This document shows, piece after piece, positions 1 through 64,000 of a stretch of 64,000 nt of DNA (positions within the stretch are counted from its first letter, which is position 1; each line of letters starts with the position of its first letter). The position numbers and the translations under genes are program-made. The stretch is from positions 7,006,001-7,070,000 of the forward strand of contig OU015566.1 of the NCBI GenBank assembly GCA_907165135.1, read 5' to 3'. Source of the stretch: Oikopleura dioica (taxonomy: Eukaryota > Animalia > Chordata). Below the pieces are notes generated by a model, which saw nothing but the letters and a program-made list of their open reading frames with translations, did no database searches and was not told where the DNA came from.

Positions 1-15
1 ATCATCGAAATTTAC

Positions 16-985
16 CTCGCAAAGATGCAGAAGATCCTTAATTTCCGGCGGATCGTAGAGGAGTTTCTTAGAAGCAAGCAAAAAGCACGTGATTCCAAGC
101 AATTGGAAGTCGGATCTGGCCACTGGCTCCTTGCTCAGAACTGTATCGACCAATGCGATGCACAGATACATCACTTCTTTGTGCATGCACTGAAAAAAAT
201 TTCCAGAACAGACTTTGATCAGCCAGTCGACGAGTTTGTATCGGTCTTGGTCGGTGATTTCCATCTGGATTTGGAGGATATTCGGCCTGAAAACTGTTAC
301 AGAAAATTCCATGATGAATGAAGTCTTACCTGTGAGTCTCCTTCTCATGCTGGAGAAGATTCATGTAGTATTCTTTGGCCGAATATTCATTGGACCATGA
401 TTTTGCGCACTTTATACTTTCTTGGTTCACTAAAAATCGGATGAGAGGTCTAATGTGTGAATTAACTTACCGATTTCTTGAATAGATCTAATGGAAGGGC
501 CAAAAACTGGAAGATGGTTTTGCGGAAAGACAGGATAAGGGGAATAAAGCGGGAATGCGTAGGAAGCTTGTGTAGGTAACGGTTGAAAGTTGCGGAAATG
601 CTCGCCGGGCGGTAGTAAAGCGGGCTGAATAGGTGCTGCAGCTGGCGCCTGAGCTTGATTGAAAACGGCGCCCGACTCGGTGAAATGCACGTGCGTCGGT
701 AAAGGCGCTGGGGGAGCCTAAACAGTGGCCGTTGCGATTTCAGGGATGAAGATCTTGATAACTAGGCGGTTTACGTACCGAAAATGAGGTATCTTCATCG
801 ATAAAGCCCGACTCGTCTAACCGCGAATCTCGTCGATACGAGCTTTTTCTTCCATTGATATCTGAAAAAAGTCTGCTAGTCAACCGGTATTAAAATTCTT
901 TGTTAAATGACTATAGGTTGTCTTTTTTCTCAAACTTACCTTTATCAAATGAAAAATCATCACTAAGAAACTCACTGGCAACCAT
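16..985 (-). CDS. CCNO: Cyclin, cyclin O-like (multi-exon; 3' part runs off the window start)
   Basis: Hand-spliced GT-AG exons give MVASEFLSDDF...Pro-rich region...EYSAKEYYMNLLQHEKETHRPNILQIQMEITDQDRYKLVDWLIKVCSGNFFQCMHKEVMYLCIALVDTVLSKEPVARSDFQLLGITCFLLASKKLLYDPPEIKDLLHLCE. This is a cyclin N-terminal box. The PVA..DFQLLG.T..L.A.K....PP..K.LL.LC stretch best matches cyclin O as I recall it. Confidence 0.7.
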
Positions 986-2140
986 GAAAAATTCTTTGAG
1001 AAAACATGCTTAGCAAATTCTTCTTTCAAAAATATATACTAGAAAATCCCAAAAGAACGCATTTGAAATCAGGTAACCTATTAAAAATTTATGATGTGGT
1101 CATATTTTCAAATAAAAATAAATGATTCCAAGATGAAGATCAGTCTTTAGGACGAGAATAATGCTCAAAAACATAAAAACAGTGCCTATCAGAATGGAAA
1201 AATCTCTGGTCGATGGAGATTTGAGTGCTTATTTAGGACTTTTCCTCCTTGATTCCACGAAAGTTTCAACACTTCCTTAGAATGGAAGCCAGTTCTTGTG
1301 AAATGAAAATATCTAGGAACGCTCAAACTCACTGGATCTTTGACTGAAAGACCTTGTATTCTACAAACCTCTGAGATTGTAGCGATGGCCGGAAATACTC
1401 TCATTCTGCTTTGCTGTTTCAGAATCGTCAAAGGCGTTTGTCAAAAGCCCTCGCGACTTGGAAAAACTATTTGGTATGTTGACTGGCTGGGACATAAAAA
1501 ATAATGACTGGGAGAAATATTTTTTGCCAGCGCGAATTTATCGAAAATTTGAAAAACAAAATGCTCAATCGTGCCCTCTCTAAAACGATGCATACAATCT
1601 CAGAGAGGCACGAAAGAGCAGATAACGAGGTCACAGCAGGTTCGACCTCGTGGTCGAAAAATATTTTCAAGCTGATTGAAGGGACTTTTGAGCTTCAAGT
1701 GGGCGGGGAAATTTAGATATGTTTTATTTTGTTTACAGTGAAAACTTAATTTATTTGCCTATTGTAAAAATCAAGCCGACTTGAAGTGAAAAGAAGCCGT
1801 TTTAATTTCACTTCTAGATGTATCATCAAAATACTTCACTTCAAGATTCATATTTTTCATGAGTTTATGTGCCAGACTGGTTTAGTTATCAAATCTGTGT
1901 GAACGAGTCTTTCAAAAAAGATATAATGCTTTTTGCATTTTTATTTTTTTCAGAGTGAATAGAGAATGAATCATCAATGGGGTTGCGCCAGTGGGAAAAT
2001 CGACTTTTTTTGCACTTGACCTGGAGGGATGAAATTTTGTGGACATATTTCTGAGGTCCTAATCAAGAAAAAAATCAAAAAAAAAATTCGAAAAATTAAG
2101 GGTATAGGGGTCATACTATGGTAGGCGCTCCAGAGCACAA

Positions 2141-3550
2141 GTCTCGAAAGAGACAATACAAAGATATCAGAAGGAGGACCCTGCTTTGTCGGGATTAATC
2201 CTTGCTGCCGAGAGAACAAATGGCCACGTTCTTGATAAAGGCAGTCGATATCGTCTGAAAGAGGACCTGCTGGTCCAGATAACAAAAGCTGGAAAGGAGC
2301 TCGTGGTGATACCGAAATCGCTGGGTCGGGACATCGTCCGTTACCTACACGTCGTTTCGGCTCACAGTGGAAGAAATGAAATGTTATCAGTATTAGATAG
2401 AGAGGACATTCTTATCAAGGGACGAGAGAGACTCGTCCGGGAAACAACACGCGAATGTTTGCTCTGTCACTTGACATCAAATCGATACAGATCCAGCGAA
2501 ATGAAGATGGTGATGAAACCGAACCTAAGTGGACCGTACCGGAAAGTATTTATTGATCTAGTTACGTTCCAAATTGAAACGCAAAATCGCGAACACGCTG
2601 TCAATTGTCTCACGATGGTTGACGATTTCTCATGCCGCCTTACTTATCGCTTTGTTCGAAATAAAACTGCTGCTGTCATATCAAAACGCCTACTTGAACT
2701 CACCTGCGAAGTCGGTGGACTTGGCCAGATGGAAGTCTTTAGCGACAATGGACTTGAATTCGTCGCCTCCAAGACTCAAGATCTTCTAGAATACCTTCAA
2801 ATGCACGCCGGACAGATCTCACCAACAAACGCTAGAGCCAATAAAGTCGAGCGCTGCCATAAATCTATTCGCGATAATCTACGAGCCATCGCCCTTACGG
2901 AATCAAACGCTCAGCACAAACTCGATCTTGCTGTTTCAACATATAATCATCAGGTGAAGTCAAGCCTCGACATGATGACTCCCATGGAAGTTCTTGGTAT
3001 TAAACCTCCAAGATACTTTTCTGCTTATCTCCAACACCGCCAAAACGAACCAAAATGCGATTCTATTCGAGAATTCACTCAAAATATCAATATTCTCTTC
3101 AAAAATCTATCTGCATTCAAGCTCAACCGATATCTCTTCAAATCGGAAGACTCAGCACCGCTACTTTCGGAAGGCGATATTGTTGTCTTGAAAGAAAACA
3201 GCCTCAGAAAACATGATCCTGGTCTTTCTGGACCATATGTGATCACGAACACACGTTCAAACAATTGCCACGATATCGAAAATCTATTCACCAGCCAGAA
3301 GCTGATGCGAAATGGCCGTTTTCTGAGAAAGGTTCATCTCAGCGAGGAAGATAAGAAAAATCTGACGTCAAAGAATTTGTTCATCAGAAAATCCGGACAT
3401 ATTCTCTTCGACGATAACGAAATCGATCTCGCGAAAAGTTCACTTGAGCAAGAACCCGAATTTCTTCTTCAACCCCAGGAAAGTAAAACTAAACCAAAAC
3501 CCAAATCCGATTCCAAAGTAGAAAGCTCTTACAATCTGCGCAAAAGATGA
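2141..3550 (+). CDS. pol: Pol C-terminal part: gypsy-type integrase
   Basis: Frame is open from the 2139 junction (ETIQRYQKEDPAL linker motif). HHCC finger LHVVSAHSG...ECLLC; D-D-E core FIDLV / FSDNG / KVERCH; GPY motif GPYVIT; no internal stops. Confidence 0.93.
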   Translation, partial: VSKETIQRYQKEDPALSGLILAAERTNGHVLDKGSRYRLKEDLLVQITKAGKELVVIPKSLGRDIVRYLHVVSAHSGRNEMLSVLDREDILIKGRERLVRETTRECLLCHLTSNRYRSSEMKMVMKPNLSGPYRKVFIDLVTFQIETQNREHAVNCLTMVDDFSCRLTYRFVRNKTAAVISKRLLELTCEVGGLGQMEVFSDNGLEFVASKTQDLLEYLQMHAGQISPTNARANKVERCHKSIRDNLRAIALTESNAQHKLDLAVSTYNHQVKSSLDMMTPMEVLGIKPPRYFSAYLQHRQNEPKCDSIREFTQNINILFKNLSAFKLNRYLFKSEDSAPLLSEGDIVVLKENSLRKHDPGLSGPYVITNTRSNNCHDIENLFTSQKLMRNGRFLRKVHLSEEDKKNLTSKNLFIRKSGHILFDDNEIDLAKSSLEQEPEFLLQPQESKTKPKPKSDSKVESSYNLRKR

Positions 3551-5253
3551 TCATTTTCTTCATCTTTCAACTAGCTCTAGCCAAACGATTTTTTATGATC
3601 GACTCCGGAAAGGCAGCATTCCTTGTCAAGTCCAAAATCGATAAAAACCTGCAACTGTCTTTGGACATCCCCGCCTTCAACTGGACCTATATCGATAATC
3701 CCTGCTTCAACAATCACTCAACTAAAGCTTATGCTCGCAACGGCACGCACCAGCTCTTCAATGAAATCGAAAATTGGATCAACGAAAATTTCAAAGAACA
3801 AGAATCCCATCGTCATCGCCGATTTATCGGTGACCCATTCCGTATCAACTTCTCATGGCCGTCACGCAAATCTCAAACTAAGGCCGCACTTGAAATTCTC
3901 AACAAGAAATCAACAACAAACGCGAAAGAAACTGTCGACCTGGTCAACATTGTCAACAAGGACTTGCTGGAGATTCAATCAGAAGTTATCAACGACGAAA
4001 CGAACTTTGAAAATTTTGTTGCTCAACTTTGCGATTTTGACGCAAAAATCTCTGCCTTGGTTATGAAACTTATCAACTCACTTCTGTTCGATGAATTTAA
4101 ATCAACAATCACTGGAATTTCCCACGTCGTCATCAAATCTGACTTGCAAAATCTTCTCTCAAGCCTTTGCTCGTTCGATTACGATGAACTTTACACAAAT
4201 TGCGCAAATATCATCAGTTCCTACCCGCTCCGCATAAAGAACATAAACTCTGAAATCTACGAAGACAAGATGATACTACAAATCAACGCCACAGCTAAAA
4301 TTCCGTCATTTGAAAAACTAGGAAATGCCACTCACATTCTGGAAGGACCGAAACCAATCAGCATTCAAGAAGACACCTTCATCTACGAAAAACTCATCCT
4401 TCCGCACACAATTGCGATTTCAAGCTCAACTTCAACTTCACTCGATCTCTGCGAGGACATTCACGACGCTTATATCTGCTCGTATGGACAAGTCAACAAT
4501 TTCAAACTCAACAAATGTGCTACTGATTTGGCAAACAACAATTCAACAAAGAACTGCGAAACAACTCTCATCAAAAGCGACAAGGATTGCCTATTCTCTC
4601 AGTTTCAACGTTACATCATGATAAGTCATTTTAATCAAATAGGTATTTCTTATTTTGACCGACGACACAAAAAACATTTCACCAACTTTACACATTCTGA
4701 TGGAAACTTCGTCTACCAGCTGACTAATAAACCAACGACACTTCACTGCACAAACGACATCTTCTACGCTCATTATGAAGAGACGCTAAATCACGTTCAA
4801 CTTCACACAACAAACACACTCGACCATTTTGACCTCATCAGTCAAGATGATTACCGCAACTCTCAAAATGTCCTCCAACACAAACGCGCAAATATCTCGA
4901 CAGCGGAATACAATGACATCGCGAACAAACTCACGGAGAATGAAACCTTTGGAAACAAAATCATCTCACACTACAAAACAAACTGGATATCGACTTTAAT
5001 GACGACCCTTCACACAATTGCTTCGATCATCATACTCCTGATAATTTTCAGAATCACAATCGCCTTTGCTCCACTACTTCGACAATTTTTAAATTTCATC
5101 TCATCAACAATAGCCTACGGATTGTCACGCCTTCTTCCCAAACTTCTCTTACTTCGCAAAGCTCAAACCGACGATAAAATCAACATGGACGATGCTTCAA
5201 GCCCGCCAACTCCTGAGAACCTCAAGGATCTCCCATTCTCGACTAACGCTTGA
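3547..5253 (+). CDS. env: Envelope-like glycoprotein of the retrotransposon (568 aa)
   Basis: ATG overlaps the pol stop (ATGA). Hydrophobic signal peptide MIIFFIFQLALA, furin-like site RHRR|FIG, Cys-rich ectodomain with NxS/T sequons, C-terminal TM segment (IASIIILLIIFRITIAFAPLL) and short tail. Confidence 0.88.
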   Translation: MIIFFIFQLALAKRFFMIDSGKAAFLVKSKIDKNLQLSLDIPAFNWTYIDNPCFNNHSTKAYARNGTHQLFNEIENWINENFKEQESHRHRRFIGDPFRINFSWPSRKSQTKAALEILNKKSTTNAKETVDLVNIVNKDLLEIQSEVINDETNFENFVAQLCDFDAKISALVMKLINSLLFDEFKSTITGISHVVIKSDLQNLLSSLCSFDYDELYTNCANIISSYPLRIKNINSEIYEDKMILQINATAKIPSFEKLGNATHILEGPKPISIQEDTFIYEKLILPHTIAISSSTSTSLDLCEDIHDAYICSYGQVNNFKLNKCATDLANNNSTKNCETTLIKSDKDCLFSQFQRYIMISHFNQIGISYFDRRHKKHFTNFTHSDGNFVYQLTNKPTTLHCTNDIFYAHYEETLNHVQLHTTNTLDHFDLISQDDYRNSQNVLQHKRANISTAEYNDIANKLTENETFGNKIISHYKTNWISTLMTTLHTIASIIILLIIFRITIAFAPLLRQFLNFISSTIAYGLSRLLPKLLLLRKAQTDDKINMDDASSPPTPENLKDLPFSTNA

Positions 5254-5564
5254 GTCGACTTTGCTCTCATCAACAATTCAAAATCCAAAAACAAAACAAA
5301 AAAAAATTCTCAAAATTCAACAAAAAATTCAAAAGAAAAATATTCAAAAGAAAGAAAAGACAAAAAAATACTCAAAACAAATGAAAATCAAAAAAATATT
5401 AACTAACTCCCTTTCTGTACCATAATGAACAATTCGCACTTTCTTTACTGTTCACTTCCAAACAAACTCTTTACTGCACTAACACGAGTTCACGATTCAT
5501 TTATTCCATCAAACCCGATAAACACTGAAACAGTTAGGACAAGTCTCAAGCTCCGCTGGGAAGG

Positions 5565-5879
5565 TGGAGAAGCATTCGTTGCACAAAGCCGAAGCGAGAC
5601 TCGACACGTTCAACCGGACTTGCTGTGCCGACTCCTGGACTCGATCTGATTCACATACAAACCGACCGTCTATTTACAAGATAAGATAATTTCGACACAC
5701 TTATTACCTGATCGTAGTCTCACCCGTATTGTCTCATTTGAACCTCTCTCTCGCATCCTCCTCATGATATCTCCCAACTTATCGAGCAAGATTCTCAAAT
5801 TCTCGAACATTCTCTGAACTAAAAGCAAAAGTTAGACGTTATTTGTAAGCACTTGGGCCGATAACTCACTTATGCTACA
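5565..5879 (+). repeat. 3' LTR of the Tor-like element (about 315 bp)
   Basis: Starts TGGAG right after the PPT and ends CTACA, followed by an abrupt switch to AT-rich DNA. No 5' LTR survives for comparison. Confidence 0.6.
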
Positions 5880-6134
5880 TTAAATAATAACATAATGAAT
5901 ATGAAAATTTTTAAAATGAAAATACTACATCTATGCAAAATTTAGAATCCCTCCGAATTTCTTATATCCTATAAAATGAATAAACAAAATTTCGATGATT
6001 ACCTAGACAAGCCCCGTCAGTAGGACTTGATTATGATTAAAAATGATTTTATTTGAAATAAAAATTCAAAAATTAAAAATGACTCTTGATTTAAAAAATC
6101 AACGATAGGTATCAGAAATCAGGATATATATAAT

Positions 6135-7346
6135 TTATTTACAGGTGCGTAGAGAACATTCACTAGAAATCAGAGTTCGAGCATTTGCATCATGCTCATC
6201 AAATAAGCGCGTACCAAAGTCAGTTAGGGCCTCATGTCGCATCTCAGTAAATTTCAGATTAGTAAGTTCAGTGAAGCCAGCGGGAAGGGATTCGTTATTA
6301 GTATACATATTCACATAATATTCGAATGTAAAATAATCTATGAGCTTGCAGCATTTAGGAAAACCCATATACCCTTCCATTAGATAATCATCGACAAATT
6401 GACCTCTAGTCTTACAGCTAAGGTCGAGGCCGGAGTCTTTGAGAATCCTGAGAACCTCCCCACGGTCAAGCAAGAGAAGTGGTAACTGATACTGTAAATG
6501 TTTGATTTTTTCGTAAAAGATAGGGTCATCAAAAAGTACATTCGCATAGGACCTAATAAAAGTTTTAATTCGCCCTCCGTATTTCGAAAAAGTTCTATCA
6601 GAACAGGTCTCCCAGACATAACATATTCGCCTTCGTTTGTTAATAAAACTCTCGGAATTTTGCCGGGCGCCACCGCTTTAGAGAAATTTTCATGAATAAT
6701 TCAATTCAAATTTATAGTATAAAACGTTCAAAATTTTCAGAAAATAAGGCTTAATAATACATTCTTATTTATTTAGATATAAATTATACTACTATTTCAA
6801 TATTAATTCCTTCCTAAAACTTCATATTCTTGTCGGTCGGGATCCGCTCGTTCTTGATATCGATTTTCGAGGGACTTGCCTTGAGCAGTTCGAACCAGCT
6901 ACAATTAAAAAATAGAATCTATAGTTTTAGTATGATCAGAAACTCTAGACAATATGTGTCTTGTGCGTTCGCACCAAGAGCTCTTCTCATGATCATCCGT
7001 CCGGCAGGCAGGATGCTAGGCAATCAGGCCGTTTTTAGTATTTAATTATGTTAGTTTTTTTGTTAATACCGTTCTTTGTTTAAATTCCTCGATTTCCATT
7101 CGCCTTTAAAAATAATTATTTATTCATTTTACAGTCATTTTTACATAGGGACGATGTCGTGACTTTCTCCCAAGGGCCCCGCTTCACTCGCGACGAGAGT
7201 TGATACAGTGCTAGAATTAAATTTAGAAAATAGGCTTCAATCATTAACAAAATTGAATTTAGAAATAACTGACCATATATTTATAAATAAGATAATAATT
7301 TTTACCTTTCCGCATAGTTTATTTTGATCCTCTTACGAAGATTCAT
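6135..7346 (-). CDS. Five-exon orphan gene, 265 aa, inside the LTR-like element
   Basis: Exons 7346-7306, 7210-7145, 7015-6944, 6898-6821 and 6675-6135. All four introns are GT-AG and phase 2, and splicing gives one uninterrupted ORF (MNLRKRIKINYAESTVSTLV...ICYVWETCSDRTF...GFPKCCKLIDYFTFEYY...RTCK*). The last exon alone is a 180-codon open frame. Confidence 0.75.
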
Positions 7347-7915
7347 TTTGTTATCCCTCTTAAATAAATTCTCTTTAAGTAAATACATTAATCTCTAATA
7401 AATTATAATTACAGAATAAAAAATTTATTCCAAAACAGTTTAAAACTGCCCTCTCTCTTTCTCTCTCTCTCTCTCTTTCCGCGCGTATTCCTTATCAGCC
7501 GGCGCGGCGTTCTCACCAACTACTGCAGACCCCCGATTCTTATTTTCCCACGACCCCCCATTCTCTCCACGCGCGCGCGGGCTTATCACTTTTCACCTCC
7601 AAATTCTCTCCTTTCGGCGCGCGCTCTCGTCTCCGCCGTTTTCCTCCTTTTTTGCTCCCTTATCAGTATATTTTCATTTTCATTTTTTTCATTTTCCATT
7701 TTCAATTTTCTCGCTCGTTCAAATTTCAAAGTACTGAAATTTCGACACGAAACACTAGTAGCACCTAAGTACACTGTTCCAAATTTATTATTCCTTGAAA
7801 ATCTTTATTCTTATTATTATATACAGAAGAAAGAAGAAACTGTTCATTTACTTTATTTTACTCTCACTCTTCCTTGATTTCAACTGCAAATAAAATTTTC
7901 TGAACAAGGGGGGAG

Positions 7916-8036
7916 TACTATGGTAGGCGCTCCAGAGCACGAGAGCGCGTCCTCAAAAAGGGACGTCTCTCGGGCCCAGGGCGCAGTCAGCCCGCACTCT
8001 CCCCGACAGTCAGACAGCCCGTCCGAGCCAGTTGTA
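7916..8036 (+). repeat. Putative 121-bp 3' terminal repeat (LTR) of the inner element
   Basis: Lies between the PPT (7906-7915) and the GGTCA duplication (8037-8041). GC-rich; its first 25 bp are identical to 2114-2138. Confidence 0.55.
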
Positions 8037-8308
8037 GGTCAAAAAATCGATTTTTTTATTTTTGCCAAATTAAGCCTGATTAAACCTAGACGATCATTTA
8101 AAAAGCTCAAAAATGTTTTTTTCGAGCCGAAAAAAGTCAAGGGAAGATAAAAAATCCGCAAAAAAAAAGAAATTTAAATTTTAAAGAATTTCAATAAGAA
8201 CCATAATTAGGCGAAGAGCTCGAATAATTTGTATTTTCACCCCGTATGGGTGTGGGTGGGGTTGGGGAAATAACTGAGATTGATCACCTCAGAGTTCAAC
8301 GCCGATCT

Positions 8309-8800
8309 CAAGCCCCTTAAATTTAATAATCAAGGAACGGGGCTGAGACGGCCCGAAGGGCCGTCAAGCCCCTTAAATTTAATAATCAAGGAACGGGGCT
8401 GAGACGGCCCGAAGGGCCGTCAAGCCCCTTAAATTTAATAATCAAGGAACGGGGCTGAGACGGCCCGAAGGGCCGTCAAGCCCTTAAATTTAATAATCAA
8501 GGAACGGGGCTGAGACGGCCCGAAGGGCCGTCAAGCCCCTTAAATTTAATAATCAAGGAACGAGGCTGAGACGGCCCGAAGGGCCGTCAAGCCCTTAAAT
8601 TTAATAATCAAGGAACGGGGCTGAGACGGCCCGAAGGGCCGTCAAGCCCCTTAAATTTAATAATCAAGGAACGGGGCTGAGACGGCCCGAAGGGCCGTCA
8701 AGCCCCTTAAATTTAATAATCAAGGAACGGGGCTGAGACGGCCCGAAGGGCCGTCAAGCCCCTTAAATTTAATAATCAAGGAACGGGGCTGAGACGGCCT
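8309..8800. repeat. Tandem array of 55-56-bp units, each with a GAA-triloop hairpin (8 full copies plus 1 partial)
   Basis: Unit CCCCTTAAATTTAATAATCAAGGAACGGGGCTGAGACGGCCCGAAGGGCCGTCAAG, nearly invariant. GACGGCCC-GAA-GGGCCGTC forms a perfect 8-bp stem. Confidence 0.97.
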
Positions 8801-9232
8801 GGGTCTGACCTGAGTCAGGTTATTGGGTCAACGTGAAATAAAAGTAATTAATTTTAATTATTTATCGAGAATTTTCGAAAAAATCGCTAAATCGGAAATT
8901 TTCGTTGCATTGCTATTTTTTCAAGCGCACACGAGCGCATAGATATTGTGCCTGATTATTGTAGCTTAGGGTCTAAACTTACAAAAAAAATATGAATTAC
9001 GCCTCAGGCACCTTCACCCGGGGGTCAAAATCGCTAAAATGTGCCAAAAAAGCGGATTTTTTTCGAAAAAAATGCGAATTACCAAAAAAAAAATCGAAAA
9101 TTTTTATTTTTTCATTTTTATCGTAAAGCCCTTTAATTTTTATATATTGTCACGTGGTTTGAGCCTGATCTATAAACAGGCTATTTCTGGCCAATTTTCC
9201 ACTAGCGCAACCCCATTCATCAATCATATAAG

Positions 9233-10307
9233 ATGATAATAGTCGATGCTTTTCCTGTTCCTTACTCCTCTTTTGTTACTTCTTATGGTACTTATGGAAA
9301 GTGCGAAGATTGTGAAAAGTATGATGGTATACAGATATACTGTATTATGCGGCACAATTATCCTAAATCTTTTAAATCTTTTTTTATATACGCATATTTT
9401 TTTGTATATGAAAGTGTTCTTTCTCTGGAGTTTCTGATAATGTTCTAGGCCTGTCCATTCAACTGCTAAAATCAATGGGAAACGAATATGTGCTGTATGC
9501 AAGAAAAGAAACCACCCGAACTTTGATCTGGAAGCTGAGGCAAAGCGTGAACCGATCCCGAAATTTGTAGACTCCGATGCAGCATTCAAATGTCCTGCAA
9601 AGCGCTGCAGTGCCAAGAAACTCTCTTTTTGCGAATTTTATGTCGGATCTTGTTGCTCCACTGCTTTGAATAGAGAAGTCTCAGAAGGTATGTCAATTCA
9701 TTTATAAGTTATAAATTATAACTGAGTTATCTTTTTTTAAAGTAGAAGAAAACGAAGAGTGCTTGCTCATGCACAAGATTTATCAAAAGTCACGACGCGA
9801 CGTAGTTTCTTCTTACGACAAATGGCTGGATGCGGATAGAGCGTATTCTAGGGCGGAATTGAATGAAAAAAATGCTCGTAAGGCACTGGAAAAGGCAGAA
9901 AAAGAAATCGCGGATGCAGCTGAAAAATTTACAACTGAAAAAACGAAGCACGATGAAGCTATAAAGTGGCAAAGTAAAGTTCAAAAACGCTTATTTCTCA
10001 CAGTCAAAGCAGTTACTGAGGGAGTGATCAGTGATACGGGTAAGATTTAAAAAGTACTACAGTATCAATTTATAAAATCCAAATAGAGCCTGCGAAAAAG
10101 AAATCAAAGCGAGCTGAAGTGAACGAGAAGCTTCAATGCAAGGTCTGCTCGTCCCCCTTTGACGTCGAGCACCCTGAAGCGATCCTTGCTTCTTGCGGGC
10201 ACAGGGCTTGTACCAACTGCCTCATGAAACTTGAGGAGAAAGAATGCCCAGCAGTTGGTTGTGGGGCCAGATTCTCTGAAGACAAAATTATCAAGGTTCT
10301 CGACTGA
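9233..10307 (+). CDS. Zinc-finger / coiled-coil / C-terminal RING-finger protein (4 exons); original start probably ATG 1966, separated by the insertion
   Basis: Exons 9233-9318, 9449-9687, 9746-10039 and 10087-10307 splice in frame. Motifs: GKCEDC...CAVC; FKCPAKRC...FYVGSCC; helical middle; C-terminal CKVC...CGHRACTNC...CPAVGC (C3HC4-like RING). Confidence 0.85.
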
Positions 10308-10661
10308 CTCTTTTCTGCCTGAAACCTGACTCTGAATAAAATCCATCTAAGGCATAAATTGTTTCCTCTTTCGATTGGTACTTGTTCAAATTACATAACA
10401 ATTTTTGATAAACATCTCAAAACGGGTGTTATTAGCGTCATTTTCGCCTTTGAAGAGCATTTTTCAAAAAATAGTTTATTTCCCACGAAACAATTGAGAA
10501 GCAAGCATAATCGATAGACGAGAGAACTGCCGCGGATTATTTGAAAATTAGCTAAGATCGATTATTTGCATAGAGATCGTCCTGCTGAGGAAACATTTCT
10601 TGAACATTTTGTATTGTCCATGCGGAAGTAAACTTAGCGAAGTGAAGAAAGAGATTAAAAA

Positions 10662-12412
10662 ATGAAGAAATATGCAGCTTATTCGGTCGCTTTTTTGGAC
10701 ATTCTTTGCCACAGGTTTGCAAAGATCAATACTTTGGTTCTTTAGAATTATCGTTCTAGCACGCTTTTATTCTCTTGGCCCATTTTAACGCAAATTTACA
10801 AGTCAGAAGGGTTCTTTTCTTGCAAAAATTCGACAGAAGAAATTTCAGAATTTCAACTGTGCTCAGAAAGCTCTCAAGATGCTTCTATCGCTCGAATAAT
10901 GATCCTAGGAAACAGAGTTCAAAGGTCAAGAGTTCGGTCGATTATGGCAAGTTGCCATTTTTTGAACTTTCAACAGCCGTAGGTATCCTTGGGCCATTTA
11001 CCTTTCTCCTTGGCTTGGCAAGAGACTATCTGGCATTTGGCTGGTGCAGGGCGATTTGTTTCCTTGTCCTCATTTTCAGTTATTTTATGCTGGCTCTGGC
11101 AGAACCGGGCAAAACCGACTGGATGCTATATTTTTGGATTCTTCAATTTGGCAGTGGAACGACTTTGATGCTCAGCTATTTTCATATTGCCAAGCTTTTC
11201 CCTCTTCATCAAGCTTTGCTGATAGGATTTTTTAACGTCGGCTCGGATTTGTCTTCTATGATTCCGCAATTATGGATTGAGTTCACGAATTTCTACCCCC
11301 AAAAGTTCTCAAGCAGATTCAAAACAGAGTATGTTAGCTTTTTGTATTTCTGAACTCAAGTTTTTGGACACCCTTATATCCGAATTCGCCATTTCCTTGA
11401 GAAGCATCAATCTTATTTGGGCTCTTCTATCTTCTATCTCTTTCATACTTGGAATCTTCGTCATCCCATGGCACAACGTCGAAGTCAACACAGAATCCGT
11501 CGAAACAATTCTCGACCTCAAGTCAAAACAGAAGCCTTTGCTAAACTCCGAAGAAGAAAGCATTCCTCAACAGTTCAAAAACAACATCAAATTCCTCAAA
11601 TCGCCAATTTTGCTCTTTTACGGCGCTTCTTTAATTTTTGGAAATTTCGTTGTCACGTGCACCCTTTCACTGACGAATTTCATCGTGGAGAAAAAGATGG
11701 ACAAACTGAATCTAACGGAAGAATACGATCCAGAGGATATTGTTTCGAAGTTCAACTTGATTCGACCGATTATTGCTGCTGTAGCTGCTCCTTTCATTGG
11801 ACTAATGGTCGATTTAGTGAGAAAGAAGATTTTAAAAAAGAAGGAAAAACCAGAAAACATCGACCTAAGGTAACTCCTTTTAGTAAATTCTATGCTCATC
11901 TTTCTAGGTCAATGATTTGGCCATATTTCTTGCTGACAATTTCTTCCTTGATTTTTTCCATCACGATCAGCATCGACAACGTCTTCTGCCTCGCCCTAGC
12001 GCTCACATGCCTCTCTCTCAATTCTACCTGGGTCTATGTCGTTTATACAGTCGGGATGGAGATAAATCTGCCAGGACAAACAATTGGCATTGCGTTTGCT
12101 CTCTGTGAAATTGCAGGCAGCATATTCGCCTTCATCGCCGATCCAATTGCTGTTTTCGTTCTCGAAGAGTAAGTCTCCTTGTTGTCTCATTCTCCATCTC
12201 TTTTTAGGGATGATCTGGAGCTTTTCTATGTGAGCATATGGTCGACTACCTTCTTGATGTTCTTATTTGGCCTGTTGCTTCCCTCGATTGCCTTCAACAA
12301 AACTTCGGACTGCCTCAAGAACCTCGACTCCCCAAGACAACATGAAGTGGCGAAGCAATTTCAAAACGAACAGACAGAAGAAAATATTCTTTTGAAAAAG
12401 AATTGTATTTAA
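10662..12412 (+). CDS. SLC43A: MFS transporter, SLC43 (LAT3/LAT4-like) family, multi-exon
   Basis: TLLFSWPILTQIYKSEGFFSC matches the SLC43 N-terminal W.....KSEG.F motif. Many TM segments across ORF-track fragments 10775, 11277, 11917 region and 12179; short introns. Confidence 0.75.
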
Positions 12413-12596
12413 TAAATCGAATGTATAATCAAATCTACAGAAATAAACTTCTTTCTCCAGCAACTATCTTCTTACGATTTATTTACCAGGAGAAAAATTT
12501 ATGTTTCCAGAGGCAAAAACCATGTGTTCTACCAGTGCTCTTCTTTGTTCTCAACTCTGATCCGTCTATATCCCCAATTAGCGAGCCGTCGCTTCC

Positions 12597-12668
12597 AGCA
12601 GAGTGGCGCAGCGGAAGCGTGCTGGGCCCATAACCCAGAGGTCGGAGGATCGAAACCTCCCTCTGCTA
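12597..12668 (+). tRNA. tRNA-iMet: tRNA-iMet (CAT), initiator
   Basis: AGCAGAGTGGCGCAGCGGAAGCGTGCTGGGCCCATAACCCAGAGGTCGGAGGATCGAAACCTCCCTCTGCTA. A1:U72 pair, GGG/CCC anticodon stem, ATCGAAA T-loop typical of eukaryotic initiators. Confidence 0.97.
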
Positions 12669-12676
12669 TATACACC

Positions 12677-12748
12677 GCTGTAATCGTATAGTGGTTAGTA
12701 CTTCACGTTGTGGCCGTGACAACCCAGGTTCGAATCCTGGTTACAGCA
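12677..12748 (+). tRNA. tRNA-His: tRNA-His (GTG)
   Basis: GCTGTAATCGTATAGTGGTTAGTACTTCACGTTGTGGCCGTGACAACCCAGGTTCGAATCCTGGTTACAGCA folds as a cloverleaf with anticodon GTG. Confidence 0.96.
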
Positions 12749-12751
12749 ATC

Positions 12752-12757
12752 TTTTTT
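12752..12757 (+). terminator. RNA polymerase III oligo-T terminator
   Basis: T6 run 3 nt after tRNA-His; no T-run between the two tRNAs. Confidence 0.8.
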
Positions 12758-13271
12758 CTCTTGAATTTTCATCCCTCTTAGTGAAGTTTTTCACAGAAGA
12801 ATTATTTTAAAAGCTCTTTCTGATTTCTGCGTTTCAAAATACAAATAATGATGAAAATTTCTAATATTCAATGCTTGAGATGCCTCAAATTTAAAGTGAG
12901 TAGAGGGAAGAATTCGCTGAGAACACAAAGCCTAATCCACTCCAGTCTACTGAGTTTATCCCTCGGCTAACATGAAAAATATAATCGCCAGTTTGCATTT
13001 TTTTCCCAAGCTCTCAACTTGTCAAACACGTCAATTCTATTTCCTCGAGGTTGGAGTTACCTCTGTCGGATTTGCGCTGAGACATCCAATTGAGGCTCTA
13101 TTTGATTATGCTCTTTCCGTCCGAGCGATCAGCTCTTCCTAGACACCTGATGGGTCAGGCGATAAGGGCAGGTACCCATAAAAGGATCTTTTCTTTTATT
13201 CATTTGGAAAGATTGCGAAGCTTTCTCACGAGCAAATATTAGTACTAGATGAAAGATAAAGGCTCTCTTTA

Positions 13272-13522
13272 GGGCTTGGCTCGGCAACCTGTGTAGAAAA
13301 CCTGAGTCAGGTTTTGGAGAGCTTAAATGAAAAGCTGCGCAGCGACTTTTTTATAAACGAAGCCGCGAAGCGGCTTCGCTAATATTACCATTACAATCTA
13401 TAAAACAATCCTCCCGAAGCCGCATTGCGGCTTCGTTTTAAAAAAAAGCCGCGTTGCGGCTTTTCATTTTAGCTCTTCAGAACCTGACTTAGGTTTTCTA
13501 AACAGGTTGCTGAGCCCAGCTT
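13272..13522. mobile_element. Palindromic MITE carrying ACCTGAGTCAGGT motifs
   Basis: GCTTGGCTCGGCAACCTGTGTAGAAAACCTGAGTCAGGTT is mirrored by AACCTGACTTAGGTTTTCTAAACAGGTTGCTGAGCCCAGC. Internal AGCCGC/GCGGCT hairpins; TA at both flanks; related copy at about 28334-28436. Confidence 0.75.
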
Positions 13523-13980
13523 TAGCGCTTTCAAGTTCGGGCAAAAGAGCGAGCTTCAAATTTACGGATGTATTTTCAGGTCTCGGAGGAAATCCTCTAA
13601 ATCCGATCTAACACCTCTTCCTCCCCCACAGAGCTGTAAAACTCGCCGAGGGTGTAAATCAGACTTGTTGTTTCTTTGGGAATTGAATTGATCTTCACTT
13701 GTTCTTCGCCCTGCCAGCATGGCGCTGGGAAAGTTGAAATTTTTTGAATTTTGCTTTCATGCCTTGTTTTATTCTTTTTGTTGCACTCAAATTTGACATT
13801 ATCAATTATCGACCGGAGGCAAGCAGGGGCAGTTGACAAGGTGCACGAGCTGACTTGCGAACTGTAACAGGGAAACAGTAATTGCAAAACGCAAATGTCA
13901 GGAATCATGATATTCATCTTAGTGATTCACACAAGGCCTTAAATCAGGACTTTGTCGTCGAAAGTCGAAACCATCGGGAG

Positions 13981-14362
13981 CAGGGTTGCAAATTTTGCTT
14001 TATTTCTGCTGAGCTGAGCTGAGCGAGCCTTTTTCGGAAGTCATTGAGCTGCGCTGGTGTTTTTCAAGGGTCATTGAGCTGAGCTGATCAGATATTGTCT
14101 CAAGGTTTTCGAGCTGAGCTGAGCTGAGCTGGTCGAGCTGAGCTGAGCTTAGCTGTTTTTAACTGTATTTTTACTAGTAGAATAGTGTTATCTGAGCTGG
14201 TTTAAGCTAGACTTGTCCAAAAATCATTGACCTGAGCTGAGCTGAGCTGAAATGTGTGATTATTGTCTGAGCTGAGCAGAACAGATCATTTTTCAAAATC
14301 ACTGAGCTGAGCTGGCTGAGTGTGCTGAACAGTGAACTCAGCTCAGCAAATTTGCAACTCTG
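13981..14362. mobile_element. hAT-type MITE with (GAGCT)n internal repeats
   Basis: TIRs CAGGGTTGCAAATTTTGCT / AGCAAATTTGCAACTCTG. 8-bp TSD ATCGGGAG (13973-13980) / ATTGGGAG (14363-14370), 7/8 identical. Confidence 0.85.
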
Positions 14363-15414
14363 ATTGGGAGGGTCCCTGATTTCAATAATTATCCGGAATC
14401 CGGATAGAGAATATCGAAATCTGAAAATTTCCTGAGAGCGTTCGGGGAAGTTTGTTTGCGTTCTCACGGATCATCCATAATAATTTTCACTCGACCAAGG
14501 TCACAAGCTCAGGCCCAAATCAAGTTGTAAAAATGTCACCTGGCTTATTCTTGGATCATTCATAATTCAGTAGAGTCGGATCTTGTGACGTAATTATGAT
14601 TCTAAGGCAAATATTCTCATAAATTTTACTCTTTGAATCGTTCTTTCTGATCATCCGGGTGATTCAGGGGGAGGTTTTCTTCCTTGATTTCAGTGTAAAA
14701 ATGACCTAGTCTTATCAGTCAATCAAAGTGCAAAGTGGGGCATCTTTGGCGCAGTAAAATGATCGACCTTAGTGATTACCTACAGCTGCTGGAGATGCCT
14801 CCATCGGATGCGGTAGTTTACCTACCACCTGATTGATCTTATCACCTCTTTTTTTAATCTTATATGATTTTATTTATAGAATTTTTTTTATAATTTATAG
14901 GTAAATTACTCCGTAAAATTGACAACTTGGCGCCTCTTTCTTGGAAAATTCAAGGTAAAGAAAGACTCATAAATCCCTAGTAGCGTTCCAGCAAAAATTT
15001 ACTCGCGTGCCAAAAATCACAGGAAGCGTGCGTCCGGCCCTTGAAAATAACGTCCCTCTCGTAAATATCGAGTCATCATCAACTCATCTCCCCATTCACG
15101 GCTGCCATATTTGTTTCCCATTGTGTTTCTGTATTTGCGAAAAGAAGCCTTTTGAAAACAATCCCACGATTTTCGAAAATCTATATATAGAGATACCTGG
15201 CTTTGGACAAAGGATTACGCTTAGCACCTATTCAAAGTCAAAACTGCCGTAATCCCGGAGCTAAAGCGCGAATAGCTTTACGCACTGGCGGGTCTCTTTG
15301 GACACTGTGAATTTAGCGGAAAAAATAAAGAATATTTCAGTTTACGCTCAATTTTGATATTTCATGTTAATTTTTTGTACGTTAAAAATCCAATTTTCTG
15401 ATGCATAATTTTAA

Positions 15415-16168
15415 GGATATAGCCGTTCTCAAGGCACTTTCGTAGCGCCAAAAGGGGACGATAAATTTTTTTCATTTCTAAAGGAACCCTACCTAAAATT
15501 GCCTAAGAAACCCGATTCTAGTGTTATTTTTAATTTTTTAATGGAAAAATTTCTCTCTAGAGCAATTTTAAATCTTACGATCACTTTTTCTCGAGAATTT
15601 TCCATTTAATCGGTCGAGTTTTTTTGATAAATTAAAAATTTAGACCTTTATCTACATTCCTAGGGCCTAAATTTTAATAGATTCCAAATATTTACGAATC
15701 TAGGGCCATTTTTATGAGGCTTACTTGAGTGAGCCGAAGCGTCAGACAGCGCTCTGGTTTGCTGCGCTGGGCGCCCTCCTCCATCGCGCGGTGAGGCGCG
15801 CATGTGAAAGAGCGCGCTGATTGGCGGAGCGCCCTGAACGCAGCATTTATGAAAAAGAAAAGCCAAAAAGAAGAAGACGCTAGAATGAAAATTTGCTCAA
15901 GTTTTGAAATTTTGAGGCCCTAGGAAGATAGATTAGCAGTTATTCATAATAAAACACGGTTTAGTTTTAGCAATTTAATTGAAAAATTTCGAGAAAAAGT
16001 GATCGTAAGATTTCAAATCGCTCCAGAGAGAAATTTTCTTTGAAAAAAATTTTAAAAAACATCAGAATCGAATTCTCAACATAATTTTAGGTAGGACCTG
16101 TCTTGAAATGAAAACATTTTATCGCTCCATTTCGGCGCTACGAAAGTGCCATGAGAACGGCTATATCC
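15415..16168. mobile_element. Non-autonomous TTAA-targeting DNA transposon (GG...CC termini, Kolobok-like)
   Basis: TTAA|GGATATAGCCGTTCTCAAGGCACTTTCGTAGCGCC ... GGCGCTACGAAAGTGCCATGAGAACGGCTATATCC|TTAA, with imperfect inverted arms of about 250 bp. Confidence 0.85.
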
Positions 16169-16462
16169 TTAAAAGAGCTAAAATATTAAAAAATAATAAA
16201 AATTCGACCAACGATTCTACTCTTTTAGAAATTTAGATAACGTTGAATAAGCTAAAGGTTATTATATTTTCCTCTTATCATCAGAAAACTAAGCAAATCG
16301 CCTATCAGTAAATCTCGTTACAGATCGCCACGCGCGGCGCGGGGTAATTTGGCGCTGCGGACCACTCCTCAGCGCCGATATTCTCCTCCGCCGCGGTTCT
16401 TCTTCCCTCTTCATATCTACCATATTCATTTTACATTACCAGAGCATCAAAAAACCGAGAAA

Positions 16463-19400
16463 ATGATGTTACGATGTTTATTATTAATCTTTCTGAACAG
16501 CCACTTTTCAACGGCAATTCCAGTCGGAGAGAGTTTTCCTAAATCAGAGATCCTGATCGTGATGCGGTCGACGAAGAATAACTTGAACAGCAGAGTTCAG
16601 TTAGCGTTGGAAACTTGGAGTAAAAGAGCATTAGCACAGGTAAGATTAAGATTAAAAAATACTTGGGTGGGCCTTGGCTTAATTATAATTGCGCTGGCTA
16701 AGCATGAGAGTAAACGCTTATCAATAATATATATTCAAAAACGGCCCGCTTCTTGATTAACTCCACGCATACCAGAGACATCGATCAGTCTCTAAGACAT
16801 TTCTCTGGGTTAATCGCGCCTTTGTAGGCCGACGGTTCCCTGCTGAGAATCTTCAAGTAAGAACATTCATTTCATTAGACAGGTTTTGTTCCAGTGCACT
16901 TTTGAAATTCAAATTTTGAATAAGCACTTAGGAAATGATCAATCAATAGGAACACTTGAAAATTGACAATTTAGGGCAAGAGATCAAATTTTATCAACAC
17001 TCTAAGGACGAAGTTTCGCATTGACTAATCTATAAGAAAATTTATTTACAATCAGGCAATCTGTAAGTTAAAAGCCTGATAAAAAGCTCGCTTGAGATTT
17101 TACGATCCCAGCCCGGGTCCTTTCAACCCTCTTTTGGAATTTCCGTTGACATGTCCCGCTGCTAAACACATTGCATAAATTTACAGCCCCTTTGTCGCGC
17201 CGCGCCGGTATTAATCACGGTGATGGCACTTTGTCGCCAAGTTTCCGAAAATTCGGGCCGCGCCAAGCCCTCTGAAGATTTGTTTGCATCTGCGGAAGTA
17301 CTAATCGCATCCTCTTTGTTTAGACGATCTTACTGACCGACCGAGTTGACGAAAACTTCGCTGGCGGTAATCTACGACGAGTTGAAACAACAAGCTGCGG
17401 ATCAGGACATTCCAGGTAACTTAGAAATTCCCATCTTTTTCTACAGTAAATACGTCAAGACAACCAAAAACGTCACAAATCTTGTGAGATCGGTCTTTCT
17501 TTGTTTTCGCAAAATAAGAATGTATGCGTGCCCAGAGATCGCCCGGAGGCATTTCATTGACATTGCGATTATAAGCAAGCTTTTCAACAAACGCGCCCCG
17601 ATTTTCCCAAGACCTACTCGATCCCAAGAACTTTCACTTTTTGAGCTGAATGTAAAGAGCCCAGATTAGTAGTTCTTAGCTAAAAAAGAGTGGTGCGCAA
17701 GTGCTTCCACGAGATTTCGGATTTCATAAAGTAGATATTTTTGTCTTTTATTTTTGGTTTTAGACGAATTTCAATAAGAATTTTTCGGCCAAAAAAATGG
17801 CCCCCCTTTTTATGTGCTCATATGAAAGAGCGTAAAAAGTTATGCTAGAAAAAAATATTTTTTTTTGCCCGAGGGCATAAATTATGACTCATAGGTCAGT
17901 TTGAAAAATTTTCAAACTCCCCCCCTAAATAGCCTCCGGGCACTTATTTTTTCGGGATTTTTTGACGTCACTAGAATCCTCAGGACATAAGCTTTTGGTA
18001 GACCCCTCAACCGCGGTAAACCGCCCGGTTAACCGCGTGGTTCACCGCGGTTCATTTCCTTAGTCATAGTACACATACCAATATACATATCAATCGACTT
18101 CTTTTTTGATGCTGGATTAATTTTTGAGCATGAAAACACATGACCGCATGGTCAACCGCCCGGTTAACCGCGTGGTTCACCGCGGTTCATTTCCTTAGGC
18201 ATAGTACTCATACCAATATACATATCAATCGACTTCTTTTTTGATGCTGGATTCATTTTTGAGCATGAAAACACATGACCGCATGGTCAACCGCCCGGTT
18301 CGGGATTGCTGATGAATATTTTTTTAAAAAATTGCTTTCATAACTGAAAATTTTTCAAAGCTGAATAATTTTCAAACCTGCAAAACTTTGAAAACTGAGT
18401 AATCTTATGAACTCAAAATATTTCAAAACTGAAAATGAACCACTTGGCTAACCGCCCGGTTAACAGCGGTTCAAAGCGATTCACGCTCTGAATAATCACA
18501 AAATGTGGACATATGTATATCAGAATGCTTTTCTACTCAATAGGAGTCTTTAAAACAGATATTTGAACCGAACCACTAAGGTAACCGCCCGGTTCAAAAC
18601 GGTTGAGAGTTATTCACGCTCTTAGTATCCACAAAATGCTGAAAATGTTTATCAAAATGCTTCTCTACTCATAAGGTGTCTTTTTTATAGATATTTGAAC
18701 TAAACCACTTGGCTCACCGACCGGTCCACAGCCGAAGAAAGGGCAAGCCTCGTTTTAGAATCCAATGAGGGGAAGGGGAGCAAGGGAAGGGGCCAAGCCG
18801 ACCCAAAGGGGAGGTCAGCCTCGTTTGTTGAATCAAGTTAAGGATAAAGCCAAGCCGACCCGAAGGGAAAGCTAGACCCGTTCGTTGAATCAAGTTTGGA
18901 AAGGGGCAAGCCGACCCAAAGAGAAAACCATCCGCGTTTTTTGAATCTACTGAAAGGGTGTTTGAGTACGAAAAGTCCTTCGAAGCATCGTTGCTCATCG
19001 ACGATCTGGATGCGTGTGTTTTATCTTTCTCGAACCTTCTTCGGAGGTTGACGTACGGCCCCTCAACCAATTTAACCCCCATATTGACAATTTTGAATCT
19101 GAATCCCTTCGGAGCATTTTTTCGAAAGACGCGCCCATCAATCTTGGGCGAACCAGAACTCCTATTAGAAATGAGGCTCTGATGGAGACTCTCCGAACTC
19201 AAACACCCCTTCAGTAGTTTGAGAAGAGGCTAAGCTGACGCGAAAGTAAGGCCAGCCCCGTTTCTTGAATCAACTTAGGGAAGGGGCCGGCCGACTCTGA
19301 GGGGAGGCAAGTTCCGTTTTTTAAGCCAGTAAAGAAAGAAGCTAAGCTGACCCGAAGGTGAGACAAGCCCTGTTTTTTGAATCCAGTCAAGGAATGGGCG

Positions 19401-21629
19401 AAGCCGAAACCCTTAACTGGATTCAAAAAACAAGGCTGGCATCGCCTTCGTGTCGGCTTGGCCCTCTCCAAACTGGATTCAAAAATCGGGACTGGCCTAA
19501 CTTTCGGGTCGGCTTGGCTCCTTCCCAGACTGGATTCAAAAAACAAGGCTGGCATCGCCTTCGTGTCGGCTTGGCCCTCTCCAAACTGGATTCAAAAAGC
19601 GGGACTGGCCTTACTTTCGGGTCGGCTTGGCCCCTTCCCAGACTGGATTCAAGAAACGGGGCTCAGAAAATTGGTCAGTTTTGAAAATTTTCAGTTTTGA
19701 ATATTATTTAGTTCTGAATATAAACTTTTTTAAAAATTTTTTCACTCTGAACCGCTTTGAAATTTTTTCACTCTGAATTGCTTTGAACCGGGCGGTTACC
19801 TTAGTGGTTCGGTTCAAATATCTGTTTTAAAGACTCCTATTGAGTAGAAAAGCATTCTGATATACATATGTCCACATTTTGTGATTATTCAGAGCGTGAA
19901 TCGCTTTGAACCGCTGTTAACCGGGCGGTTAGCCAAGTGGTTCATTTTCAGTTTTGAAATATTTTGAGTTCATAAGATTACTCAGTTTTCAAAGTTTTGC
20001 AGGTTTGAAAATTATTCAGCTTTGAAAAATTTTCAGTTATGAAAGCAATTTTTTAAAAAAATATTCATCAGCAATCCCGAACCGGGCGGTTGACCATGCG
20101 GTCATGTGTTTTCATGCTCAAAAATGAATCCAGCATCAAAAAAGAAGTCGATTGATATGTATATTGGTATGAGTACTATGCCTAAGGAAATGAACCGCGG
20201 TGAACCACGCGGTTAACCGGGCGGTTGACCATGCGGTCATGTGTTTTCATGCTCAAAAATTAATCCAGCATCAAAAAGAAGTCGATTGATATGTATATTG
20301 GTATGTGTACTATGACTAAGGAAATGAACCGCGGTGAACCACGCGGTTAACCGGGCGGTTTACCGCGGTTGAGGGGTCTACCAAAAGCTTATGTCCTGAG
20401 GATTCTAGTGACGTCAAAAAATCCCGAAAAAATAAGTGCCCGGAGGCTATTTAGGGGGGGAGTTTGAAAATTTTTCAAACTGACCTATGAGTCATAATTT
20501 ATGCCCTCGGGCAAAAAAAAATATTTTTTTCTAGCATAACTTTTCACGCTCTTTCATATGAGCACATAAAAAGGGGGGCCATTTTTTTGGCCGAAAAATT
20601 CTTATTGAAATTCGTCTTAACTTTGCTCTAAAAATTTTGAACCAAAAAGAACGCAGATTTTAAATTTTTACAGGTGCCATTAATCTATTTGCGTAGACGT
20701 TATTTGCGCTGTCTTGGAAAAAGTACGCTCGAGTAGCCTCCCCGGAAATAATTACAGTCTATAGAATCACGTGTCCAACATCTTATCCTTTCAGGCACGA
20801 TTTGACTTGCAAAGTGCAGCGGGCAATCCAACTCGCGGCGGAAACTGCGTCCAAGTGGTTTTGCCATGTCGATGATGACACATTTGTCAACTTCGAAAAG
20901 CTGGAAGAGCTCCTGGCGACGATGGATTCGTCGAAGCTTCATTTCATCGGAAAACAGTCGATCCCAGACGGAATCCAGCTTCACTCAAGAACGGGCAGAA
21001 TTCATTTTGCTACTGGGGGAGCAGGGTGGTGTCTGTCAAAGCCCCTGGTCAATCAGCTGAGAGATATCGACCTGATGGAAGAAGCCAGGAAGCTAGGAAC
21101 ACCGGATGATGTGACTCTTGGGGCAGTCGTTGGAGACATGGGAGTTTCAATAACAGAAGTGCACCAGTTCCACAGTCATTTGGAAGGACTTCAGTGGTTA
21201 ACTTCTCCAGAGACTGAGGTAAGAAAAAAAATTATTTTACAAAATTGATTTGTTGCCAAAACATATATCCTCAAGTTCGCGGCAAGTTCAAAAGCTCTCC
21301 AGTGCAAGTAAATAAGCTTATGACACTGAATTTTCCCATGATTTCGGGAATCCCGAAAATGATATTTATATTTTGACCTCGCGATTTTAGCGGCGCTTGA
21401 GCTTTTGAGCTGAGCCATAAATCCAAAACGCCACCTGTATTTGCCTCGTAGTGATTATTTCTTCAAGCCGTCCTTGAACGACTGTATCTAACGATTTGCT
21501 TTTCAGATCACACTGAGCTACCCGCCCGAAGCGCTTGAAAACGGCGATTTCCAACGATCTATCCGATACGCCTCCTCTTCAGATCCTACTGGTTTATTGA
21601 CCCTCTCGAAGAAGATGATGCTCTTGTAA
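16463..21629 (+). CDS. fng: Fringe beta-1,3-N-acetylglucosaminyltransferase (3 exons; 4-kb first intron)
   Basis: Exons 16463-16639, 20697-21218 and 21507-21629. Signal/anchor; IVMRSTKNNLNSRVQLALETW; LTCK; KWFCHVDDDTFVN (Fringe DDD motif); FATGGAGWCLS; PDDVTLG; QFHSHLE; QITLSY. Confidence 0.93.
17762..20617. mobile_element. Foldback-type element with long near-identical inverted arms, inside Fringe intron 1
   Basis: 17762-18598 is the reverse complement of 19782-20617 with very few differences. Each arm contains a tandem duplication of about 130 bp. The centre holds degenerate repeats of about 61 bp that switch orientation near 19400. No clear TSD. Confidence 0.92.
18950..19214. mobile_element. 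265-bp TA-targeting MITE nested in the foldback element
   Basis: TA|CTGAAAGGGTGTTTGAGT ... ACTCAAACACCCCTTCAG|TA. Removing it restores a normal host repeat unit (TTGAATC-TA-GTTTG). Confidence 0.88.
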
Positions 21630-21814
21630 ATTGTAAATTCATCATTTGTACGTTACTGTATGTTTATACTGTATTTCTGAAACATTCTGCCCAGAGTTCA
21701 CTGCTGAAAAGCACGTTCAAATAAATATTTGTAAATGAGATTTCGTTTTATTGGTGATTTTAATCTTAGGTTTAGTGATTCCTTGTTGTTTTCAAATTTC
21801 TAAAGACCAGAAAC

Positions 21815-22183
21815 TCAACCGAACATGGCAGTAGCAGCATAGCGCAAATAGCGAAATCCATCTTCATCGGCATATCTTCCATAGATTTCGCCCATTGTCA
21901 GTTGCATCGATGGAATTTCAGATGAATTGATGATGAAATGAAGACTCTGCTGAGGCGATAGAGTCAGCATTCTGCTTCGAACGACGAACATAAACTGCGA
22001 GATGCACATATCTTCTGGAACGAGAAACTTTACCTTTTCGAGCAAAGGAAGCTGCTTTTCTCCTTTCAATCTTTCGACGATAACCGGCACTTTTAGCGGA
22101 TATCTTTTTTTAATCGACCGCGATTCTTGAAGCCTCACTGCATGAGTTTTTCTCTCCTTGAACGGAATATATTTTGCGTCCAT
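21815..22183 (-). CDS. MAP1LC3C: ATG8-family autophagy protein, LC3 (LC3C-like), intronless, 122 aa
   Basis: PFKERKT...YPLKVPVIVER...LPLLEKVKFLVP...SQFMFVVRSRM...PSM..TMGEIY...DEDGFRYLRYA..MFG*; Met at 22183 taken as the start. Confidence 0.93.
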   Translation of the reverse strand: MDAKYIPFKERKTHAVRLQESRSIKKRYPLKVPVIVERLKGEKQLPLLEKVKFLVPEDMCISQFMFVVRSRMLTLSPQQSLHFIINSSEIPSMQLTMGEIYGRYADEDGFRYLRYAATAMFG

Positions 22184-23270
22184 CTCTACTTCATTTGTTT
22201 TCGATTCTTTATTAACAACGATAGAAAAAAGCGTCATTTTGGCGTATTTTATTATTGCGATCTATCACATTTCAGAAGTTTACGCCTTGAAAGGAAGAAA
22301 TTTGCGGCTGAAGCATTGAACGTAGACTTTAGGTTACCTAAAGGCATGCAAGGATCAGCTGAGGTCGTCAATAAACTCATTTGAACTGAACTCAAAAAGC
22401 ATCCTGTTAATCCGTTCTACAGAAAAGATTCATAGCAAGTCAGAACTGTGATTCTCCTGCGTTTCAAAACGCTCTTATATCCCGGAAGAGCGAAGGCTGT
22501 CCCAGAGTTAAGTACCCTTAGCAAATTGGATCGCTCTTTATAAATATTATTACATCGTCGCTGCCGCTCATGCGCTGTCCCTGTAGCACTGGCGCATCAT
22601 CTTTTCAGCCCATAAGTTGGGTGGGTAAACAAGGTGGAATCTTGTTCGTCTTTGAAATTTCTTCAAGTACTCAGCTTATGCCATGAGCTTCATCGCCAAA
22701 TAATGGCTTCTGAATAGACTAGCAATTTATACATTTTCGTTCAATCCTCAAAATAGCGCTTATTTCCCATTTTTTCAAAGAATAGAAAACTATTCCGAAA
22801 TTCTCAAATCCTCAAAAGTCTTCTCTATTAGATAGTCACAGTGACTGTCTGATTCTAGTCTAGAATTTTTCTATTAAAAAGACTTCAAGGCAATATTTCA
22901 CTAAAGAAAAAGATAAGACCTCTCTCACACCTTCTATTTTACCTTGACGTCATTATTGTTATTGCCGGAAATTACTGTAATTAGGGGGTTTTTATTGGGG
23001 AAAAGTTGGTATCAGAGTGATCCAGGACCGTTGTAAAATATTGGTGCGTGCTCTTTGGACCGTGTTCCAATCACGATCAGTGCGAAATTGCGCCCCCAGC
23101 AGGATCAGGTCCCTACTCCACCAAAGCACCGAAGCTATGACACACACATGTGTTCTGAGCCCGGTAACCAGACTTCTGACTGGTAACCTTCATTTTTTCA
23201 ATTGAATACAAATAAAAGGTTCAAATTGATGAAATTTTAAAAAGAAAAAGAGCAAAAATTCTAAAAAGAG

Positions 23271-26224
23271 ATGGCAGAAGAAGAATCTGGCCGACTTCCG
23301 GCAAGAGAAGAAAAGGTAAAAGAGAGAAACATCATCTTAGAATAATAATTATTAATCCGATTGTTATCTTGTTCTTTCAATTATCATTATCTTTAATAAT
23401 CCATCTAAGTTTCTTGAAGAAAAATGTAGGTAACTAGGTCAAACTCAAATTTAAAAAGAGCAATAACAAGAAGTTTCTAAAAATTATTTTTTGGCTATTA
23501 GCCATCAACTAAAATAATCAAAGATGCTATCGTATCATAATTTTAACTAATCAGAATCTGTTACGAAACTGCGCTTGAACTTTATTTCTACGCTTACGTC
23601 CACCATTGGGCAAAGGGAGGAGGCGCGCGCTTAGACTGTGCGCCGCAAATACCGCACCACACTTTACCGCAAAGTGAACTCAGGAGGGCTTAAAATCAGA
23701 ATTGCATAACACAACTCTCATCTGTTGCGCTTTTTCTCGCGCAGCTCGGATTTAGTAATAAATATTTATTGAACCTTGTCTAGCTTTTTTTCGTAACAGA
23801 AAACACCGAAACTTTCTCGCTCTCGATATTCAAGAGGCAAAAAAGTTCACCTTCATTTTTAACGCTTCTTTCTAGGAGGGTTTTCGACCTTCTTTGAGCC
23901 CAACAGGAGACGTTTTTGATGACTCCAACAAAAACATAGCTGCAGCGATTGTTGACGGCCTCAATGATGATAAAACAGAGGAAACACCGGCTGAGCCTGA
24001 GTCTCAAAACGAAGCTGCAGAAGAATCCGACGAAAAGAAACCTAAAGAAGAACCTGCAGAAGCCCAAATAGAAGAAACAGCAGAAGAAGCTAAAGATGAT
24101 GCTTCGGAGGATTCATCTGCAACAGACGCTACTGTAGAAATAAAAGTCGCGCAGACGAGTCAGCCCATTCCGGATGTCGTTCCTCAGGGCTTGGGAGAGC
24201 GGGAAGTGTCCCACGTCGACATCGACGACAAAGAAAAATTGACGAAAACGACAGATTTGGAGAATGAAATCGAAGAAGCAACAACACCAGCTAAATTTGA
24301 CGGCGTTGCTGAACCTGCCAGACGAAATTCCGAAGCGTAAGTTTGCTTTTTTTATTCAATGAAGAAAATTTTCGCTTTAGAAAATCTTCCTGGGCGCGGA
24401 AAAGGCATAAATTCCGAAGCATGTGGAAACTGTATTCTGGTGCTTTTATCGCTGTTGTCATGCCTATCGCTGTGTTTTCCATTGATATCGCTATCACAAT
24501 GAATGTCCTGGACCAAGAGGGGTACAGAAAGGCAATTCAGCCTTACTGGGACACGGACAACAGGGGAAACAAACCGATTCCAGAGTTTAACAAATTGACT
24601 AATGGAGCGACCTATGAAATTCAAGAATCGTTACTATTCGAGGTAGAGAATTATATTTTTTTCTTGAAATTCTTGAAAAATAATACTCTTCTAGGTACTG
24701 CAACTATCAGAACAGCACAAGCACCGAGAAGTCGACGATGAAATTCGCAAAAACTATCCGGAATTCATGAAATTTGTCAACAAAAAAGCAGATCCAAAAA
24801 AGAAGCCGCCTCCAACACCAGAGAGTAGGAAACGAAGACAAGCTGACGACGAAGAAAATGAAATCAAGGAGGAAGATGTGGAGGAAAAAGTTGAAGAGAC
24901 AGGTGAAGAAGTCGACGAAAAAGAAGCTGAAAATGATACTACAGAGAAAGAAGACCCCGAGAAAGAAGCAGAAGATAAAGCTGATGAGGATGAGTCTAAT
25001 GAAAAAACAAAGCCAAAGAAGCCTGAAAAAACTGAGGAAGAAAAAGCAGCTGAAGCAGCAGCTGAGAAAAAGCGAAAAGAAGAGGAGGAGAAAAAGCGGA
25101 TTGAGGAAAATCGCAAGCTGGAAGAAGAGCGAAAGAATTATCTCCAGCTGCGACGCAATCTCACTGTAAACAACATTATCGAGTATAAGTGGGGCAACGA
25201 AACGACGTACAACGGCAAGCAACTCCACTGTGATACGCTCAGGTTGGTTGTTTTTATCGGCAAAATTATTAAACTCCAATAAGAGATGATTTTTAAAACC
25301 TTTTTCTATCCTATCTTATCTCCCCCACTTCAACCCCTTTTAACGGGCTCAATTCAGTATGTTCTACCATCAACACGAACTTACTGCGAAATCCCAAAAC
25401 AAAGGCTGGTTCGAGTACGTTTACGGCAACAACCACAAGCTCCAGCAAGTTCTCTTCATTCTCTTCACAATTTTCGGCTTCATTCTTTGTATTTTGTCCA
25501 TTGCTCTTCGTTCCGACATGTGGTTTAAAAACGAGTGGTCGAGTTTTATTCTCGCCACGTTTTTGCCGTACATCGTGTCGACTTGCTTGGTAGCGATTAT
25601 TTACATGCGCGAAAGTGGCAAAAGTGGATTACGGTGAGTCCCAATTTTGAGGAAAAATAACTCACTGAGTTTTTAGTTGTTTCATTTGCCGCCTGGCGTT
25701 TGACGATCCAGAGCGTGGCTGCATCGACATAGATCCAACTAGTTTCAGCGGTCAATTCCCGACGCCGGATACAAAGTGGCTAGGAATGGTGGTTGCTTGT
25801 TACGTTCTCAAGCTTTTTGACTGCGTCGCTATTGGAATTACGACGCTTACTTTTGGTAAGAGGGTTTTTAAATGACATCGATAATGAATATGAACTTTCA
25901 GTTTGTTCGAAAAAAGACGCCTGGTGGAAGTGGCTGATGAAGTTCATCGGCTGGGTCGTTGTTTTCCCTTGGATGATTGCTACTCCTCTTCTTGGGGTTC
26001 TTAGATATCAGGTCATCAGCGAAGTTGTCAGCATCGATTCAATAGGTAAAATGCTGGCTCAAATTTGAAAATAACGAATTAAAGGAATGTACGAAAATCT
26101 GCTAACGGGCCTGTTCTTCACCGGCGTCGGTCTTTGGGGAATCCTCATCATCGCCGGACCCATCTTCTGTAAATATAAAATGTGTGATATAGATGAAAAC
26201 CTCCTCGAAAAAGACGATTTCTAA
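23271..26224 (+). CDS. Multi-exon multi-pass membrane protein with two long acidic/Lys-rich regions, family not recognised
   Basis: Exon 1 MAEEESGRLPAREEK splices in frame to 23876 (EGFRPSLSPTGDVF...). TM-like segments at about 24440, 25450-25600, 25950 and 26110. Last exon GMYENLLTGLFFTGVGLWGILII...EKDDF*. Confidence 0.65.
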
Positions 26225-26694
26225 ACCCTCTTTTCAACACGCTAGCTGTTTATCTCTTAATAATATTTCCAAATGCATTTGTCAGTTCCACAAAACCTTG
26301 CGTTTCTCGTTACTAATTATTTGTAAAATGCTAATTCTTCTTTCAGTGCTGAATAAAAATAAATTATGCATCTTCAAAGGAATTCGTCTTTTTATTATTT
26401 TTCTTGGTATTGCACAATTTGGTGATTTTACTTTGAAGGGAAAATCTCATCAGTAAGAAGTAATGCTTTATTTTATTTTTTCGGGAAACTTTTTGAAGAA
26501 ATAACCGTTGAATACGGAAGCAGACTACGTAGTTGAATGAAGCTGGACATAATTTCGGAAGAAAAGGAAGGAAAAGAAACAATAGAGAAATGAGAAAAAA
26601 GAGAAGGTGTGAACTTCGAATCTGGAGATGCAGTTTTAATTGAAATATTGATGATTTTTAACGTCTTTTCTTATCATACACATGGGCTGGTTTA

Positions 26695-28279
26695 CTATTC
26701 GCCATTCAAGCTTTTCTTGACGTAGGTGGCGATGGTCTGGACAGTGATAGTCTCTCCGTAGTGCTTGACGAAGTTGAAGTTGGACAGACTATCCAGTGTT
26801 GGCCGCTGATCAGGCTCTTTCTGAACATAACTGTGAGCCGTTGTCATCAAAAGAAAGGTCTTACTCTCAAACAAGCGTCAATAAACTCGCAGCAATCAGG
26901 TCCAAAGAACTCAGAGCTCAACTTAGGCGCATCGTTCTCCACTCTATCCGCCAATATATCGATGAAATCAACATGCACTGCTCGCTGAGGCGCCTAAATT
27001 GAATAAGAATTGGAAAGCGAAGATATTCTTTTTACGGGAGTTCCTTCAGGCAAGCGCATCAGCTCTTCAATTTCATCTGGCTTTAATCTTGGAAAAGGAT
27101 GCGTGCCGTATCCAAGCTCCATTAACGAAAGTCCCAGGGACCAGATATCAGATGATACACTGAAAAATTCTTCAACTGAATGGATGAAAAGGAGCTTACC
27201 CGTATTGGTGATCCGCAATGATTCTTTCGGGGGACATATAACTCCTCGTTCCGACGAATGATTGAACGATACTATTAACCAGCTGTCCCGAAACGCCAAA
27301 GTCGCAGAGTTTGATATCTCCCTGTGTGCTGCAAAGAATGTTCGATGGTTTGATGTCTCGGTGGATTATATCGTGTTCTTTCTGAAAAAATGGTTATCAA
27401 AATGGCTGTTTCTTATCAAAACACTCTGCGCGGCAACCTGACGCAGGTTCCTACGCAGGTTGTCGATCTGAGTTTTGAAAAGAACAGTGAGTAACCTTGA
27501 TGTATGTCATGCCTTCAACAACAGCAGCAGCAACAGCGCCGATAATCGATTCGTGAAGCTTTCCAAACCTTGTGATCACCTAAAAACGCAGCTAGAATCC
27601 TCCTTTCGGGCGAAATCTGACCTTATCCAAGCTTCCGCCGTCCATGTACTCCATGCAGATTCGAATCTGCGACCTTTGGTACTGATAGCTTCCGTAAAAA
27701 GCGACCACTCGTTTGTGATTACAGTCTTTGAGGATATTCAACTCGAGCAGGATCTTTTTGAACATTTCCTCATTCGTGTCTTTTCACGCGGTTCAAATTG
27801 AGTTCATGCTCGAGCGTGAGGTCTACTGGTTGTCTAGTGAGAGTTATGTAAAATCCACGAGGGGAGATATTAATTATTTTTAAGATTCTAATTTTCACCG
27901 CCGCCTAAATGGATCAACTTTCGGGCCATTATCGTTCCCGTTTCTTTGTGGACAACTCGCTCTACCGATCCGCCATTTCCTGCTCCCAGTTCTCGATCTA
28001 GCTACAAAATAATAATTATTGCAGTAATTTAAGAAATCCGTGAAGAAATAATTGCTGAATTACCTCGAACATGGAGTCGTTGAATTCTCCATATTTGCCG
28101 AGTTTGCTCTGCACCGTCAGTTGAGATCTGAGTCTTTCTTCTTGCTGTTCCCGCTCTTCTTGTTTTTTTTTCTCGTGATCATCTGTATCCAAGTTTTTCT
28201 GAATAGAGTCGATGATGATACTCGGTGGGCGACGGATCGGACCCGGCAATGTCAGGTTTATCGGCTTTTTTCGAGACAT
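26695..28279 (-). CDS. MAP2K1: Dual-specificity MAP kinase kinase, MEK1/2-like
   Basis: N-terminal D-site-like [12 protein letters not shown]; [10 protein letters not shown]; MARKLIHL; [12 protein letters not shown]; [27 protein letters not shown]; [13 protein letters not shown]. Confidence 0.93.
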
Positions 28280-28333
28280 TCTGAAATGAAACAAAAAGTT
28301 GGATCTTGAATGAAAATCGGAAAGCCGCTCGCG

Positions 28334-28436
28334 GCTGGGTTTGGCAACTTGTGTAGAAAGCCTGAGTCAGGTTCTGAGAAGTCGCGTAGCGGCTTTTCAT
28401 TTAGACTCTTCAGAACCTGACTCAGGTTTTCTACAG
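28334..28436. mobile_element. Internally deleted copy of the 13272-13522 MITE, just upstream of the MEK start codon
   Basis: GCTGGGTTTGGCAACTTGTGTAGAAAGCCTGAGTCAGGTT...TCTTCAGAACCTGACTCAGGTTTTCTAC aligns with both arms of the 13.3-kb element. Confidence 0.75.
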
Positions 28437-29081
28437 TAAAATCTAAAAAGCCGCGCAAAAGGCGGTAATTTTCGAAGCCATAAGCGGTTTTAGATATTTA
28501 TAAATTTTAATTAATAGTTATCTTAAATTCATAAATTATTAATTTAAATTAATTGTAAAATAGGTAGATGTGTCGATTTCAATGCAGATTTCTTTTCTCT
28601 GAATGTTTCAATTTTCGCCTCTGCTCCGCGCCGATGAGTCATTTTTCTCGAGTGACTAATTTTTCGTGTTAGAGCGCGCTCTCTTTCAATTCAACTCGCA
28701 CTGAAGCACCTCGAAAACAGCTCACTTTTCACGTTTTTTAAAACCGCAAAACACAACTTTCTGGACGAAGAAACCTGAATCGGATTTCAATTTATAAAAG
28801 TTTGGAGATTTTATTGACTGTTACAGAGAAATCGAAAATGTTCTAATTGCACAGGGAGCGTTTTTTATTTATTTACGGTCAGATTCTTTTATATTGGAAA
28901 TTATGAGAATCTCACTAGAGAATCTGATTCTTATTTTAATAAAATAGAAAATCAATCAAAATTATTTTTTTTTTATAAATTTTTTCTCTGAATAAAAGAT
29001 AATTTCAAAAAAATTTTTGCGGGTCCGGAAATCATAAAAAATCTGAAAGTGCAGTTTTCTTTAGCTCGTCGAGACGAGTCG

Positions 29082-29558
29082 AATGATGGGTCAAACTTTT
29101 GATGACTCCAATGATTAACCGGTTAGCCGGCAATTTCCCGGAAAATACATTTCCGGTCGCCGTTTTTGTTCTAGAAATGCTAGAATGACAAAAAAAGCGG
29201 GAAACTGGTCCTTGAAGTTAGTTCTTCTGTGGGTGAAAAAATGAGAATCATATCTCTAACCATAAGATGCTTATCACCAAAATTCTATTTTCTTATGAAA
29301 ATGGGACCGAAAATTAGGAAGGTGCAGCAACAACGAAATACATACAAAATTTAGAATTTTTATCGTTAAAAAAAGTTTCGCTATAAATTTGACCAATATC
29401 TTTTTGCCCACAGTAGAACTGACCATAAGGATCAGTTTCCGGGTTCATTCATCATCCTAGCATTTCTAGAACAAAAACGGCGACCGGAAACGTATTTTCC
29501 GGTAACCAGCCGGTCAACCGGTCAATCCTTGGAGTTATCAAGAGTTTGACCCACCATT
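29082..29558. mobile_element. MITE-like inverted-repeat element (about 477 bp)
   Basis: AATGATGGGTCAAACTTTTGATGACTCCAA...CCGGTCGCCGTTTTTGTTCTAGAAATGCTAG is mirrored by CTAGCATTTCTAGAACAAAAACGGCGACCGG...TTGGAGTTATCAAGAGTTTGACCCACCATT; no TSD recognised. Confidence 0.8.
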
Positions 29559-29571
29559 TACTTTTAAAGTG

Positions 29572-29775
29572 GGGGATCCCCATTTTGACGGGTAAGTTTC
29601 TCTTGGGTGTCCCCATTTTAACTTATTTTTATTCCTCAAGAGGGTCCCCATTTTAATGGATTTCTGACATAACGATTCTTCGAAATCCGTTAAAATGGGC
29701 ACCTTTCTGAGGATTGAAAAATCAGTTAAAATAGAAACACTCAAAAGAAATTCGCCCGTTAAAATGGGGACTACC
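29572..29775. repeat. Palindromic element of the CCCCATTTTAAC / GTTAAAATGGGG family
   Basis: CCCCATTTTGACGGG ... CCCGTTAAAATGGGG with internal repeats of the same motif; related element at 51772-51905. Confidence 0.7.
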
Positions 29776-30139
29776 TCATATTAGTAATAAGTTATTTCTA
29801 AATAAAAAAGGCCAAATTTATAAGTATAAATTTTGAAATGATTATCAAAACGCGAAAAAGAACATCTGCATTGCTGCACTGCAAAGATGATTGCACAGTA
29901 CGGCCGCGCAAGCGCTCAACAAATCCCCCCGACGACTATATTGTATGCTACAACAGGAACTGGTCTTATCATCTTTCTTTTTTCTAATCACCAATTTCGA
30001 ATTTTGTATTTGGCAAAAGTACTAAAACGTTCAAATGTGTGAACGAGGCGATAATCTATCCGTCCTTAGCTAGACTGGACTTGTCGAATTGAGGGTTGAA
30101 TTGGATGAATTTCGAAATTTTCAAGAATCCCTCATTTTG

Positions 30140-30147
30140 TATAAATA
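30140..30147 (+). promoter_or_regulatory. Candidate TATA box of the ATF4-like gene
   Basis: TATAAATA about 270 bp upstream of the bZIP start codon. Confidence 0.4.
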
Positions 30148-30409
30148 CTGGCTTTGGCTGCATGTCAAATGTCTGTTTTGAGGCCACATATTTTGAGAAA
30201 CAGGACTCCCAAAACCTGTTCCCCTTCTACAAAGAATGTCGAATCAATACAGGAAAGAAGTAGTATTATCTAACATTATTCGCGAATGATGATGAACCAG
30301 GAACAGCCTAACGAACTGAACTCGGAATTCCTTATTTGCTTTCTTTCAACTCCTGCATCTGTTTTTAACTTTGAAACCGACAGAAATTCACGCTCATCAA
30401 TCCCAAAAA

Positions 30410-31576
30410 ATGACGGCCTTCCATCAGCCATCTACTTTGAACCAGCTGGAGCTCCCGTTCGAACAGGAGCTCGGCCAGTTCGATTCGAGCTATTCCACCC
30501 AATGCACGCCTAATCCTCTCGATGGTAAGAGAGAACGATTTGATACCATAATTGGCTTGTTTTGATGCGAGTGTCTGGATCAATTAACCTTGTCTTTCAG
30601 ATATCTTCCCAAGCCCTCGATCGACGTACACTCCGGACTCACCATCATCCGATATCGACGCAATCGTTCAAGACCTACTCAGCTCGGCTCCCAGCTCTCC
30701 AGCCAACTCTGGTATGTGCTGTGCACGGCAACCTTTGTCTTCAACTTTGTTTTCCTAGTTTTTCATTGGACGCCATCGAAACATCTTTCAACGCTGCTTC
30801 CCCAGAACCGCCAGTTCTTCAGAAGCCAGGTCCTGTAGATCCATCACCAGCTCCAGTGACTCTTTCGCTCGATTCAATTGCTCCTGGCACTATCATCTCC
30901 GATGGCGGAAGTAATAGCTTCGAGCTCGTTGTTGAAAACGGCGTTCGAAAGCTCGTCCCTGTGATGCTCTCCTGTAAGTTAACTTTTGTGTGGGATTAGA
31001 ATGGAATTAGAATCTTTGATTTAGCGATGCCTGCTATTGTCAAAACTGAGATGGCTTCTCCACCCGCATCGCCAGGTTTGTTGGAAAGATAGGGTTAGCA
31101 AGAAAAATATTCCCTGAAATTTAGGACCTCCATCATGGAGGCCCCATGCATGGATTTCCTCTTGAATAATTGCTTAAAATCGTGAAGCCGCTTGCTAGAT
31201 AAATTTAGTCGCAAGCGGCTTCTCGATTCTAAGCGATTTTTCTAAGGAAAATCATTGAATTTAAGAGGGTTTCTCAATAGTACAAACTTCTAACGAATAC
31301 TTCTTTAGATTCGATTTCTTCTGTCGATTTGAACAAGAAACTCGCCCAAAATCGAAAGGCATCGAAGCGATACCGGGACAAGAAAAAGGCTGACGAGAAG
31401 AAGTTGCTCGAAGACGTCGATCGACTCGAGAAGGTTTGTTATTCTGCCTCCCCTTTCGCTCAAAATTCTTTCAGGAAAAACATCGTCAAGAACTCATGCT
31501 CGAGCGAAAGAAAGCAAAGAAGGAACTCCTTCTCTCTCTCATTTCCCAGAAATTTTCCCGTGTAGTGTACCACTAA
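30410..31576 (+). CDS. ATF4: bZIP transcription factor, ATF4/ATF5-like (multi-exon)
   Basis: Ser/Pro/acidic N-terminus. Basic region KKLAQNRKASKRYRDKKKADEKKLLEDVDRLEK, followed by zipper exon EKHRQELMLERKKAKKELLL...VYH*. One internal junction is uncertain. Confidence 0.75.
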
Positions 31577-34500
31577 TTGTTTTTCCCTCCTTCCGACGCT
31601 CCCTTCCGTGACTAGAATTTCCTAGAACTTCATTATTTTTTTAAGCTCACGCCCCACGAGAAAACTTTTTCTTCATTCAATATGCCAGATTAAATTTCTC
31701 TAGAAAACTACCAAAATCAAGCTATACCAGCATATTGAATAACCACCAAATCTCATCAATAATCATTTTTGTGCTACAATTTTTCCTCGGGTGAGCATAT
31801 TTTGTGAGGTTTACTGTTGCTTATGGGTTGAAGCGGGTTCATATTCGCTGAAAATCGCCATAAAACCCCATCTGATATCATATAAATTTATGGATATGCC
31901 CACCCCAGGAGTTTTACAATAGAACTGGTCGCAAATTTCACACAAACTTCGTCTTTAATCCTTGTTGTCTCCGACTTTAGCAGCTACAACTTTGTTGTGC
32001 CGCCTTAATGTATTCCTACAGTTACTTTTCTCCCGATATTGTATCAGAAACGTATATTTTTCGTGGTGTTCTCCTACAAAATAAAAGTCCGAAATCCCAA
32101 TCAATATGCCGCTATTCTGATTGTTTTACTAGGCGCTAGAATTGGTAATAATTGATCGCGAAGGCAATTAATTTCCGCGCGTAATTGAGTGACAATCCAA
32201 TAAATCTCCTTGCGGGTTGGCCTATCATGCCCCTGGGCGCGATATAGACCCTGAGATTTATTTCCAATACTTAGCAACTTGCAAAGAGCAGCGTTTATTT
32301 TTGTTTCAGAGTAATTTATTAATGCACAATGCTAAGACACGAGAAAATCGGATTTGCGGGGGGAGACGGACGGCAGGTGACTCAGACTCGATTTATCCAT
32401 CAATCCAGAAACACGAGCCAATCGGCGACACTTGCCCAAGGCCAGTCGCGCTCTAACCCCAGGGCACCGCACTTCTGCCCTCCGCCTGTCTGATCAGTGA
32501 ATTAATTCTCAGAGAAAATCATACTGTACTCCTTGGAACAACAGGAACGAATTGGAAGAATTTCTCCGAATTCGAAGAAGAATAAGATCCTTTTTTTTAA
32601 TTCTATAAAAAAATTATGTCTGCAGTAGAATTAAAAGACCGAGTTTCAAAAGTACAAGTTGAATATTTTGTTCAGGAGAAGTTGAAGATTCTCTTCGTTG
32701 AAATTTCTTTGCGACGCCCTAAAGATCATTTGACAGAAAATTATTGATCTTGACAAAGATTTAATTCTAGCTGCATGCACGACAATCTAAACAGCTAGTT
32801 GGCTAAAAAGAGAATGCACCTTCAGCTAAAGCTCTAATTGAGCCAGCTCAGCTTGTTTCAACTCGTAGCCAGAAATATATCGGCATTTTTCTTGACTAAT
32901 GAAATTTGTGTTTTCCGCGGATGTTTTCATTTTTACTTCTGCTGATATTCTCCACGGGAAAGATACAAAACTTTGCGTATTCGAAATAGAATTCTGATAA
33001 ACACAGAACTCTTGATAAATATTGTGTCAATCAAAAGTTTCCGGTGAAGGGTTAATTTTTAAACGCGGCGCAAATATTGTGACATATAATTGGAACGTTT
33101 GGCACTGTCTGTCGGTCAAATTGTCAGAGAGAGAATCTTTATCGAAACCACTGTAACTTCTTTTTGTGAATCCGTTAAAACGTAAAGGAGGTTCTTATTG
33201 GCTGAAAGCCTTTTTCGGGCATATTTATTTGCCGTAGCCCTTTTAACACTACGACTCGTTGAAGGATTTTTTAATAATTGTAATTGGCTAGATTTGTTTT
33301 TTACCAATTTTGATTGGCTGAAGGGCTGTTTTCGTATTTTGATAAGTTGAAAAACCTTTTTCGAATGACCGAAAATGGCCTGAATTTATTGCCACCGGTC
33401 TCATTAAATCGAAACTTTAATGGTTTTTTTAAATAGCAGCGTCGAGTTTTTAATTGACCTGTTTATCGAAAATAAGAGAAACCAAGGAGCGCCCAATTTC
33501 GAACTTTAGAAGAAAATAACAATGAAAGAGCGGGGTTTTTTGTCGCTTGAATTTTTAATACCAACGATTCCCGGAATCCAGGACTGATCGAATTCGATTG
33601 TTAGTCTGTATATAATCGCGTTTGTTTGCTAGTTAAAAATTCAGTCTTCCGCGAATCGGCCCTTTGAGACGCTGTCGCCCCGGGGGAGTACTTGTCAGTA
33701 GGAAAAAAAGGGAAGAAACGAATTTGCATGGGCGAGCAAGCGTTTCTGCGATTCAGCAATCGTTCCAATTAGCGATATCGCCCATGATTTGATTAAATTT
33801 CTGCTCAAGCCGAATCCTTTCTGAAACAACAGTTTCTTTATCCAACAAAAATGGGGGTTCATTTATTGAAATCAAGAAAGAAAACGAGTTTTTATCAATT
33901 TTTGTTTATATATTTTTGAAATAGAGAATCTTTTTAAAATTGGTTTATATTTTTCATTTTGATTTTTTGTATAAAATCTTAACTTTTTTGGTGTTTTTAT
34001 TTTTGAAGCAATTATATAATGATGGGTACGTTCTTTTGCGATGCACTCGAGTGATTAAATTGAATCAGTTAATGACTTTCAAAGTGAGGGAAGCTTTTTG
34101 GCAGCCCCAAGCTTCGGGCGATCTGAAAATACCGCCGCGAAGAGAGAGAGAAAATAATAAAGAGCTGCGTTTTTTCTTTCTATTTTTGAAATTTACTGTT
34201 TTATTTTTCGATGAAAGCCCCCTCACCTTTAATTGAATCTGCTGGGATTTTCACAAGTTTGTGAAGTTACCATTTTCGCAAATGGTAACTTTTGGATAAG
34301 TAAATTTTACGAGCTCAAGAGCCGAGTTATTTGACTTTTACTGCGGTCCGAATGATATACCAATTTTGACTGTCTGAAAGCGAGAGAAATAATTTTTACC
34401 CAGTTTGTTTTCGGGTTTTTGAACGCAAATGAAATGAGCCGAAAGTTCATTTTTGAGTGTTTGAATAAAACAATCGCTGCGGTTTGACAGGGGATAAGAT

Positions 34501-35076
34501 GTTTCGCGAATAAATAAGGGATGAAAAAGGGTGAAAGGTACAAATGTTTCCCTTTGCCCAGCTGTTTTATTCGATGTTTTTGAAGATGAAAATATCCCAC
34601 TGCGCGGGAGAAATCGCACTCGCATGTGTTATTTCCGGGCACTTCAAAAATTATCGGTTTTTTCGGATTTTTTTTTCGATTTTTTCCCAGAGAAAGAAAA
34701 TTTTCAAGAGAAACTTACTTTTCTACATTTTCTGTAAGGATGTTCGAAAGACCTATTTCTAGTGGTTAAATTAGACCAAAATAACAATTTTAAAGCGAAA
34801 TTTCGTGCTTATTAGCTTTGAGGAAAGATATCCAAAGCTTTAGTGACCTATTTACCAATCAAAGACCTGTATTTTTCACGTTAGCCAATCAAAAGCGAGC
34901 GAAGTCCTCGAGAAATCAACCTTTCGCCGATAGAAAGCTCATTTTTGAGATTTATGATTTTTGAAAATTTAATCAGTAACGATGATTTTTCTAGAGACAG
35001 TCATCGGTGCGTGTTTTGAACTTGATTCGTGAGCTTTCGTTCGTCGGGCGGATCGCAAAAGATTCTTTTTACTTGG

Positions 35077-38000
35077 ATGGTTTTTGCTTGGCCCTCGCTG
35101 CTGCTACTACTGCTACTCCAATCGGCAAGCGCACAAGGGGGCCCTTCGGAACTTTATGGTCTAAAATTGGACAACTGGCAAGTTTCTGAAACGAACCTAC
35201 TTGCGTACCAGGCTGTTGAGGATCAGGTAACAGAAAATATCAATGTAATGAAAAATTCATCCTATTTTTAGATTGCCGGGTCGCTCCCGGTAGCGATCAA
35301 CGCTGACTCGCGAGTTGTTCTCTTCGGAGAAAATCTAATCGGGCGAAAGTTCGTGCTCACCGAGTACACGGGCAATGAAGGACCGAAATGCAACGATCAC
35401 GGACACACGAAGAGCGTCGCCGTCAACGCATACACAGAAGAACTCGACGTCGGAGTTATCAACATCAACAACACGGCCTTTGAGGATATTGCAGCTGGAA
35501 AGTACTACTTTTGCTTCGCTGATCCAAACGATAATGATGTCTATTTAGTAAGTACCTCTCTTTCAATTTTCGGAAAACGAATTTCTTTTTAACATCTCTT
35601 CTAGCACGCTGGAAACAACAGCATCCAAAGCATTCATTTCGTGGAAGTGGACTCGCAAACCTCCATCCTCCCCGTCCCCCTGCAGACCATCTGTATCGGT
35701 CTCCTCCTCTGCCTTTCCGGAACGTTCTCCGGCTTGAATCTCGGTCTCATGGCGCTGGACCCGCAGCAGCTCAAGATTCTCACCACTTCGGGATCGCCGG
35801 ATGAGATCAAGTACGCCAAATCGGTGCTGCCCGTCAGAATTCACGGAAACTTTTTACTCTGCACGTTGCTCCTCGGAAACGTCCTTGGTAAGAAACTAAG
35901 ATTGCGAAAAGAATTCTATTCTGACCGACAGGAAAGAAAAAAGATCAGAGAATTTCCAAAACGCAAAGATTGGACTTTTTCCAGCAGCCGAAAAATCCCT
36001 GAGCAAACTCGGAACCGCTACTCCTATCAATTTCCTGAAGCGATAAGCTTCTGCAAATTTAGTCTTTTGCTGCGTTCTGACGGTATCTATTCAGTAAACA
36101 ACACGCTGACGATTTTGCTCGATGATCTGACCTCTGGAACGGTGGCGATTGTTGGCGCCACCGCTGGAATCGTCGTTTTTGGTGAAATTATCCCTCAGGA
36201 ATGTGTTCTTTCTTCCTCTTTTTGAGTTCTTTGCGATAATTTAAATCAAGTCAATAGAGTCGTCCTTCGAGTATATTAAAAATGAAGCTGTGCGTAGCGC
36301 GGCTAATTTCCTTTTTCTCGAAGCCGCAAGTGACTTCTCGGTTTCAAAAGTCATCAGAAAGAACACGAAAAGGCTATCTGCTCTCGACACGGGCTCGCTG
36401 TGGGATACCATACTCTTCCTCTTACCTACATTTTTATGGCCATTACTGGAATCATCTCTTATCCGCTTGGCAAGATCCTCGACGTCGTTCTCGGCGAAGA
36501 AATGGGCGTCAACTACAAGAAGCAAGCCTTCCTCGAACTCATCAAGCAAGGACAAAACGATCTTGAAGGTAGTTTCCTTCTATAGAAAGAAGCTTTAAAA
36601 CTCCAATTCAGAGGACGAAAAGATTATGATCGAAGGAGCGCTAAAACTGAGCGAAAAGACCGTCCGCGACGTCATGACGCCTATCAACCACGTGTTCACC
36701 GTCTGTGAAGACGAGATCATCGACTACGACTTCATGGGACGCGTTTCCGACGCTGGATACTCTCGAATTCCAGTCACAAAGCGCGGCGGAAAGAACTCGG
36801 AAATTACTGGTACGTTTTTTCTTTTCTATATTTGCGATATTTTAATCCTCAAATCTTTCTTGTTGTTTTAGGTCCGGAAATCACAGGTTTTCATAGGTGA
36901 TTCTGTCGACAAGTAAAATAATATACAAATTTTATTGGAATGTTACGGGCCAAGTTTTGTTATTAAATCGGTGAAAATAGACTCATTTTTGGAACTTTTT
37001 TTTGTTATAAATTTTTTCAACTTTTTTCTTTGCCAATTTTGTCCAAAAGATACTTATTTTATTCGACAATTTAATTGATCTTTCGCTACTTATTCATATA
37101 TTCGAAGAAAACTAACGATTTCTTTTGTATTCTTCTTTTCATAATCCGAAAACTCAAACCCGTTTTCGATAAAAACCACCATCGGCCAGCACTAATATAA
37201 CCGGTACAAAGCAAAGTTTCCAACAAAACTGTTTGTTCGGAATTTGGTGTTTTTCTAGCTTCATTTTTTACAAATTTCTGACGCGTGTTTAGGTCTGCTC
37301 TTCCTCAGAGATTTGGTCATGCTCGATCCGGATGACAATACTGTCGTTTCTACTGTCACGAATTTTTACAAGCATCAGCTGATGAGCATCGATCAGGATA
37401 TGAAGCTCGATGATATGCTCGAAGAATTCAAGGTAAGAAACAGAAAATCAAAAGTTCTGAAGTCCTAAAACAACATCAGAAAAACCACCATCATCTCTCT
37501 TTGGTCACAATGCCTATCCAAACTGGAACAGAAACCGACAGCAAGGCCGAACGCGAAACTTGCGGTATCATCACCCTCGAAGACATCATCGAAGAGATCA
37601 TTTGCGACGAGATCGTTGACGAAACCGACCAGTACCGCGACAATCGCTCCCGAATCCGTAACCACAAACGAGAGAAGACCGAGAATCCCAAGAATTTCTT
37701 CCGAAACCACTCTGAAGCTTGCGATCCTTCGTCGAACCCGCAGAATCCTGACAATCTCGAAGAAATTACGCGCGCCCAGATCGCAGCTGTTCTTCGCTTC
37801 ATGGTCGCCGAAGTCAAGCCTTTCTCCCAAGATGTCATTTCTGAAAACAAACTCAAACTCCTCCTATTTCAACAACATTCCGTCGTTTATGGTAAGATCG
37901 TTCTTCGGTTTTAAGAAATAACTTATTTTTTCAGTAAAACGAAGCTCCGAAACAAAACCGCTGCTTGTCCGTGGTCAACCAGTGACCCAGTTCATCGTCA

Positions 38001-39267
38001 TTATCGAAGGAAAGGCCGAAGTGCAACTCGGCGAGGACGAAATGCCGATCGAAGTCGGCCCCTTCCGATGCTTCGGCGTCTCCGCGCTCCTGGACGTCAA
38101 ACCAACCAATCTTGCCGAAAATGTTCAAATCCAAGGGTGAGCCAAAAACTTTCTTTCTTTTCATTTATTTGATGATTCGGAAAATTTGGAGAAATAATTC
38201 GATTTCAACCCTTTTATATTGATTATAAAGCAGGTTATTAATTGTACTTTCAAGAACTTCCCTTGTGGGAAAGGATGTATTAAAAGAAGTAAACCTGAGA
38301 AAAAGTGTCACGCTTAAAAATGCTGTGACAGTAACAGAACGGTAATCGGGTGCTAGCTTAGTTTGAATTCTTCTTTTCTTTCTTCATTTCTCTTTTCTTT
38401 TTACAGCAGTCCAAGATGCGGCTCCTAATCTTAGAGCATTTGATATTCATTGCTCTGAGATGACTGTAGTTCGTCTTGGAGGCATGCTTCTTACTAGCTT
38501 ATTGTAAATAGAAGTTTCTCTTTTTTAATTTTACTTCTTCCAGAAAACTAATGTGGTGCAAAGTAGGTATGGGAACGACCTCTTGCTCGTCTCTATATCA
38601 ACTTTTTATAAACAGTCGTTTCTCAACGTTTTAAAGATATATTTCAGCTCCCAATCCATTCCAAGTGGACTTGCTGGTGAAAGAGAATCAGTCGGTAAGT
38701 GTATCCGCGAACTTTTGAAGTGCTGAAATTGAGAATTTCAGATCGATCTGGTACTCCATCTCAGACTGGCGTCATTTCTGACGCTACTGTTCGAATAATC
38801 TCCGACGAATTCATCTACGCCCGTGTGACTCGAGCAGAGTACCGCCAAATGCGGAACCAGTTTGAAATCACCAAAGTCCAACAGGTACTCTTCCTTGCTA
38901 TCTTCTCTCGCTACCTCATCTTTAGCTTTCTGCTTCAATGGAACAACTGCAATCAGCTGGCTTTAGTCCCGAAAATACCTCAGTAACAAACGTCAACGAA
39001 ACCAGCATGAGTGATTCCAACGTCAAAGGTAAACAATATTAGTTTCACAGTAGAAGTAGAGCCTACTTAAAAGTCTAGTTTTACAATAATTGCAGATTAT
39101 TTATCGAGATAACTTCTGATCGAGATACAGCCCTGGTAAACATATGCGTTTTTGTAAAAAAAAGTGTTGTATAAAGTCATTCAATCAAACAGTCCTGACT
39201 TTATTTCAAACTTCAAAACTGACAGTAACGCTTACTCCTTTCAGAGCCTCTCCTTGGACAAAAGTAG
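35077..39267 (+). CDS. CNNM: CNNM metal (Mg2+) transporter: signal peptide, extracellular domain, DUF21, CBS pair, CNBH
   Basis: [16 protein letters not shown]; [14 protein letters not shown]; [18 protein letters not shown]; [19 protein letters not shown]; GYSRIPV; [22 protein letters not shown]. The terminal exon (EPLLGQK*) is the least certain. Confidence 0.93.
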
Positions 39268-39900
39268 ACCCGCCGACTTATCTAACTCAACCGACCACGT
39301 GCTCCTTAATCTCTCCTGCATCCAAGTTCATCCTCCCGACTACTCTACTTTTACTATCTCTCCTAGCTTTAGTTTTTATTTATCTAGCTCAGAAATGCTT
39401 CAGCTCTCTATCAAACACAAGTTCCTCGCTGGGTATTGTATAAGAGCGAAGCTTTCGCCCTTCTTTGATTTTGTAGAATTCTACTGTAAGAATTATATTT
39501 ATTTTCCCTTTTCTAAAAATGATATCAACTGTATTAACAAACGACCAGCGTGTAGTAGAGATCGAAAGTGTCTTTTACTGCCCTTTCGAGTAGCTTCTTA
39601 GTTTGCTCGGAACTAGAATCAATAAACGAACATCTGAAAACAGAAACAATCATTTCATGTCACATGTAAAAATGTAACATGCCCGTCTCATCGTTTGTTT
39701 CTTCCACCATAAAAGAGAAAAAGAAGAAGAAAAATGCTGCTGACTCGAGGAAGAATTCACCTTGTTCTTCTAGTGACTTGGTAAAGAATCACGTATTTCT
39801 GTATATAAAGTGTAATCACGAAATTCTTATGAATTATTATATATGAAGAAACATCGTCTTACTTCTTGTTTCCCTTTTCAGACAAAGGTGCTAGCTCGTC

Positions 39901-40494
39901 ATGTGCTCGAATTTCGAGGGAAAAATTAACACGCTCAATGATGATGGAACCGAGTGGCTTCCAAAAGCGTTCCAACAAGCGCAAGTCCACATGAAGCTTC
40001 TTCTCTCGCTCGGTCCCTCCAAGATCAAGTTCAGCCCTCTTGACGAGAAGATCTACGAGTCTTTCCGAAACGCCTTTCCTGATTTCGATGTAAGCAACGT
40101 CGATGAGGATCTTCAGGAGGAATTGAGATCGGGCGAAAATAAGGAACAGGCTGTCTAAATCAAAACTAAAAATACGCGAGACCTCCATTTCAAAATAGAA
40201 ATCCTGATAAGGATAAGTGGATAAACTGGATGGACCAGTTCAAAAACGACATTAAAGCTTTTGACAGCAAAAGTTTGCTTCGAAAGAACCCAGAGGGAGA
40301 CTACTCATCCCAGAATACGGTAGGCAGCTCGGTGCAATCCAGTGGCATGAAAATGTTTTCAGACATTCTGTCTTCGAGCTCAATTTTTGGCCATCGAAAT
40401 CGCTCGAAACAAAGAAGGCCTCAATCAGAAAATCGCTGATGCTTACAAACGAGCTACCTCTGGCAGATCTGGTGGCTGCTGCAGCCGCTGCTAA
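39901..40494 (+). CDS. PBDC1: PBDC1 (polysaccharide biosynthesis domain-containing protein)
   Basis: WLPKAFQQAQVHMKLL...LDEKIYESFRNAFPDFDV...LLRKNPEGDYSSQNT...RAQFLAIEIARNKEGLN matches the PBDC1/CXorf26 pattern. Confidence 0.88.
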
Positions 40495-41125
40495 AATTAT
40501 TTTTGAATTTCATGTTCTTTGTCTCAGTTCAACAAAGTTTTTAAAATATCTTTTAATTGACACTGATACAATAAACTAGATATTTGGGAAAATTAGACGC
40601 AGTTTATTAAAATGGTCGCAAATGGAGAGTCGCCAGAAAACGTTTCCAGAGAGGGAAACTCAAAAGTATCGAATTGAAGGGTCGTCAGACGGAAGTAGCT
40701 TGTTGAGACAAATTCATTAAAGATTCCATAAATTTGGAGGGAAACCACATCTGAAGCGGATTAGTATGCGATCTGCCCAACCATCCATCCGCTGGAGACC
40801 CAGCTTCATGAAATTCCACCCGAGCCTGTTCCGGAGTTGCTTTCTTTTGATTGAAAAAATAGTTCAAATATTGAACCCTCTGACAAAATCTACTGTTAGA
40901 AAATGGACGCAGTTTATTTAAATCAGCAAGAAAAGAGTCAAAGAATATAACTGTCATTTCCATGGAGCGTACTTCTTTGCTTGTCCATTTCAAGAATCTT
41001 CGGAACAACAGGTTGATGCAAATTCGTGAAGTCGGTCGCTCTTGGCAAAGTCGGCACTACAAAACTCTCGGAGAACTTGGAACTGTCGAATGCGGCCCTG
41101 TCGTTTTTATCCAATTTGAATTGAC

Positions 41126-43829
41126 TCAGAACTGGCTTTCGGACGGTCTTTCATGGATTTCATATTTTCTAGGGTTGATAGAAGCTAATGAGTACTGATT
41201 CAATATCTTCGAAACCCTTGACAAGGCGCTAGAATGAGCTGGAGTAACCGTTGACTTCTTTAAATGAAGGTTGCTATCGATGGCCACTGGAATCGTGGAA
41301 ACACTTCCTCCTTCATTGCAGTCTTGGTCTCCGTTATTGACGCGCAAAGTAACTATCTTCCGCTTTCCTTTAACTTCTAAGCCGAGTAAATCCGGCTTGA
41401 AGGATGGTTTCCCTTCCTTGACCAAATTGAGCGACGCCTCTTTCACCATTTTGTTCACTTCTTCCTGAATCTGCAGAATCGCTTTCTGAAAGTTTTTAAA
41501 ACAAGTTTTCAACAAAGAAGTGTTTTGATTACATTGAACTCGGTTTTCATTGATTTGCGGCGACCCTCCAAGAGTGTTATTTTTTCCAGCTTTTCGAAGA
41601 TTTCCGGCGCTTGGGGCAGTTTCTTGAGACGGTCGACCCAATCCACCGCGAATTCAAGACAAGCAGGATCCAGGGCGGTTTCGGCCATTGAGCAAATGCT
41701 TATGTTGTCCCCGTCGTGATTTATGTCGTCGACTGGTCCATGATGAAATGAAGATTTTGAGATTTGACGATCGTGAATTTGATGCGCGCTGCTTCTGTTT
41801 CGACTATTTTTTCCTAAATTCGCGCAGTTTCCCAAATCGACGCTCGGAAAATTGATGTTGATTTCTGACTTGTTCCTCAAAATGACTGACTGAACTTCTG
41901 CTGGATTGGGATCAACCAATGGATCTAATGGCACCGATTTACGCTGATGCTTCTGTTGCATTTGTTCTCTTTTGCTGCTATTTTCTTCGCGTATTAGTTC
42001 TTCTTCGGATTTCTGGGGCAATCGCATTCGAGTCAGAGTCGTTTTATCTTTTTCTCGCTGCTCTTGAATGTATTTTACTTCCACCTTGTTTCGTCGCATC
42101 GTTCTGTCGACCATTTCTAGCGCTCGTGTTCTCACGTGATCAGCTGCTTCGCAAAATTCTTTTGCGGTTTTTCGCAGCTCCGCGAGAGTCAGCTTCTTTA
42201 GTTCCTCCCCGTCGATTGGGCTGAGTTCCACATTTGAATTCGGCAATTCGCAGGTCTCGTTGAGTTTATTGACGAATTCGGCGAAAAAGTTGAAAGCTCT
42301 CATTTCTTGCTTGACTCGTTTCACTTGTTCCAATTTCGCAGCTACTGCTCCTATCGGCCGGGATTTGGGCTCAAGTCGTCGGATCGTATCTGAGGCGCTG
42401 TTTTGGATGTCAGTTTGTGAAGACATGTTCTGAAGCGAAATGCTATTTGAAGAGAGGTTTTTCTGACTCGGCGAGGCCAGTGCTTGAGCTACTTCGTGGA
42501 GCGTTATGTCTACGTCTTCTTTCATATCGCAAAAGTCGTTTATTTCTGATGAAGTGGACTCCACTGTGGAGGCGGTCAAGTTGGGAAGAACACGAAGATC
42601 TGACGATGATTTTCCCAGCGAGATGACTTTAGACGGGATGACAGAAATGTCTTCTCTTGAAATTTGCTTGACTAAAGAGCTCTCTATCGCGCCTTTAGAG
42701 GTCTTCCCAACGAGTGGATACGGACATGTGATCAGCGAGGGTCCTTTTTCGAGGCTTGTAGGTTTCGCTGGAACGAGTAAGGGAAGCTTTTCGACTTTTG
42801 GAGATGTTTCTCGCTCTTCTTCTTTTGTTTCGTCGATTTTTTGATTCTCTTTCTTGAGTTCTGCGATGTAGCTTTCCAAGTTCAAAATCTTGTCTTCTTG
42901 CGCTTCCAAAACCAGGTCTCGCGTTTTCAGAATTTCCTTGACTTCTTTTTTGTGGTCTGATTTTACTTTCGCTTCTCGCTTGTCAAAGTCTTTTATTTTT
43001 TCGGAAAGCTCTTCTATTCGCTGGTCGAGAAGAAAGATCTTCGCCTGGCGAGTCATTGATTCTGTTAACAGATCGTCGTAGTCTTCCTTTGACTTGGCGA
43101 TTGTGTTCGTTAATGTCTTCATTTTCTTGCGAATTTTGTTGAGTTTTGTCTTTTTATGGGTTTTAGAATTTTCTTCCTGGGGAAAGAAAGTGCAAATTCC
43201 TGGATTAAAAATCACAAAGCCCGTTGCCTGTAGATTTCGATTCTGTGTCTGCTTGACATCTGACTTACTGTTCGAAATGACATTTAGAATATCTGGCGCA
43301 AGGCCGTCAAGCCTATCAATGAGCTGTTGAGTTGAGTTGAGCGCATTTTGCAGCCGCTTGAGACCGTTTGCGCTGTCGTACTCGGAGGCAAGATCCATGT
43401 CTTCTGATCCAAACTCTTCAGCGGATTGCTCGAGAGCTTGGAGAATTCCTCGAAGGACATGTGTGCGCTTTCGGTCAACGGTTTTGCGCCCCACCACCAG
43501 GACTTGCACATCTTCTTGGAAACCACGGCGGAACTCGTCGTTCTGAATAAAAATTAATTCCAGGTCGTTTTTGCCTTAAATACCTTGATGTACTCTTCTA
43601 CTGCTTCAATATCCGAGGCCCAGTGAAATTTGCAGACTTGCTCAATTTCCGCCTCTTCGCAGAGTTCCATATCTTGCTCGTAGTTCATCAGCGTCGACGA
43701 GATCCGCGTCTTGATACTTTGGAGCTGCTCATCCAGCCGCTCTTTGGAACGGCCAAGATAATCAGCATCGAGGATTTGAAAGCCCCGAGCGTCCAAATAC
43801 TCGTCATTGTGGTTTTGAGGCTCCTTCAT
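41126..43829 (-). CDS. Large coiled-coil protein of unknown family (3' end uncertain; may extend to about 40685)
   Basis: 666-codon ORF 41509-43509 with heptad/charged stretches, flanked by an in-frame-splicing 5' exon (MKEPQNHNDEY...) and 3' exon (KAILQIQEEV...). Confidence 0.7.
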
Positions 43830-44188
43830 TTCTTCCCGGTGATGGGAAACTCGTGGCTCCTGTTTTTAATTTGTTAGTAAAAGCTCGATTGTGGACAAAA
43901 TATTCGTGATATTCGATTATAATACCTTTGACAATTTTGGCTTGAGAGCCTGCTGCCTATTCATGCTCGTTTTAAACTGACTTCGAAAGTTTTATTTTTT
44001 ATTTTTGTCAATTTGTTCTAGAGATTCTTCCTGATGTTATCCGAAAAACAACAATCTAATGCATGCGAAAAAGAAGTTTATTTAATGAAATCAGAGTATT
44101 TTTAGATGTTAGACGGCAAAAGATAGCCAAAATATCAGAAAAATAAAGAAGTAAGCTAGAAGATTGTATTCTGCAAGTCAGTGATTTT

Positions 44189-46316
44189 TTAGACGCAGAA
44201 ATCGGAAGAAACTTCGAAGAGAACGGGGTTCACAGATTCGTCAGTGTATCCAATTACTTCTTGATTAGCCACTTCATCTCCTTCCAAATCTAGTCGTTCA
44301 ATGGCATTTGGAGCATCTCTGCCAGAAACGACGAAAATTGAATTGCCGGTCATTATTGCTGATGGATACCAGACAGCCTAAGAATAGTTGCTCTTTTTTA
44401 AAAGTATTTTTGAAACTTGCATTTTGCAGATTTCCAATTTGATTCCAGGCGTTGTTTTGAAGAAGCCAAATTGCGGACGAAACAAACCAAGCACCATTAT
44501 CGTATTGTTTTCCTCCAACAAGCAAAAGACTTCCACTTGGCAGCCCCACCAAATCATGACGACTGGCACTCAGACTAAACAGATAGAAAAGAATGAAATT
44601 TTCGAATGATTTTTAAAATACCTCGGAAAATCGGTTAGAAACGTCCAGCCAGATGGACCAAGAGTTTCAACCTTATTGGTAGGGTTACCCCAATAGTTCC
44701 AATAGCCGACTGTTGTTGGTTGACCCATGTAAAATGCGAGCTGCCCTCCAGGATGTCCAGGAGCCGCGGTTGATTCTCGAGAGACGGTCGTGATTGTGTT
44801 GAATTCTTCGCAGTTTCTGTATACGCCATCGTCAGGAAAGCAAATCAATGCAGAATCGCCATCGTCGATCGGAAGTGCAGCCGACATAGCGGCAACCCTG
44901 TTGATTAATCGTAGCGACAGTTCGTTCCATTCGCAACCTTGCAATCTCGCAATCTTATTTGTAAAGTCAAATGATTCGAAAGTCAATTAGTTGAAGGACT
45001 TTTTGCTTATCTTGTTGTCCACCAAAGATGTAGAACTCGCCCTGGATAAGCGCGTTTGGAGACCATTGGAGGTAGTCATCAGAAGGAGCCGTTATTGCTG
45101 CTGCCTTCTTAGTCGATCCGTCGAACGAAATGGAGAATGCGGTGCTCAAGCTTTCGCCCATTACCAAAATGTGCTGAATTAGTTTTACTTCCGTTTTAGA
45201 TTAAAACGGTTATTATAACGTGGTGTTTAAGAATTTGAGTCAACTAACCGGGCCAACTGATGTTGTCGTGGTTGTAGTTGTAGTCGTTGTTGTAGTCGTC
45301 GTTGTAGTTGTTGTTGTGGTCGTGGTTGTGGTTGTGGTTGTAGTTGTCGTTGTAGTTGTAGTTGTAGTTGTAGTTGTAGTATTGGTTATCTGTGAAGGAC
45401 CAGCGGGCGGCTTGATCTCTCGCTGACCAGACATACAAATTGCATAGTGTCTTTCGTTGCAATCAGAATTTAGGAAAATTCGATCGTGGCTCCACGACGC
45501 ACAGACTTCAGGCTGACGACGATCAAACCAGTAGGTTTTATCAGGATCGTAGAATGACTCGATCTTAGAAAAAGAAATCAAAAGGAGACCGCTAGAATAA
45601 ACAATTACAAGTTGGAATTCTTCTTCAAAATATGGGTCGGCGAGCCATCCATTTTCAAGATAACAGTAAGCTGCTGCTTGAGTGAAATCCAAGTCATCTT
45701 CAGACGAAAAAATAGTGAGTGGCCGATCACTCAGCTCGGTTAGGAGTGCAAGTTTTTGTAATTTATGCTACTTTGGGTTCATAATTGTTAATAATGACTG
45801 CAAGAAATCAGCCACGTGCGATTCATAAATATGAAACCCATGTCAAAGGTCTTCTTGATTTTTTCAAAATCTCCTCATGCTTGCTCGTTTCAACGCAGAC
45901 ATATGACTTTGAATGCGCTCTTGAAACCCCATCTAATCTTTAAAGATGATCTTTCGTCACCTTTCATTTAGGAAAACAGGGGAATTAAAGAACTCTCCCT
46001 GAATCCAGTTTTCAATCATCGCCCCAAGAAGCTCGATATTTTCACCCGGAGTTTTCATCTCGTCAAATGCGTGAATCTCGACATATTCAAAAGTAGATCC
46101 GCAATCGCCCTCATTTTTGTACAATTGCACGACATTTTTGCTGAGACTATACTTGTTCGCAATCCTTTTTCTCCACTTTGGGGCGATCCGGTATCGAGGA
46201 TGAACGAGATCCGATACAAAATCGTCAAGATCGCCCCAGAAGTCGAGAAATTGCTGATGCGGAGCGGCGGTCTGCACAAAACCGACCAGAAAACTTACTA
46301 AAAGAGCCTCTCTCAT
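44189..46316 (-). CDS. Secreted modular protein: N-terminal helical domain, C-type-lectin-like domain, Thr40 linker, Kelch-like beta-propeller
   Basis: Signal peptide MREALLVSFLVGFVQTA; DFTQAAAYC..ENGWLA...YWFD...C...DC..RHYAIC (CTL-like); 40 consecutive Thr codons at 45261-45380; repeats YIFGG, SLLLVGG, IWLLQNNAWNQIGNL; ends NPVLFEVSSDFCV*. Confidence 0.7.
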
Positions 46317-47509
46317 TTTGTAGATCTGATTTTATTCCGAAAAACTCCGCTGTTTTATGCTCTTCAAAAGTGCGAACATACAAAAAAGTAAAAAACTATG
46401 GTTAATAATTATTATTATTGCCCATAAATATAATTTTCACGATGATAGATAATTTTATTTCAAAGAACTTTCATGTGGGAGAATTTGACCTAGCTCGGCA
46501 TTACCAAAATGGCACCGGGAGACTATAAATACGCTTAATTAACGCAGAGTTGCAAATCTGGGCGTATTGTTCTGACTCCGTCGGCAAATTGCCCGTGTGA
46601 AAAATGTACCATTAGCTAAAGTGCTTATTATTATGCTAAAAAAATTTGAAAAGTCCCTTTCGACCGTGCCTTATTTATTGTAATAGGGCTGATCGAGGAG
46701 GAGAATCAAATTTTAGACAGAACGCAGAAATCATGGAAGAATCTGTATTCACGCAAATGATCAATTATTCTACGAAATTAACCGATTTGGGTCGACGATT
46801 TGCTGTTATTTTATAATTCATCGAGGAAGTTCCATGAAGTCAAATTTGAACAGGTTCATCGAGTTTTACTAAGAAACCTTTGTTCCAGTTTGGTTGCTGC
46901 CATATGACGCTTAATCTTTAGTGAACTCTTTCCAAAGCCTACTTTTACGTACGTGGAGAGGAATAAGATTAAGGATAGTAGCTTTGGTTCAAGGCCATTG
47001 GAGTTTTCTGAGAATCTCTTGCTAAGATTATTGTCAGAAAGAAGACAAATAATCATGATAATGATTTGAGTCTAAAAGTGAGTTCAAAGTCATTCCTTTG
47101 CGTTTAATATTTTTGAATGCAACCTCGTTTATTGCGACTAATTCGCAAGCACAGTGAAAAACAGTTGGTTTTACTTCTGTAAGATAAAGATAGTCTTAAA
47201 CTTTGAGTCAAGATACTATCTATTGGACGATATATACTCCTCAGCCTTATTTTAACGTCTAGGTTCCTAGACATTGACGTTTTAGAGGCTCTAGTAACGA
47301 TGAGGGACCTTTCCCCGGAACTTTTTCCATCGAGGCGTCTTTTTTGTACGTCATGAAAAATTTACAGTGCGCCTCACCCCACCAGTTCCAAGATTTGAGC
47401 GTTGCGCCCTCGGATTAATTTTTTAATGATTTCAAAGTATAAAAACGAACTCGAGGAGATTCCAATAAAAACAATTTGCTTTACTCAGCAAAATAAAAAA
47501 AAAACAGAA

Positions 47510-47818
47510 ATGAAACTTTCAAAAAGTCTCGTGTTTCTTTTTTCCGGCTCTTTCGGCGACCTTTACTACCAAAACCGACTTGGAAACTCGTTAACATCCC
47601 ATAATCGGGAACGCAGCGACATTTCCATCCGGGATGAGCCAGAGCAGCTGACGCCCGAGGAAGAGCTTTTGGAAAAGATCTTCAACTACAACAATCAATA
47701 CCGATCTCAGTTCGAAAACTTCGAAAGAACAAGGGCCTGGAAACCAACGATGAAGATGGGCAACCGCGATTTGAGACGAACAATGAAGACGAACTTCAGA
47801 AAATACCTTAGAAACTAA
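47510..47818 (+). CDS. Small intronless, putatively secreted protein (102 aa)
   Basis: ATG follows an A-rich ...ACAG acceptor-like site. Weak hydrophobic N-terminus MKLSKSLVFLFSGSFG, acidic spacer, Arg-rich C-terminus. Confidence 0.5.
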   Translation: MKLSKSLVFLFSGSFGDLYYQNRLGNSLTSHNRERSDISIRDEPEQLTPEEELLEKIFNYNNQYRSQFENFERTRAWKPTMKMGNRDLRRTMKTNFRKYLRN

Positions 47819-48003
47819 GATTCTTTCTGCAAGAAACACCCTTTGAAAGCCATTTCATGCTCTCAACAAAATAAAAATTTGAAAAAAATAAGCCGTTTAT
47901 CTTTCTTATATTCAAATGAAAAACATTCTGTAAGACATCCAACCTGATTGAAAATCTGCGCGATCTCTGCAAACAAGGAAGAGAAATTTTAAGTTAGTAC
48001 ATT

Positions 48004-48112
48004 GGTTAGGGTTAGGGTTAGAGTAAGGTTTCAATAGCCATACTTCTTTATAGGGTTAGGGTTACGGTTACAGTTAGTACCTTGTTGGTAGCTTAAAACT
48101 AACCCTAACCCT
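48004..48112. repeat. Telomere-like (GGGTTA)n / (TAACCC)n short tracts in inverted arrangement
   Basis: GGTTAGGGTTAGGGTTAG...AGGGTTAGGGTTAC...CTAACCCTAACCC read directly from the sequence. Confidence 0.65.
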
Positions 48113-48417
48113 GAATCCTACTCTCGATGGTAAAACGTATTGAAGAAGCCCATGTCTTCCAGTAGAAAGTGTCCTCCAGAAAGAGAACGCCTCTAGCAGA
48201 AGCAATTTGAAAGAAGGAACATCCAGAATAAGAGAAAAAAAAAACGATGAATTCTGAAAAAACTCGGCAACGAGGTCAAGTTGACGTCGCTCATAAAATC
48301 AATATTTGACGCCAACTCCCTCATTTGTTACTTATTTCGTAGCTTTTTTTCTGTTTTGAAAGAGATGGAAGTCGTAAACGCCTAATTATTTTTGCTTATT
48401 TTCAGTCGATTTCGAAA

Positions 48418-51400
48418 ATGGGTTTTTACGATTTTGTGGCGGCGGCGGGAAAGTCCTCCATTGCGATTTATGCGAAACAGGTTGAGCGGTTGTTTTTCAG
48501 TTCTAAAAAAAATTTTCTGCAGGCGGTACATTCGTGCTCTCGTAATCTAAACAGTTCTACGTTTTTGGAGAGCTCTGAGTCCGTTTACACAAAATCAACC
48601 TTCTCGTTAGGTCGGTGGACCAGTTGGGGCTTGGATCGTCAACAATCCGAAAACGGCCACTGCTACTGGAGTCACTGTAATTGGAGGCTACCTGTTTTAC
48701 TATTTTACTCACCAGAAGTATCCTGCGCCTTGGTTAGACAGGAAAAAAGGTCGAAATTTGTGTCAAAAGATTGCGATGGCCGGGAATCGAACCCGGATCT
48801 AATGCTTGGAAGGCATCAATGCTGACCATTACACCACCAACGCTTGCTCTTGATTTTCACTTCAAGCGTTATTCATCCATACTGTATGGACTATACTTGA
48901 CTGTGGAAGAACCACCGCTCTCGTTGTATAGAATATTTCGGAAAAACCATAAATATCTAGTTTGAAATATAAATTTGAATTTTTTTTTCGAAACAGTGAC
49001 TCGAGAAATAGAAAAATTGACTTACACCCATGGGCCATGGCAAAATCAGGGGTCTAAATTCGCAGTGCGAATTCGCTTTATTGCGAAGCGATGCGAAGCG
49101 AAGCGAATTCGCTTTCGCTTCAATTATTGACCTAAAACAGACGAAAACTCAAATCTGGACTCAGCAAGAAGCAACTACTAGAAGATGAGTTGACAGCGGA
49201 AAAAGTGGAGAAGGAAGAGTGGGATGTAATTATTATTGGTTCCGGTGGTTGCGGCCTTACGACAGGAGCGGGCTGCGAGAAACCGAAATGTGGTCAAAGA
49301 CAAAAGACTTTTAATTTAGCAGCTCACCTAAAGGAAACCTTTTGGCGAGGAGTGGATTGAAGGTGCTCATTTTGGAAAAGCACTATGTTGCAGGTAAAGA
49401 CAAATTTAACTCCCTTTCCCAATTTTTCGTCAGTATTAATTTCCTCAAAGCTGTCATGAGTTTTCCAGAGATTTAGATGCTCCAAGATCTTCTTTTTCCC
49501 AGACGCATTTGGCTTTTTTGGCATGGCATTTTTGTTTATAGGAAGGAAGAGTCGCCGCACGGGTTAATTTCCGTCTCATATTTCGTTCCTAACCTTTCAA
49601 CTCAGGCATTGCTTGAAGCAAAGCTTCACGGAATCGTTTAGGCGGATGCACCCACACCTGGGAGAAGGATGGCCGCGAGTTTGATACGGGCGTACATTAT
49701 CTTGGAAACTCGGCTAAAGACCTCTCCGCCACGACAGGAGCAATGTTTGACTTCATGAGCGATGGAAATCTGAAGTGGAGCGAGCTGGATGATAATTTCG
49801 ATACTGTAGTGCTCAATGGCGAAGATGGGGAGCAGGACCGATTCAAATTTATCAGGAAAAAGGGACACCATAAATTTATTTTTCGATTTTTTCTATAAAT
49901 AATTAAAGTAAGCGTTTTACACTGAGATAACTTTAAGATGACTACGATCGGACATGTTACGAAGCTCTTATAATTTCCGTAATTTTAATTATGATGACGC
50001 TAGAAAGTTAATATCCCCTTCAAAAAGAGAATCAAAAACGATTCATGACAACACAAAAGCATCTCTTCTCGAAAAATTTCCTGAAGAAGCTGAAAACATC
50101 GAAAAATTCTTCTCCGATTTGAAAGCTTTCAAGAAATCAGGCCTTTACCTTGGTCTCTACAAAATCCTCCCACTTTGGTTTTTGAAGCCTCTTATTGCCT
50201 TGGGCCTGCACAACCGTCTTTTCGACAACAAAGCTTTTACTACTACAGTGAAGGACTACCTGGACAGGTGAGTAGACAGCTTCCCATTGTGTATAAAAAT
50301 ATTGTAATTGAAGCATCACTTCGAATAAAAAGCTCCAGTGCATCCTCAACTACTGCTTCGGCGACTACGGGTAAGCCTCGCTGCTCTTGAAACTCACTTG
50401 GACGTTTATTAACACAGAAATTCAACCAAAAACAGACAGAAATATTTTAAAACTCACTTTACTACCAGTTAACCCGGCTTCAATTTTAAATCTTAAAAAT
50501 CTAAAAAAAACTTCTCAAATTTTGATTGACCAAAAATGATTTTCAAGCAATCTTATTGGCTCTTTTAAAAAGTCATCTAAAAAGTTCAGTTTCTTCCTTT
50601 TTTGCCCTAATTTTCTTCCAGTACGCAGCCACGTAAGGCGCCGCTGTTTATCGGACTTGCTCTTATCGATCATTTCCGCAAGGGCGGCGTGTTCCCAATT
50701 GGCGGCTCATCAAAGCTGACTATGGACCTGGCTGAGCCGATTGCTGCGCGCGGCGGAAAGATTCTCGTCCGCGCTAATGTTCTCCAAATCAACGAAGAGC
50801 GCGGAAATGTTACCGGAGTTACAGTCCTTCCAACAGGCGCCAAGAGCGGTGGAAAACCGTTCTTCATCCCAGGTCTGGAGGATAAACACTTTAATAACAC
50901 TCCCCTTAAATCCTTTGCTTTGGAAACTGACCAGCGCACGTTTCTACCTATGAGGACACATGTTACATGTAAGCCCGCATACTTTTTATCATTCGAAAAA
51001 TGCAAAAAGCATGTGAGAAATTATGCGAAAGAGGGGCCAAAGCAATTTATCTGATAAAACTTAAGTTCAACAAAACTGTATTGGCTCTGAATTTTTTCGG
51101 ATCATTTTCAAAATACAGTCATTTTTGACGTCAAAATCATGTGGCTGATTTTAAAAGAGTGGAATTCAGAATTCTTTGACGCAAAAGAGTTTTTAATCCA
51201 AAAACGAATCATGAGTTTAAGGGTTAGTTTTAGCTTATTTCTATTTTTGGCGATTTTGAAATAGGAAAAGGTTATCCTCCTAAAAAGCCAAAAAAGTCGT
51301 CTCGACCGCTTCCGTTTGGGCAGGGCTTTATGATGATGCACATCTTTATTTTTCAATTTTTAATCCTAGCTGGAAATAGAGGAAAATGAAGCTTGAAAAT

Positions 51401-53791
51401 TGAAAAATAACTGGTGGCTTGGGTGCGCGCAAAAAACGTGCGCTGTAATTAAATAATTGTACTTTTTCAAAAATCAAATCAGCAAGCCATATGCTCAGTT
51501 CACCAACATGATGATCGCAAACGAGAAGCTGAGGCTCCAAATTGATCACCTGACGCCGGGACTAGGTGCCATGTACATTTTCTTTGGCATGGACAAAGCT
51601 GTAGGTACGCTCAAAATAAAAATCACGTTTCTTCAGCACCTGGTTTGGAAAATGATATTACAATTAATTGCACTCAATTACATACCCTAAATTGTTAATT
51701 TTGAGAGATTTCTGTTTTTGATGAGAAAGCTATCTATATTTGAGTCAGCCTGGAAATAAGCTGCCAAATAAGGGGTCCCTAATTTAATCGACAAATATTT
51801 CTCGGGGTCCTCCATTTTAACGGGTTTGAAATTTCTCAAGAAGAGCAGTAAACCCGTTAAAATGGAGGCGTCCGAGAAATATTTGCCCGTTAAATTAGGG
51901 ACCCCGATTTTGGCATGAATGGACAATGAGTGAGTTATTCCAGGATAACATCGCGTCTTGTCACTTTCCGCGAATCTCATCAAAAGGGTTGTTTTCTCCT
52001 TGTCTTCCGTTTTTCTCCAGTTGCCAAGTGGCTTCACTTTATCGCCAAAACGTGAAACGCGGCAGCTGGAAAGGAGCAAGTCTACATTTTCCGATAATTA
52101 TGCAACAGATCATTCTAATTCTGAATCTGACGCCCCAAAACCGTTTGTCGTCAAAATCGCTTCTTTTCTTATCACTTGTCTCCAGATTTTTCCAGTTCTT
52201 ATCGCTCCCAGCACCAAATACTACCCAAATGTTCTGAACAAATTTCGCCAGTTTTACTTTTATCAATCTTGTTTGATGAGTTGGAAACACAAAAAAATCC
52301 AAAGATTGACAGAGTAAAATTTCGATTTCGAGTCATCCCCCTTCTGACGTAATTTTTTACTGAAGTACGGTTATTAGGTGATCTTCCGAAGCGAAACTGG
52401 TGGTGCTACAATACCAAGGAATATGATTTCGACAAGACAGGACTGGGATTATGATTATTTTTATTAAGAAAATTTTTTATTAAATAATAAATTGCAATTG
52501 CAGAATATATTTTTTTTGAGGAGTAAAAGTCGAGAGACCATAAGACTCGTGAAAAACATATTTTTAAATATTTATTTTGATATCTTTATGTTGACATAAC
52601 TCAAATAGGTTAGAAAAATGGTTTAGGGCCAAAATAGGTGAATTTCTACAAATTAAAGACTATCATCAATATTTGATGACTGAAAAACCGGAAAATTCTA
52701 GGCCCCTATCATGCGTGGAAGATGATTGAAAATGTTTATGCAAGTCAAGATCGCTAGTTAGTGCTTATTTAATCGAATCTAATCCCCTCAAGTCGATGAA
52801 TTCATGTCTTTAGAAACCGCCGACTTCCTAGCCAGGGTTCAAACACCAAGATTCTTGAATCAAAGTTATTAAATTTCAACCTTTCAATTTTGAACCCTGG
52901 TGAAAGAGGGAAAATCCCCGCTGCTCTTCATTTCATTTCCGAGTATGAAGGACCCCACGTATAAGCAACGCAACCCCTCGAAAGGAAAGCGTTTAGAACC
53001 CAGGATTTTTCTTTCCTACAGTTATTCTTTAAAAAACGCTGAAAAAGGGCCAACGGGAGTAATAATCACCCTCGCCAACTGGCGCTGGTTCGAAGAGCTC
53101 CAGCCAGAGCACGAAAAACGATGGGGCGAGACGGAAAAGAAGAAACGAATGAAACGACCGGAAGAATACAGCGCGATCAAAGAGCGACTCGGTCGAAAGA
53201 TCGTTGAAGAAGCGGCCGAGTTTTTGAAACCTGAGGGGATTGATTTCTTCGATCACGTGGACTACATTAATGTTGGGACGCCCTTAACGCACAAGCACTA
53301 TTTGAACTGTCCGGAAGGGTCGATTTATTCGGCTGATCATGATTTAACAAGGAAGGTTATAAAGTTCAATCCTATATATTTTTTAAGTTAAAAGGAATAT
53401 CATCAAAGCCTTTCCATATTAAAAAGAAAAAAATTATTTCAAGTGAATATTCATTTCGAACAACTAACGTTTAATTTTACCAATAATCTCAATCTGAAAT
53501 AATCCGATTTGTTTTGATCAGGCCTTTATTTATGGTTTTTTTGAATCGCGGGAAAATGAAAAATAACTCAACAAAAGATACCTTCCGGAGAATCTGATCA
53601 AATCGCGTCCGGAGACTCCAATCCGAGGGCTTACTCAAGGCGGTCAAGATATTCTATCCTGTGGCGTGGGGACAGTGGTGACTACCGGTTTACTCGCGGC
53701 AGGACACGTTACTGGCAGAAAATTACTCCTCGAAGCAGAAGGATTACGCCAGGCCAAGAAAATTACTGTTGATGCTCTTCCGCAAATTTGA
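48418..53791 (+). CDS. RETSAT: All-trans-retinol 13,14-reductase (RETSAT)-like FAD oxidoreductase, many exons
   Basis: N-terminal TM; WDVIIIGSGGCGLTTGNLLARSGLKVLILEKH (Rossmann); GGCTHTW...EFDTGVHYLG; GGVFPIGGSS; TPLTHKHYLNCPEGSIYSADHD; GQDILSCG. Confidence 0.9.
48772..48843 (-). tRNA. tRNA-Gly: tRNA-Gly (TCC), antisense within a RETSAT intron
   Basis: GCGTTGGTGGTGTAATGGTCAGCATTGATGCCTTCCAAGCATTAGATCCGGGTTCGATTCCCGGCCATCGCA. One acceptor-stem mismatch (T4:T69); TTTT terminator just downstream. Confidence 0.88.
51772..51905. repeat. 134-bp palindromic MITE-like element in a RETSAT intron
   Basis: GGGGTCCCTAATTTAA...CTCCATTTTAACGGGTTT...AAACCCGTTAAAATGGAG...TTAAATTAGGGACCCC. Confidence 0.8.
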
Positions 53792-54496
53792 ATAAAAAGA
53801 AATCAAACCCACTAAAAAATCGCTTTATTAAAACTCCGACCAGAAAGTTTCCGAACGAACAAGAGTAGATCTTCCTGCCGAGGCTCTTCCCACAGGGCGG
53901 ATCGTACATCGCCGCAGGATATTTCTCCGGCGAGTTGGTTTTCCAGATGTCAGTCTGTAAAAACCTTCGAGGCAATTTGTCAATACAGTCTCTTTTAATG
54001 ACCTTACTGTAAACCCAAGCAGTAGAGCACCAGCAAACGACTTGAAAGTACATTATTCTTAGTCGACAATCGGACTTTTCAAAATCTGCCGCGAAGGGGT
54101 TGATTTTCAGCGCTAGAAATTCATCTTTCTCTTTCAACAAAAGCTGACGCTGATACCTAGGCCTATTAAAATTGATAAAGAAATAATAAACATTGCCAAG
54201 TGAAGTTTATTTCCGCCTGTTTCATATTTTTGAATATCTTCCGGTCGACTTAACATTTCGAGATAATTATTAATTGCCCTTGAAAGATACTACCTGTTGA
54301 AATGACTTAATTTATTGGAAAGAATGCTTCTTCTGGGAACACTTCTGAAGCCATCTAAAGTGGCTACTGATATTCTGCTCTGATCCATATCAAAAATGGA
54401 ACTTATTCAACAACTCCGCTTGCGCTTTTTCCTTCGTAACTCGATTAAAAACGATTTTGTCTAACATGAAGAACAAAGAAATGACAATTTCGTTCA

Positions 54497-55339
54497 TCAA
54501 AATAGCTTGTTTATTTGATTTGTGAAAAATATTTTTCTACAAGAAGGACATTTCAATTCTTTCATCTTTGAGAGACACTCAAAGCAATATTGATGACCAC
54601 AAGGAAGTGCAGATCTTCGGTGTTTTTCTTCGTTGTAATCATGGTAGCAAATTTGACACATATTGTCCGGATTCCAGTCATCAGTCTTAGATTCTGCAGA
54701 ACGCTCTGAAGATTTTTTTTTATATTTGGTAAGCGTTAAGAAAACGCCACCTAACTGAATATTCATTATAGATCGGTCGAATGATTTTTCAAACAGGTAA
54801 ACAAGGCGCTGCTCAAGAAAACATTTCGATTCAAACCACTTTTTTAAATTTTTCGAAGCGGCATTTCTTTTACCATTCGGAGCAGAATTAAATCTCTTTT
54901 CAGCCATTCTATATGCACAAAGAGCCTGATCGTAGATCATTTGTACATATTTGAAAACATCGTAGCAATCTTAATTTCGTTAAGAATACCTGTCCAAATG
55001 AAAGCTTACCTGAGTCCGGAGTCCATTTTGCTGCTTCTTTGCAGCATTTTCCAAGCCAAAAATTTTTGAATGAATTGACCGCCTTGCATTTTTGAATAGG
55101 ACATTTGAATTTTGCATCAGTATTTTTAAAACGTAGTTTTGGCATTGGGTCTTTTATGTGCATAGAGCACGATTCGCAATAAACTTGATTTTTGAAAGCT
55201 ACGCTTCTCTCTTGACCGCTTAAAAATTGTCAAAAAGATATAAAGGGTTGATTTTATACCACTTGCAAATACAACATTTTCCATGTTTACCCTTACTATG
55301 GAAGAATTTTTCGCCGATTTTCAAAAGATGGCGAGGCAT
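54497..55339 (-). CDS. Zinc-finger / helical / C-terminal RING protein, paralogue of the 9233-10307 gene (3 exons)
   Basis: GKHGKCCICKC...CESC; FKCPIQKC...FWLGKCC; C-terminal CQIC...LPCGHQYCFEC...CPSC. The two introns share position and phase with the 9.2-kb gene. Confidence 0.85.
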
Positions 55340-58300
55340 TTCTCTTCGGTGAATTAAAAATGAAAGAATAAAGACGATGAAGGATGGGATGATTCAGACA
55401 GAAAATTGACGGATTGCCGCTTTTTATACTTAAACACGCGTGAGAAGACAAAATATTTGACAATTTCAAGGGCGTCTCAGAAGAAATTACCCAACCATTG
55501 ACAATCCAACGTGATCTTCTTGAGTAGTCAGCTCTTTCTTCTTGGCGTTAGTTTTGGCAAGCGGTGAGTAGCTTCGTCCGGTAAGCGTGCGGGTGTGATG
55601 TAATCGAGCCTAAGAAGTCTGCTTATGCGGAATAATCGCCAGCCATCCGATCGAGGAGGACTTTTAGAAGCTTTCGTAACGCTAATTGAACCATATTCCG
55701 GACAAATAGAATTCCACGCGGCCATATTTTCGTCGTCACTTCAGAATTTCGCCTTGTAAAAGACGGCGAATCTCCAAAAGAAGAACTGATTGATTTGCAA
55801 GATCTTCCTTTTGAGGAGCATCCGGAAAACTTTTTAATAATTTTACGTCATCGCGAAAAAGGGAAGAAGAGCCAAGTGGTTCTAGCGACGGCGATCATAC
55901 AAGTGCGCTAACCAAGCGAGGGAGAAACTGATACGGGAAAGGTGCGAGCAGGGATTAGAAAGATACTGCACAACCGAGTTGGACGAGGAACGTCCCTGAT
56001 TCAGTTTCATTGACTCAAGCCAACTTTTTTTTTTCTAATGGATGAGCTTTGGGAAAGAAAGAGGGTAGAAATGAACTCTGCTTATTCTTAGAAGCACTCA
56101 TTTTTCTATGGATATTAACTTTGGGATACCCATATTCATTGAGAAAAGAAACTTCGAGATTTGAAATATGATGAGTAAGGGTATCCCAAGGTCAGTTCGA
56201 CGAGAAAAATTTGAGTATGTTTTCCGGTTCAATTTTGATCCGAAAAATGTTCTTGCTTTCGGATTTTCGTTCAGAAATGAGGAAAAAGGATTGATTTGCA
56301 TTTTCTTAATTGAGTTAATATTTGATGACTCATTCCTTCAAAATCACCGCCGATTCTTCTCGAAATCAAAAGCTCCCTCTGTCGCCATCTAGATCTAGCG
56401 CAAACGCGCGCGCGTGCATGCACAAGCCGCGGCGCTCGCGAGCTATCCTGAGCCTTCACGAGTCCTCGCTGTCTCTCGCGCGCATCCTCTCCACCGCCGG
56501 ATTCTCTTTGATGATGCGAGTATACCCAAGCTAAATTCAAATCCAAAATACACAAAATTTCAATTTTTCATTTCTAAGCAATCGAGAAAGATTCCAAGAG
56601 ATTTAATTATTAAAAGAAGACAACTGTGCAAAACTTATTTGTAAGTAAAAATGCCAGAGAAAAAAGGGGGCTTTTTGTTTGTTATTTTTGAAAATCTTGA
56701 AGATCAGATTTGCGGCTATATCTCGCATAATTATTTTTCCCAGAAATATATTTTATATTTGGCTTTTTACAGCAATTTTTCATCAATAATCCCATTATTT
56801 TTACTTGAATAAAAATAACGATAAATTTTTTTGCGCCATTTTTTAGTGAAAATTGGAATAAAATTAAAAAATATATGTTTTAATAAAAAATTTAAATATT
56901 TTTTGATAATTTGAAAAAAAAATCTTTTTGATTGAATAAAAATATCATTAAAATTATATTTTTAATCAATAATCTTAAACTAAGGGTAAATACGGAATTA
57001 TATAATGAAAAATGAAAAAAGTTCGACAATCGACTTCCGGCTTTGTTTAGAAATTCTCAGCGATATACGTTTAAAACAGTTTCCTGACAGCTAATTCCGT
57101 CAGAAGGGTATCAACTCGGCTTGATCCATCCACACCTAGAAAAAGGAATTATCAAAAAAATGGTCAATATTACGATCCCCCTAACCAACCGGTAATGCAG
57201 AGACACACGAAACTATTGTGATCTAAAATAGATCAATAAAAAGCTCCTTTCGCTAAAAAACGAAAAATATTTTGGAAACGCGAACGAAAAATACGAAAAT
57301 ACGCCGAAATGTAGTTTTTTTCTGAACTGATTTGAATCCAAAATACGAAAAAAACGTCGATTTATAATTGATTTTTCTTCAATAATTGAGCCACGGTATC
57401 CTATCTAAAACCATCGAAATTTTGGGCGGGTCCGTCAAAAAATTTTCACGCTAAAATCGGATCAAACGTGCTGGATGTCTCTTTCTGAGCTTCTAGCGCT
57501 GGTGACTTTCGAATTCAAAATCCCATTTGAAATTTCGCATCACAACAATCTGACATATCGTGAGAGAGAGAATTACGCAAAAGCGTAAAAATCCAATGTG
57601 AAATGCGCGCTCAAGAGAGCAAAAAAATTTCAAGCGCAGCCCAAAAGTCGCCGCTGATTTGGCGGATCAGTTCTAAAAGCGGTCGACACGGAAAATTGAC
57701 AAACCAGAGTTTTTCGAGTTTTTTCTTTCGTGCACTCTATGTACTCGGAAAATAAGATAATTAGAATGGTTGAACTCATTTTCTTCGTACAACTAGCGAA
57801 TATAGATGTAGAAATTTTGGCGCAGTTTTGACTAGGATTATGAATTGAAGCCGCGAGCAGTTATTTTATGATTGTACTACTGTAACAATCGAATATTATT
57901 GAAGATAAGAGCTAGAAATGATACAAAAACCTTCCTCACGGGAAAATACTCCTGGGAGGGCCCTTTCAACGAGTTTGTTGTTCGTCCAGAGAGTCCTCAA
58001 GTTAACGGTTTTTAGTTATAATATTTTTGAAAGGTAACAGTTAAAGTAATCCGTTGAAATCGAGGTCTTTCAGAAGTATTTTGCTGGGAAACCCCTTTAA
58101 AAATTATTTTCTTTGTGGAACTAAAATGGTTAATTTTTCCGGACATCTTCGTCCTTTTCAGTAATGAAATCTGATAATTTTTAAGCAGCAATTAGACAGC
58201 GTTTGAGGTTAACTCTTAAGCTCGTCAAAAATCGTTCGAAATATTCGCTGCGAAAATAAACCGTCTGCGCAAAGACATAAACAGTATGATCGCGCGCGTA

Positions 58301-59783
58301 AATCTGATACAAATATATTTTCGGTGCTCGTGTACCAAAAGACGGACTCTTGCATTTTCCACTTTAGCCTTCTCTTTTTGTTCGTTTCGCCGTTAGGGGT
58401 GAAAATATTCCGAAAACTGCTCAAATGCTCTTGAATGCAAATTTCGCGATAATACTAACTTTCACGTCAAAAGAAGTACTGTAGATAAATACTGTTTTCT
58501 GGAAAGCTTTTGGATGAGACAGCTTTGGTCCAAAATATTTGAAAGATGATTCTCTCTCGATACGATATTAAAGAAGAAGACATCCTTTTCTAGCAGATTT
58601 TCTTGGAATTTTTTCTTTATATTTTGTAATGTTGAATCCCTTATTTTTTCTCAAACGATAATTTCGACCGAGATCCATAAACATCACCTTTGTTTAATTA
58701 TTTGTCAAGTTGACCAAAGAAGACTTATTGACAATAAGTTATTGTCCAGAAAACTCGACAAGCCGCTTGCGGCTTCGAGGAAGAATATCATAGCCGCTTT
58801 TGCGCGGCTTTCTCATTCATCTAACTCAAATTCGCAAGAGGCATCTCGATATTTGTTGATTAGTGTTGAATTGCCAATGCATTAATTTTGAATTCAACTT
58901 GCAAATACAATTTTGTAATTTCTTTAATAAATATCCAAAAATGACCGTCTTCTTGGCTCGAATAAAATGTCCGCACTGGAGCGTAATGCGGTGAGAACTA
59001 AGGTGATGATGCAACTACATGACCGCACGTGGTCACACTGTGCATCCGGTTCTAAATGGCAAAGTGGTCTTGGCTAAATTTAATTTCGTTAATTTTTGGT
59101 TTATTTAGAAATGCAAATATTCGTCTTTTTCGCAATAAATTTACCAGCAGCATACTGTTTTATTTTGAGTTTAACATTTCGATTATGAAATAAACGAGAT
59201 CTTTATTTGTCGAAAAAAAGGGAAGACACTTTCAAAAGCAAGCCCGTTTTGTTTTCTTATTGAATTTATTGTCTTAGCCGCGAGTTTCAAGTTCTATCGA
59301 GTTTTAAGCCCAGTGAGTGGCGGATTAGCGATTGCGCCGCCTTTAGTAGAACTTTGAGTAATTTCTCATTTACAGTTTTGTCAATAAAGCAAACAGAAAA
59401 GCAAGATTTTTAGAAGATTAAAAAAAGAACACTTTTTTCAAAAGGGTAGATAGCAGCGTAAAAAAGGGGATCTTATCAGTTCTCAAAAATACTCTCTCTT
59501 CTAAAAATTGATCCACTTAAAATTCGGCGAGCACGGGTTGATAACCTTAACTCCAGGAAAAGGAGAAAAAAAGGAACATAACTTTAAACCGGATCAGGAT
59601 TTTTGATCTTGTCGGACAACGAGTTTCTAATTTGCTGAGTCGAGCTTCCAACTAATCTTTTCTTTTTTGGAGTTGACTGAATGACAATTATTATGAATGT
59701 AGATTTCTTCGGCCAAGATCGGATATGGTTAGGGTTGCGACGACAATGTATTTTCTGATGTCGATGATAAGATTTCTCATCAA

Positions 59784-60039
59784 GGGTTAGGGTTAGGGTT
59801 AGGCTTTAAGTTGATAGTGTCTGGAAGACATTACTATTGCTTGTAAAGGATTGTTAACCCACTATCGCATATTAGGCTTAAAATTGCTCATTTTTAACAA
59901 AAATTGATTTTCGAGGTTCTGATTGGCCAAAATCCCCTTATTATTTTGATGGCTGAGAATCGGCAATCTTGGGTCGATCTTCAGAAAGTCGATTGATAAT
60001 TTTGGATCTGGATTTTCGACATAACCCTAACCCTAACCC
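59784..60039. repeat. Inverted pair of telomere-like hexamer tracts
   Basis: (GGGTTA)3 at 59784-59801 and (TAACCC)3 at 60022-60039. Confidence 0.7.
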
Positions 60040-61727
60040 TGACCCCAAAAATCATCGTTCTAGGAATATTATTTTAAAAGGCTCAATTAAAAACAACTTT
60101 ATCTCATTTTCGCTATTCAACTGCTATCGCTTATCAGGAAATGTTATTTTTATTTTCGTTCAAAACAACGAAAGATAGATTTTTGAAGCGATTAAATCGT
60201 GACAAGGAGCCACGATCAGGGCCCGCTTTGTGTCCAAATGTTTTGCAGCGCCAGAAATATTTAATTTTCAAAAAAGGGATGAATTTGCATTTCGATGCAT
60301 TTTTCGGCGCGGATTTTTTCTTCCGGGGATTTAAGGAGAATATTTTGTTTAGAAAGGCAGAAATTAATAGACGGCAGACTTATGGTGTATTTGCTCGATA
60401 GAGGGCGCAATTTTCGAAAATTCTTTCTCCTGATTGGTTGTTCAGACAATTATCTTTTCTGTAAAAAAGAGGGATTATAAGACCAAAATTTTAAGGTGCG
60501 ATATTTTTGAGAAGATCTCTTAGATTGATTTTTTTTATCGATAGAGGGCGCAATAATGAAATTTACTGTTTTCTGATTGGTTCGTCAAAAAATGTTCTTT
60601 TTTGTTGAAAAAAAAATTATTAGACCGTACCAAGTTCTTGATGCTCTGAAAAAACGCTCTGCTCTTGATTCTTCTTCGATTTTTTCTTCGGAAAAAGGGA
60701 TGATCTTGACCGGATCTAAGGAAGAAGACGTAGCTTTGGATTTCTGAACGCGTTTGATCCGTTTAATTCGCGCGAGAAGAGCGTGGATTTTCAACCGCCT
60801 TAATTTAGAGCTCAGTAACGTTTTCGAAAAGGATCAATGTCCGTGGCTCGTTCTTTTTTTGAACACTAAACGAGATCACGAGGCTTACTAACGATTGAGC
60901 TCTAAAAATGGCAAAATGGACAAAAATGGCTTGTTGAGACAATGCTTGATACTGTTGCCTCTGTAGCTTAGCCCGCTTATACAGTCGTTTTGGACTTTAG
61001 GAGCGTTATTGCCGGTATAAATAAGGGCTAATTGAATCAATCGATAATTTTAACAGTTCTTATTGATATCTAATTGTCCAAAACATCTGATGTCTACATC
61101 GTCCAATCAGAACAGCAGGATGAAAGATTTGTCCAAGTTCTATTAGACCAGCCTAGAAATGACCGAGTTATTTCCTCTTTCTCATGAATTTCAACAGTTC
61201 TTTTACTTTATTTTATAAATAATAGTCGATTAATCTTTCGGTTGACACTCCCGTTGTCGATTCCATTTCCAATGTAAGAAAATTAATAGTTTAATAACCT
61301 CCTGTTTGAAAGATTGGTCGTCGTAGGAACAAAGCTATTTCCCCAAAAACACCATCTGCTCTCCATTTTTCGCCAATTCAGCTAAATCACCAATCGGCAT
61401 TTATATCCTTTCGCAATCGCTTTTTTTAAAATATCAAGAACACTGCTATGCCAACTCTCGTAAAACTTGAACCAGCGCATCAGAAAAATAAATTAGAAAA
61501 ATGAGGATGAGCTAAATTTGAACCTCGTATTTTGGGATCAAATAGAATAAGCGTTTTTGGAAAAATATATAAATATGTTAGAGGGCGCAAATCTCTGATC
61601 TTCAAGACTTTTTCAGCTTGTTGGTGGATGATCAAAAAATTATAAATGAATCACGGTTGATTATCGCAGTTAGAAACTAGCTCATAATTATAGGAAGAGT
61701 TATAGTATTATTGAGCTAAGCTAGCTA

Positions 61728-62592
61728 CAGTTGGTATGGTCAATTTTGCAGCGGTCAAATTAGCAGATTTTGCTTAAAATCGAAAAAAATTAAAAAATCG
61801 TTATTTTCCCGGAAAAGATAGGACAAGGAACAAATCGAGCGAGTAAAAGAGTACGTGATACCAAAGGAATGATTTTGATGGATAGCTTATCCAGGATAGG
61901 GTCTTGATTGGCCGGTAGGCCAAATAAAGCAATCTTATTGGCTCCAAAAAATGGTTGTAGGCTGTCAATAGGAGATTTATCTCCTAGTTCGTACTTTTGC
62001 GAAATAGGAGTTTTTTCTCCCATTGACCGCGGTCAAGAATCTTTGAACTGGGAGATATTTTTCCTGCGACAGGGGTCGTCGTGTGCCTCTTACCTGGGGG
62101 CTTCGGCCCCTAGGTCCTAAGATGCCGGGGTCTAGTCTATTGTTAGTTTGGGTTCCCTACCAAAAAATATCCTATTTCGAAAAAGCACGAACTAGGAGCT
62201 TAACCCCTGCCCGCATATCGACCTACGCGTAGGTAAATTGGCTTTATATCCTTTCGAGAGTTTTATCACGACTGAAAGACCCTCAAAAGGCCCGACCTAC
62301 GCGTAGGTTGATATGCGGGCAGGGGTAACAAATTTTTCATGCGGGCAGGGGTTAATCTCCTATTGACCGCATATTACCCAAAAAATCGCTTCCTTTGGTG
62401 TACGTTACTATATTATTCACTCATTTCGTGTCTCGTCTTATCTTTATTGTTCCTTTTCTTTGTTAGTGCCCAATTCGATGATTTAAAAATTCTGATCTCA
62501 AAATTCGGAAATTTTTTGAGAAAATGGTCAATTTAGCATATTTTGTTGAAATCTGCCAAAAAAACTACCTGCTAATTTGACCATACCCACTG
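61728..62592. mobile_element. Tc1/mariner-type non-autonomous element (TA TSD, CAGT-start TIRs)
   Basis: TA|CAGTTGGTATGGTCAATTTTGCAG ... CTGCTAATTTGACCATACCCACTG|TA, with additional internal inverted segments. Confidence 0.82.
62204..62351. mobile_element. piggyBac-type MITE (TTAA TSD, CCC-start TIRs) nested in the Tc1-like element
   Basis: TTAA|CCCCTGCCCGCAT ... ATGCGGGCAGGGG|TTAA; the right end is duplicated internally. Excision restores a sequence that mirrors 61961-61991 of the host element. Confidence 0.85.
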
Positions 62593-64000
62593 TAAGTTGA
62601 CTTAATTTCTAGGTTAGCTAGATCAGCTCAAAACATTTCCAGGGCACCAACCAAGAAAAGAAAGTGGATTTCTGGAAGACCAATAAGATTGGTGTATTTG
62701 GCCTACCGGCCAATGAAAACTCAGATCTACAAAATCACTTCCTTTTCTTGGTTTTGCCCATTTTTAGGCGATAATCGGGAATTTCGATACGTTGAAAATA
62801 TATTTCTAACATTTTTTATTTTAGATCTATTTCCTGCCATGCTTTCCTGCAACATCAGCATTAAAAACCTGCGTTTCAGATTGTAAATATCGAAAATCAT
62901 AAATCGGATCTCTATCTTTCTAATAATCAACTCTTTTGTAAAAGTAAAACATAAAATTTGGGACGTGCATATTTGTAAACCGTAGAATCATACGAGTAGT
63001 TTTCTTTTTATATTAATTTTTGAACAATCGAAGTCTTCTTAATAAATTTCTGTATCGAGAAGGAGAAACAGGACGAGCTTTTTGGCCGATTTTTCTTGTA
63101 ATAATTTTGATAACTAATTTTTGTAGAGAAAAAAGTACAAGAAAAAGGGGCAAATAAGACTCGATAAGAAACGAGTAAGAGGAAAGAAAACACAAGATGC
63201 GCCTCTTACCTTGGCTGCTTGGTATAGCAGGACACGTGTTAAAATTCTAGATTCATATACTAAGATGCTGTATCCGAGATACAGAAAAATAGGATACCGA
63301 TGTTATCAAATTTATTCTCTGATTAAAAAAGAGGCGCTTCTTCCACTCCTGGAAGAAAAAAGAAGATACCTGCTTCTGATTGGCTCGAATCGAGGAAATT
63401 ATTTTAAGCCAATCAAAAACGGGATTTTATCATTTTCTTCATGGTTAAAAAAAAGTCCTCTAACTTGATCAAGTAGCGCTAAAATTTGATATGCTCGGTA
63501 TACATCACTTTCTGTAAGAGCTTAAAAACCGGGCCCGTAAAGGTTTAACCCGTGAAAGCCCCCGTGTTAGGTGTGGTGCGCTATACAGTCGACACAGATT
63601 CAGCTGACATCACATGGTCCGAAGGTGGCAATGCCAAAATCCTCCTCGCCAGATTGGACGCTAGAGAGCTAACTATCTCCGAAACGGTAAGAGCTTTGAA
63701 TGTCTAAATTGATTTTTCGAATATTTTTGGTCATTTTTTGGTAATTTTGAATTTTTTGCATAAGCAAAGAATTTTGTTTGTTATTACTCTGCGGCCGAGG
63801 GTTGAGCATTTTGTTGGACATACGTGGAATTTACAGATGCTCAATTTCAATTTGAAAATTTGTGTTTAAAGTCACACGCGTGAAAATACGGCTCGAACTC
63901 GAGCCTATCGCACAAGGGCAACTCACGGGCCGCGACCTAAGAGGGTTTTTGTTAGAACCAGTTTATTTGATGAAAATACAACACGAGGAGAACACGGTAT

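Follow-up and report, generated by a model that had tools for sequence, protein, structure and literature searches.

A candidate backward gene cassette in a probable deletion derivative of a Tor retrotransposon from Oikopleura dioica

A 64,000-nt stretch of the Oikopleura dioica genome (the window) contains a single insertion of 5.9 kb (2114-8036) in a copy of a DNA transposon, with GGTCA on both outer flanks. Inside it lies a unit on the opposite strand, which an earlier note had described as an intact five-exon orphan gene, possibly moved by a TRIM/LARD-like retroelement. Two questions follow: what is the element, and is the backward unit a gene, a regulatory part of the element or a passenger? 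The answer favoured here is, taken as a whole, probable: a deletion derivative of a Tor element that carries a backward accessory cassette.

Boundaries and identity of the insertion

In at least eight further copies, the host DNA transposon is uninterrupted and reads ...GGTATAGG/GGTC(G)AAAAATCG... at the corresponding place. Therefore, 2114-8036 are the exact limits of the insertion, which has a 5-bp duplication, and the segment 7916-8036 does not belong to the host transposon, a possibility that the earlier note had kept in view. The signals listed in that note (25-bp repeat, polypurine tract (PPT), GGTCA flanks, TAC...GTA termini and 121-bp unit) are all present in the sequence (Table 1), and its view of the window copy as a non-autonomous retroelement insertion with short terminal repeats, PPT and 5-bp duplication holds. 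On the evidence of related copies at five other places in the genome and of two identical 127-bp copies in a longer relative (copy A), the 121-bp unit is a real LTR. Its description as a terminal repeat is correct on the right side only: the left copy is reduced to 25 nt and the window copy consequently lacks two 121-bp repeats. Past this stub, copy A runs on into the remaining LTR and the window jumps to mid-pol.

Table 1. Features of the insertion and of its flanks, in window coordinates
Feature	Position	Strand	Basis or remark
Left target-site duplication GGTCA	2109..2113	.	Single GGTC(G) here in uninterrupted host-transposon copies
5′ LTR stub (first 25 nt of the LTR only, no PBS after)	2114..2138	+	Identity to 7916-7940
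pol remnant; integrase ORF 2186-3550, 454 aa	2139..3550	+	Pfam rve 1.7e-09; weaker H2C2 zinc-finger matches
env-like gene, 568 aa, ATG overlaps pol stop	3547..5253	+	99% identical to annotated O. dioica g1711
Post-env spacer	5254..6134	.	Present in family copies only
Large open frame, 180 codons	6135..6677	-	TAA stop overlaps AATAAA signal
Proposed upstream exons 7346-7306, 7210-7145, 7015-6944 and 6898-6821, with AT-rich introns	6678..7346	-	Predicted; open chain
GC-rich block, 54% GC, possible promoter or enhancer	7431..7665	-	Base composition
Polypurine tract AAGGGGGGAG	7906..7915	+	Directly before LTR in window, copy A and copy B
3′ LTR, 121 bp, TAC...GTA ends	7916..8036	+	Related copies elsewhere in genome
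LTR hairpin, LTR nt 25-57	7940..7972	+	Fold z-scores -2.7 and -3.0
Right target-site duplication GGTCA	8037..8041	.	Empty-site copies of host transposon

From left to right, the window copy comprises the 5′ LTR stub, mid-pol, integrase, env, a post-env region of 2.66 kb, the PPT and the 3′ LTR. The PBS, gag, protease and reverse transcriptase are absent, so this copy cannot move again. The pol remnant gives a 97.6% alignment with copy A, beginning at position 7003 of the latter, and the annotated counterpart of the integrase ORF is O. dioica g1710. Integrase and env, two long plus-strand ORFs that fill 2186-5253, had escaped the earlier note. The predicted Env has a signal-like N-terminus, a furin-type site (RHRR, residues 89-92) followed by F-I-G (residues 93-95), 10 N-glycosylation sequons, 10 Cys and a C-terminal transmembrane segment (~480-515).

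Copies with paired repeats or duplications of their own were found elsewhere in the genome. Copy A, which is 12 kb long and lies on the same chromosome, has the order PR-RT-RH-IN-env (in Pfam terms RVP/Asp protease, RVT_1, RT_RNaseH, Integrase_H2C2 and rve, the Ty3/gypsy order) and two LTRs of 127 bp, identical at 127/127 positions; it carries the 2.66-kb post-env region of the window at ~99% identity, except for one variable segment. One base after its 5′ LTR begins TGGTGACGAAT, with a TGG start; no matching gene for a primer tRNA was found at the exact genomic matches of this sequence, and copy A has no clean target-site duplication. Copy B (972 bp, C4:7913321-7914292) has its own duplication, GATGA, and a 5′ end made of 15 LTR nt and 9 unassigned nt (~24 nt) followed by internal sequence.

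Tor elements are Ty3/gypsy retrotransposons of Oikopleura, with env-bearing classes Tor3a, Tor3b and Tor4b (Volff et al. 2004; Henriet et al. 2015, PMC4402516). The window element shares with them the host species, the pol order PR-RT-RH-IN, a third gene whose product, a transmembrane glycoprotein, combines a furin-type site and F-X-G (features of Tor3b and Tor4b) with the glycosylation sequons and C-terminal transmembrane segment also described for Tor Env, duplications of 4-5 bp, low copy number, young insertions and internal regulatory sequences. It differs from them by LTRs of only 121-127 bp and by an Env that lacks the N-[L/V]-G motif. Furthermore, its nearest relatives are only 31-35% identical in RH-IN, and pairwise identities, which assign no Tor class, are 31% to a Bergen O. 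dioica Pol and 32-36% to other elements in the genome; its Env is 20-25% identical to the env products of other Tor elements in the genome. Altogether, 2114-8036 is almost certainly an internally deleted derivative of an autonomous-type, low-copy, env-bearing Tor (Ty3/gypsy) LTR retrotransposon of O. dioica.

The post-env region and its backward cassette

The post-env spacer comprises an A-rich stretch (5260-5400), GC-richer blocks (5530-5650 and 5710-5800) and the 3′ flank of the backward unit; the AT richness of this flank (23% GC) and the GC richness of the upstream region (54% at 7431-7660) had been recognized in the earlier note. The cassette itself has three parts: an orphan ORF, a stop codon that overlaps a poly(A) signal and, upstream, a GC-rich block bearing three GATA-type sites. 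It occurs in both copies that span the region, partly in a third and nowhere else in the genome. It travels with the element, as the earlier note had supposed, and a host gene at another fixed locus, which the same note had allowed for, was not encountered. Comparison of the copies identifies the post-env region as a constant part of this Tor lineage, and the cassette very probably represents family-specific cargo. The three sites (CTTATCA, or TGATAAG on the minus strand, at 7491, 7582 and 7659) belong to a motif that occurs only ~20 times in 64 kb, both strands counted, and copies A and B retain all three, in what is nonetheless the most diverged segment.

A frame as long as the 180 codons of the large ORF is expected ~0.05 times by chance in this region, where the frequency of stop codons is 6.2%. 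In copy A the uninterrupted frame has 188 codons, and the two copies differ there by one base in the length of an A-run at 6557. Codon usage in the correct frame amounts to +0.17 bits per codon, near the values of env and IN, and the last 112 aa are found genome-wide only in two element copies. Frame length and codon usage, together with the stop that overlaps AATAAA, the clustered CTTATCA sites and the exon-intron contrast given below, argue with moderate confidence for a real coding sequence. Its product has no Pfam family and no homologue among 1.84 billion representative proteins; an Atlas search and a metagenome scan yielded nothing usable, and AlphaFold confidence is 33-36. The sole protein match, a bacterial adhesin, was rejected as a repeat-inflated chance match. 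In a second Tor family, a backward frame of 201 codons follows env, in two copies that are 99.6% identical.

The earlier note had joined the large frame (as last exon, 6675-6135) to four upstream exons, in a 265-aa model on the minus strand. This model is open in the window copy, with GT-AG introns. In its upstream part, GC reaches 43% in exons versus 21% in introns, the 257 exon bases show zero differences between the window and copy A, and codon usage is mildly coding-like. Differences between the two copies affect 3/798 proposed exon bases versus 9/414 intron bases (Fisher p = 0.0045), an intron excess that could reflect indel-prone or mis-assembled A/T runs. However, 65% of block-shuffled upstream sequences yield an open ATG-to-stop chain of at least 265 aa, hence only the 180-codon last exon goes beyond chance. 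In addition, the one-base difference at 6557 puts copy A out of frame under the five-exon model, which leaves at most one of the two copies intact. For 6558-6677, codon usage weakly favours the frame of copy A (+0.22 versus -0.01 bits per codon, over 39 codons only), and the upstream exons of the model do not connect to this frame. In four RNA runs, which had no control stretch and may derive from other O. dioica lineages, no read mapped to the element. The backward unit may be spliced as a multi-exon gene, with a chance somewhat below even.

Alternative readings of the region

The post-env region could instead be non-coding, namely a long 3′ untranslated or regulatory region in which GC-rich blocks would serve as internal enhancers for tissue-specific transcription of the element, the backward frame being a relic or an accident. 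Clustered GATA-type sites kept while their surroundings diverge would fit this reading, as would the GC-rich blocks at 5530-5800, outside the gene models, the exon chain that does not exceed chance, the different frames of the two copies upstream of 6557, and the fact that no RNA, homologue or confident fold was found. It is nevertheless unlikely, while retaining an appreciable chance, given that a frame of 180-188 codons is hardly expected with 6.2% stop codons and that this frame is open in both copies, with coding-like codon usage and a stop overlapping AATAAA. Alternatively, the unit might be a gene with one or two exons, starting at an ATG inside the large frame (161 uninterrupted codons in copy A) or containing a non-canonical GA-AG intron. 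The uninterrupted 188-codon frame of copy A and the codon usage of 6558-6677 agree with such a structure, within the limits of a 39-codon test. A candidate GA-AG intron of 80 nt (6571-6492) holds the one-base difference, both copies being then open; it takes in the differences at 6557 and 6495, leaves one synonymous exon difference, and would have a donor of a type documented in Oikopleura, Tor3a env mRNA included (PMC4402516). However, AT-rich sequence would then separate the GC-rich block from a start codon 800-1000 nt further downstream, and the proposed upstream exons, with no inter-copy differences and their mildly coding-like usage, also count against this structure, which is considered fairly improbable.

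Two further readings concern the origin of the cassette and the nature of its carrier. The promoter-like and poly(A)-like signals of the cassette, together with an AT-rich inverted repeat that brackets it (5897-5924 / 7669-7696), could mark a recently transduced piece of the host or a nested foreign element, caught in reversed orientation. Yet this repeat is of low complexity and belongs to a set of 47 comparable pairs within 12 kb. DNA and protein comparisons reveal no further copy of the cassette in the 64-Mb genome, and no similar protein was found in public sets, annotated O. dioica proteins included; transduction or nesting is thus quite improbable. TRIM and LARD elements lack ORFs but retain both LTRs in full, along with a PBS and a PPT. 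The window copy resembles them in that it is non-autonomous and has short terminal repeats; a PPT and a duplication are also present, and every copy that spans the region has the cassette, as would be expected of a dedicated non-autonomous retroelement moving a spliced host-type gene. This proposal of the earlier note can hardly be maintained for a copy whose 5′ LTR is a 25-nt stub not followed by a PBS and of which the integrase and env ORFs make up half; moreover, the same cassette is present in a 12-kb relative with full coding capacity and is mostly lost from the small copy B.

Known systems, proposed mechanism and significance

The earlier note knew of no described element with this organization. 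Tor elements (PMC4402516) and plant antisense ORFs (PMC7264820) are in fact known; for Tor, the absence of a described cassette stands, since the 2.66-kb post-env region with its backward ORF is not mentioned in PMC4402516 and no Tor description of it was found in the accessible literature. In plants, LTR retrotransposons with antisense ORFs between pol and the 3′ LTR include Grande (gene23), RIRE2, Retand and PvRetro13, Grande having its own upstream promoter; introns are unmentioned in that review (the word occurs 0 times) (PMC7264820). The cassette resembles these ORFs in position, orientation, orphan protein and presence in most family copies. In agreement with the aORF-3R type, its antisense frame lies between env and the 3′ LTR in both spanning copies. 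It differs from them in that it is a candidate gene located behind env in an element of a chordate.

HTLV-1, a complex retrovirus, has an accessory gene, HBZ, that is antisense and spliced, begins in the 3′ LTR and codes for a bZIP protein. An HTLV antisense promoter is cited in PMC7264820. Like HBZ, the cassette would be an accessory gene that lies antisense in the 3′ portion of a retroelement with env, and it may be spliced; unlike HBZ, its putative promoter lies inside the element and its product has no recognizable domain. In the engineered his3AI and neoAI reporters, an intron antisense to the element RNA is not removed before reverse transcription. The same logic would apply to the proposed introns of the cassette, for which splicing and direction of transcription are predictions.

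According to the proposed mechanism, the cassette would be an accessory transcription unit with its own internal promoter, passively copied within the genomic RNA, and any introns would survive reverse transcription because they are antisense to this RNA. The deleted form may itself have arisen in reverse transcription, if nascent plus-strand DNA stalled at the hairpin that begins at LTR nt 25 and switched to an internal site, leaving intact both ends recognized by integrase. Stubs of the 5′ LTR are recurrent (25 nt in the window and ~24 nt in copy B), close to the start of the hairpin, and a template switch is a possible origin, although a slightly doubtful one. On a wider scale, it is tentatively proposed, with more doubt than confidence, that Tor elements are 'complex' retroelements with lineage-specific orphan accessory genes behind env, some of them backward, with a GATA-type promoter and antisense introns that survive reverse transcription; if true, this would be without precedent among animal LTR elements.

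Two independent 5′ LTR stubs of ~24-25 nt at the foot of the hairpin point to a specific failure of plus-strand DNA synthesis, which would yield copies that are dead on arrival, a failure mode seldom documented for LTR elements. Published accounts of Tor elements, the main retrovirus-like group in a very compact chordate genome, are limited to gag, pol and env. With a lineage-specific backward gene cassette, they would rank among the complex retroelements. If expressed, the cassette would offer a natural test of antisense introns riding through retrotransposition; it would also be a candidate for regulating the activity of the element close to the germline.

Boundaries and affiliation of the element

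The element at 2114-8036 belongs to the Tor group of Ty3/gypsy retrotransposons of Oikopleura, and the window copy is a dead-on-arrival deletion copy of such a retrotransposon. The sequence features recorded in the earlier note hold, and its interpretation does so in part. Its ends are defined by a 25-nt stretch (2114-2138) that matches 7916-7940 exactly, by GGTCA at the outer flank of both ends and by a right-hand unit (7916-8036) starting with TAC and ending with GTA, with AAGGGGGGAG immediately 5′ of 7916. The insertion sits in a DNA transposon of which the genome has at least 27 copies; no fewer than eight others are uninterrupted, reading ...GGTATAGG/GGTC(G)AAAAATCGATTTTTT... through the site. 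The insertion is therefore exactly 2114-8036 with a 5-bp target-site duplication, and the right repeat lies outside the host transposon, which disposes of the concern in the earlier note that it might be a constant internal part of it. The host transposon has 33-nt terminal inverted repeats (1966-1998 and 9195-9227) and an interior 56-bp tandem repeat of about 11 copies (8258-8881), and an array resembling the latter occurs on contig C3.

Two long plus-strand open reading frames (ORFs), overlooked in the earlier note, carry the affiliation (see table). The integrase ORF matches the annotated O. dioica protein g1710, and the env-like ORF is 99% identical to the annotated protein OKI2018_I69 chr1 g1711. 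The env-like product has a signal-like N-terminus, an RHRR motif followed directly by F-I-G, 10 N-glycosylation sequons, 10 cysteines and a transmembrane segment at its C-terminal end. The RHRR and F-I-G motifs match the description of Tor Env proteins as transmembrane glycoproteins that are cleaved by furin and bear an F-X-G motif (PMC4402516).

Features of the window element and copies of its family in the genome
Feature	Coordinates	Strand	Size	Remarks
Integrase ORF	2186-3550	+		Pfam rve 1.7e-09; H2C2 zinc-finger matches weaker
Env-like ORF	3547-5253	+	568 aa	ATG overlaps pol stop
Small ORF	5425-5649	+	74 aa	GC-richer block between env and backward cassette
Small ORF	5670-5828	-	52 aa	GC-richer block between env and backward cassette
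Open frame	6677-6138	-	180 codons	terminal TAA overlaps AATAAA
GC-rich block	7431-7660	-		54% GC; three CTTATCA motifs (minus strand TGATAAG) inside 175 bp
Copy A	C4:6542301-6554371		~12 kb	loci L007, L011
Copy B	C4:7913321-7914292		972 bp	loci L012, L048, L049; duplication GATGA at both ends
Copy C	C3			83% identical; older 3′ fragment
Copy D				77% identical; older 3′ fragment

Family copies and the origin of the 5′ stubs

The LTR has five further matches in the genome, and its first 15 nt occur seven times all told. The family copies answer the call in the earlier note for further insertions whose terminal repeats are paired and whose duplications differ. Copy A, the full family member, has two LTRs of 127 bp (127/127 identical), a TGG beginning one base past the 5′ LTR, and ORFs in Ty3/gypsy order (protease, reverse transcriptase, RNase H, integrase) followed by env and the shared post-env region. 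It is thus of the autonomous type, and the TRIM/LARD-like element proposed in the earlier note is rejected. Exact genome matches to the 13-mer of its putative primer-binding site are not tRNA genes. Inside copy A a stretch of about 1.46 kb, corresponding to window 2327-3784 and covering most of the integrase plus the start of env, is duplicated in tandem; no clean target duplication flanks the copy, and about 17 extra bases precede its 5′ LTR, among them a near-copy of LTR nt 1-11. Paired ends are present in three copies, A, B and the window copy, all of them on one chromosome (C4) in one orientation, at 6.54-7.91 Mb, within 1.4 Mb.

The window copy aligns to copy A from position 7003 of A on, at an identity of about 97.7%, and at its left junction LTR nt 1-25 are fused to mid-pol with a microhomology of at most one base. 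Copy B represents a second, independent insertion, having a duplication of its own and a 5′ stub (remnant of the 5′ LTR) of about 24 nt. Between its two GATGA repeats lie 15 nt of LTR and 9 nt of unassigned sequence, then the interior from the point matching window 7104 and the 3′ LTR, so that no more than the final 950 bp of the element are kept behind the stub.

Both 5′ stubs, of the window copy and of copy B, stop at LTR nt 24-25, the foot of a hairpin at LTR nt 25-57 (DNA-fold z-scores -2.7 and -3.0). The deleted copies may have arisen during synthesis of plus-strand DNA, which begins at the polypurine tract (PPT) and enters the LTR at nt 1: synthesis would stall at the LTR hairpin and then jump to an internal site on minus-strand DNA, so that the resulting linear DNA keeps its two normal ends. 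A stall-and-switch product with two normal ends fits the intact duplications of the deleted copies; two later deletions, both hitting one LTR position, are a less economical explanation. Splicing was rejected as the source of the 5′ deletion junction, the skipped stretch being of the form GA...GA with no AG acceptor.

The backward cassette between env and PPT

The region from env to PPT (2,662 bp) occurs only in family copies, being complete in the window copy and in A and represented by its last 812 bp in B. Its minus strand carries a backward cassette, namely a GC-rich block and an orphan open frame. The CTTATCA motif occurs just about 20 times in 64 kb, both strands counted, and all three sites of the GC-rich block are retained in A and B despite divergence of the surrounding segment. 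Divergence of the element from A and B peaks at window 7480-7700 (5.6% substitutions plus indels, and 0.4-1% elsewhere), a peak that could be caused by fast evolution or by recombination between subtypes. An AT-rich inverted repeat of 28 nt (5897-5924 and 7669-7696, 82% complementary) flanks the cassette and is probably low-complexity chance, with 47 pairs of this kind in 12 kb. The two small ORFs between env and the cassette could be further accessory ORFs, or chance.

The large ORF of the cassette is rather probably real. With stop codons at 6.2%, about 0.05 frames of 180 codons are expected by chance in the region. Under a crude codon-usage model, for which 38 long open frames elsewhere in the window served as the training set, its 3′ 140 codons score +0.17 bits per codon in the correct frame, env and integrase scoring +0.14 and +0.12, and the off-frames are negative. 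The last 112 aa of the ORF have matches in the genome limited to two element copies; the cassette is therefore not a host gene residing at another locus, a finding that the earlier note had named as a refutation.

Splicing of the backward unit, for which the earlier note had proposed a five-exon gene, is possible but somewhat doubtful. The chain is indeed open in the window copy over 265 aa, and its proposed exons and introns have 43% and 21% GC, respectively; the modelled product would be soluble, with a pI of 8.3 and a basic N-terminus (MNLRKRIK...). However, openness of the chain is no evidence, because 65% of 60 shuffles, in which the upstream 745 bases were permuted within 30-nt blocks and the large exon was held fixed, yield a GT-AG ATG-to-stop chain of at least 265 aa. 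In favour of the model, 12 differences separate the window copy from A in 6135-7346, and three of them fall on 798 exon bases versus nine on 414 intron bases (Fisher p = 0.0045), with p = 0.05 for substitutions alone; the surplus in AT-rich stretches could also reflect indel-prone or mis-assembled homopolymers. Copy A is out of frame under the five-exon model. An A-run at 6557 differs by one base in length between the two copies, and A has an uninterrupted frame of 188 codons that upstream of 6557 uses a frame other than that of the window model. Scored over 39 codons, codon usage in 6558-6677 is better in A's frame (+0.22 versus -0.01 bits per codon), and this frame does not connect to the proposed upstream exons; a variant of the chain starting at a second ATG to reach it was rejected owing to stops in exons 3-4. 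Alternatively, an 80-nt GA-AG intron (6571-6492) leaves both the window copy and A open. It would hold both the one-base difference at 6557 and the substitution at 6495, and GA donors are known in Oikopleura, including the Tor3a env mRNA (PMC4402516).

Homology searches were made by exon, the joined 265-aa translation being compared locally with ten loci. The backward ORF has no Pfam family, ESM Atlas searches returned nothing usable, a metagenome scan gave no confirmed match and exact-product look-ups no match. The sole match of an exhaustive HMMER search, a bacterial repeat adhesin hit by the last exon, sums six weak repeat matches and was dismissed as chance. Single-sequence AlphaFold2 models of the frames of the window copy and A are unusable (pLDDT 33-36). 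Lineages of O. dioica diverge strongly from one another, and four RNA runs labelled as O. dioica (three oligo-dT bulk and one single-cell), possibly of other lineages and read with no control stretch, gave 0 reads on 2100-8060.

Antisense ORFs in other retrotransposons

The nearest other Tor elements (integrase about 26-37% identical, by local comparison) lack a homologue of the ORF in the ten 3′ regions compared, which do contain distant env homologues. Near one other Tor element lies a backward ORF for a RING-finger protein, perhaps a host gene beyond the limits of the element. The window element is not alone in having post-env accessory ORFs, as a second Tor family has them too. Its copies L034 (C1:5449800-5458300) and L042 (C4:5089900-5098400) are 99.6% identical over 5.97 kb, and its post-env region comprises a GC-rich repeat block, a backward open frame of 201 codons, without a Pfam family, and a forward ORF of 173 codons.

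Post-env or antisense genes are not mentioned in the Tor paper (PMC4402516), and a literature search found no such gene for Oikopleura. Among plant retrotransposons, Grande (gene23), RIRE2 and Retand have antisense extra ORFs at the corresponding position; these are orphans of unknown function, with a promoter of its own in the case of Grande (PMC7264820). The window element thus combines known kinds, a Tor element and an antisense extra ORF of LTR retrotransposons, and the point of interest in this Tor copy is its lineage-specific backward cassette.

What the first reader, a model, noticed from the sequence alone, without database searches (positions are those of the whole stretch)
6135..7346. 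Orphan 265-aa protein missed by the ORF track; all four introns are phase 2
The ORF track shows only fragments, but four GT-AG introns (95, 129, 45 and 145 bp) join five exons into one open frame with no stops. An intact frame inside a triply nested, partly deleted TE context suggests recent mobility or selection. The N-terminus has a basic LRKRIKINYAE motif (NLS/chromatin-binding-like, inference). I see no DDE, tyrosine-recombinase, HUH or RT motif, so it looks like cargo or a novel accessory protein rather than a mobilising enzyme.
Basis: partly seen in the sequence, partly recalled or inferred. Interest (0 to 1): 0.75.

Follow-up and report, generated by a model that had tools for sequence, protein, structure and literature searches.

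The report
Backward spliced gene inside a retroelement
A small intron-bearing gene lies backwards inside a retrovirus-like jumping element of the tunicate Oikopleura; it belongs to a tiny Oikopleura-only protein family of unknown function, and this window's copy has a one-base frame break, so the 265-residue protein as drawn is probably not what the family encodes.

Summary
An open spliced path over exons 1-4 is common by chance: 20% of shuffles and 46% of genomic controls have one.

Better evidence for a real gene:
- Exons 2-4 are 49-56% GC; the introns are 18-26%.
- A sister copy differs at 0 of 257 bases in exons 1-4 and at 9 of 414 intron bases.
- AATAAA overlaps the stop codon.
- Exon 5 has two homologues, including O. 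dioica CBY23331.1, so the protein is not a strict orphan.

Both homologues, and the sister copy, read the first 38 codons of exon 5 in a different frame. The copies differ by one T in a run at 6558-6561.

The gene lies antisense between an env-like ORF and the polypurine tract plus 121-bp 3' LTR of a Tor-like Ty3/gypsy element (2114-8036, 5-bp target duplication). That element is a deletion derivative lacking gag, protease and RT.

The closest known kind is the antisense additional ORF of plant LTR retrotransposons; here it has four introns. Function is unknown. The scan also noted this gene's sister copy, and other antisense spliced genes in other LTR elements of this genome.

The parts
2109..2113 (.). 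Left copy of the 5-bp target-site duplication, GGTCA
   Evidence: The same 5 bases follow the 3' LTR at 8037-8041. Paralogous copies of the host repeat run straight across this site without the insert.
2114..2138 (+). Stub of the 5' LTR (first 25 nt), joined directly to the integrase region. This is an internal deletion of the rest of the LTR, gag, protease and RT.
   Evidence: Identical to the start of the 3' LTR at 7916-7940. The near-full copy 2 has about 4.6 kb here, with RVT_1 and RNase H hits.
2186..3550 (+). Integrase ORF (454 codons)
   Evidence: Pfam rve 1.7e-9 and Integrase_H2C2. Against copy 2 it has 24 synonymous and 11 non-synonymous differing codons.
3547..5253 (+). env-like third sense ORF (568 aa)
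   Evidence: ORF. No Pfam hit. Read by eye: hydrophobic N-terminus, an RHRR site followed by a hydrophobic stretch, and a C-terminal membrane-span-like stretch. There are 22-31% identical paralogues in other elements of this genome.
5254..6134 (-). Spacer between the env stop and the antisense gene's stop (probable 3' UTR or downstream region of the antisense gene)
   Evidence: 33% GC; 9 differences from copy 2 in 881 nt.
6131..6136 (-). AATAAA poly(A) signal overlapping the TAA stop (6137-6135)
   Evidence: Read.
6135..6675 (-). From 6557 down to the stop it is in the frame shared with the homologues (about 141 codons).
6558..6561 (-). Run of 4 T (5 T in copy 2). This is where the conserved frame upstream (ORF 6380-6673) and the conserved frame downstream (ORF 6135-6473) fall out of register in the window copy.
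   Evidence: Copy alignment; translations; anchored alignment test; sequence.
6650..6652 (-). Alternative AG (6652-6651) with exon start at 6650. Its pyrimidine context is poor.
   Evidence: Enumeration of last-intron choices.
6676..6820 (-). Intron 4 (145 nt, GT..AG, 19% GC)
   Evidence: 3 differences from copy 2.
6821..6898 (-). Exon 4 (78 nt, 49% GC)
   Evidence: Open in frame. 0 differences from copy 2.
6899..6943 (-). Intron 3 (45 nt, GT..AG, T-rich 3' end)
6944..7015 (-). Exon 3 (72 nt, 51% GC)
   Evidence: Open in frame. 0 differences from copy 2.
7016..7144 (-). Intron 2 (129 nt, GT..AG, 26% GC)
   Evidence: 4 differences from copy 2.
7145..7210 (-). Exon 2 (66 nt, 56% GC)
   Evidence: Open in frame. 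Identical in copies 2 and 3.
7211..7305 (-). Intron 1 (95 nt, GT..AG, 18% GC)
7306..7346 (-). Exon 1 with ATG at 7346 and the basic patch RKRIK
   Evidence: Identical in copies 2 and 3.
7347..7905 (-). Region upstream of the antisense gene (presumed promoter): an AT-rich 100 nt, a (GA)n run, then a stretch that varies strongly between copies
   Evidence: 43 difference events in 567 nt against copy 2, including 11 indels. Variable against copy 3 as well.
7906..7915 (+). Polypurine tract AAGGGGGGAG directly before the 3' LTR
7916..8036 (+). 3' LTR, 121 bp (127 bp in copies 2 and 3)
   Evidence: The same unit stands at the 5' end of copy 2. All three copies end at the same base.
8037..8041 (.). 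Right copy of the target-site duplication, GGTCA

Best explanation
The feature is an antisense, intron-containing accessory gene of an env-bearing Ty3/gypsy (Tor-like) LTR retroelement, in a genome that matches Oikopleura dioica OKI2018_I69.

Shown:
- The element (window 2114-8036) is a true insertion with a 5-bp target duplication.
- The gene lies on the opposite strand, between the env-like ORF and the polypurine tract plus 3' LTR.
- It is kept in every copy of the element that retains that region.
- Its last exon encodes a roughly 160-residue domain shared with O. dioica CBY23331.1 and one unnamed protein.

Inferred:
- The gene is transcribed from its own promoter in the variable region next to the 3' LTR, spliced four times and polyadenylated at the AATAAA on its stop codon.
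- Its introns survive retrotransposition because they are in the wrong orientation on the element's genomic RNA and so cannot be spliced out of it.
- The product is a small, probably nuclear protein that serves the element, by analogy with maize Grande gene23 and HTLV-1 HBZ. This last step is the weakest.

The window copy is a decaying one. Its element lacks gag, protease and RT. The coding frame of exon 5 is out of register with the family's frame at the T run 6558-6561. The 265-residue reading is open only because the other frame happens to stay open up to the acceptor at 6675.
For: Identity of the genome: 64,281,565 bases in 19 contigs against 64.3 Mbp in 19 scaffolds for OKI2018_I69 (PMC8008620).

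Element anatomy:
- rve and H2C2 integrase.
- RVT_1, RNase H and rve in the near-full copy 2.
- Polypurine tract, 121-127-bp LTRs and target duplications GGTCA (this copy) and GATGA (copy 3).
- Empty sites in paralogous host repeats.

Gene reality:
- GC 0.49-0.56 in exons 2-4 against 0.18-0.26 in the introns, changing exactly at the GT/AG sites.
- Differences from copy 2: 0 of 257 in exons 1-4, 3 of 541 in exon 5, 9 of 414 in introns (Fisher p 0.004).
- AATAAA on the stop.
- Homologues: P0002 at E 4.6e-5 against 1.84 billion proteins, pairwise 2e-11 over 163 residues; P0003 = CBY23331.1 at profile E 4e-37.

Frame break:
- One T more in copy 2.
- Copy 2 has one 188-codon open frame over the whole domain.
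- The homologues match copy 2 from about 30 residues further upstream than they match the window copy.

No enzyme domain was found.

Precedent: antisense additional ORFs between pol and the 3' LTR (PMC7264820).
Against: - No transcript data could be consulted, so no splice junction, promoter or poly(A) site is shown.
- Only two full copies and one fragment exist, all on one chromosome.
- Between copies the coding part has only 2 substitutions (1 synonymous, 1 not), so no dN/dS can be given.
- The low difference count in exons could partly reflect a higher indel or error rate in AT-rich homopolymer-laden introns of a Nanopore-based assembly.
- No fold or domain gives any hint of function (AF2 pLDDT 34 and 39).
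- How exon 4 joins the conserved frame of exon 5 is unresolved. The good acceptor at 6675 gives the non-conserved frame. The frame-keeping AG at 6652-6651 has a poor context.
Confidence: 0.7

Rival explanations
1. Transduced host gene. The element picked up a cellular Oikopleura gene (a relative of CBY23331.1) in reverse orientation and carries it as passive cargo with no role in the element's life.
For: The only named relative is annotated as an ordinary O. dioica protein of 301 aa. The gene has host-like short GT-AG introns, one of 45 nt. Gene capture by LTR elements is known (PMC7264820).
Against: No copy outside the element exists in this genome, by protein, profile or homologue searches. 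Identity to the Bergen protein is only 26-28%, far for a host orthologue. The gene occupies the same slot (antisense, just inside the polypurine tract and 3' LTR) that unrelated antisense ORFs take in other elements here (scan notes, untested).
Confidence: 0.15
2. The reader's 265-residue protein is the true product of this copy. The acceptor at 6675 and the 4-T run are real, and the 38 residues in the other frame are a tolerated or new linker ahead of the conserved C-terminal 141 residues.
For: The frame is open end to end. The acceptor at 6675 has the best context. The conserved C-terminal part is in frame.
Against: The 38 residues show no similarity to the homologues, whereas the overlapping frame does. 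The sister copy meets TAG with this model. About 38 open codons in a second frame is not rare. The element around it is itself defective.
Confidence: 0.1
3. Assembly artefact at the T run. Both loci really carry the same number of T, and the apparent frame difference is a homopolymer error in a Nanopore-based assembly of two 99% identical repeats.
For: The assembly is Nanopore plus Illumina polishing (PMC8008620). 5 of the 12 differences in the gene are 1-nt indels in A or T runs.
Against: A 4-versus-5 run is short for a residual error after Pilon polishing. The two copies also differ by true substitutions nearby (6495, 6450).
Confidence: 0.15
4. Not a protein gene. It is a chance ORF, or only a non-coding antisense transcript that regulates the element through double-stranded RNA.
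For: Open spliced paths are common by chance. Protein-language-model recognition is low and the structure models are poor. Antisense non-coding RNAs of retroelements are known (PMC7264820).
Against: Significant, full-length protein similarity to two independent database proteins in one frame. An exon/intron GC step and a matching difference pattern.
Confidence: 0.05

Closest known systems
Antisense additional ORFs between pol and the 3' LTR of LTR retrotransposons (aORF-3R: maize Grande gene23, rice RIRE2, Silene Retand, Phaseolus PvRetro13; Botrytis Boty brtn), as reviewed in PMC7264820
   Same: Same slot (after the last sense gene, just inside the 3' LTR) and opposite strand. Present in the copies of the family rather than in one copy. 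No similarity to known proteins. Presumed own promoter. A basic nuclear-signal-like patch.
   Different: The host is a chordate (tunicate), not a plant or fungus. The element also carries an env-like gene. The gene is split by four introns; the two reviews read here (PMC7264820, PMC11963269) mention none. There is no sequence relation to any of those ORFs.
HTLV-1 HBZ (spliced antisense gene of a retrovirus, transcribed from the 3' LTR)
   Same: An antisense, spliced, protein-coding gene at the 3' end of a retrovirus-like element that also has env. The product is likely nuclear.
   Different: HBZ is a bZIP protein with one intron and starts in the 3' LTR. Here there is no bZIP or any other Pfam domain, there are four introns, and the first exon lies about 570 nt inside the element, not in the 121-bp LTR.
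Tor elements (Ty3/gypsy of Oikopleura) with env, Volff et al. 2004 and Henriet et al. 2015 (PMC4402516)
   Same: Same host species complex. LTR, gag-pol, env layout with RT, RNase H, integrase order. An env-like third ORF. Young, low-copy insertions.
   Different: Those papers, as far as searched, describe no antisense gene. The LTRs here are very short (121-127 bp). RT phylogeny against named Tor clades was not done.
O. dioica CBY23331.1 / E4X0N2_OIKDI (301 aa, uncharacterised) and an unnamed 175-aa protein from a Logan/ENA contig
   Same: Shared conserved domain of roughly 160 residues at 26-28% identity. CBY23331.1 also has a basic PKKKVRFK patch upstream of the domain.
   Different: The N-terminal parts are not alignable with exons 1-4. 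The window copy is out of frame with them over the first ~30 aligned residues. Their genomic context is unknown.

Membership tests
Antisense additional ORF of LTR retrotransposons (aORF-3R kind) | Lies inside an LTR retroelement, between the last sense gene and the polypurine tract plus 3' LTR | tested here: met
   Gene at 6135-7346; env-like ORF ends at 5253; polypurine tract 7906-7915; LTR 7916-8036; target duplication and empty sites.
Antisense additional ORF of LTR retrotransposons (aORF-3R kind) | Opposite strand to gag-pol(-env) | tested here: met
   Integrase and env are on the + strand, the gene on the - strand.
Antisense additional ORF of LTR retrotransposons (aORF-3R kind) | Present in all or most copies of the element family, not in a single transduced copy | tested here: met
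   Both copies that keep the region carry the whole gene. Copy 3, a separate integration with its own target duplication (GATGA, against GGTCA for the window copy), keeps exons 1-2 up to its deletion point. Only three copies exist.
Antisense additional ORF of LTR retrotransposons (aORF-3R kind) | Transcribed in antisense from its own promoter | not testable with these tools
   No transcript data were available.
Tor-like env-bearing Ty3/gypsy element | RT, RNase H, integrase order; LTRs; polypurine tract; target duplication | tested here: met
   Pfam RVT_1, RT_RNaseH and rve in that order in copy 2; LTRs, polypurine tract and duplications.
Tor-like env-bearing Ty3/gypsy element | Third sense ORF is a viral fusion glycoprotein | tested here: inconclusive
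   No Pfam hit. Signal-like N-terminus, an RHRR site and a C-terminal membrane span were read by eye only. Paralogues exist in other elements.
Tor-like env-bearing Ty3/gypsy element | RT clusters with named Tor clades | not tested
   No reference Tor sequences were at hand.
CBY23331.1 protein family | Significant similarity over the conserved domain | tested here: met
   E 4.6e-5 library-wide and 2e-11 pairwise for P0002; profile E 4e-37 for P0003.
CBY23331.1 protein family | The domain is encoded in one continuous frame in this copy | tested here: not met
   In the window copy the domain is split between two frames at 6558-6561. It is continuous in copy 2.
Mobilising enzymes (DDE transposase, tyrosine recombinase, HUH, RT) | Matching catalytic domain | tested here: not met
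   No Pfam family for exon 5, for the sister ORF, for exons 2-4 or for the homologues. No PDB sequence match.
HBZ-type retroviral antisense protein | bZIP domain | tested here: not met
   No bZIP hit in Pfam.

The most novel reading that the evidence does not exclude
Env-bearing Tor-like retroelements of Oikopleura regularly keep a fourth, antisense gene slot just inside the 3' LTR. The slot is filled in different families by unrelated multi-intron genes. The introns are protected from loss because they are antisense on the genomic RNA. This family's product is a nuclear factor that the element needs, or uses against host silencing. That would make these elements natural vehicles for spliced genes in a chordate genome.
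Probability: 0.25. Interest if true: 0.7.

Novelty: new variant of a known kind. Interest (0 to 1): 0.45.

Why it matters
Antisense extra genes in LTR retroelements are known mainly from plants, and their roles are still open. A four-intron antisense gene moving with an env-bearing, retrovirus-like element in a tunicate would be a clear animal example.

It shows how a retroelement can carry an intron-bearing gene without losing the introns. It also gives a small, experimentally tractable genome in which to ask what such genes do.

For annotation, it shows that an open spliced frame alone is weak evidence. Here the open 265-codon reading hides a frame break that only the sister copy and distant homologues reveal.

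Tried and rejected
- Pfam on exon 5, on both overlapping frames, on the sister ORF, on exons 2-4 and on both homologues: nothing above noise. Peptidase_M44 at E 0.03-0.1 and DUF7792 at 0.0014 are both below their cut-offs.
- PDB sequence profile search: nothing.
- ESM Atlas, twice: only unnamed phage or bacterial clusters, with recognition below the useful level.
- AlphaFold2 on the sister ORF, alone and with the 3-row alignment: pLDDT 34 and 39. No fold search was run, because a match to such a model would mean nothing.
- P0001 (973 aa), the top hit of the big search, is a bacterial repeat protein that matches a 46-residue stretch six times. Rejected as chance inflated by repeats.
- Metagenome contig scan with the family alignment: none.
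- Weak profile hit at C5:930649 (E 0.16): it has a stop inside and lies next to a gag-like ORF. Treated as noise.
- Similarity of the homologue's N-terminus to exons 1-4 or to the upstream region: noise only.
- A nested DNA transposon carrying the gene: the only inverted repeats (5897-5924 and 7669-7696) are A/T low complexity, and no copy of that interval exists outside the retroelement.
- Rfam over 1900-8300: no match.

Full report
**What is at the coordinates.** On the minus strand an ATG at 7346 opens a reading frame that runs through five blocks: 7346-7306, 7210-7145, 7015-6944, 6898-6821 and 6675-6135. They are separated by GT..AG intervals of 95, 129, 45 and 145 nt, all in phase 2, and the frame ends at TAA 6137-6135. 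The arithmetic is 41+66+72+78+541 = 798 nt, or 265 codons.

**Is it more than chance?** For the four small exons the open frame itself is not. I asked whether any stop-free path with up to four canonical introns (40-200 nt, exons of 30 nt or more) links a fixed ATG to the exon-5 acceptor in the right phase. Such a path exists in 60 of 300 dinucleotide shuffles of the same 671 nt, and in 38 of 83 other ATG...AG stretches of this window.

Three other things argue for real exons:
- GC content steps from 0.49-0.56 in exons 2-4 to 0.18-0.26 in the introns, exactly at the proposed sites.
- A 99% identical sister copy at C4:6552452-6553666 differs at 0 of 257 positions in exons 1-4, 3 of 541 in exon 5 and 9 of 414 in the introns (Fisher p 0.004).
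- An AATAAA overlaps the stop codon.

All internal exons are multiples of three, which is why all phases are equal. I found no repeat or other reason behind that.

**Where it lies.** The genome has 64,281,565 bases in 19 contigs, matching the published Oikopleura dioica OKI2018_I69 assembly (64.3 Mbp, 19 scaffolds; PMC8008620). This identification is an inference.

The gene sits inside a mobile unit spanning window 2114-8036:
- On the + strand the unit has an integrase ORF (2186-3550; Pfam rve and H2C2) and a 568-codon env-like ORF (3547-5253).
- After the antisense gene come a polypurine tract (7906-7915) and a 121-bp LTR (7916-8036).
- The unit is flanked by a 5-bp duplication, GGTCA (2109-2113 and 8037-8041).
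- It interrupts a high-copy repeat whose other copies run straight across the site.
- At its left end only the first 25 nt of the LTR remain, joined directly to the integrase region.

The sister copy (copy 2) is the longer form. It has a complete 5' LTR, about 4.6 kb with RVT_1, RNase H and integrase hits, a 1.46-kb internal duplication, env, the antisense gene and a 3' LTR.

A third copy at C4:7913345-7914293 is a more extreme deletion form. It has an LTR stub, then window-equivalent 7104-8036 (exons 1-2 only), with its own duplication GATGA.

So the gene has moved with the element at least twice. I verified one layer of nesting.

**Not an orphan, and not in one frame.**
- A word-based search with the sister copy's 187-residue open frame found nothing.
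- The full HMMER scan of 1.84 billion representatives found a 175-aa unnamed protein from a Logan/ENA contig (P0002, E 4.6e-5; pairwise 2e-11 over 163 residues).
- A profile of the two then found O. dioica CBY23331.1 / E4X0N2_OIKDI, 301 aa (P0003, E 4e-37).
- A third round added no more.

Both relatives align with the sister copy in a single frame, from about 30 residues upstream of where they start to align with the window copy. The cause is one base. A run of T at 6558-6561 has four T here and five in the sister copy.

Upstream of the run the conserved reading is the frame of the listed ORF 6380-6673. Downstream it is the frame of ORF 6135-6473. I aligned the 37 codons upstream of the run to the homologues, anchored at the run. 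The conserved frame scored above nearly all shuffles (p 0.001 and 0.007).

In the sister copy the same model meets TAG after 39 codons of exon 5. A homopolymer error in the Nanopore-based assembly cannot be excluded.

**The unresolved junction.** With the donor at 6821/6820, the well-formed acceptor at 6676/6675 leads into the non-conserved frame. The only AG that leads into the conserved frame while keeping all of exon 4 is at 6652-6651, and it has a weak pyrimidine context. With it the sister copy reads through to the normal stop, and the window copy stops at 6382-6380. The weak similarity of the homologues to residues just upstream of 6650 argues slightly against that site. Transcript data are needed. 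Exon 5 and exons 2-4 were searched by reference, and exon 1 (13 codons) is too short for the tools.

**What the protein is.** There is no Pfam family, no PDB relative, no useful Atlas neighbour and no confident structure. Exon 1 has the basic patch RKRIK, and CBY23331.1 has PKKKVRFK ahead of the shared domain, so a nuclear location is plausible but only inferred. In this genome the domain exists only in the two element copies.

**How it most likely works.** The structure is shown: an antisense gene in the slot between env and the polypurine tract plus 3' LTR, carried through independent integrations. The rest is inferred:
- The gene has its own promoter in the AT-rich and variable region 7347-7905.
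- The transcript is spliced four times.
- The introns persist because they are in antisense on the element's genomic RNA, so they cannot be removed before reverse transcription.

For function I commit, at low confidence, to an element-serving nuclear accessory protein, by analogy with Grande gene23 and HBZ (PMC7264820). The main rival is a transduced host gene. Arguing against it are the lack of any host copy here and the 26-28% identity to the Bergen protein.

**Comparison with what is known.** Antisense additional ORFs between pol and the 3' LTR are well described in plants and in Botrytis. The Retand review and the rotifer ORF-capture paper mention no introns in such genes. [quoted passage not shown] Within the library searched, a four-intron antisense gene in a tunicate env-bearing element is not described, so I rate it a new variant of a known kind.

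Earlier notes of this scan report the sister copy and several other antisense spliced genes in other LTR elements of this genome. I took these as leads only. My own partial check found unrelated antisense open frames downstream of env in two other element families.

**Verdict.** This is a real, element-borne, intron-containing antisense gene of a small Oikopleura-specific family. The particular 265-residue protein drawn for this window is probably not the family's product, because this copy is out of register at a T run and sits in a defective element. Interest is moderate for this copy and higher for the general pattern.

Noticed in passing
window 1972-2113 and 8037-8800: The retroelement is inserted in a very high-copy repeat (more than 190 matches in the genome at 87-98% identity). 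The inner part of that repeat is a tandem array with a step of about 55 bp. Other copies run uninterrupted across the insertion site.
   Followed up: partly
window 2114-2141; L029 around 3345 (C4:7913345): Two independent deletion derivatives keep only the first ~19-25 nt of the 5' LTR, joined to an internal point (integrase here, intron 2 of the antisense gene in copy 3). Each still has a clean 5-bp target duplication. So they were integrated as deleted forms, perhaps after template switching during reverse transcription.
   Followed up: partly
L024:6299 to L027:8371 (C4:6542299-6554371): The near-full sister element has a 1.46-kb tandem duplication of window-equivalent 2327-3784 (part of the integrase region and the start of the env-like ORF) and no matching 5-bp target duplication, suggesting rearrangement or recombination between two elements.
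   Followed up: partly
window 2327-8036 against copy 2: Divergence between the two copies is mosaic: integrase 2.7% (24 synonymous, 11 non-synonymous codons), env 0.65%, antisense gene about 1%, region 7347-7913 7.6% with 11 indels. This may reflect recombination between element lineages or a hypervariable promoter region.
   Followed up: no
L051 (C1:5446001-5456000) and L054 (C4:5092001-5102000); L052 (C5:805001-815000): Other env-bearing elements of this genome also have open frames on the opposite strand downstream of env: a 201-codon one about 500 nt after env in L051/L054, and several of 92-156 codons in L052. They have no Pfam hit; the L051 frame, the one compared, shows no similarity to this family.
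   Followed up: partly
G000:C3:1583158-1583582: An isolated fragment 80-86% identical to the N-terminal 140 residues of the env-like ORF, with two stops. It is a remnant of a related element on another chromosome.
   Followed up: no
window 7450-7478: A (GA)n run lies about 100 nt upstream of the antisense gene's ATG. It varies in length between the copies and is followed by an AT-rich stretch with TATA-like words.
   Followed up: no
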